Shown: in pieces, positions 1 through 17,813 of the stretch | How positions within the stretch are numbered: the first letter of the stretch is position 1 | How the letters are laid out: each line of letters opens with the position of its first letter | IMG/VR virus record: IMGVR_UViG_2529292871_000023 | Length of the DNA: 17,813 bases | From: a virus | Taxonomy: Duplodnaviria > Heunggongvirae > Uroviricota > Caudoviricetes | Direction: 5' to 3' (one strand) | Translations under genes and position numbers: made by a program | Notes under the pieces: model-generated | The model's database searches: none | Told to the model about the DNA's origin: nothing | The model's input: only the letters and a program-made list of their open reading frames with translations

Positions 1-7795: not shown

Positions 7796-8234
7796 AAAGG
7801 TGAAAACCGGCAGTTCATCCAGTAAGTCAGTATTGACCTGGCTTGCTGATATGTGCGGTGCCGATTTGTGTGCATACCCGTCTGTATCTGCACTGGCAGA
7901 AGTAACGGAACTGAACAAAAAGACTGTGCAGGACAGCTTACGACACCTGATGGAGATTGGGTTAATTGTTGATACCGGTGAGAGAAAAGGCAGAACAAAG
8001 CAAATTGTGGTGTACCGACTTATCGGTGTAGAAGAAAGTGTTGCCGAGCCTGAATACACCCAAAAACGGGAGTCTTTAAAGGTGGGTAAAATTGGTGCTG
8101 TTAATAAAAACAGTACCGAAAATGGTTATGTTTCAGCACAAAACAGACCCAAAAACAGAACTCTTAGCTGCATGGAAAATAACCAAAGACACCCAAAAAC
8201 GGATCACGGAACCCAAAGGAACCCAAAGATCTAA
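7767..8234 (+). CDS. Replication initiator (lambda O-like) N-terminal DNA-binding segment; frame ends inside the iteron-like repeat region
   Basis: MSIDALRWAKKVKTGSSSSKSVLTWLADMCGADLCAYPSVSALAEVTELNKKTVQDSLRHLMEIGLI... is a replication-initiator-type winged-helix domain. The ORF starts at 7692 in the track, but ATG 7767 is preferred. Confidence 0.6.
   Translation: MSIDALRWAKKVKTGSSSSKSVLTWLADMCGADLCAYPSVSALAEVTELNKKTVQDSLRHLMEIGLIVDTGERKGRTKQIVVYRLIGVEESVAEPEYTQKRESLKVGKIGAVNKNSTENGYVSAQNRPKNRTLSCMENNQRHPKTDHGTQRNPKI
8140..8232. repeat. Iteron-like direct repeats (ACCCAAA[A/G]), candidate replication origin inside the O-like gene
   Basis: ACCCAAA at 8147-8153, 8191-8197, 8211-8217 and 8221-8227, plus the variant AACCAAAG at 8182-8189. 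Position mirrors lambda ori, which sits within O. Confidence 0.4.
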
Positions 8235-8284
8235 ACCCCACACATAACGCACGCGAGAGTGCTCCGACCAGTGAGCAGGAAGTT

Positions 8285-8785
8285 TTGTCGTTACAGGCAG
8301 CCCCCCCTGTATTCCTGTATGGCCTGAGCGAACCCATCGGAAAATTCCCGATGAGCGATAGCTGGTATCCGTCACGGGATTTTCGACGACGGGCTGCGTT
8401 GTGGGGGATGGCTTTGCCGGAGACAGAATTTACACCTGCTGAACTTGCCGCCTTCCGGGACTACTGGGCAGCGGAGGGGAAAGTGTTTACGCAGATTCAG
8501 TGGGAGCAGAAATTCGCCCGTCACGTAAATCACGTCAGGGCGCAGGTTAAACCAGTCAGCAAGGGGGTAAACCATGCAGCAGCACCAGGTGGCACCGCAT
8601 CACGGGCAGTTCAGGAAATTCGGGCAGCACGTGAGCAGTGGGAACGTGAAAACGGATTTATCAGCGACGGAAACGGCCTGGAAGCTGTGGGAACTCATGG
8701 GGGTGGTTTATTCGAACCGCTGGATCCAGAAGAACGGGGCCGCACCTTCGAAGCTCTGGATTGCACAGATTGGCGCGATGACTGA
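8285..8785 (+). CDS. O-like replication protein, C-terminal segment; this frame is open from 8183 and its real end is probably near 8570
   Basis: Frame reads ...PMSDSWYPSRDFRRRAALWGMALPETEFTPAELAAFRDYWAAEGKVFTQIQWEQKFARHVNHVRAQVKPVSKG. Beyond about 8574 the P-like frame is the one with family similarity. Removing one G from the G5 run at 8563-8567 places a TAA stop directly before the P start. Confidence 0.4.
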   Translation: MSLQAAPPVFLYGLSEPIGKFPMSDSWYPSRDFRRRAALWGMALPETEFTPAELAAFRDYWAAEGKVFTQIQWEQKFARHVNHVRAQVKPVSKGVNHAAAPGGTASRAVQEIRAAREQWERENGFISDGNGLEAVGTHGGGLFEPLDPEERGRTFEALDCTDWRDD

Positions 8786-9239
8786 GCAGCAAATCCGGCA
8801 GGTCTGCCGCCAGTGCATGGACCGCTGCCGGGCGGGTGAAACATGGCCTCCGGACCTGGCTGAGTTTGTGGCACTGATTTCGGAAAAGCGGAGCAATCCA
8901 TTCGGTCTGACGGTGGATGCTGTGATGGAGGAGTACCGCCGCTGGCGCAATGAGTCCTGGCGATACGACGGAAGTGATAAGTACCCGTGGTCTCAGCCTG
9001 TGCTGTATCACATTTGTCTCGAGATGCGTTCAAAGGGGATCGAGCGTCAGATGACCGAAGGGGAGTTAAAACGACTTGCAGAACGGCAGCTGACGAAATG
9101 GGCAAAGCATGTTGGTAACGGCCTCAGTGTTCCGCCAGTCCGGCGGCAACTGGCGGCACCCAAACGACCGTCGGGACCAACGCCAATTGAGTTGCTGAAA
9201 CAGGAATATGAGCGCCGGAAAGCGGCTGGTTTTGTATGA
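8574..9239 (+). CDS. Replication protein P-like (lambda P family helicase loader)
   Basis: 221 aa. Segment PPDLAEFVALISEKR...EEYRRWRNESWRYDGSDKYPWSQPVLYHICLEMRSKG...ELKRLAERQL parallels lambda P (PSPGQFVAWCREEA...YPWKSNAHYWLVTNLYQNMR...AELRRKAADEL). AGGGGG ribosome-binding site 8 nt upstream. Confidence 0.75.
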   Translation: MQQHQVAPHHGQFRKFGQHVSSGNVKTDLSATETAWKLWELMGVVYSNRWIQKNGAAPSKLWIAQIGAMTEQQIRQVCRQCMDRCRAGETWPPDLAEFVALISEKRSNPFGLTVDAVMEEYRRWRNESWRYDGSDKYPWSQPVLYHICLEMRSKGIERQMTEGELKRLAERQLTKWAKHVGNGLSVPPVRRQLAAPKRPSGPTPIELLKQEYERRKAAGFV

Positions 9240-9270
9240 TTGAGAAGTGATTTTTACCGGGAGGAAATTT

Positions 9271-10005
9271 ATGGAGACTGTTTTTGACGCACTGAAAGCG
9301 ATGGGAAAAGCCACGTCGGTAGAGCTGGCTGCGCGACTTGATATCAGTCGTGAAGAAGTACTGAACGAGCTGTGGGAACTGAAAAAGGCTGGCTTCGTTG
9401 ATAAAAGCGTATACACCTGGCGTGTGGCTGATAACAACGTTCAGCAGGAACAGCCAGCGCCAGAAGAAACCACCACGGCAACAGAAGCGAAAATCTCAGA
9501 GTGCGATTTAACCGCGACGATTGAACAACGCGGACCACAAACGGCGGATGAACTGGCTACGCTGTTCGGTACAACATCCCGCAAAGTTGCTTCAACGCTG
9601 GCAATGGCAATCAGCAAAGGTCGTCTGATTCGCGTAAACCAGAACGGTAAAATTCGTTACTGCATACCAGGTGATAATTTACCAGCAGAGCCGAAAGTTG
9701 AATCGGTAGCGGAAACCGATGGTAAAGCCTTTCCTCAGCCAGCCGGTGTTGCGTTACCGGTACAGAAAGATGCAACACAGGAAGATATTAAAACAGAAAC
9801 TGTGGCGGACATTGTGCAGTCGCTGCCATCGTTTACTGCAACGCGAGAAGATGATTTGATTTTGCCATCGCTGCATATGGCAAATCGCGAACTGCGTAGG
9901 GCGAAGAATCATGTCCAGAAGTGGGAGCGAGTCTGCGCCGCGCTGCGGGAGCTGAACAAGCACCGGGATATGGTTGCCGGGATTTGTCGGAAGTCCGGGC
10001 AATGA
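9271..10005 (+). CDS. Hypothetical protein with two winged-helix-like segments
   Basis: 244 aa from ATG 9271 with GGGAGG ribosome-binding site. Repeated HTH-like segments [28 protein letters not shown] and [30 protein letters not shown]. Confidence 0.55.
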
Positions 10006-10040
10006 GCGGATGGTGCAGGCCTGAAATCATGATACTAACA

Positions 10041-10613
10041 ATGAAGGTAAAATGCATCGGCAGTCTGATTGGTCGTAGTGAGGCGGCGGTCAGGATGAAA
10101 GCCCAGGTTAAGGGAATAAGCCTGATTCTGCGGGGTGATTTTCACCAGTCAACAAAATATCCGTAGCGCGATAACGGTCAAAAATTATGGCGCTGACACT
10201 TTTGTGCCACTGGAGATGACTGTACCTAAGTTCAGGGGAGAAGAACACGTCCGGTGGGATGGTCGGGCCAGATTTAAAGGGCAGGTCATGGCTCCAGCCT
10301 GTACGCTGGCAATGGAGGCTGCCTGGCGGGAAATTGATATGGGAACCACGCCACTCAGGGATTTACTGCCGGTCCAGAGAATAAATTCCTGTTACGGTTA
10401 CACCACTGTGATCTTGCAAGTGCAGGAAAGTAGGTCTACACGGTAACGCGAGTGCGTGTAACTTTTGATGTCATTCCCGTAGAAACACCGGACAAATTTT
10501 CGCTGACAGGTCATGCAGAAGGTATAAATCTGCAGATTATGGACAATTACGGATATCCGGCAAGAGCCGGAAAAAGCATGCCGCCTCTAATTCTCAGTGG
10601 AAGATGGACTTGA
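10041..10613 (+). pseudogene. Degraded gene remnant, possibly a chaperone-usher pilin-like subunit, broken across three frames
   Basis: Frame at 10135..10446 contains RFKGQVMAPACTLAMEA...DMGTTPLRDL, reminiscent of the conserved pilin N-terminal motif FKGxVVxxACxV...LGxV. Coding-like sequence continues in another frame to 10613. No intact ORF and no clear signal peptide. Confidence 0.25.
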
Positions 10614-10672
10614 TTATACTCATTGCATTGTCAGAAATAGTTATCCATTAAAGGCTGGCTATTCCAAACAGG

Positions 10673-10700
10673 ATGTTGATTACAAAAATGTAATCAACAT
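10673..10700. repeat. 12-bp perfect inverted repeat (ATGTTGATTACA-aaaa-TGTAATCAACAT), candidate regulator binding site
   Basis: Read directly from the sequence. Located about 165 bp upstream of the substrate-binding protein gene in a very AT-rich intergenic region. Confidence 0.6.
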
Positions 10701-10864
10701 GTAAGGTTTATACTCTTCAATATGCGTATAATTTTCCTTATTTTGTTGACTTTAAATAACAAGCTATGCACGAGGTAAAGTCGGATAAGTTTATCTGGAT
10801 GTAATATATATTATTTGTAGTGTTTATAACTTTATTTCATGATAACCAATAAAAGGAGTTTTTT

Positions 10865-11623
10865 ATGAGGAACATAATGGCAGGTTTTTTAATATTCCTG
10901 TCTTCTGCTGCTTATGCTGATATCAATCTGTATGGTCCTGGTGGCCCGCATACAGCCTTGCTTGATGCAGCCAAACTTTATGCCGAAAAAACAGGTATTA
11001 TAGTGAACGTTCATTACGGCCCACAGAACAAATGGAATGAAGATGCCAAAAAAAATGCAGATATCTTGTTTGGCGCATCAGAACAATCTGCTCTGGCTAT
11101 CATTCGGGACCATAAAGACAGCTTCAGTGAAAAAGATATTCAGCCTCTTTATCTGCGAAAAAGTATTTTACTGGTAAAGAAAGGTAATCCTAAAAATATC
11201 CGGAGTATTGACGACCTGACCAGACCTGGGATTGGCGTAATTGTTAATGATGGTGGTGGTACCAGTAATACATCAGGCACTGGCGTCTGGGAAGATATTG
11301 CCGGACGTAAAGGGAATATAGAAACTGTCGCCGCAATCCGAAAAAATATTATTTTATATGCGCCCAATAGCGGAACTGCACGTAAGGCTCTTGAGAATCA
11401 GCCTGGAGCAGATGTCTGGATAACCTGGGCTGACTGGGCAGCCAGTAATCCAGAAATTGGTGATGTCGTGGAAATAGCGCCAGACTACGTGATATGGCGT
11501 GATATGAACATTACAGTACGTCAGGATGCAAATGATGAAACCCGTCGATTTGCAGAATGGCTACAAACCGATGAAGCGGCGCCTGCATTCAAAAAATATG
11601 GCTGGACCAGGAAAGGCACTTGA
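10865..11623 (+). CDS. Orphan periplasmic substrate-binding protein (ABC-transporter-type binding-protein fold, ModA/sulfate-binding-like), moron
   Basis: 252 aa. N-terminal signal peptide MRNIMAGFLIFLSSAAYA. AAGGAG ribosome-binding site. Preceded by about 400 bp of AT-rich DNA. No permease or ATPase gene adjacent. Confidence 0.75.
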   Translation: MRNIMAGFLIFLSSAAYADINLYGPGGPHTALLDAAKLYAEKTGIIVNVHYGPQNKWNEDAKKNADILFGASEQSALAIIRDHKDSFSEKDIQPLYLRKSILLVKKGNPKNIRSIDDLTRPGIGVIVNDGGGTSNTSGTGVWEDIAGRKGNIETVAAIRKNIILYAPNSGTARKALENQPGADVWITWADWAASNPEIGDVVEIAPDYVIWRDMNITVRQDANDETRRFAEWLQTDEAAPAFKKYGWTRKGT

Positions 11624-11742
11624 CATCCTCGTCCTTCAGGACGTGGATTCTTTTTCCGGATGCCGCGCCAGCGGCATGTAGGGGCAGCTCACAAAACGGA
11701 AAAAATTGTACGCTAAGCCTCGCCAGGTGAACTGAATTCATT

Positions 11743-11766
11743 CCGATATGGGAATTCCCATATCGG
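11743..11766. repeat. 24-bp perfect palindrome CCGATATGGGAATTCCCATATCGG
   Basis: Read directly from the sequence; centred on GAATTC. Flanked by further hairpin-capable repeats at 11630-11643 and 11826-11861, upstream of hokD. Confidence 0.9.
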
Positions 11767-11958
11767 GCGAAAACGGTTTGCTGTAACGGCAGAGTTAAGT
11801 AGGATTGCTGCGGGTGCTTGAGGCTATCTGCCTCGGGCATGAACACCAACGGCAGATAGATAAAAGCCCCACCCGACTATAAATCGAAGTGAGGCCCCTA
11901 TATGCTCGTCACATATAGATTGCCTCTTACGGACCGAAAGGTCAAGGAGAAGCAGGCT

Positions 11959-12114
11959 ATGAAGCAGCAAAAGGCGATGTTAATCGCCCTGATCGTCATC
12001 TGTTTAACCGTCATAGTGACGGCACTGGTAACGAGGAAAGACCTCTGCGAGGTACGAATCCGAACCGGCCAGACGGAGGTCGCTGTCTTCACAGCTTACG
12101 AACCTGAGGAGTAA
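11959..12114 (+). CDS. hokD: Hok-family type I toxin (HokD/RelF)
   Basis: 51 aa, MKQQKAMLIALIVICLTVIVTALVTRKDLCEVRIRTGQTEVAVFTAYEPEE, matching recalled E. coli HokD. AGGAG ribosome-binding site. The listed ORF extends upstream in frame to 11902. Confidence 0.85.
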   Translation: MKQQKAMLIALIVICLTVIVTALVTRKDLCEVRIRTGQTEVAVFTAYEPEE

Positions 12115-12330
12115 GAGACCCGGCGGGGGAGAAATCCCTCGCCACCTCTGATGTGGCAGGCATCCTCAACGCACCCGCACTTAACCCGCTTCGGCGGGTT
12201 TTTGTTTTTATTTTCAACGCGTTTGAAGTTCTGGACGGTGCCGGAATAGAATCAAAAATACTTAAGTAGCGCGCAGGGATAAGAGGGATGGTCCCTTAAA
12301 GGGGAGAGCTAATTATCCGGAAGGATTCTG

Positions 12331-12591
12331 ATGATGAACATCGAAGAACTGCGTAAAATTTTTTGTGAAGATGGCCTCTATGCTGTGTGCGTTGAAAATG
12401 GCGCTATTGTCAGCCACTGCCGTATTAAATGTTTACAGTCTCTACATAGGAAGAGTGGAGCTGCGTTAATTTACTTTGTGGATGGGCTTGTGACGGATGG
12501 TTTTATTTTGCGTGCAAATGAATTTGTCACATCGTTGCCGTCTCTGAAAGAAGCTGGGATTAAGGCTGGTTTTTCTGCTTTTGAAGATTAG
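12331..12591 (+). CDS. Small hypothetical protein, Rem-like by size and position (downstream of hokD, upstream of ydfU-like)
   Basis: 86 aa. Assignment is by synteny with the Qin order hokD-rem-ydfU, not by sequence recall. Confidence 0.45.
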   Translation: MMNIEELRKIFCEDGLYAVCVENGAIVSHCRIKCLQSLHRKSGAALIYFVDGLVTDGFILRANEFVTSLPSLKEAGIKAGFSAFED

Positions 12592-12660
12592 TGAATTCAT
12601 CTACAATTCAGCGCAGGGCTGAACCCCTGTTGAGTAACACTGTGCCACCGGAGAAAGCCG

Positions 12661-12939
12661 ATGGCGCAAAATTCCAGACTACACAATTCTGATAATTCAG
12701 CCGTCTTTGCCAGCAGGCACGGGCGGCGTTCTCATGCATTCAAATCTGACTGGTTCCGGCACGCCCCATGCACTGAAGAACAGGCCGAATGGCTGATTCA
12801 GAACTACCGCAGACGTGGGTATGAGTTTAGGAAAGCCCTCAGCCTCGATTATCGTCACTGGATAATCTACGTCAGGCTGCCGTACTCCGAGCGCCCACCG
12901 CGTCCGTCCCGCACATTCCAGCAACGCATCTGGAGGTAA
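12661..12939 (+). CDS. Hypothetical 92-aa basic protein
   Basis: GGAGA ribosome-binding site. Ends 1 nt before the GTG start of the next gene. Confidence 0.45.
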   Translation: MAQNSRLHNSDNSAVFASRHGRRSHAFKSDWFRHAPCTEEQAEWLIQNYRRRGYEFRKALSLDYRHWIIYVRLPYSERPPRPSRTFQQRIWR

Positions 12940-12940
12940 C

Positions 12941-13996
12941 GTGCGGGTATTACTTCGACCTGTTCCGGTACCGGAACTTGGGTTGGTGGTCCTTAAACCA
13001 GGCCGTGAATCCATGCAGGTATTCCATAACCCTCGAGTGCTTGTGGAGCCGGAACCGAAAAGCATGCGCGGTCTGCCGTCCGGCATCGTCCCTGCCGTTC
13101 GCCAGCCGCTGGCGGAGGATAAATCATTACTGCCGTTTTTCAGCAATGAGCGTGTGATTCGTGCTGTTGGTGGCGCTGGTGCACTGTCTGACTGGCTGTT
13201 GCGTCATGTCAAATCCTGCCAGTGGCCTCATGGTGACTATCATCACAGTGAAACCGTTATTCACCGTTATGGTACCGGCGCAATGGTGTTGTGCTGGCAC
13301 TGCGACAACCAGCTGCGTGACCAGACATCCGAATCACTCGAGCAACTTGCTCATCAAAACCTGTCAGCATGGATGATTGACGTCATCGGTCACGCAATAA
13401 GCGGTACGCAGGAGCGTGAATTATCTCTGGCTGAATTATCCTGGTGGGCGGTCCGCAATCAGGTGGCGGACGCGCTACCGGAAGCGGTATTACGTCGTTC
13501 GCTGGGGTTGCGTGCGGAAAAAATCCGCTCCGTATACCGTGAGAGTGACATCGTACCGGGAGAACAGACAGCCACCAGCATACTGAAGCAGCGCACAAAA
13601 AATCTTGCGCCGCTGCCTCACGCCCACCAGCAAAACCCGCCACAGGAAAAGACGGTGGTCAGCATTGCCGTTGATCCGGAGTCACCGGCTCAGTATCTCC
13701 AGCGCCAGAAATCACAACGGGAAGAGATGCCTGTATACACGCGCTGGGTAAAAACGCAGAAATGCATGACGTGTGGCAATCAGGCAGATGATCCGCATCA
13801 CATCATTGGTCATGGACTGGGAGGGATGGGAACAAAGGCTGATGATTTGTTTGTTATTCCGCTGTGCCGTAAATGCCATAACGAACTGCACGCTGGGGTA
13901 AAAGATTTTGAAGAAAAACACGGCAGCCAGCTGTTGTTGCTGATTCGTTTTTTAATGCACGCGAGAAATTCGGGTGTCCTGAAGTGGAAAGCATGA
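12941..13996 (+). CDS. ydfU: YdfU-like phage protein with C-terminal HNH-type zinc-finger nuclease motif
   Basis: 351 aa, GTG start with GGAGG ribosome-binding site. C-terminus CMTCGNQADDPHHIIGHGLGG...CRKCHNELH is HNH-like. Size and synteny match Qin ydfU (recalled as 349 aa). Confidence 0.6.
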   Translation: MRVLLRPVPVPELGLVVLKPGRESMQVFHNPRVLVEPEPKSMRGLPSGIVPAVRQPLAEDKSLLPFFSNERVIRAVGGAGALSDWLLRHVKSCQWPHGDYHHSETVIHRYGTGAMVLCWHCDNQLRDQTSESLEQLAHQNLSAWMIDVIGHAISGTQERELSLAELSWWAVRNQVADALPEAVLRRSLGLRAEKIRSVYRESDIVPGEQTATSILKQRTKNLAPLPHAHQQNPPQEKTVVSIAVDPESPAQYLQRQKSQREEMPVYTRWVKTQKCMTCGNQADDPHHIIGHGLGGMGTKADDLFVIPLCRKCHNELHAGVKDFEEKHGSQLLLLIRFLMHARNSGVLKWKA

Positions 13997-14367
13997 ATGA
14001 CTGAACGCATAGAATTTGTTTTGCCTTACCCGCCGACGGTGAACACCTACTGGCGACGTCGTGGCAGCACATATTTTGGTCAAAAGCCGGTGAGCGTTAT
14101 CGCCGTGATGTGGCACTTATTGTTCGCCAGCAGCGGCTGAAATTAAACCTGTCCGGAAGGCTGGCGATAAAGATTATTGCAGAGCCACCGGATAAGCGCC
14201 GCCGCGACCTGGACAATATCCTGAAGGCACCACTGGATGCGCTTACGCATGCCGGACTACTTATAGACGACGAGCAGTTTGATGAAATCAATATTGTGCG
14301 CGGTCAGCTCGTTTCTGGTGGGCGGCTGGGCGTGAAGATAAAAATCACAGAACTGGAGTGCGCATGA
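13997..14367 (+). CDS. rusA: RusA Holliday-junction resolvase, frame-disrupted as written
   Basis: N-terminus MTERIEFVLPYPPTVNTYWRRRGSTYF stops at 14137. The C-terminal frame (14110..14367) reads ...ERYRRDVALIV...IKIIAEPPDKRRRDLDNILKAPLDALTHAGLLIDDEQ..., matching the RusA core DRRRRDLDN. Adding one base to the T4 run at 14074-14077 or the A4 run at 14082-14085 restores continuity. Confidence 0.75.
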
Positions 14368-15053
14368 ATAACCACTATTTACAGTTTGTGCGTGAGCAGC
14401 TCATTATCGCCACCGCTGATTTGAGTGGGGCAACAAAAGGTCAGCTTGAAGCCTGGCAGGAGAATGCCATGTTCGATACAGGGCGTTACAGGCGAAAAAA
14501 AATCCGGTACCGCGATGAAGTGACTGGAAAAATGATAACGCGGGATAATCCACCAATCCCGGGAAAGCAATCGCTGGCGAAGGTGACGTCAATTCCTCTG
14601 GTCAGTCCGGTTGAGTTTTCGACATCATCGTGGCGGCGGGCTGTTCTGTCTCTTGAAGAACATCATAAAGCCTGGTTGTTGTGGTGTTACAGCGGGAGTA
14701 TTTGTTGGGAATATCAGATCGCGATAACACAGTGGGCGTGGAATGAATTTAATACTCAATCCGGTACCAGAAAAATTGCTGGGAAAACGCAGGAACGCCT
14801 GAAAAAATTAATCTGGCTGGCGGCGCAGGCAGTAAAAGCAGAACTTTTTGGTGGGGAAGGTTATGAATATCAGGAGCTGGCATTACTGGCGGGAGTGACA
14901 ACTAAAAACTGGTCCAAAACATTTACTCGTCACTGGGTTGCAATGAAACACATTTTTCACCGACTGGATAGTGAGGCTTTATTATTTGTAATGAGAACAC
15001 GTTCAAAACAAAAGGCGGCATTTTCAAAGCAAAGTGTTGCAAAAGTAGATTGA
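14364..15053 (+). CDS. Putative late-gene antiterminator (Q-like), assigned mainly by position
   Basis: 230 aa from ATG 14364, which overlaps the rusA stop (ATGA). Lies between rusA and a terminator/tRNA cluster, the canonical Q position in lambdoid phages. No sequence-level match recalled. Confidence 0.45.
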   Translation: MNNHYLQFVREQLIIATADLSGATKGQLEAWQENAMFDTGRYRRKKIRYRDEVTGKMITRDNPPIPGKQSLAKVTSIPLVSPVEFSTSSWRRAVLSLEEHHKAWLLWCYSGSICWEYQIAITQWAWNEFNTQSGTRKIAGKTQERLKKLIWLAAQAVKAELFGGEGYEYQELALLAGVTTKNWSKTFTRHWVAMKHIFHRLDSEALLFVMRTRSKQKAAFSKQSVAKVD

Positions 15054-15116
15054 AAGGCATATATTTCATGCAAATCTGATATTTTGCCGATTTTGTACGT
15101 GATGGCAAAAGCAAAC

Positions 15117-15146
15117 AAAACCCGCCCACAAGCGGGTTTTGTTGTG
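15117..15146 (+). terminator. Intrinsic terminator-like hairpin downstream of the Q-like gene
   Basis: AAAACCCGC-ccacaa-GCGGGTTTT followed by GTTGTG; perfect 9-bp stem with a U-rich tail. Confidence 0.5.
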
Positions 15147-15246
15147 CCACTTATCTCGGATAGACATGGTGAATGCGCTGGTGGAGGAGATAAGGGTGAT
15201 TTTTGTATGCTTGCAACATTGATTTCGTCGTTATTATTCAGCAATC

Positions 15247-15322
15247 GGCCCTTTAGCTCAGTGGTGAGAGCGAGCGACTCATAATCGCCAGGTCGCTGGT
15301 TCAAATCCAGCAAGGGCCACCA
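15247..15322 (+). tRNA. tRNA with anticodon CAU, ileX/ileZ-like (tRNA-Ile2 lysidine type, or Met)
   Basis: Hand-folded cloverleaf: acceptor GGCCCTT/AAGGGCC, D-stem GCTC/GAGC, anticodon loop CTCATAA, T-arm GCTGG-TTCAAAT-CCAGC, discriminator A plus encoded CCA. Strong resemblance to E. coli ileX. Confidence 0.85.
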
Positions 15323-15323
15323 A

Positions 15324-15399
15324 CCGCCACTAGCTCATCAGGAAAGAACGTCACCCTTTAAGTTGAGTGTGCGAGGTTCGAGTCCCCGGTGGTGGTCCA
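15324..15399 (+). tRNA. tRNA-like element, probably a degenerate or pseudo tRNA
   Basis: Acceptor CCGCCAC/GTGGTGG (one G-U pair), T-loop TTCGAGT, encoded CCA. D-stem and T-stem each carry a mismatch, and the best anticodon stem (CACCC/GAGTG) encloses an 8-nt loop TTTAAGTT. Confidence 0.4.
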
Positions 15400-15412
15400 T
15401 TATCGGTATTCT

Positions 15413-15486
15413 GCGTTGTTAGCTCAGCAGGACAGAGCAATTGCCTTCTAAGCAATCGGTCACTGGTTCGACTCCAGTACAACGCG
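15413..15486 (+). tRNA. tRNA-Arg (anticodon UCU)
   Basis: Hand-folded: acceptor GCGTTGT/ACAACGC, D-stem GCTC/GAGC, anticodon stem ATTGC/GCAAT with loop CTTCTAA, T-arm ACTGG-TTCGACT-CCAGT. CCA is not encoded. Confidence 0.8.
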
Positions 15487-15502
15487 CTACACTTATTTTC
15501 CC

Positions 15503-15526
15503 GGCTCGCTTTTGCGGGCCTTTTTT
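15503..15526 (+). terminator. Rho-independent terminator after the tRNA cluster
   Basis: Stem GGCTCGC/GCGGGCC with 4-nt loop TTTT, followed by a T6 run. Confidence 0.6.
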
Positions 15527-15658
15527 GTATCTGCGCCACGCCCGGCGCATACCAACCACAGAGCCTTTCGGGGGGGAGCTTACGGAGTGGTCAGTGTGAC
15601 TTTCTCTGTGGGCAGATCGCTCCCGGGCGTTGGCTCACCCACCCAAAGGAACGTCACG

Positions 15659-16090
15659 ATGTTTGGTATTTTTGGTAAAAAAAGCCCGCAGAGCGGCAGT
15701 GGAAATTAAAAAGTTTGAGAAACGTGATCTGGCACAGGCGGTTATTAATGCTGCCTATCTGGTGGCCTATGCAGATGGTGAATGTGAGGCTTCAGAGAAA
15801 GCGAAGATCGAGCAGGTCTTGCGTAACCAGCCTGCGTTGTCCGCGTTTACGTCAGAAATTAATGCGATTAGCGCAACCATTATCGGTCAGCTGGATACGA
15901 ACTTTAAAACTGGTCGTCGAGCGGCGTTACGTGAGATCGAGGATGTGAAACACGATACGCGTGAAGCGGAAGATGTGCTGGATGTGGCGGTGGCCATTGC
16001 GAGGCAGACGGCGAAATAGAGCCGGAAGAGCGCAAGGTGCTGGAAGAGATTGCCGGTGTTCTGGGTCTTCGTCTGGAGAATTACCTGTGA
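15659..16090 (+). CDS. TerB-like (tellurite-resistance TerB domain) protein, frame-disrupted twice as written
   Basis: Intact reading MFGIFGKK + ARRAAVEIKKFEKRDLAQAVINAAYLVAYADGECEASEKAKIEQVL...DVLDVAVAIAR + ADGEIEPEERKVLEEIAGVLGLRLENYL shows the two ADGExxxxE repeats typical of TerB. Breaks are at the A7 run 15677-15683 and near GG at 16002-16004. Listed ORFs 15512..15709 and 15630..16019 are the pieces. Confidence 0.6.
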
Positions 16091-16254
16091 CGGTAAAACT
16101 GCGCCTGACTGTGGCTGCACTCCTGCTGTTTCTGGTGGTGATGGTGGATTTCACCAGCAGAATCATGTCGGTGCTGGCGGATGGGGGGCTGGTCTGCGGC
16201 ATTATGGTATTGCTGTGGCCGGTGATAAAAAGAAACAGCCTGCATAATGCTTGA
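16087..16254 (+). CDS. Small hydrophobic protein with two predicted transmembrane segments
   Basis: GTG start overlapping the TerB-like stop (GTGA). 55 aa, MTVKLRLTVAALLLFLVVMVDF...GGLVCGIMVLLWPVI. Confidence 0.4.
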   Translation: MTVKLRLTVAALLLFLVVMVDFTSRIMSVLADGGLVCGIMVLLWPVIKRNSLHNA

Positions 16255-16568
16255 TTTTTTTGTTTGCTGTTTATTAAAAACACTTCTGCATGGTGAATCC
16301 CCCTGTGCGGTGGGGCAATCAGCAAGAAGGAATATGGGGTAATCGCGGATTCAGGTGCTGATACTGAATTCACCGGGAGGCACCCGGCACCATGCTTTGC
16401 CACAAAAGTGTTATTTCTGTTTTTCTCAAACTATCATCGTTATCCCTTTATTTTCGGCTGCGCATGGCGCGGCCTTTTTTTTACGACCAGCCACTGGCAG
16501 ATGGTCATCCTGTGATTTGATTCCGCTTCCGGCTTTTTAACTCTGTTCCTCTACACGGGAGAAATTCG

Positions 16569-17813
16569 ATGTCGATTAAACATTACGATGTTATCAGGGC
16601 GGCGTCGCCGTCAGACCTTGCGGAAAAGCTGACACACAAACTGAAAGAGGGCTGGCAGCCATACGGCGGACCGGTTGCCATTACGCCGTACACACTGATG
16701 CAGGCGGTGGCTATTGAAGGAGAGCCACAGGTCGGCCCTTCATCTGAGCCGGATTGGTACTACGTCATCGTACTGGCCGGGCAGTCCAATGCAATGGCTT
16801 ACGGTGAAGGGCTTCCGCTGCCGGATTCATACGATGCTCCGGATCCGCGCATTAAACAGCTGGCGCGCCGCAGTACAGTGACGCCGGGTGGGGCTGCCTG
16901 CAGATATAACGATATTATTCCGGCTGACCACTGTCTGCATGATGTGCAGGATATGAGTACGCTGAATCATCCGAGGGCTGACCTGAGCAAAGGGCAGTAC
17001 GGCTGTGTCGGTCAGGGTTTACATATTGCCAAAAAACTGCTCCCGTATATCCCGAATAACGCGGGGATCCTGCTGGTACCATGCTGTCGTGGTGGTTCGG
17101 CATTTACCCAGGGCGCGGAGGGGACATTCAGCGAGTCCACGGGGGCCAGTCAGGATTCGGCACGCTGGGGGGTGGGCAAGCCGTTATATCAGGATCTGAT
17201 TTCCCGCACAAAAGCGGCATTGCAGAAAAATCCCAAAAACGTTCTGCTGGCCGTCTGCTGGATGCAGGGTGAGTTTGACATGAGCGCCGCCACCCACGCA
17301 CAGCAACCTGCGCTGTTTACAGCCATGCTGACACAGTTTCGTGCTGACCTCTCCGTGTTTAACGCGCAGTGCCATGGTGGCAGTGCTGCAGATGTGCCGT
17401 GGGTTTGTGGTGACACGACGTATTACTGGAAAAATACATACGCTACCCAGTACGACACCGTGTACGGCGGGTATAAAAACAGGGAGAGTGAGGGCGTTTA
17501 TTTTGTGCCCTTCATGACAGATGGTAACGGCGTCAATACCGCCACTAACGCGCCGGCAGAAGATCCGGATATTCCGGCATCAGGATATTACGGTGCGGCA
17601 TCGAGAACGAATGGAAACCAGGTATCATCAAACCGCCCGACACATTTCAGTTCATGGGCGCGCAGGAGCATTATTCCGGATCGTCTGGCAACCGCTATTC
17701 TGAACGCAGCCGGGCGCACCTCAGCCTTCATCAGTGGTAAGGCACCGGAAATCAAACCCTCGCCCGGCGGCAACACCGCCATCGGGTACCGTCTGCAGAT
17801 ACGTCCGTTCGCA
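16569..17813 (+). CDS. nanS: Prophage-type sialate O-acetylesterase (NanS-p-like, SGNH/SASA hydrolase), 3'-truncated by the window edge
   Basis: Open from ATG 16569 (GGGAGA ribosome-binding site) to the window end with no stop over 415 codons; absent from the ORF track because it is open-ended. Active-site-type motif VLAGQSNAMAYG. Position downstream of Q and the tRNAs matches nanS-p in Stx-type lambdoid prophages. Confidence 0.75.
   Translation, partial: MSIKHYDVIRAASPSDLAEKLTHKLKEGWQPYGGPVAITPYTLMQAVAIEGEPQVGPSSEPDWYYVIVLAGQSNAMAYGEGLPLPDSYDAPDPRIKQLARRSTVTPGGAACRYNDIIPADHCLHDVQDMSTLNHPRADLSKGQYGCVGQGLHIAKKLLPYIPNNAGILLVPCCRGGSAFTQGAEGTFSESTGASQDSARWGVGKPLYQDLISRTKAALQKNPKNVLLAVCWMQGEFDMSAATHAQQPALFTAMLTQFRADLSVFNAQCHGGSAADVPWVCGDTTYYWKNTYATQYDTVYGGYKNRESEGVYFVPFMTDGNGVNTATNAPAEDPDIPASGYYGAASRTNGNQVSSNRPTHFSSWARRSIIPDRLATAILNAAGRTSAFISGKAPEIKPSPGGNTAIGYRLQIRPFA

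Follow-up and report, generated by a model that had tools for sequence, protein, structure and literature searches.

A putative lambda-type origin inside a replication initiator gene broken by a 22-bp deletion in a PPompW-type prophage

The DNA analysed here, referred to below as the window, is the whole 17,813-nt stretch of the IMG/VR virus record IMGVR_UViG_2529292871_000023. It aligns collinearly, with 98.4% identity, to the left end of the lambdoid prophage that lies beside ompW in E. coli O55:H7 USDA5905, and several of the 19 small indels that separate the two fall in homopolymers. The genes and sequence features are listed in Table 1; like the replication initiator gene, the exonuclease gene is broken in the window. 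The same replication module is present in 11 deposited 'PPompW' prophage or Stx2a phage records. No DnaA box (TTATCCACA, at most one mismatch) and no IHF consensus was found in 7000-9300, and promoter and terminator predictions in 6400-9400 showed no excess over shuffled sequences.

Table 1. Genes and sequence features of the window, with positions counted from its first letter.
Feature	Position	Strand	Remarks
Integrase	1-1284	-	
Excisionase, exonuclease, dicB region	between integrase and 6549	-	from USDA5905 annotation
dicA-like repressor	6549-6956	-	
cro/dicC-like	7033-7260	+	
YdaT	7244-7795	+	
Replication initiator	from 7767	+	
N-terminal initiator fragment, 155 aa	7767-8234	+	winged-helix-type DNA-binding domain; phrog_1032 'replication initiation protein', E=2.6e-50
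Iteron 1	8053-8076	+	AATACACCCAAAAACGGGAGTCTT; full core CCCAAAAACGGG
Lowest-G+C stretch of the gene	8060-8199		A-rich top strand; 33-38% vs 45-60% in flanks
Weak degenerate iteron-like site	8115-8125	+	ACCGAAAATGG; 3 mismatches to core
Iteron 2	8142-8165	+	AACAGACCCAAAAACAGAACTCTT
C-terminal initiator frame	8183-8785	+	DnaT DNA-binding domain (about 8345-8545) and tail; stop TGA 8783-8785
Deletion junction	8184-8197	+	sole remaining copy of 14-bp direct repeat CAAAGACACCCAAA; two copies 22 bp apart in intact relatives
Iteron 4 of the intact array (third in the window)	8186-8209	+	AAGACACCCAAAAACGGATCACGG
Two tandem 10-bp half-iterons	8208-8227	+	GGAACCCAAA
Shine-Dalgarno-like AAGGGGG	8561-8567	+	includes the G5 run; 6 nt before ATG 8574
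P-like helicase loader, 221 aa	8574-9239	+	PF06992, E=9e-17; phrog_109 'P-like helicase loader', E=2e-61
DUF1627	9271-10005	+	

The initiator of the window is divided between two reading frames. The N-terminal frame starts at ATG 7767 and, owing to a frameshift, ends early at TAA 8232-8234, while the C-terminal frame is open from 8183; the two overlap only inside a set of short repeats, confirming the earlier note, which had placed the frame switch within the repeat region. In intact relatives, such as E. coli E2865 (WP_000020556.1) and phage Stx2_14040, the same region is one 1041-nt gene for a protein of 346 aa, and this intact CDS was found in E2865 and in 11 phage records. The fragment encoded by the N-terminal frame is identical to the intact protein through residue ~143 and retains the entire N-terminal domain. 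This domain matches Pfam HTH_36 at E=1e-4 and 22.5 bits, under the cut-off of 25, and the initiators of phiV10 and EPP-1 score above that cut-off; with scores lower than for phrog_1032, it also matches several 'replication initiation O-like' families. The DnaT domain in the C-terminal frame is recognised by PF17948 at E=7.2e-17 (61 bits; cut-off 25). The tail that follows matches other phage initiator profiles, phrog_1408 and phrog_3992, and is thus not specific to this clade.

The repeats share the heptamer ACCCAAA, which occurs at 8058, 8147, 8191, 8211 and 8221, always on the + strand. Such repeats inside the O-like gene had been reported from the first reading of the sequence, and the report holds, with four copies in 8147-8227 and a fifth at 8058. 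Both strands of the whole window contain 7 copies against 3.2 expected, only two of them outside 8058-8227. Among all 7-mers counted in 170-bp windows, ACCCAAA forms the top cluster with its five copies; in 300 dinucleotide-preserving shuffles the best 7-mer reached 3 copies per 170 bp, and no shuffle (0/300) reached 4. A longer core, CCCAAAAACGG, is matched exactly at 8059 and 8192 and with a single mismatch at 8148; it shows partial dyad symmetry (CCC...GGG), like the lambda iterons. Intact relatives carry six direct repeats and the window five, in the linker-coding DNA of codons 97-165, immediately behind the N-terminal domain. The full core is confined to iterons 1 and 4 of the E. coli element, the remaining copies being degenerate, and their spacing of 89, 44, 22, 20 and 10 bp is less regular than that of the 24-bp arrays of phiV10 and Vibrio phage Her. 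Core matches with three mismatches are frequent across the window, and the site at 8115-8125 is not significant by itself. By analogy with lambda, the stretch of lowest G+C content is a candidate unwinding region, although it sits amid the iterons and the A+T-rich tract of lambda lies to one side.

The core CCCAAAAACGG is also present in the linker behind the N-terminal domain of homologous initiators from eight other phages or prophages, where the arrays begin at aa 91-108, directly after the homologous domain. One is Edwardsiella phage EPP-1, whose N-domain is 58% identical to that of the window; the first of its five copies is identical to iteron 1 in core and 3' flank, CCCAAAAACGGGAGTCTT, and stands at the same codon (aa 98). 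N-domains of lower identity are followed by the core in phiV10 (38% identical; ATCCCAAAAACGGGAT, about six copies), Vibrio phage Her (35%; CCCGAAAACGGTAC, 5 copies with a 24-bp period), Burkholderia phage Bcep176 (39%; AACAGTCCCAAA..., about 8 copies), Acinetobacter phage LZ35 (35%; AATGAACCCAAAAACGG, 3-4 copies) and Edwardsiella phage GF-2 (36%; ATCCCAAAATTGGGAT, 5 copies), and a prophage of Enterobacter cancerogenus (L140) has about 6 copies. A scan of IMG/VR for two exact CCCAAAAACGG cores 6-28 bp apart identified at least 120 viral contigs, where by a rough estimate fewer than one would be expected by chance. Among the 120 matches listed, 110 had the pair in an open frame with a homologous N-domain upstream (HMM E<1e-3), at a median distance of 20 aa from the end of the domain; 6 other contigs among these matches carried the same array in non-coding DNA. 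The iteron sequence tracks the type of N-domain, since other types either lack CCCAAAAACGG or have repeats of their own, one of them with eleven copies of TGTCACGAC. The recurrence of one core behind homologous N-domains supports the suggestion of the earlier note that the repeats behave like iterons at the position of the lambda origin. Judged from these sequence comparisons, the repeats are very probably iterons belonging to an origin of the lambda-O type that is embedded in the initiator gene.

A different reading of the array, namely that it is the DNA shadow of a low-complexity protein linker with P-K-N-G-like peptides and has no function as a DNA site, appears quite improbable. P, K and N are abundant in the linker, and the arrays of phiV10, Vibrio phage Her and Edwardsiella phage GF-2 repeat with a 24-bp period in one codon phase, giving 8-aa peptide repeats, so that in regular 24-bp arrays a role at the protein level is not fully separable from one at the DNA level. 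In the window, however, the motif copies occupy codon phases 1, 0, 2 and 0, and both here and in Bcep176 all three phases are used and differing peptides are encoded (TQK, RPKN, HPN, TPKN, NPKE), which indicates that the repeat is conserved as DNA and not as peptide. The nucleotide core is moreover kept between initiators that are only 35-58% identical, has the partial dyad symmetry found in lambda iterons, and recurs in the non-coding arrays of the viral contigs mentioned above.

The putative iterons can be placed within a known plan. The lambda origin, with four 18-bp iterons and an A+T-rich tract, lies in the middle of O, between the N-terminal iteron-binding domain and the C-terminal domain, as do the origins of the Stx phages 933W and P27 (PMC3349717, PMC7466680). 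The present locus resembles lambda in this position, in its direct-repeat iterons of CCC...AAAAC...GGG design (for example, lambda ATCCCTCAAAACGAGGGA) and in the gene for a P-like helicase loader directly downstream. The resemblance extends to modularity. In E. coli prophages, four types of N-domain (that of the window, the DUF1376 type of phage Rac-SA53 and two others) join one C-part from LNPTHNARESAPTSE, at about 8228, so that the mosaic boundary falls right after the last repeat; the N-domain with its iterons thus appears, as in lambda, to be a specificity module, and the C-domain with P the common machinery. The locus differs from lambda in several respects. Its core spans about 11-13 bp instead of 18 bp, its iterons are irregularly spaced, and the A+T-rich DNA is found among them instead of at their side. 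The C-domain is DnaT-like and not the C-domain of lambda O. The N-domain is only remotely related to that of lambda O: the initiator of the window gave no match to Pfam PF04492 (lambda O) and the intact initiator no significant BLASTP similarity to lambda O, and the two are linked at the level of profiles only, phrog_678 and phrog_345 being matched by both N-domains and phrog_391 joining the present type of N-domain to a lambda-O-type C-domain. Finally, initiator and P genes overlap by 212 nt here and by 4 nt in lambda.

Two other systems share parts of the module. The 'replication initiation protein (DnaT family)' of phiV10/epsilon15-type phages (Uetakevirus) has the same combination of an HTH_36/phrog_1032 N-domain and a DnaT domain, with iterons at the same position in the gene and a P-like gene downstream. 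The two proteins share 38% identity, and phiV10 has a regular array (18-24 bp period) and an intact initiator gene that overlaps P by only 4 nt (ATGA). The Rac-type ydaU-ydaV module of phage Rac-SA53 is close in the C-part from LNPTHNARES, in the tail and in P (about 87-92% identical) and has the same long initiator/P overlap, but it carries the DUF1376 N-domain and no CCCAAAAACGG iterons.

Taken together, the region is very likely the replication module of a lambdoid PPompW-type prophage next to ompW, with an origin lying within an initiator gene that has been broken by a 22-bp deletion. The intact element encodes one 346-aa protein consisting of a winged-helix-type N-terminal domain, a linker, a DnaT-like C-domain and a tail. 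By analogy with lambda, the N-domain would bind the iterons in its own gene and form a nucleoprotein complex, the neighbouring A+T-rich DNA would open, and the DnaT-like C-part with its tail would recruit the P-like loader and host DnaB. The window has lost 22 bp by slippage or recombination between 14-bp direct repeats, and with them iteron 3 and the reading frame. The gene now yields the 155-aa DNA-binding fragment and leaves the DnaT-like part with no obvious translation start, so that the prophage should fail to begin its own replication and should be replication-defective. Origins inside the initiator gene, iterons as specificity modules and decay by repeat-mediated deletion are all textbook features of lambdoid phages.

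The same plan probably applies to a widespread class of temperate-phage initiators with an HTH_36-type N-domain and often a DnaT-like C-domain, for which CCCAAAAACGG provides a recognisable core that might serve to mark origins when prophages and viral contigs are annotated. In a literature search whose scope excluded older subscription-journal papers, no description of this iteron core for its N-domain family was found; the motif as a text string retrieved unrelated primers only, queries on phiV10 iterons retrieved nothing, and those on DnaT-like prophage iterons and epsilon15 iterons nothing relevant. The searchable literature likewise yielded no description of the conserved long initiator/P overlap or of the RefSeq P start discussed below.

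The junction between initiator and P had been read in the earlier note as resolvable by one base, the removal of a G from the G5 run at 8563-8567. The arithmetic is correct: TAA 8568-8570 is offset by one from the initiator frame and stands directly before ATG 8574, and with one G fewer the sequence would read AAG GGG TAA, then ACC ATG. No relative, however, has an indel in this run. Relatives carry A at 8563 in place of the window's G, a synonymous A-to-G difference in the initiator frame (AAA vs AAG, both Lys), and in Rac-SA53 the triplet 8568-8570 is GGA and not TAA. The initiator frame as it stands reads on to 8785. We compared nine sequences, 85-99% identical, over the overlap. Between 8574 and 8657, 7 of the 10 variable sites were synonymous in the initiator frame and 1 in the P frame, whereas between 8658 and 8777 the corresponding numbers were 2 and 11 of 18 (Fisher tests between the two intervals: initiator frame, p=0.003; P frame, p=0.016); the single-frame regions flanking the overlap showed the expected third-position bias. 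Purifying selection on the initiator frame therefore extends for about 28 codons beyond ATG 8574, to about 8655, selection on the P frame begins at about 8660, and the rest of the initiator tail, which ends at TGA 8783-8785, is free to change; one relative has a stop codon inside this tail. In a prophage of Enterobacter cancerogenus, initiator and P overlap by a comparable 215 nt, and this overlap likewise ends in ATGACTGA. The 212-nt overlap is thus natural and not an error, and the resolution by a single base does not stand.

The P start itself, ATG 8574 with its Shine-Dalgarno sequence, had probably been placed correctly in the earlier note. Beside the strong Shine-Dalgarno sequence, this choice is favoured by the presence of the ATG in all nine sequences, by the phrog_109 alignment, which runs from residue 19, and by homologues of 215-223 aa from Enterobacter, Klebsiella and Symbiopectobacterium, 53-70% identical, that cover 96-100% of the 221-aa frame. 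RefSeq relatives have P starting at the equivalent of 8778 (153 aa), which removes the conserved segment AWxLWExMGEIYSNRW...WIAQIG. By these comparisons the RefSeq protein is probably too short, and the RefSeq P start for this replication module likely represents a systematic error, with 153 instead of 221 aa.

The overlap could be given a further meaning if initiator and P-like loader were a partly fused functional unit, produced either by +1 frameshifting or by a real gene fusion, but we regard this as highly improbable. Where selection passes to the +1 (P) frame from that of the initiator (about 8655-8660), there is no conserved start codon. One lineage (P0112, P0099) has the DnaT part and P in a single frame, as apparently does PHROG family 15931, and the fusion joins the two exactly at the selection switch (WERxxG, then 7 aa, then WxLWELM). 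Were the fused unit real, the 212-nt overlap would be a regulated feature and not an accident. We considered the P0112/P0099 fusions as a 'Rosetta stone' and rejected them in this role: at their locus the N-part is broken and the C-terminus of P frameshifted, and the fusion itself may be decay.

We return to the preferred reading of a deletion-broken initiator gene and to the lesion itself. Alignment to E2865 and phage Stx2_14040 showed that the window and USDA5905 are without the 22 bp CAAAGACACCCAAATTTTCCAT, which writes the missing unit in one register, its endpoints being ambiguous within the repeat. The missing stretch is one unit of a 22-bp direct duplication, the repeated part of which is CAAAGACACCCAAA, and it carries iteron 3; its loss has the effect of a one-base frameshift and leaves the array one iteron short. 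Alleles were counted in 5426 complete E. coli genomes with 40-mer junction probes, designed to leave the alternative allele without a 28-mer seed; counting by identity bands was dropped because megablast would not bridge a 22-nt gap. The undeleted 22-bp unit was present in 885 genomes (964 places) and the deletion allele of the window in one, O55:H7 USDA5905. In a separate lineage, which includes 2013C-3277 among others, a single GGAACCCAAA unit is left of the tandem pair that lies 20 bp downstream; this 10-bp deletion is out of frame too and was found in 26 genomes. These counts establish the frame break as a real, rare, derived lesion, neither a read error nor the normal state. Relatives show a single open reading frame, and not two separate proteins with the boundaries seen here, an arrangement that the earlier note had named as evidence against its reading; the two-frame form is that of the one genome in 5426. 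The split of the initiator gene is ordinary prophage decay, which shows elsewhere in the window too, in the 19 indels relative to USDA5905 and in the exonuclease gene.

A function for the split gene, either through -1 slippage at C CCA AAA (8192-8198) or through blockage of phages with the same origin by the fragment and the iterons, is a very slight prospect. The heptamer is in the right frame for a -1 slip to enter the C-terminal frame. Ectopic iterons together with oop RNA silence the replication of rep-lambda phages in lambda (PMC3349717), and the 155-aa fragment keeps the whole N-domain. Against this, RNA structure downstream of the heptamer does not exceed that of shuffles (z=+0.68) and intact relatives have one open reading frame; with no downstream structure and no conservation of the arrangement, a programmed -1 frameshift at this site was rejected. 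Nor does an allele of such rarity show any sign of upkeep by selection, and the neighbouring exonuclease gene has decayed as well.

Least credible is the proposal of sequencing or assembly errors behind both the frame break and the long O/P overlap, hiding an intact initiator that ends with TAA just before ATG 8574: the small indels, several of them in homopolymers, that separate the window from its closest relative and the one-G arithmetic speak for it, but the break is a deletion flanked by 14-bp direct repeats and not a homopolymer miscount, its junction is shared with the independent complete genome of USDA5905, and the lack of indels in relatives at the G run, the selection on the initiator frame past 8570 and the Enterobacter overlap have already largely refuted it. 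Resequencing, which the earlier note had proposed as a check, is accordingly not the remedy.

With the deletion taken as genuine, the locus offers a clear case of iterons in coding DNA as deletion hot spots, two independent out-of-frame deletions having occurred within about 60 bp among E. coli genomes, although its biological weight is small. Small lambda ori- deletions are likewise repeat-mediated and lie inside iterons within coding sequence. The classical lambda ori- mutants keep the reading frame and have a cis effect; in the window, by contrast, the loss is out of frame and has destroyed the initiator as well.

The frames of the O-like initiator and of the P-like helicase loader overlap in the window, and any given part of this overlap is under constraint in one frame only, with the changeover around 8655-8660. 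In the RefSeq records for E. coli, P begins at the position equivalent to 8778, giving a protein of 153 aa. Because this start would remove from P a segment that is conserved across genera, ATG 8574 (221 aa) fits better as the start codon. Met42 of P (ATG 8697) is unchanged in 16 of 16 aligned sequences, namely the window and 15 homologues. In some records one frame runs through both the DnaT domain and P, and there the join falls exactly at the point where selection switches frame in the window. The fusion at locus L141 may be decay rather than design, since in the same locus the N-part is broken and the C-end of P is frameshifted.

Coordinates of the features discussed in the window and in related loci
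Feature	Location	Strand	Remarks
Initiator/P frame overlap	window 8574-8785	+	212 nt
Counterpart of this overlap	L140 (Enterobacter cancerogenus prophage) 2501-2715
DnaT domain and P in single frame	P0112 / L141 1864-2760; P0099; phrog_15931
TGTCACGAC repeats	L010 (E. coli JNE120393) 929-989 and 1210-1259		~11 copies in two clusters, in N-terminal half of initiator
Broken exonuclease gene	window 1576-4046	-	823 aa in related prophage
paa (AcfC-family adhesin)	window 10865-11623		from collinearity with E. coli O55:H7 USDA5905

The initiator of L010 has the same C-part as that of the window and a different, unnamed N-domain; the TGTCACGAC copies are presumably iterons of that N-domain's specificity type. 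The same arrays as in initiator genes (CCCAAAAACGGG and CCCAAAATTGGG) were also found in six IMG/VR contigs (L047, L091, L101, L107, L113 and L120), where they include one copy in opposite orientation. None of the six frames of this array DNA is open past ~100 aa, and the N-domain gene is absent from the examined locus in five of the six contigs. These non-coding arrays may be intergenic origins, or may belong to elements borrowing the initiator of a helper phage.

Differences between the window and its closest relatives are patchy and concentrated in the 3' half of P (8883-9236), and several 1-kb bins elsewhere have zero differences. This uneven pattern suggests mosaic recombination instead of a uniform divergence. 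The exonuclease gene lies in at least three separate open frames, cut by several indels that include a second 22-bp deletion near 2479. The USDA5905 collinearity also places hokD and a fimbrial gene, which is broken, close to paa; all three look like virulence-related cargo lying downstream of the replication module.

Follow-up and report, generated by a model that had tools for sequence, protein, structure and literature searches.

The hokD gene in the 17,813-nt stretch of phage DNA analyzed here (IMG/VR record IMGVR_UViG_2529292871_000023; hereafter the window) very probably belongs to a complete hok/mok/sok module with an intact hokD at 11770–12215, of which the hokD copy of Escherichia coli K-12 is a truncated form, while the 24-bp palindrome upstream lies outside this module as the core of a minus-strand relic of a KilA-N/BstA-type gene. 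The original prediction had described a hokD gene without relBE, preceded by a binding-protein moron and structured DNA, and had implied that this arrangement is odd. The gene, the absence of relBE, the moron and the structure all stood, but the oddity did not, since the region aligned end to end with complete loci (hokW/mokW/sokW of phage 933W, hokC/mokC/sokC and R1-type loci). The comparison with known hok loci proposed there as a check recovered the mRNA fold elements and a predicted sok promoter on the minus strand. It had been left open whether the gene is silent or is equipped with a promoter of its own, a mok-like leader or a Sok-like antisense RNA; judged by sequence, all three are present, the promoters and the Sok RNA being predictions.

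The locus was in fact already known, because it is ckf (z2054), the partner of adfO in O-island 57. It is the constant adfO/paa companion in O-island 57 and PPompW-type lambdoid EHEC prophages, and adfO and ckf have been reported to always co-occur (PMC8565820). The whole 627 bp are carried by 573 genomes. All features discussed below are listed in Table 1.

Table 1. Features of the paa–hok region, with positions in the window
Feature	Position	Strand	Details
paa/adfO adhesin gene	10865–11623	+	Solute-binding fold, Pfam SBP_bac_11, E = 5.5e-34
paa intrinsic terminator	11625–11656	+	Hairpin 11625–11648 followed by T run; terminator scan, inverted repeat
Small GC-rich hairpin	11660–11677	+	ATGCCGC-GCCA-GCGGCAT; weak, fold z = −2.0
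Relic of KilA-N/BstA-type gene	11734–11775	−	Codons ..S-x-D-M-G-I-P-I-S-E-L-I-Q..; DNA homology, no ORF left
Palindrome CCGATATGGGAATTCCCATATCGG	11743–11766	neutral	'DMGIPIS' version of the KilA-N internal palindrome, orphan copy
Predicted hok promoter	11778–11805	+	−35 TTGCTG 11778–11783, 16-nt spacer, −10 TAGGAT 11800–11805
Full-length hok mRNA (398 nt)	11812–12209	+	Predicted +1 to intrinsic terminator
tac element, 5′ end GGGUGCUUGAGG	11812–11823	+	Pairs with 12164–12176; invariant in homologues
Conserved 5′ hairpin of hok mRNA, CTATCTGCC/GGCAGATAG	11824–11859	+	MFE pairs 11824–11832 with 11851–11859
ucb/anti-SD box	11864–11872	+	Sequesters mok Shine–Dalgarno GAGG (11891–11894) in full-length mRNA
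Predicted Sok antisense RNA	11858–11910	−	5′ end 11910; 3′ end ∼11858, or 11840 by analogy with 71-nt sokW
mok reading frame (70 codons)	11902–12114	+	In frame with hok; geometry as in mokW/hokW and mokC/hokC
Predicted sok promoter	11917–11945	−	−35 TTGACC 11945–11940, 17-nt spacer, −10 CAATCT 11922–11917
hok (hokD/ckf) toxin ORF (51 aa)	11959–12114	+	Identical to K-12 HokD WP_000813254.1
fbi element CCUCAACGCACCC	12164–12176	+	Pairs with tac
hok mRNA intrinsic terminator	12183–12209	+	12183–12200: 7-bp stem with 5 GC pairs, T run; terminator scan

The hok/mok/sok module and its neighbors

The gene upstream of the spacer carries a Pfam SBP_bac_11 domain, as expected for the proposed binding-protein moron, and in loci of identical sequence its annotation reads 'AcfC family adhesin Paa' or 'Paa/AdfO'. 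A plasmid homologue of paa (86.6% identity) aligns over 10679–11691, which delimits the paa module. This module includes the paa terminator, with a predicted fold of −12.7 kcal/mol, and the stretch common to the window and the plasmid homologue also contains the small GC-rich hairpin. Sites at 11630–11643 and 12183–12200 were called by the terminator scan. Other hok loci that we sampled begin to align only at 11770–11793. The KilA-N/BstA-type relic is placed at a mosaic junction, between the end of the paa module at ∼11691 and the start of the hok module at ∼11770. The spacer upstream of hokD is structured, as had been proposed, and contains two further hairpins, those of the paa terminator and of 11660–11677, beyond the palindrome and the hairpin named at that time. 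When the whole window was searched with K-12 RelB and RelE (tblastn), the best E-value was 2.4; relBE is thus absent both from the position directly 5′ of hokD and from the window.

A match to the Rfam family RF01794 extended over the full model (1–157) at 11812–11961 on the plus strand and scored 103.9 bits, where the gathering score is 59. The 398-nt candidate mRNA folded with z = −6.9 and none of 100 shuffled sequences was as stable, indicating structure far beyond chance. The 5′ hairpin of the original prediction does exist, but its arms lie two bases further left than had been reported; it corresponds to the first stem of the RF01794 consensus and belongs to a longer imperfect inverted repeat (11813–11832/11851–11870). 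Pairing of tac with fbi was present in both the MFE and the centroid fold in silico. The paired positions of fbi were unchanged in 60 of 64 distinct homologues, with 12164 switching only between G-C and G-U, and the bulged base at 12170 varied among C, T and A. Within the close hokD/hokW family we observed conservation and no tac–fbi covariation, and compensatory evidence comes solely from the distant R1 type, in which GGCGCUU/AAGCGCC take the place of these elements. In the predicted fold of the full-length RNA, the mok GAGG is paired with 11866–11872, and in that of an RNA truncated at 12160, tac pairs with 11864–11870 and GAGG with 11923–11926. This ucb/dcb switch agrees with the published model (PMC9841398). 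The mok ATG at 11902, which follows GAGG by 7 nt, is conserved in 63 of the 64 homologues. At the level of sequence, the homology of the locus, its RNA elements and the predicted fold switch are established.

The predicted −10 hexamer of hok is located 6 nt ahead of the conserved 5′ end GGGTGCTTGAGG and aligns with TAGAAT of 933W hokW and TATAAT of K-12 hokC. On the minus strand, a putative Sok antisense gene overlaps the start of mok. Its −35 hexamer TTGACC is present in 57 of 64 homologues and the 17-nt spacer in all 64. In the alignment, its −10 corresponds to TAACCT of sokW, which primers for a promoter-less construct substitute (PMC8621323), and to CACTCT of sokC. Both sokW and sokC start 9 nt inside mokW and mokC, and the same position here is 11910. 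The 3′ hairpin of the candidate Sok RNA is followed by UUUU (fold z = −4.1). Neither of the two predicted promoters, hok or sok, was picked up by a strict sigma-70 consensus scan; both −10 hexamers depart from the consensus at several positions, and from their hokW counterparts by one or two bases. The toxin ORF encodes a Hok/Gef-type peptide (∼50 aa with a hydrophobic N-terminal helix) that is the commonest among 17 peptide variants, and the HokD coding sequence has been reported to be toxic when overexpressed (bioRxiv 10.1101/2025.08.07.668861).

A close relative is hokW-mokW-sokW of the Stx2 phages 933W and Sp5 (AF125520), an experimentally functional toxin–antitoxin pair (Takada et al. 2021, PMC8621323). 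The 933W record, annotated with mokW, hokW and sokW, matches with 85% DNA identity over 93% of the length, without any difference in the first 50 nt of the mRNA; a primer used to knock out hokW-sokW (PMC8621323) is identical to 11808–11857 of the window. Both loci reside in lambdoid prophages and share the tac and fbi sequences, a mok in frame with hok (70 and 51 aa) and a Sok start 9 nt inside mok. They differ in the C-terminus of Hok (..FTAYEPEE in the window, ..FVDYESEK in hokW), in the −10 hexamers of hok (TAGGAT versus TAGAAT) and sok (CAATCT versus TAACCT), and in their location, the window locus following paa where the nin region begins and hokW lying near the right genome end. Of the two, hokW-sokW is the one with demonstrated activity.

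K-12 hokC/mokC/sokC (gef) is 80% identical, likewise with mokC in frame with hokC and with the 5′ end noted above, but it has lost the 3′ fbi region to an IS186 that ends 20 nt from the hokC stop, while the window retains fbi and the terminator. Plasmid R1 hok/sok (parB), the mechanism of which is reviewed in PMC9841398, can be aligned over the whole locus and has the same order of elements, the same length of 398 nt, tac–fbi, ucb/dcb, mok and a Sok promoter inside mok. However, its Hok is only ∼40% identical, its mok is out of the hok frame and its leader is ∼20 nt longer; it is also plasmid-borne, with proven post-segregational killing.

Homology to the K-12 Qin prophage, where the order is relB-relE-hokD (relF), does not set in until 11945, at a distance of 14 nt from the hok ATG. 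From there to 12250, which covers the hok SD, ORF, fbi and terminator, the two sequences are 100% identical, and the same genes follow downstream (rem, DUF968/ydfU, Q). In Qin, relBE stands where the window has the hok promoter, tac, ucb, the beginning of mok and the entire sok gene. The implied oddity of a hokD without relBE is thereby reversed: on this alignment, it is the K-12 arrangement that is derived and truncated, relBE having replaced all sequence upstream of the hok Shine–Dalgarno. Pedersen and Gerdes reportedly remarked on the truncated nature of K-12 hokD as early as 1999.

The palindrome and KilA-N genes

The proposed 24-bp perfect palindrome was found exactly where it had been placed, as two directly abutting 12-nt arms. 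The window has a single copy, and 200 shuffles yielded none, even with three mismatches permitted. It lies outside the hok/sok structure and reads as the core of a different, older gene fragment. On its minus strand, the window matches enterobacterial KilA-N genes at 37 of 42 positions, including 14 of 18 outside the palindrome, so that the apparent homology draws on only ∼18 flanking bases. When the flanks were compared with 66 distinct KilA-N genes, the mean identity was 15.3 of 40 positions on the minus strand versus 9.6 of 40, which is the chance level, on the plus strand; this asymmetry assigns the relic to the minus strand. By DNA homology, it spans 42–50 nt. Beyond the palindrome, no significant protein-level match to KilA-N was obtained (tblastn, best E = 0.03), and there is no intact KilA-N (PF04383) ORF at the relic, where stop codons occur on both strands. 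The relic stems from the KilA-N part of a gene with the architecture of BstA genes (KilA-N plus BstA_C; Pfam PF04383 plus PF26567), and an intact bstA-like gene is found divergently upstream of hok in three loci of related prophages (L183, L185 and L187).

The identical 24-mer is present inside intact KilA-N genes, for example L329, and in KilA-N ORFs of GTDB species-representative genomes. It also occurs in at least eight unrelated phage contexts. Altogether, 52 viral contigs contain it, and 82 occurrences of its 20-mer core are spread over phyla among GTDB species-representative genomes (∼0.5 expected), which excludes a chance feature or one confined to this locus. It is not the aba element published for BTP1 either. 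That aba is a stretch of 63 bp bounded by CCCGCC direct repeats where bstA has its 5′ end (PMC8585504), thus differing in both sequence and position, and neither the 63-bp sequence nor the repeat pair has anything in common with 11700–11800. Moreover, BTP1 bstA is without the palindrome and its protein without a GIP motif, and the BstA paper makes no mention of an internal palindrome (PMC8585504).

KilA-N genes across bacterial phyla keep a perfect palindrome of 22–24 nt at the x-x-G-I-P-x-x codons. Among 41 unbiased KilA-N genes we counted 13 different perfect versions, and the symmetry is kept through compensatory mirror-codon substitutions, so that the arms and the residues flanking G-I-P change together. 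The palindrome might be thought to arise by codon chance from a conserved DMGIPIS peptide, which forms a variable part of the domain. This was excluded by four observations: other peptide versions are perfect palindromes as well; pairs of third-codon positions show complementarity in 79% of cases compared with a background of 27%; bases outside the searched 20-mer also covary; and genes of Saprospiraceae use a different frame to read this DNA. The KilA-N palindrome is thus very likely a selected nucleotide-level element. Our literature search found no description of it.

Activity of the locus and role of the orphan palindrome

Expression, toxicity and biological role of the hok locus in the window are inferred by homology. 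Transcription from a weak constitutive promoter would produce the 398-nt mRNA, in which the 5′ tac would pair with the 3′ fbi and the upstream box would lock the mok Shine–Dalgarno, so that the full-length RNA would be inert. Slow trimming of the 3′ end would take off fbi and allow tac to re-pair with the upstream box, which would render mok, fused in frame to hok, translatable. The unstable Sok RNA, starting on the minus strand at ∼11910, would bind the mok leader and the duplex would be destroyed; once the supply of Sok ended, Hok would be synthesized and the inner membrane depolarized. For the 85%-identical hokW-sokW of prophage Sp5, the role assigned is to aid lysis after induction (PMC8621323). 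Alternatively, the locus could be complete in sequence yet silent or decayed, a passenger of the paa moron without toxin–antitoxin activity. Its promoter hexamers are weak and escaped the consensus scan, a hokD copy with no Sok at all is tolerated in K-12, and, since chromosomal hokA, hokB and hokC did not mediate post-segregational killing in earlier work (bioRxiv 10.1101/2025.08.07.668861), a copy in a prophage might likewise show little activity. We nevertheless consider a silent locus improbable: all regulatory elements are intact and conserved across at least 60 distinct homologues, the Hok peptide is the unmutated, commonest version, the sequence is kept at ≥99% identity in more than 550 genomes, and hokW-sokW is active with a −10 no stronger than the one in the window (PMC8621323).

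For the orphan palindrome, a passive relic is the most likely explanation, against which two functional readings can be weighed. As RNA, the palindrome could form a hairpin of 10–11 bp (∼−18 kcal/mol on either strand, z ∼−4) downstream of paa, which might end or stabilize the paa transcript or act as a bidirectional terminator that insulates hok. This is very improbable, and a terminator can be rejected, as neither strand has a U run and the terminator scan did not call the site; paa already has a terminator within its own module, and the palindrome is outside that module and explained by KilA-N homology. No Rfam family was found over 11700–11800 even at E ≤ 1. Alternatively, the palindrome may have been kept as a DNA element, be it a site for a KilA-N protein, an aba-like immunity or decoy site against BstA, or an operator through which hok or paa is coupled to such proteins. 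The strong nucleotide-level selection for perfect palindromes in KilA-N genes is in line with this idea, as is the position of the copy at −46 to −69 of the hok promoter. Further, orphan copies of the exact 24-mer turn up in three E. coli prophage contexts, of which two are just upstream of hok, and the 24-mer is also seen in RecT, AAA_24 and Rha gene tails in unrelated phages. BstA loci are also known to contain short cognate elements that act as DNA and suppress BstA (Owen et al. 2021, PMC8585504), although no bstA ORF is left in the window. On the other hand, the only mapped aba, that of BTP1, differs in sequence and sits at the 5′ end of a bstA that lacks the palindrome, and the copy in STEC299 bears a mismatch. 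Because the entire paa–hok spacer is ≥99% identical among genomes, extra conservation of the palindrome is not seen, and the cognate bstA-like gene is rare, being present in 137 of 5426 E. coli genomes, and EHEC account for few of the strains listed. A maintained DNA element at this site is therefore a tentative proposal, and we regard it as rather unlikely that the orphan copy functions as a free-standing KilA-N/BstA element.

Implications for hok loci and KilA-N proteins

For the hok locus, our analysis corrects a K-12-centered view, in that hokD normally comes as a full hok/mok/sok module, to which the truncated relBE-hokD is the exception. The marker gene 'ckf', used in STEC risk typing, now also has coordinates for its mok, Sok, tac and fbi, which had not been annotated. 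For the hok locus itself little changes, and the by-product concerning KilA-N genes carries more weight. The palindromes fix which amino-acid pairs flank the G-I-P motif in a group that includes the BstA phage-defense family, and since BstA self-immunity works through a cognate DNA element, they represent a concrete candidate for the DNA site of KilA-N domains. If the palindrome is such a site, canonical BstA abortive-infection proteins could have in it their aba-like site for self-immunity. In that case, the orphan copies upstream of hok and in the RecT, AAA_24 and Rha tails would be stolen immunity or decoy sites, so these copies may be phage counter-defense elements, and an EHEC prophage without bstA would be protected from DMGIPIS-type BstA defense.

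A hok/mok/sok locus downstream of paa

The original prediction described a hokD gene without relBE, with a perfect palindrome and a hairpin in the spacer upstream of it. These features were confirmed, and no match to relB or relE was found anywhere in the 17.8-kb window. To the left of the gap lies paa, whose product has a solute-binding fold (Pfam SBP_bac_11) and which a phage record labels 'Paa/adherence factor AdfO'. The interpretation held only in part: the locus corresponds to a known, complete hok/mok/sok module, and it is K-12 that has the truncated version.

Positions 11770–12215 are 85% identical to Stx2 phage 933W, in which mokW, hokW and the SokW antisense RNA are annotated, and alignments with K-12 hokC/mokC/sokC and R1-type plasmid hok extend over the full locus. 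Rfam family RF01794 matches 11812–11961 (+) over its full model with 103.9 bits (gathering score 59). By homology, the right two-thirds of the paa–hok gap is a complete predicted hok/mok/sok locus. The original prediction left open whether hok is silent here or possesses a promoter of its own, a mok-like leader or a Sok-like antisense RNA; alignment to hokW, hokC and R1-type loci points to the presence of all three. RF01794 is named 'sok', for the antitoxin, yet its 157-nt model represents the sense hok leader up to the hok ATG and not the ∼60-nt antisense Sok; annotation based on it will place 'sok' on the wrong strand.

Features of the paa–hok region (positions in the window)
Feature	Position	Strand	Basis or remark
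paa ORF	10865–11623	+	Named paa or 'AcfC family adhesin Paa' in identical genomes
paa terminator	11625–11656	+	Terminator scan; inside paa module
Small hairpin	11660–11677	+	Fold; inside paa module
Palindrome CCGATATGGGAATTCCCATATCGG	11743–11766	both	Perfect 24-mer, single occurrence within window
Predicted hok −35 TTGCTG	11778–11783	+	Alignment
Predicted hok −10 TAGGAT	11800–11805	+	Alignment; TAGAAT in hokW, TATAAT in hokC
Predicted hok RNA 5′ end, conserved GGGUGCUUGAGG	11812	+	Alignment
Hairpin CTATCTGCC/GGCAGATAG	11824–11832 / 11851–11859	+	Inverted-repeat search and fold
mok reading frame	11902–12114	+	70 codons, in frame into hok
Predicted sok promoter	−35 TTGACC 11945–11940, 17 nt, −10 CAATCT 11922–11917	−	Aligned with sokW and sokC promoters
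hok ORF	11959–12114	+	51 codons; product identical to K-12 HokD
Intrinsic terminator of hok mRNA	12183–12209	+	Terminator scan

The position of the terminator yields a hok RNA of 398 nt, the same length as R1-type hok mRNA. In both its MFE and centroid folds (z = −6.9), tac (11812–11823) pairs with fbi (12164–12176), and the previously noted hairpin is the conserved 5′ stem of the mRNA. The tac/fbi paired bases are essentially invariant among 64 distinct homologues, with C, T or A at the bulged base 12170, while R1-type loci carry GGCGCUU/AAGCGCC instead, a compensatory difference. In the predicted full-length fold, the mok Shine–Dalgarno (SD) sequence GAGG (11891–11894) is paired with an upstream box at 11866–11872; upon in-silico removal of the 3′ end, tac re-pairs with this box and GAGG shifts to a downstream partner. 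This modelled refolding is the counterpart of the tac/fbi, ucb and dcb conformational switch known for R1 hok (PMC9841398). A sub-threshold match to Rfam isrK in the hok 3′ UTR (12123–12204, +; 25 bits, gathering score 50) probably reflects just a shared terminator-like structure.

The in-frame run of mok into hok is exactly that of mokW and mokC. When 64 near-identical hok loci (L143–L222) were aligned to 11902–12114, three kinds of mok architecture were seen: an in-frame fusion to hok of 70 aa (27 sequences in all), a leader ORF of 19 codons that stops where hok starts (28 of 64) and a 68-aa out-of-frame overlap with hok (8 of 64). Single-base insertions or deletions, located in the sok −10 region and close to the hok SD, convert one architecture into another. 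The −35 element of the predicted sok promoter is kept in 57 of the 64 homologues and its spacer length in all of them. Judging from the published primers, Takada et al. (PMC8621323) replaced the sokW hexamer aligned to CAATCT to obtain their promoter-less construct. Annotated sokW and sokC each start 9 nt inside mok, which would put the Sok start at 11910, followed on the minus strand by a hairpin and a U run. At hok codon 47 (12097–12100), TAC is followed by G; TACG is the context reported for TadA A-to-I editing, which changes Tyr to Cys in hokB, hokC, hokD and hokE (bioRxiv 10.1101/2025.08.07.668861; PMC5630033).

Further afield, a full-length Rfam match to the DicF antisense sRNA (4667–4718, −; 76.7 bits) assigns the window to a Qin/dicB-type lambdoid prophage. 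Two tRNA genes (15247–15319 and 15413–15486, +) directly follow the Q antiterminator gene and are annotated as tRNA-Ile and tRNA-Arg at the identical locus of strain E2865; downstream of these genes lies a partly gapped match to the STnc100 sRNA family (16259–16431, +; 100.8 bits). Upstream of paa, at ∼9272–10005 and 10171–10704 (+; coordinates transferred from the near-identical E2865 genome, L001), two genes are annotated there as pseudogenes, namely a DUF1627 gene disrupted by a frameshift and a gene for a fimbrial protein that carries both a frameshift and an internal stop.

K-12 hokD and other known copies

Alignment of K-12 with the window starts only at 11945, which is 14 nt ahead of the hok ATG, and shows 100% identity as far as 12250; upstream of the point matching 11945, K-12 has relE. 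K-12 hokD thus retains the SD, ORF, fbi and terminator, whereas the promoter, tac, ucb, mok start and sok are missing. The alignment indicates that relBE–hokD is the truncated form and that K-12 is the odd one. Of 5426 complete E. coli genomes, 4719 have a match to our 627-bp query. The whole query, including the paa-side spacer, is found in 573, and most others among the matches listed align from ∼11770–11793 onward, across the whole hok locus. In K-12 hokC (L140, 16400–17400), IS186A ends 20 nt from the stop codon, so this copy is without the fbi and terminator region; its extrapolated 3′ segment no longer matches in the fbi comparison.

The locus has been encountered before. In O-island 57, adfO (z2053) never occurs without ckf (z2054), described as a 'putative phage-associated cell-killing factor' (PMC8565820), and records of PPompW-type prophages annotate the same hok gene as 'gef: phage maintenance protein'. 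The hokW–sokW locus of Stx2 phage Sp5 functions as a type I pair and contributes to lysis once the prophage is induced (PMC8621323). With regard to hokD, the result is ordinary.

A KilA-N gene relic in the spacer

A paa homologue carried by plasmids (36 plasmid records; 86.6% identity) covers exactly 10679–11691 in the alignment, so the paa module includes its terminator and the small hairpin. Other hok loci start aligning at ∼11770–11793, and the ∼80 nt between the two modules hold the palindrome. The spacer is a mosaic, with a plus-strand hok mRNA stem and, outside the hok module, a palindrome that appears to be a minus-strand gene fossil.

Around the palindrome, the minus strand is identical to enterobacterial KilA-N (PF04383) genes at 37 of 42 positions, and at 14 of 18 outside the palindrome itself. 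The 40 bases flanking it were also compared with 66 distinct KilA-N genes and gave on average 15.3 identities on the minus strand versus 9.6, the chance level, on the plus strand. Moreover, three related prophage contigs carry a full KilA-N + BstA_C gene divergently upstream of hok, in the orientation of the relic. This DNA identity, the strand asymmetry and the intact divergent gene argue that the palindrome is the core of a putative 42–50-nt fossil of a KilA-N + BstA_C-type gene at the paa/hok junction. No ORF is present at the fossil, and protein-level searches for KilA-N there were not significant. The same fossil occurs in two other E. coli prophage contexts, one again a short way ahead of a hok locus (L008 type) and one, with one mismatch, beside an ibrAB-like moron in strain STEC299.

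We consider it unlikely that the orphan copy is functional in the window. It would sit at −46 to −69 of the predicted hok promoter, and the exact 24-mer recurs as orphans elsewhere, for instance where unrelated phages encode the non-domain tails of their RecT, AAA_24 and Rha proteins. However, the whole spacer is ≥99% identical among the 580 genomes having it, with no special conservation of the palindrome visible, no more than 137 of 5426 E. coli genomes carry a matching bstA-like gene, and the link between palindrome and KilA-N domain is itself sequence-based.

The palindrome within KilA-N genes

The exact 24-mer was found in 52 viral contigs, ∼40 of them with the same paa–hok context, and in at least eight unrelated contexts among the 52 (G+C 27% to 69%). 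Its 20-nt core has 82 sites in species-representative genomes of many phyla (∼0.5 expected by chance), most of them at a constant place within ORFs for KilA-N-domain proteins (..ELS-x-DMGIPIS-ELIQ..KGG..). In Saprospiraceae and relatives (L056, L063, L082, L105, L112, L133), the same palindromic DNA at the same KilA-N position is read in another frame (..LLEERYGNSHIAPxREVLRVIKGG..). Copies outside KilA-N genes, in unrelated phage or prophage genomes, lie in frame within non-domain tails of replication/recombination proteins or are intergenic, the latter extended in lineage-specific ways. Exact 20–24-mers of this kind were seen in a RecT tail (L040), an AAA_24 tail (L057), an Rha linker (L137), an ORF of ∼2000 aa (L051/L096) and, with longer arms, between genes (L080/L091/L099).

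The site corresponds to the codons for x-x-G-I-P-x-x, where KilA-N genes, BstA-like phage-defence genes among them, retain a perfect 22–24-nt palindrome (related loci L224–L388, for example L304 464–1222, L305 2501–3265, L315, L329 and L365). The peptide there varies without gaps (DMGIPIS, DTGIPVS, DVGIPTS, VTGIPVT, SMGIPID and others), and the residues two and three places either side of G-I-P pair up as a requirement for palindromic DNA would predict: M-I, T-V, V-T and A-A for the inner and D-S, E-S, S-D, V-T and A-A for the outer positions. Mirror-codon compatibility held for 65 of 78 inner and 68 of 78 outer pairs (shuffle means 32 and 40, maxima 45 and 51), and six different peptide versions are each encoded by a perfect 22–24-nt palindrome. 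Among 41 distinct metagenome genes fetched by peptide patterns not touching the site, 13 had perfect 24-mers, all different. Complementarity reached 10 or more of the 12 pairs in 29 genes, whereas it never rose above 9 of 12 at the 10,197 equivalent centres in the rest of these genes. Third-codon-position pairs, four per gene, were complementary in 129 of 164 cases (79%, background 26.7%). In 72 contexts of the exact 20-mer from species-representative genomes, the first and second base pairs outside it were complementary in 93% and 69% of cases, with all four pair types in use, and complementarity fell to chance beyond 24 nt. Although these counts ignore shared ancestry, the many distinct perfect versions make selection at the nucleotide level hard to avoid as a reading of the sequences. 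Wobble pairs are not enriched. One version alters the centre symmetrically (GGTATACC), a hint that the site may act as duplex DNA and not as an RNA hairpin, but in several versions the central four bases are broken.

We found no description of the KilA-N palindrome in the searchable literature. In phage BTP1, the BstA self-immunity element aba was mapped to the 5′ end of the gene and differs in sequence from the palindrome, and aba elements were not mapped within the E. coli and Klebsiella BstA loci (PMC8585504). Unlike the KilA-N genes bearing the site, BTP1 BstA lacks the G-I-P motif as well as a palindrome. The main value of this analysis is its by-product, the KilA-N palindrome, which deserves separate follow-up.

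Follow-up and report, generated by a model that had tools for sequence, protein, structure and literature searches.

Lambda-like prophages of E. coli carry a well-known cluster of three tRNA genes, ileZ-argN-argO, after the late-gene antiterminator gene Q; this cluster was reportedly first described for phage 933W. In Stx phages, for example Stx2a_F349 (AP012530) and phage 2851, the three genes follow the Q promoter and terminator and precede the first cargo gene of the late region, stx, and the middle gene is an intact tRNA-Arg gene (anticodon UCG, anticodon loop CTTCGAA, 43 bits). Our literature search retrieved no paper that uses the gene names ileZ, argN and argO. The equivalent place in Stx2 phages is covered in a study of O157:H7, which shows pR', qut, tR'1 and tR'2 there, places a 'pS tRNA promoter' in the tRNA region and reports polymorphisms within and beside the first tRNA-Arg gene (PMC2858043).

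The window (the whole 17,813-nt stretch of DNA analyzed here) contains a cluster of this type at the same position, as proposed in the original prediction; the trio is real but ordinary. The order, the spacing and the place after the Q promoter and terminator are those of the Stx phages, the two clusters align base for base between Q and stx2A of Stx2a_F349, and both precede the first cargo gene of the late region (Table 1). The ileZ genes are identical, the argO genes differ at two positions within the gene, and the middle genes are homologous (91.9% identity over a 135-nt span including the flanks). Unlike the Stx-phage cluster, that of the window has an argO without an encoded CCA and a middle gene with a UUU-type loop and a broken anticodon stem, and its downstream cargo is a TerB-like pseudogene instead of stx. 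We consider it very probable that this is a lambdoid-prophage tRNA cluster at ompW in which the middle gene has become a non-decoding pseudo-tRNA of Lys-type argN-family descent. The cluster is widespread, with 1,405 E. coli genomes matching at least 80% of a 361-nt cluster query. Among species-representative genomes, a search pattern anchored in ileZ and argO gives no matches, and a second pattern gives three loci (E. coli, Shigella flexneri and, divergent, Citrobacter amalonaticus).

Table 1. The tRNA cluster of the window and its flanking features (positions in the window).
Feature	Position	Strand	Evidence
Q late-gene antiterminator gene, 231 aa	14358..15053	+	ORF; Pfam PF06323 (Phage_antiter_Q), E 1e-90; homologues annotated as Q in relatives
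PR'-like sigma-70 promoter, TTGCAA-17 nt-TATATT, overlapping the end of Q	15037..15065	+	Consensus scan
tR'-like hairpin, AACAAAACCCGC-CCACAA-GCGGGTTTTGTT, with T-rich tail (putative terminator)	15114..15150 (hairpin 15114-15143)	+	13-pair stem
Remnant dedicated tRNA promoter, TTGCAA-15-nt spacer-TATTAT	15211..15237	+	Alignment with relatives
ileZ-type tRNA, anticodon CAU (tRNA-Ile2), CCA encoded	15247..15322	+	ARAGORN; Rfam 72.5 bits, E 1.7e-14 (whole window)
Degenerate middle gene, probable pseudo-tRNA from a Lys-type (UUU, C33) argN-family allele	15324..15399	+	ARAGORN, Rfam, alignments
argO-type tRNA-Arg, anticodon UCU, no encoded CCA	15413..15487	+	ARAGORN; Rfam 68.1 bits, E 2.9e-13 (whole window)
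Intrinsic-terminator-like hairpin, GGCTCGC-TTTT-GCGGGCC plus T run, closing the tRNA unit	15503..15527	+	Hairpin scan

The cluster belongs to the late region of a lambdoid prophage at ompW. The same prophage and locus are found in PPompW (LC567818; USDA5905, NZ_CP039837; STEC/O55:H7), and the whole 17.8-kb window is 98.4% identical to this ompW-integrated prophage of E. coli O55:H7, with 97.3% identity in the cluster. The 265 substitutions between the two are concentrated in blocks and are accompanied by 19 indel events, a patchy pattern that would be expected of mosaic lambdoid prophages. Several of these differences affect other genes. Owing to the lack of a single T near 14078 compared to the O55:H7 prophage, rusA is broken up into overlapping ORFs at 13997-14140 and 14110-14367, of which the latter alone matches Pfam RusA. 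The TerB-family ORF on the 3' side of the tRNA genes (15630-16254) is truncated at 129 aa, with a G missing near 16000 relative to the same prophage; in relatives, the TerB-family gene is annotated as a pseudogene with an internal stop. At position 2478, within a block of dense substitutions in the exonuclease gene, a 22-nt stretch of the O55:H7 prophage, CTTTCTGGTCGTTCTGTTCCGT, is absent.

Both the Q-like gene and the hairpin after it, which had been noticed from the sequence, are present. The location of the promoter that overlaps the end of Q suggests that it is the Q-modified late promoter, from which the tRNA genes would be transcribed; in relatives, a small dedicated promoter would contribute as well. 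The scan lists the tR'-like hairpin for the minus strand alone; in the plus-strand sequence, its CCCGC/GCGGG core is followed by TTTTGTTG, and it might act as a terminator. The dedicated promoter has the form TTGCAA-17-TATTAT in PPompW, phage Evi and UMNK88, and 2 nt of the spacer are missing in the window, leaving 15 nt, so that it is not called by the consensus scan, which accepts spacers of 16-18 nt only. Such a shortened spacer should weaken the promoter, and the cluster may therefore rely on read-through from the Q-controlled late promoter.

ARAGORN calls exactly three tRNA-like genes in the segment 15247-15486, with boundaries matching those originally proposed. The expectation that the first and the third fold cleanly is confirmed: both have a high-scoring cloverleaf with a standard anticodon loop (ARAGORN anticodons CAT and TCT), and for the argO-type gene the cloverleaf is also the minimum-energy structure. 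The exact ileZ sequence of the window is annotated as tRNA-Ile in RefSeq E. coli genomes and recurs in 156 of 178 related loci. A minus-strand match over ileZ to the Rfam family 'Plastid-ycf2' (36 bits compared to a cut-off of 65.7) was rejected as the tRNA seen in reverse. The ileZ product would be an ileX-like tRNA-Ile2, read as Ile after lysidine modification, for AUA codons, and the argO product would be a tRNA-Arg for AGA and AGG codons. The 3' end of argO reads ...CAACGC-G-CTA, with CTA in place of CCA after the discriminator G at 15486, in agreement with the initial proposal that this gene does not encode CCA; the T at position 76 that creates CTA is found in 23 of the 178 loci. Transfer RNAs without an encoded CCA undergo 3' trimming and CCA addition by a host enzyme, and the argO transcript therefore needs both. 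In the coding genes of the prophage with 98.4% identity, ATA, AGA and AGG occur at 10.8, 10.3 and 5.9 per 1000 codons, levels several-fold above the E. coli K-12 averages, and the two outer tRNAs might thus supply rare-codon tRNAs for phage genes in which these codons are common.

The middle gene is of a different quality. ARAGORN reports it as 'tRNA-???' with a two-base anticodon 'tt', which corresponds to a 6-nt loop, so that all three loci are called and the middle one does not receive a standard cloverleaf. There is no match to the Rfam tRNA model (RF00005) at the gathering threshold of 29 bits; a hit of 23.1 bits (E 0.014) appears only in a permissive search of the 361-nt segment. As had been noticed by manual folding, all three internal stems are mismatched. 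The D stem (GCTC/GAAC) contains a C11-A24 mismatch, with the A at 15348, and the T stem (CGAGG/CCCCG) contains an A-C mismatch at 15374/15386. The anticodon stem is uneven, with the four bases TCAC (15351-15354) on one side and the five bases GTTGA on the other; alignment with intact relatives shows that one A has been lost between 15353 and 15354, converting the 5' strand from TCAAC to TCAC. The 7-nt loop CCTTTAA is unchanged compared to these relatives. The gene thus lacks a 5-bp anticodon stem with a 7-nt loop that includes U33, position 33 being a C, as in all UUU-type relatives. The remainder of the body is preserved, including the 7-bp acceptor stem (CCGCCAC/GTGGTGG, with one G-U pair), U8, G18-G19, the T loop TTCGAGT, which conforms to TTCRANY, and the 3' TCCA. 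The 8-nt anticodon loop of the original prediction does not hold: the base is deleted from the stem, the loop has 7 nt, and an 8-nt loop can be obtained only by closing it with a C-U mismatch.

The energy of the anticodon arm was evaluated by constrained folding of the window sequence in three registers, namely a 7-nt loop with a bulged U, the 6-nt loop of ARAGORN with a C-U mismatch, and a 3-bp stem with a 10-nt loop, the last of which is equivalent to the 8-nt loop closed by C-U. All three registers give +0.8 to +1.8 kcal/mol, compared to -2.9 to -7.0 for intact alleles; the anticodon arm is thus unlikely to be stable. The whole cloverleaf is predicted at -9 to -10 kcal/mol, compared to -22.8 for the unconstrained minimum of the same sequence, which is a non-cloverleaf fold. 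Unconstrained folding is not informative for this family: it gives a cloverleaf as the minimum for the UCU allele only and not for argN of the Stx phages, because of a T-stem A-C pair that is present family-wide, and the z-scores are weak. We therefore relied on constrained energies and homology.

Three anticodon states share one tRNA body among the argN-family relatives. The UCG allele (loop CTTCGAA; Rfam 43.0-45.5 bits) is found in Stx phages and CFT073, the UCU allele (CTTCTAA; 56.7 bits) in isolate F1022, and the UUU allele (CCTTTAA, with C33; 37.0-44.4 bits for intact alleles) in phage Evi and UMNK88; the intact UUU form is annotated as tRNA-Lys in RefSeq. Compared to the UCG form, the UUU form shows compensatory changes in the anticodon stem, from TCAGC/GCTGG to TCAAC/GTTGA. 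Across 43 distinct 77-nt alleles of the family, 95.7% of the cloverleaf cells pair, compared to 29-54% with slid partners, and in the anticodon stem 99.1% of the cells pair, with compensatory changes at two pairs; this pattern argues that the argN-family middle gene represents a genuine tRNA family. The copy in the window corresponds to the UUU form minus one stem A and with GAAC instead of GAGC in the D stem. Its nearest intact relative (97.4%) is the Lys-type allele of ileZ-Lys-Thr-Gly clusters in E. coli UMNK88, 537-20 and AR_0077 and in Shigella flexneri SFBU1023, which has the same tRNA body, loop CCTTTAA and D loop. Unlike the copy in the window, this allele retains a complete anticodon stem of 5 bp, reaches 44.4 bits and carries the annotation tRNA-Lys, and it is followed by Thr and Gly tRNA genes, whereas the middle gene of the window is followed by argO. 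In UMNK88, the GAAC D stem coexists with an undamaged anticodon stem, and the gene is annotated as tRNA-Lys nonetheless; therefore, the stem deletion is the decisive lesion in the window. Judging from these alignments, the middle gene of the window is a descendant of a Lys-type (UUU) allele and not a copy of the Arg-UCG gene of argN. The likeness to ileZ-argN-argO that was initially perceived thus stands as far as homology to argN is concerned and fails for the Arg(UCG) form, given that the loop is CCTTTAA and not CTTCGAA.

The middle gene of PPompW is also degenerate and unannotated in RefSeq, like that of the window; ARAGORN and the DDBJ records assign it to tRNA-Lys, and the Rfam tRNA model gives no match. 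Its lesion is a different one, namely deletion of a D-stem T with an intact anticodon stem. The middle alleles of the window and PPompW differ at three positions (an additional T, G>A and the missing A), all within 19 nt, and each of these is the state found in a lineage of O157:H7 and other STEC, for example ATCC 35150, in which the middle gene is reduced to a remnant by a 10-nt deletion. Both this remnant and the window lack the A and have GAAC in the D stem, and the 19-nt leader directly before ileZ in the window (TCGTTATTATTCAGCAATC) is identical to that of the 10-nt-deletion lineage and unlike that of PPompW. In contrast to the window, the remnant is missing the anticodon loop together with the 3' strand of its stem, its T loop contains one additional G, and no tool calls a tRNA in it; in other words, this sister lineage later lost the anticodon altogether. 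The leader and the 5' half of the middle gene in the window are therefore from a lineage other than PPompW. Because the missing A, GAAC and the leader are common to the 10-nt-deletion lineage, the deletion is inherited and is not a read error, and the suggestion of an indel artefact in the middle gene is not supported. The window thus carries a recombination tract, or an ancestral state, of the 10-nt-deletion lineage. The exact middle allele of the window gives no matches in IMG/VR and JGI metagenomes and does not occur in 5,426 complete E. coli genomes, the closest full-length sequence there being 97.4% identical; the window thus represents a previously unseen but unremarkable allele of a decaying middle gene.

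For a broader view of the middle slot, we collected 179 loci with ileZ and argO anchors, all three genes being extractable from 178, which were used for the diversity estimates. In the middle slot, ARAGORN calls Arg-UCG in 95 of the 179 loci, Lys-UUU in 18, Arg-UCU in one and '???' in two (the window and L158), and finds no tRNA in the remaining 63. The ileZ, argO and middle genes comprise 9, 22 and 59 distinct sequences and have nucleotide diversities of 0.0045, 0.030 and 0.18, respectively, the value of the middle gene being approximately 40 times that of ileZ. Searched as exact alleles, the intact UUU form (L058; RefSeq tRNA-Lys) is present in 279 complete E. coli genomes, the Stx-type UCG form (RefSeq tRNA-Arg) in 177, the D-stem T deletion of the PPompW type in 222 and the 10-nt deletion that removes the anticodon in 391, the last two without RefSeq annotation. 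Independent lesions of the middle slot include the D-stem T deletion, the 10-nt deletion, a scrambled form and the stem deletion of L158. The latter, from IMG/VR, is an Arg-UCG allele whose anticodon stem has lost 1 nt on the 5' side (CCAC for CCAGC) and which has a two-base ARAGORN anticodon, and constitutes an independent parallel to the lesion in the window. In the scrambled allele, which is present in five of the collected loci and in approximately 30 more IMG/VR loci, the D/anticodon region is unrecognizable and a poly-G run of 5 to 14 G takes the place of the T arm. Thus, the middle slot is under relaxed constraint, and its decay is a recurrent event among related prophages. For four lesions (the D-stem T deletion, the missing A, the 10-nt deletion and the L060 type), the allele type of origin can be recognized, and all four lie on the UUU-type body. 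E. coli has many tRNA-Lys genes and an extra Lys(UUU) is redundant for translation, which would explain this distribution.

The favored scenario is that an ancestor of the middle gene would have switched its anticodon from UCG (Arg) to UUU (Lys-type, C33) and subsequently lost the stem A. With four bases facing five, no stable 5-bp stem with a 7-nt loop can form, and the RNA should therefore not decode, that is, should be a pseudo-tRNA. This RNA is probably still transcribed together with its neighbors and may remain a substrate of RNase P, since its acceptor stem, T arm and CCA are intact. Among the options initially listed, the pseudo-tRNA is favored by the stem deletion and the score of 23.1 bits, and neither the suppressor nor the artefact is. 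What counts against a pseudo-tRNA is that ARAGORN still reports a tRNA-like gene and that the acceptor stem, T loop, U8, G18-G19 and CCA are intact; a 4-bp stem with a bulged U and a normal 7-nt loop can also be drawn, although it is predicted to be unstable. The same observations, along with a loop, CCTTTAA, identical to that of alleles annotated as tRNA-Lys in RefSeq, could indicate a working tRNA-Lys that tolerates a bulged or shortened anticodon stem. This is very unlikely considering the Rfam score under the cut-off, the positive arm energy in all registers and the subsequent loss of the anticodon in the sister lineage with the same deletion; moreover, the 99.1% pairing in the anticodon stem of the 43 intact alleles implies that the family does not tolerate a broken stem. 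Less likely still is a sequencing or assembly error in an intact Lys-type gene. The 19 indel events relative to the closest prophage include several single-base ones, two of which split rusA and the TerB-like ORF, and the exact allele was found nowhere else among IMG/VR, the JGI metagenomes and the 5,426 E. coli genomes; yet the three differences from PPompW within 19 nt, together with the leader, reproduce the 10-nt-deletion lineage, whereas random errors would not reproduce another natural haplotype, and the window departs from its nearest relative in patches, as is typical of mosaic prophages. The probability of a suppressor tRNA, whether of the frameshift type, with an enlarged loop, or of the nonsense type, is close to nil. 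An 8-nt loop, CCUUUAAG, which contains UUA, can be drawn if two mismatched end pairs are ignored. Frameshift suppressors of the sufD/sufJ type have an 8-nt loop with an inserted base on an intact 5-bp stem, so the likeness is superficial and arises only when the stem ends are left unpaired: the change in the window is a stem deletion without a loop insertion, the 8-nt loop is closed by C-U, and the best fit of ARAGORN is a 6-nt loop. All 132 loci with an intact stem have the 7-nt loop NCTTTAA, always with the anticodon UUU. A suppressor-type tRNA was accordingly rejected, the loop CCTTTAA being that of intact relatives, with no stop-codon anticodon in register.

A reading that is compatible with the pseudo-tRNA is that the non-decoding middle RNA is kept as an RNase P processing signal through its acceptor/T-arm minihelix and CCA, with RNase P cutting one base past the ileZ CCA and thereby freeing ileZ and splitting the transcript. 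E. coli RNase P separates some polycistronic tRNA transcripts, and a single base lies between the ileZ CCA and the middle gene. The strands of the acceptor stem are kept in 179 of 179 loci, heavily decayed ones included, and no IMG/VR locus has the middle gene cleanly gone (no matches for ileZ-argO gaps of 1-61 nt). On the other hand, the acceptor stem makes up approximately one-fifth of the gene, and its escape from all of the approximately nine disruptive lesions is not significant (P of about 0.15, an estimate); the number of lesions is too small to establish a constraint on the acceptor strands. The T arm is hit by lesions in the 10-nt-deletion and scrambled forms, and the absence of clean deletions may simply reflect the short time since decay. 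Overall, a retained processing role appears unlikely.

The intact Lys-type relatives, as opposed to the broken copy in the window, invite speculation on a link to defense. The intact allele is carried by five of the collected loci and approximately 100 IMG/VR loci, usually in an ileZ-Lys(UUU)-Thr(UGU)-Gly cluster with Thr(UGU) as the next gene. All 132 loci in which the TCAAC/GTTGA stem is intact have C33, and the 3' side of this stem reads G39-U40-U41. The cut site of the PrrC nuclease is next to position 34. PrrC cleaves tRNA-Lys, and phage tRNAs with altered anticodon loops have been proposed to evade such anticodon nucleases (PMC10264068). In E. coli tRNA-Lys(UUU), the AriB nuclease of the PARIS system cuts between positions 40 and 41, and a change of U39 abolishes cleavage; the other prime target of AriB is tRNA-Thr(UGU) (PMC12409363). 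C33 and G39-U40-U41 coincide with sites used by these tRNA-Lys-cutting defense nucleases. It is conceivable, if unlikely, that the intact ancestor, a tRNA-Lys(UUU) on the body of a tRNA-Arg, serves as a nuclease-resistant back-up tRNA-Lys that is lost where it is not needed, as in the window; if so, the middle gene of the window would be the wreck of a defense-evading tRNA. These features of the Lys-type allele would be worth testing against tRNA-cutting defense systems.

For annotation, the locus comprises two working prophage tRNAs and one pseudo-tRNA, a point of little importance for the window itself. Where ARAGORN gives a '???' tRNA, a conservative caller would probably make no call, just as the other decayed forms have none in RefSeq. 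More generally, decay and changes of anticodon (UCG, UCU and UUU) are concentrated in the argN slot of the ileZ-argN-argO cluster, and unannotated remnants of the middle gene are present in hundreds of E. coli genomes. The argO gene is not always complete either: in five of the 178 loci, it is truncated just past the anticodon and unrelated sequence follows. Apart from the tRNA genes, the Rfam matches in the window are DicF (4667-4718, minus strand, 76.7 bits), the sok antitoxin RNA beside hokD (11812-11961, plus strand, 103.9 bits) and STnc100 (16259-16431, plus strand, 100.8 bits), all of which are typical of Qin-like and lambdoid prophages.

Follow-up and report, generated by a model that had tools for sequence, protein, structure and literature searches.

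Organization of the locus

The window, the whole stretch of 17,813 nt that was analysed, carries in order Q, three tRNAs, tciA, tciB, STnc100 and a SASA esterase. The section from 15527 to 16254 is confirmed by sequence comparison as a copy, probably decayed, of a conserved phage operon, consisting of tciA and tciB together with a structured 5′ leader. The features of this part of the window are as follows.

15037..15065, + strand: candidate late promoter, pR′-like (TTGCAA, 17 nt, TATATT), overlapping the end of Q (consensus scan only)
15114..15143, + strand: 13-bp GC-rich hairpin with flanking T and A runs, at the tR′ position (terminator scan and sequence)
15247..15487, + strand: tRNA cluster (ARAGORN, Rfam)
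15247–15322, + strand: tRNA(CAT), within the cluster (ARAGORN)
15324–15399, + strand: degenerate tRNA-like sequence, within the cluster (ARAGORN; Rfam 23.1 bits, below threshold)
15413–15487, + strand: tRNA-Arg(TCT), within the cluster (ARAGORN)
15503..15526, + strand: intrinsic-terminator-like hairpin (15503–15520) and T-run, directly 5′ of the leader (terminator scan)
15531..15661, + strand: structured leader RNA of tciA (covariance model R1 match of 144.7 bits; covariation; folds)
15659..16090, + strand: tciA, TerB family, 143 aa when intact, here frameshifted and a probable pseudogene (Pfam, PHROG, homologue comparison)
16087..16254, + strand: tciB, intact, DUF3927 small inner-membrane protein of 55 aa with two predicted TM segments (Pfam, PHROG, hydropathy)
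16259..16431, + strand: STnc100-family sRNA (related to PasD), directly 3′ of tciB (Rfam RF02076, 100.8 bits against a gathering score of 47)
16456..16484, + strand: intrinsic-terminator-like hairpin (16456–16474) and T-run, closing the tciAB-STnc100 unit (terminator scan)
16569..17813, + strand: 5′ part of a nanS-p-like SASA-family carbohydrate esterase with a DUF1737 N-terminus, continuing past the end of the window (annotation of homologous loci)

The closest match to the window among complete E. coli genomes is an O55:H7 prophage located at ompW (98.4%); the annotation of the O55:H7 prophage has Q at the corresponding position. The sequence at 15037..15065 is a putative pR′. The outer two members of the tRNA cluster score 72.5 and 68.1 bits with the Rfam tRNA model. 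The earlier note had assigned the pair of genes downstream to the late-region slot that holds stxAB in Shiga-toxin phages, and the synteny agrees. The order in the Stx1 phage 75/02 is Q, stxA, stxB, an STnc100-like sequence and the SASA esterase, so that tciAB takes the place of stxAB between Q with its tRNAs and STnc100 with nanS-p. As for stxAB and other cargo located between Q and the lysis genes, dependence on Q read-through is to be expected for tciAB. Unlike stxAB, the pair does not encode a secreted toxin (the products are predicted to be cytoplasmic and inner-membrane proteins), and it is also found outside the lambdoid phages.

Terminator-like hairpins flank the tciAB-STnc100 unit on both sides. 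STnc100 begins 5 nt past the stop codon of tciB, with no tciC-like ORF after tciB, and it likewise lies directly 3′ of tciB in Klebsiella phage Kp4872-1. In the work on HK97 and HK022 the term moron denotes a gene inserted between conserved phage genes and equipped with a promoter and a terminator of its own. The downstream hairpin (16456–16474) is seen at tciAB; on the upstream side, a crude consensus scan, which a weak or non-sigma-70 promoter could escape, gave no + strand sigma-70 promoter-like site between 15527 and 15658.

The TciA and TciB proteins

The gene pair is already known. Phage P1 is where the tciA–tciB module (PHROGs 632 and 1470) was first given its name, the annotations of P1 and phage JLK-2012 name the genes tciA and tciB, and RefSeq annotates the pair as 'TerB family' followed by 'DUF3927 family' in about 800 complete E. 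coli genomes. tciA starts at ATG 15659 and stops at TGA 16088–16090. The earlier note had described a TerB-like protein of about 146 aa after repair of two frame breaks; the TerB domain stands, and the repaired length is 143 aa. Residues 26–138 of the repaired protein match the Pfam TerB family (PF05099) with 60.5 bits against a cut-off of 24.4, and a profile built from homologues gives a full-length match to 2JXU, a solved structure of TerB (residues 13–137, E = 1.6e-15). TciA also matches PHROG 632 (E = 1.4e-69), and the NCBIfam search returned only a sub-threshold similarity to the TerB-like region of DjlA. The protein is soluble and acidic, with a conserved N-terminus MFGxFxKK, two ADGE-x-E acidic motifs and no hydrophobic segment in its hydropathy profile.

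The GTG start codon of tciB overlaps the stop codon of tciA (GTGA, 16087–16090). TciB matches Pfam DUF3927 (PF13064) with 58.6 bits against a cut-off of 25, and PHROG 1470 with E = 6.7e-29. Its two hydrophobic peaks, at residues ~5–22 and 26–47, have hydropathies of 2.66 and 2.25. The overlap, the family match and the two peaks bear out a translationally coupled 55-aa partner with two TM segments, as had been proposed from the sequence.

TciB hardly ever occurs without TciA. Among fetched loci TciA is encoded directly upstream of TciB in 214 of 215 TciB hits, and the small membrane ORF begins between −7 and 0 nt from the tciA stop codon in 15 of 17 species-level loci, so that the conservation of the small ORF beside the TerB-like gene is established. 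Both genes are intact in 75 of the 93 non-redundant loci that were chosen by the leader alone. tciAB is found in lambdoid, P1-like, N4-like and jumbo phages, TciB being present in P1, Pollock, FSL SP-076, Arash, LIET2, Kp4872-1 and Parshik; few accessory modules are common to such phages. The partner differs in some loci. TciA is followed by a different small protein with a single TM segment in Pseudomonas phage Zuri and in genomic loci of Pseudomonas and Paracoccus, and by a Na_Ca_ex antiporter (PF01699, E = 4e-28) in Vibrio phage D505.

P1 provides the closest named comparison. Its TciA is homologous over the full length (42% identity); next comes a TciB of the DUF3927 family, the stop codon of tciA abutting the start of tciB, and tRNA genes are nearby. 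In contrast to the present locus, P1 has tciC where STnc100 follows tciB here, its genes lie downstream of the C1-controlled ban promoters and not in a late operon, and its tciA lacks the frameshift found in the window. P1 also lacks the structured leader, because the upl gene upstream is on the opposite strand.

The frame breaks in tciA

Two frame breaks in tciA had been reported from the sequence, and both are present; only one of them is clearly inactivating. The first is a run of seven A nucleotides at 15677–15683, where phage JLK-2012 has six. The run of seven brings a TTG at 15663 into frame with the rest of tciA, and PGAP starts the gene at this codon in strain 2013C-4465; clusters P0016 and P0056 begin with MVFLVKK. 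The A7 form is common to O55:H7 and O157:H7 copies in finished genomes. From these comparisons the A7 run is a natural polymorphism with an alternative in-frame TTG start, and is not inactivating.

The second break is a missing G at 16001/16002 (GCGGAG to GCGAG), leading to a premature TAG at 16017–16019. The first acidic motif (YADGECE) is retained, while the second (EADGEIEPEE) is put out of frame, so that the motif ADGEIEPEE and the C-terminal helix are lost. With this 1-nt deletion the present copy of tciA is probably non-functional. An 81-nt probe across the deletion was compared with 800 complete E. coli genomes and matched none of 2,667 places at ≥99%, so the deletion is either private to this sequence or an error.

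Both breaks might be errors of sequencing or assembly within an intact and ordinary copy of tciAB. They are single-base changes of length in short runs (A7, and GG to G), and the absence of the 16001/2 deletion from all 2,667 other copies is in keeping with this. The A7 form is genuine, however, and the window has 19 indels relative to its closest relative, including a 22-bp deletion in the exonuclease gene and a 1-nt deletion at 14079, where the closest relative has rusA. The substitutions are clustered in a mosaic pattern, and the leader too has a helix-breaking substitution, though one shared with relatives. The indels and mosaic substitutions fit a naturally decaying prophage, and we regard the error explanation as possible but doubtful. 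If the 16001/2 deletion were a sequencing error, the A7/TTG start variant would be the only departure of tciA from an intact gene.

The structure of the leader RNA

The leader occupies the first 130 nt of the region delimited in the earlier note, which did not mention it. It contains the following elements.

15533–15537 with 15544–15548, + strand: helix H1
15556–15563 with 15604–15611, + strand: helix H2 (pseudoknot)
15564–15568, + strand: anti-SD, CCUUU
15572–15579 with 15633–15640, + strand: helix H3
15584–15592 with 15615–15623, + strand: helix H4
15645–15650, + strand: SD, AAAGGA, with the ATG at 15659

The 130-nt leader is more strongly conserved than the coding sequence. The CCUUU of the anti-SD is invariant, and the H1 hairpin has a conserved CGC-rich loop. 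The four helices, one of them long-range, keep their pairing through many double changes. On the model-fitted alignment the covariation score is 0.226, compared with 0.116 for shuffled alignments (reached by 0 of 500) and 0.03–0.08 for slid controls; the score on a plain MAFFT alignment is 0.212 compared with 0.142. The covariation of H3 and H4 was counted mainly on the model-guided alignment, which biases the counts. With the raw MAFFT alignment RNAalifold recovered only H2, in which six of the seven pairs are compensated. H2 forms at least six of seven pairs within the own sequences of 15 of 16 classes, compared with 51% for swapped sequences. Since the pairs between anti-SD and SD are invariant, covariation speaks neither for nor against their formation. 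The present copy has G at 15575 in place of the consensus U, creating a G.A mismatch in H3, and this variant is shared with relatives.

The fold favoured by thermodynamic prediction is a long hairpin comprising the anti-SD:SD pairing, H3 and H4, in which the SD is buried. This SD-sequestered fold is predicted to be 6.6–17 kcal/mol more stable than one having H2 only. H2 is incompatible with the fully extended hairpin unless the latter is sharply bent. With compensated helices, constraint on the sense strand and a position next to the start codon, the leader has the properties of a cis-regulatory structured RNA, as judged by comparative analysis. It resembles the SD-sequestering leaders of translational riboswitches and RNA thermometers in its long irregular hairpin, its asymmetric internal loop and the burial of the SD by CCUUU. 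The R-sites of phage T7, hairpins processed by RNase III, sit between the cistrons of long phage transcripts, and the tciA leader is similarly placed. It differs from both kinds of element in having the additional covarying helix H2, from loop to 5′ flank, and the 5′ hairpin H1.

The conserved 130 nt might instead act as DNA, that is as a promoter or operator, as a recombination boundary for the exchange of modules, or as a target for insertion sequences. H1 is a short palindrome that might serve as an operator, exchangeable accessory genes are bordered by the element, and an IS110-family element (ISEc20) is inserted inside the leader in PPompW relatives. Several properties nevertheless make a DNA-level role quite improbable. 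G.U pairs are frequent in H4 (columns 77/161 GU, n = 29; 82/157, n = 54; 83/156 as UG, n = 19); they would be C.A mismatches on the opposite DNA strand, so that the constraint is strand-specific. Four helices, one of them long-range, are retained through multiple double changes, and the leader always finishes at the SD and ATG with fixed spacing. A sigma-70 promoter inside the leader was considered, and no consistent −35/−10 pair was found across variants by scanning and inspection.

The leader as a possible RNA class

Rfam 15 gave no + strand match at E ≤ 1 over 15527–15658, nor any match at the leader copies of VT2-Sakai, HK639, Parshik and Kp4872-1. Copies of the leader precede at least 15 unrelated accessory gene families. 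In addition to tciA these include KilA-N and Rha antirepressor-like genes in Stx and other lambdoid phages, HNH endonucleases, and ant within the lysis cassette of both Stx1 and Stx2 phages. In HK639 the same leader lies 5′ of a moron in an HK97-gp15-like position. The occurrence of the leader before many unrelated genes argues against a gene-specific metabolite sensor. A hairpin and T-run precede 152 of 199 distinct copies.

We put at about even the chance that 15531–15661 is the founding example of an undescribed and widespread class of phage cis-regulatory RNA, by which accessory genes ('morons') within long late transcripts would be gated at the level of translation. The proposed class would combine a hairpin with a long stem that sequesters the SD and a pseudoknot between loop and flank, placed directly after intrinsic terminators. 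The leader RNA is a more valuable lead than the protein pair. If it regulates, it would be one point of attack for testing how antirepressors and prophage cargo are silenced and then released. Should it sense a signal, such as an ion, a host factor, RNase III or co-transcriptional timing, Shiga-toxin phages would have in it one switch shared by antirepressor and cargo expression.

Two other identities were considered for the leader. Pas sRNAs end in terminators, PasA adjoining the holin/lysozyme operon and PasD flanking the esterase (Zhu, Shabalina and Storz 2026). The leader is unlikely to be one of these; going by their descriptions it is set apart from them, as it begins after a terminator, with STnc100/PasD at 16259–16431. 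A double-pseudoknot ribozyme of the HDV type would need another strand order, since the pairing of H4 spans the 3′ strand of H2; with no match to any ribozyme model either, it was rejected.

The function of the tciAB module

We consider it probable that the locus, a decayed operon as described above, encodes a TerB module that is expressed late, is associated with the membrane and has its translation controlled by the leader. tciAB would be transcribed by Q-antiterminated read-through from pR′. The leader would then control the translation of tciA, the long hairpin hiding the SD. H2, joining the apical loop to the 5′ flank, may form a pseudoknot, or may be part of an alternative fold that forms earlier and leaves the SD free. 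TciB would anchor TciA at the cytoplasmic side of the inner membrane, in the manner of TerC with TerB, and the anchored protein may be a divalent-cation or membrane-stress module that aids the infected cell in lytic growth, and not a tellurite pump. The contact between TciA and TciB, the binding of cations and the likeness to TerC are suggested by analogy. For the link to membrane and cations we count the two hydrophobic segments of TciB, the alternative single-TM partners, the Na_Ca_ex antiporter of D505 and the report that TerB interacts with the membrane protein TerC (PMC11003894). For action in lytic growth we count the full-length TciA homologues in 132 phage records, virulent N4-like and jumbo phages among them, and the position of the P1 genes behind the ban promoters.

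The annotation inherited from P1 suggests instead a determinant of lysogenic conversion, conferring resistance to tellurite and/or colicin or inhibiting cell division. The names derive from homology to TerB of the ter cluster, and the slot is a classical cargo position. No other ter genes (terC, terD, terE or terZ) are nearby, however, the neighbours being Q, tRNAs, DUF3927, STnc100 and the SASA esterase. The authors of the PMBT3 study argued that a lone terB should not give tellurite resistance (PMC8421299). Conversion is irrelevant to strictly virulent phages, in which the family is common; at the present locus a terminator lies directly upstream, and the crude consensus scan found no promoter belonging to the pair. 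About 10% of the prophage copies of tciA are broken, indicating that selection in lysogens is not strict. We consider conversion very unlikely, and the distribution of tciAB looks like that of a lytic-cycle factor of the phage and not of a resistance gene. A literature search for a functional test of tciA, tciB or DUF3927 returned only homology annotation, the argument on lone terB and the call from a CRISPRi screen of P1, in which tciA, tciB and tciC were non-essential (PMC10695390). The pair is thus chiefly a cautionary case: hundreds of genomes of pathogenic E. coli, many with multiple copies, carry the gene under the label 'tellurite resistance', and the literature search found no tested function behind that label.

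A role in superinfection exclusion or as anti-phage cargo, with a membrane complex blocking the entry of DNA or aborting the infection of other phages, was also weighed. A phage-inhibition phenotype has been associated with the plasmid ter cluster, and phages can be excluded by small membrane proteins encoded at moron positions, such as HK97 gp15; the presence of the same leader 5′ of the HK639 moron, in a gp15-like position, also accords with this. PADLOC-DB 2.0 contains no significant match, and so lends nothing to an earlier hint of an anti-phage link; the best for TciA is PDC-S48, an unrelated candidate (E = 0.0026 over 35 residues), and there is none for TciB. The consensus promoter scan revealed no signal for expression in the prophage state. 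Moreover, the pair is kept in jumbo and N4-like lytic phages near early and metabolic genes, and this conservation points to a role in the phage's own cycle. Exclusion therefore seems unlikely.

The size and topology of TciB resemble those of small class II holin-like proteins, and the module might thus control the timing of lysis, with TciB as a holin or antiholin and TciA as its cytoplasmic regulator. Lambdoid phages have the pair 5′ of their lysis genes, in the late region, and two holin genes come directly after it in Actinobacillus phage pPE4. Yet the pair is remote from the lysis genes in P1 and in N4-like, jumbo and Pseudomonas phages, where it lies with genes for early functions, tRNAs or nucleotide metabolism, and the lambdoid prophages have complete sets of holin, endolysin and spanin of their own. 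We find a function in lysis timing highly improbable. For a module shared by phages of such diversity, a phenotype would tell much about the demands that phages in general make on the host membrane.

The membrane-associated TerB module can be compared with TerB of the terZABCDEF operon (Klebsiella TerB, 2JXU). The two share the same domain over the full length, a size of ~145–150 aa and acidic DG(E/D) motifs, and TerC is the membrane partner reported for TerB. They differ in that tciA lies outside the context of a ter operon and is phage-borne together with tciB, including in virulent phages, and in that its putative partner is a protein of 55 aa with two TM segments where TerC spans the membrane multiple times.

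The tciA–tciB gene pair

The TerB-like frame of tciA opens at ATG 15659 and is broken at two points. The earlier note had recognized both breaks; its length of about 146 aa for the mended protein is corrected to 143 aa. The repaired TciA is 99% identical to database proteins titled 'tellurite resistance TerB family protein'. It matches Pfam TerB (PF05099) with 60.5 bits (cut-off 24.4) and phrog_632 ('tellurite resistance') with E = 1.4e-69. When 17 diverse homologues are combined in a profile, this aligns with Klebsiella TerB (NMR structure 2JXU) over positions 13–137 (E = 1.6e-15). With a GTG start at 16087 that overlaps the tciA TGA, tciB extends to 16254 and encodes 55 aa; its product matches DUF3927 (PF13064; 58.6 bits, cut-off 25) and phrog_1470 ('TciB-like...'; E = 6.7e-29). 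Hydrophobic segments are absent from TciA; in TciB there are two, with a conserved DFTS turn between them. A small membrane ORF directly follows tciA in 15 of 17 species-level genomic loci, and TciA lies directly upstream in 214 of the 215 TciB hits among all fetched loci. The earlier observation of a TerB-domain protein with a small partner having two predicted transmembrane segments is confirmed by these results, and it withstood both of the tests that the note had named as able to refute it. Database proteins with TerB and DUF3927 fused in a single ORF exist (P0007, 197 aa, from E. coli PA11, and P0063); they apparently arose via frameshift at the gene overlap, and might serve as natural tethered constructs.

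'TerB family protein' next to 'DUF3927 family protein' is the RefSeq annotation at this position in hundreds of genomes, and the names tciA and tciB are used in phages JLK-2012 and P1. Of 5,426 complete E. coli genomes, 800 carry the tciA segment; the median is four copies per genome. In a CRISPRi screen of P1, tciA, tciB and tciC were non-essential (PMC10695390). The authors describing Pseudomonas phage PMBT3 argued that terB by itself ought not to give resistance (PMC8421299). A literature search found no functional test of tciA or tciB. The pair is an already annotated module of unassigned function, correctly described in the earlier note. What makes it interesting is the still unexplored biology of so common a phage pair and, most of all, its leader RNA.

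The breaks in tciA were explained by alignment with an O55:H7-type copy and phage JLK-2012. The first is a run of seven A (15677–15683), six in JLK-2012. The A7 form puts TTG 15663 in frame with the tciA body; this start was chosen by PGAP in strain 2013C-4465, and protein clusters starting MVFLVKK exist, one named for O157:H7. The A7 form is more than just a lesion. The second break is a G missing at 16001/16002, turning AIAEADGEIEPEE... into AIARQTAK-stop with loss of the second of two conserved acidic motifs. An 81-nt probe spanning this deletion was compared with 2,667 places in 800 complete E. coli genomes, and none matched at ≥99%; that the deletion is an error seems rather unlikely. In a set of 93 non-redundant loci picked by leader sequence alone, both genes are intact in 75, and a broken tciA stands next to an intact tciB in about 8–10. 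The present tciA copy is damaged.

Prophage setting and the late-region slot

The window covers the left half of a lambdoid prophage with ompW as insertion site, and E. coli O55:H7 prophages are 98.4% identical to it. The late region comprises:

14358–15053: Q gene
downstream of Q: promoter-like site, then a tR′-like hairpin (motif scan)
15247–15487 (+): three tRNA or tRNA-like genes
15503–15526 (+): terminator-like hairpin with T-run, where the segment studied (15527–16254) starts
15531–15661: leader RNA
15659–16090: tciA
16087–16254: tciB
16259–16431 (+): STnc100-family sRNA (Rfam RF02076, 100.8 bits), starting 5 nt past the tciB stop
16456–16474: terminator after STnc100

Stx1 phage 75/02 has Q, stxA, stxB, an STnc100-like sequence and the SASA esterase in succession, whereas here the order is Q, tRNAs, tciA, tciB, STnc100, terminator and esterase; the pair does occupy the stxAB-equivalent position, as had been proposed. 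STnc100 is related to PasD sRNAs (Zhu et al. 2026). The arrangement leader–tciA–tciB–STnc100 recurs in Klebsiella phage Kp4872-1. No + strand promoter turned up in a motif scan of the interval from the upstream terminator to the tciA ATG, which suggests that tciAB would be expressed by Q-dependent transcriptional read-through. The middle member of the tRNA cluster (15324–15399, +) is degenerate, with its anticodon undetermined by ARAGORN and a sub-threshold Rfam tRNA score of 23.1 bits; it is tRNA-Lys in some records and omitted by RefSeq.

The window differs from its closest relative by 265 clustered substitutions and 19 indels. Among the indels are a 22-bp deletion at 2479, in a region that is an intact exonuclease gene in the relative, and a deletion of 1 nt at 14079, at the rusA position of the O55:H7 relative. 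On sequence comparison, the prophage appears to be decaying.

Other features were seen elsewhere in the window:

1576–4010 (−): three ORF fragments, a single 2.4-kb exonuclease gene in the O55:H7 relative
4667–4718 (−): DicF sRNA (RF00039, 76.7 bits) in the early-left region; dicB adjoins its equivalent in the O55:H7 relative
10865–11623 (+): 252-aa ORF, counterpart of paa (AcfC-family adhesin Paa) in the O55:H7 relative; virulence-associated cargo situated between the replication and nin-like regions
11812–11961 (+): sok antitoxin RNA (RF01794, 103.9 bits), adjoined by a hokD-type toxin ORF (~11959–12114) as a type I toxin–antitoxin pair

Distribution and membrane partners

Full-length TciA homologues occur in 132 phage records. 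The carriers include lambdoid phages; P1, P7, D6 and SJ46; N4-like virulent phages (Pollock, FSL SP-058, SP-076, and Vibrio and Pseudomonas members); Erwinia and Salmonella jumbo phages, at about 67–75% identity; and Pseudomonas siphoviruses. The small membrane ORF also follows tciA in P1, Pollock, FSL SP-076, Arash, LIET2 and Kp4872-1, and with a weaker match in Parshik. Where TciB is missing, another membrane protein is often next. A 67-aa single-TM protein follows TciA in Pseudomonas phage Zuri, Pseudomonas juntendi and a Paracoccus MAG, and in Vibrio phage D505 the neighbour is a Na_Ca_ex antiporter (PF01699, E = 4e-28; L108:1699-2781). Since such neighbours are found outside Enterobacterales, TciA probably recruits different membrane partners. 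The 67-aa protein is conserved, with the motif C..YGW..ER..K..VGC (Zuri gp47, L110:1643-1846; also loci L098 and L100).

The TerB of the ter cluster reportedly interacts with the membrane protein TerC (PMC11003894). Together with the pairing with TciB and the alternative membrane partners, this suggests that TciA may act at the inner membrane via its small partner, possibly with a link to divalent cations. In strictly virulent phages tciA lies among early, tRNA and nucleotide-metabolism genes, so that it probably serves the phage's own cycle; its presence there argues against tciAB being a lysogenic-conversion determinant. PADLOC lends no support to a role in defence.

In Machinavirus jumbo phages of Erwinia and Salmonella (L242–L244, L102) leader, tciA and tciB lie in the first 2.5 kb of the genome, immediately after tRNA-Cys in pSal-SNUABM-04, ChrisDB and pEa_SNUABM_10. 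tRNA genes also adjoin tciA in the window, JLK-2012 and P1, a recurrent linkage.

Structure of the leader RNA

Across 80 IMG/VR loci, identity is 97–99% in the 131 nt before tciA and 89% to 98% in the coding sequence. This leader also stands ahead of tciA in Pantoea, Pseudescherichia, Franconibacter, Buttiauxella, a Klebsiella phage and Erwinia jumbo phages, and is found before both TciA subfamilies, which have only about 42% protein identity. It contains four helices, all with compensatory changes:

H1: 5-bp hairpin with a CGC-rich loop
H2: CCACAGAG with CUCUGUGG, crossing H3 and H4
H3: GGGUGAGC with GCUCACCC, ending 4 nt before the SD
H4: variable helix of 8–10 bp

Using a plain MAFFT alignment, RNAalifold recovers H2 with six of seven pairs compensated; covariation on this alignment scores 0.212, compared with 0.142 for shuffles (0/500 reach it) and 0.09–0.12 for slid partners. 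A covariance model made from eight close sequences, including only H1, H3 and H4, finds divergent copies with E from 1e-17 to about 1e-3. When 89 distinct sequences are aligned to the model, pairing is found in 95.3% of cells and double changes in 24 of 35 pairs, and covariation is 0.226, against 0.116 for shuffles (0/500) and 0.03–0.08 for slid partners. H2, outside the model, is 96.4% paired with three doubly changed pairs; its own loop complements at least six of seven positions in 15 of 16 H2 sequence classes, compared with 51% for swapped pairs. G.U pairs are frequent in H4, so the constraint is strand-specific. No Rfam 15 family matches any leader copy tested and, as far as these tools tell, the RNA is undescribed.

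The window leader has G at 15575 where the consensus is U, breaking one H3 pair; the O55:H7 copies share this variant. In Stx2a phage Stx2_14040 / PPompW_14040 (L248:2582-4040) the IS110-family element ISEc20 lies inside the leader just past the anti-SD, equivalent to window ~15576. The insertion is found in related ompW prophages, which lack everything up to the terminase genes.

Proposed working of the leader

Between H2 and H3 lies an invariant CCUUU with complementarity to the SD AAAGG. In single-sequence minimum free energy folds of 20 diverse copies (median z-score −3.1) H3 is present in 16, the SD is mostly paired in 14 and CCUUU pairs with AAAGG in 11. Predicted folds containing H3 bury the SD and are 6.6–17 kcal/mol more stable than nested H2 folds, which leave most of it free. 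As the 3′ strand of H2 is transcribed before those of H4 and H3, H2 could be a transient 'on' fold that leaves the SD free; alternatively, it may form a pseudoknot on a bent hairpin. In the leader hairpin, an asymmetric internal loop separates the lower from the upper stem, a shape resembling T7 RNase III sites. By analogy, RNase III-type cleavage there would free the SD.

Leader copies before other genes

In the fetched loci, hits of the model precede at least 15 unrelated protein families. These include TciA; KilA-N, Rha, P22_AR_N, ANT and AntA antirepressor-like proteins; HNH_3 endonucleases; a glycosyltransferase; a Phage_Tail_Tip-related family; an NMT1-like periplasmic protein; and a lone TciB-like ORF. 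As these genes are unrelated, a TerB-specific ligand is unlikely. We favour the leader being a general translation gate for accessory genes inside long late transcripts. Of 199 distinct copies, 152 have a hairpin with a T-run directly in front. The ant-type copy was found in 317 phage records; most of these are Stx1 and Stx2 converting phages, where ant with its leader sits between R and Rz; the VT2-Sakai copy (L353:2501-2610) lies between R and ant, within the lysis cassette. The HK639 copy (L352:1501-1607) is placed between the major tail gene and a moron-like ORF.
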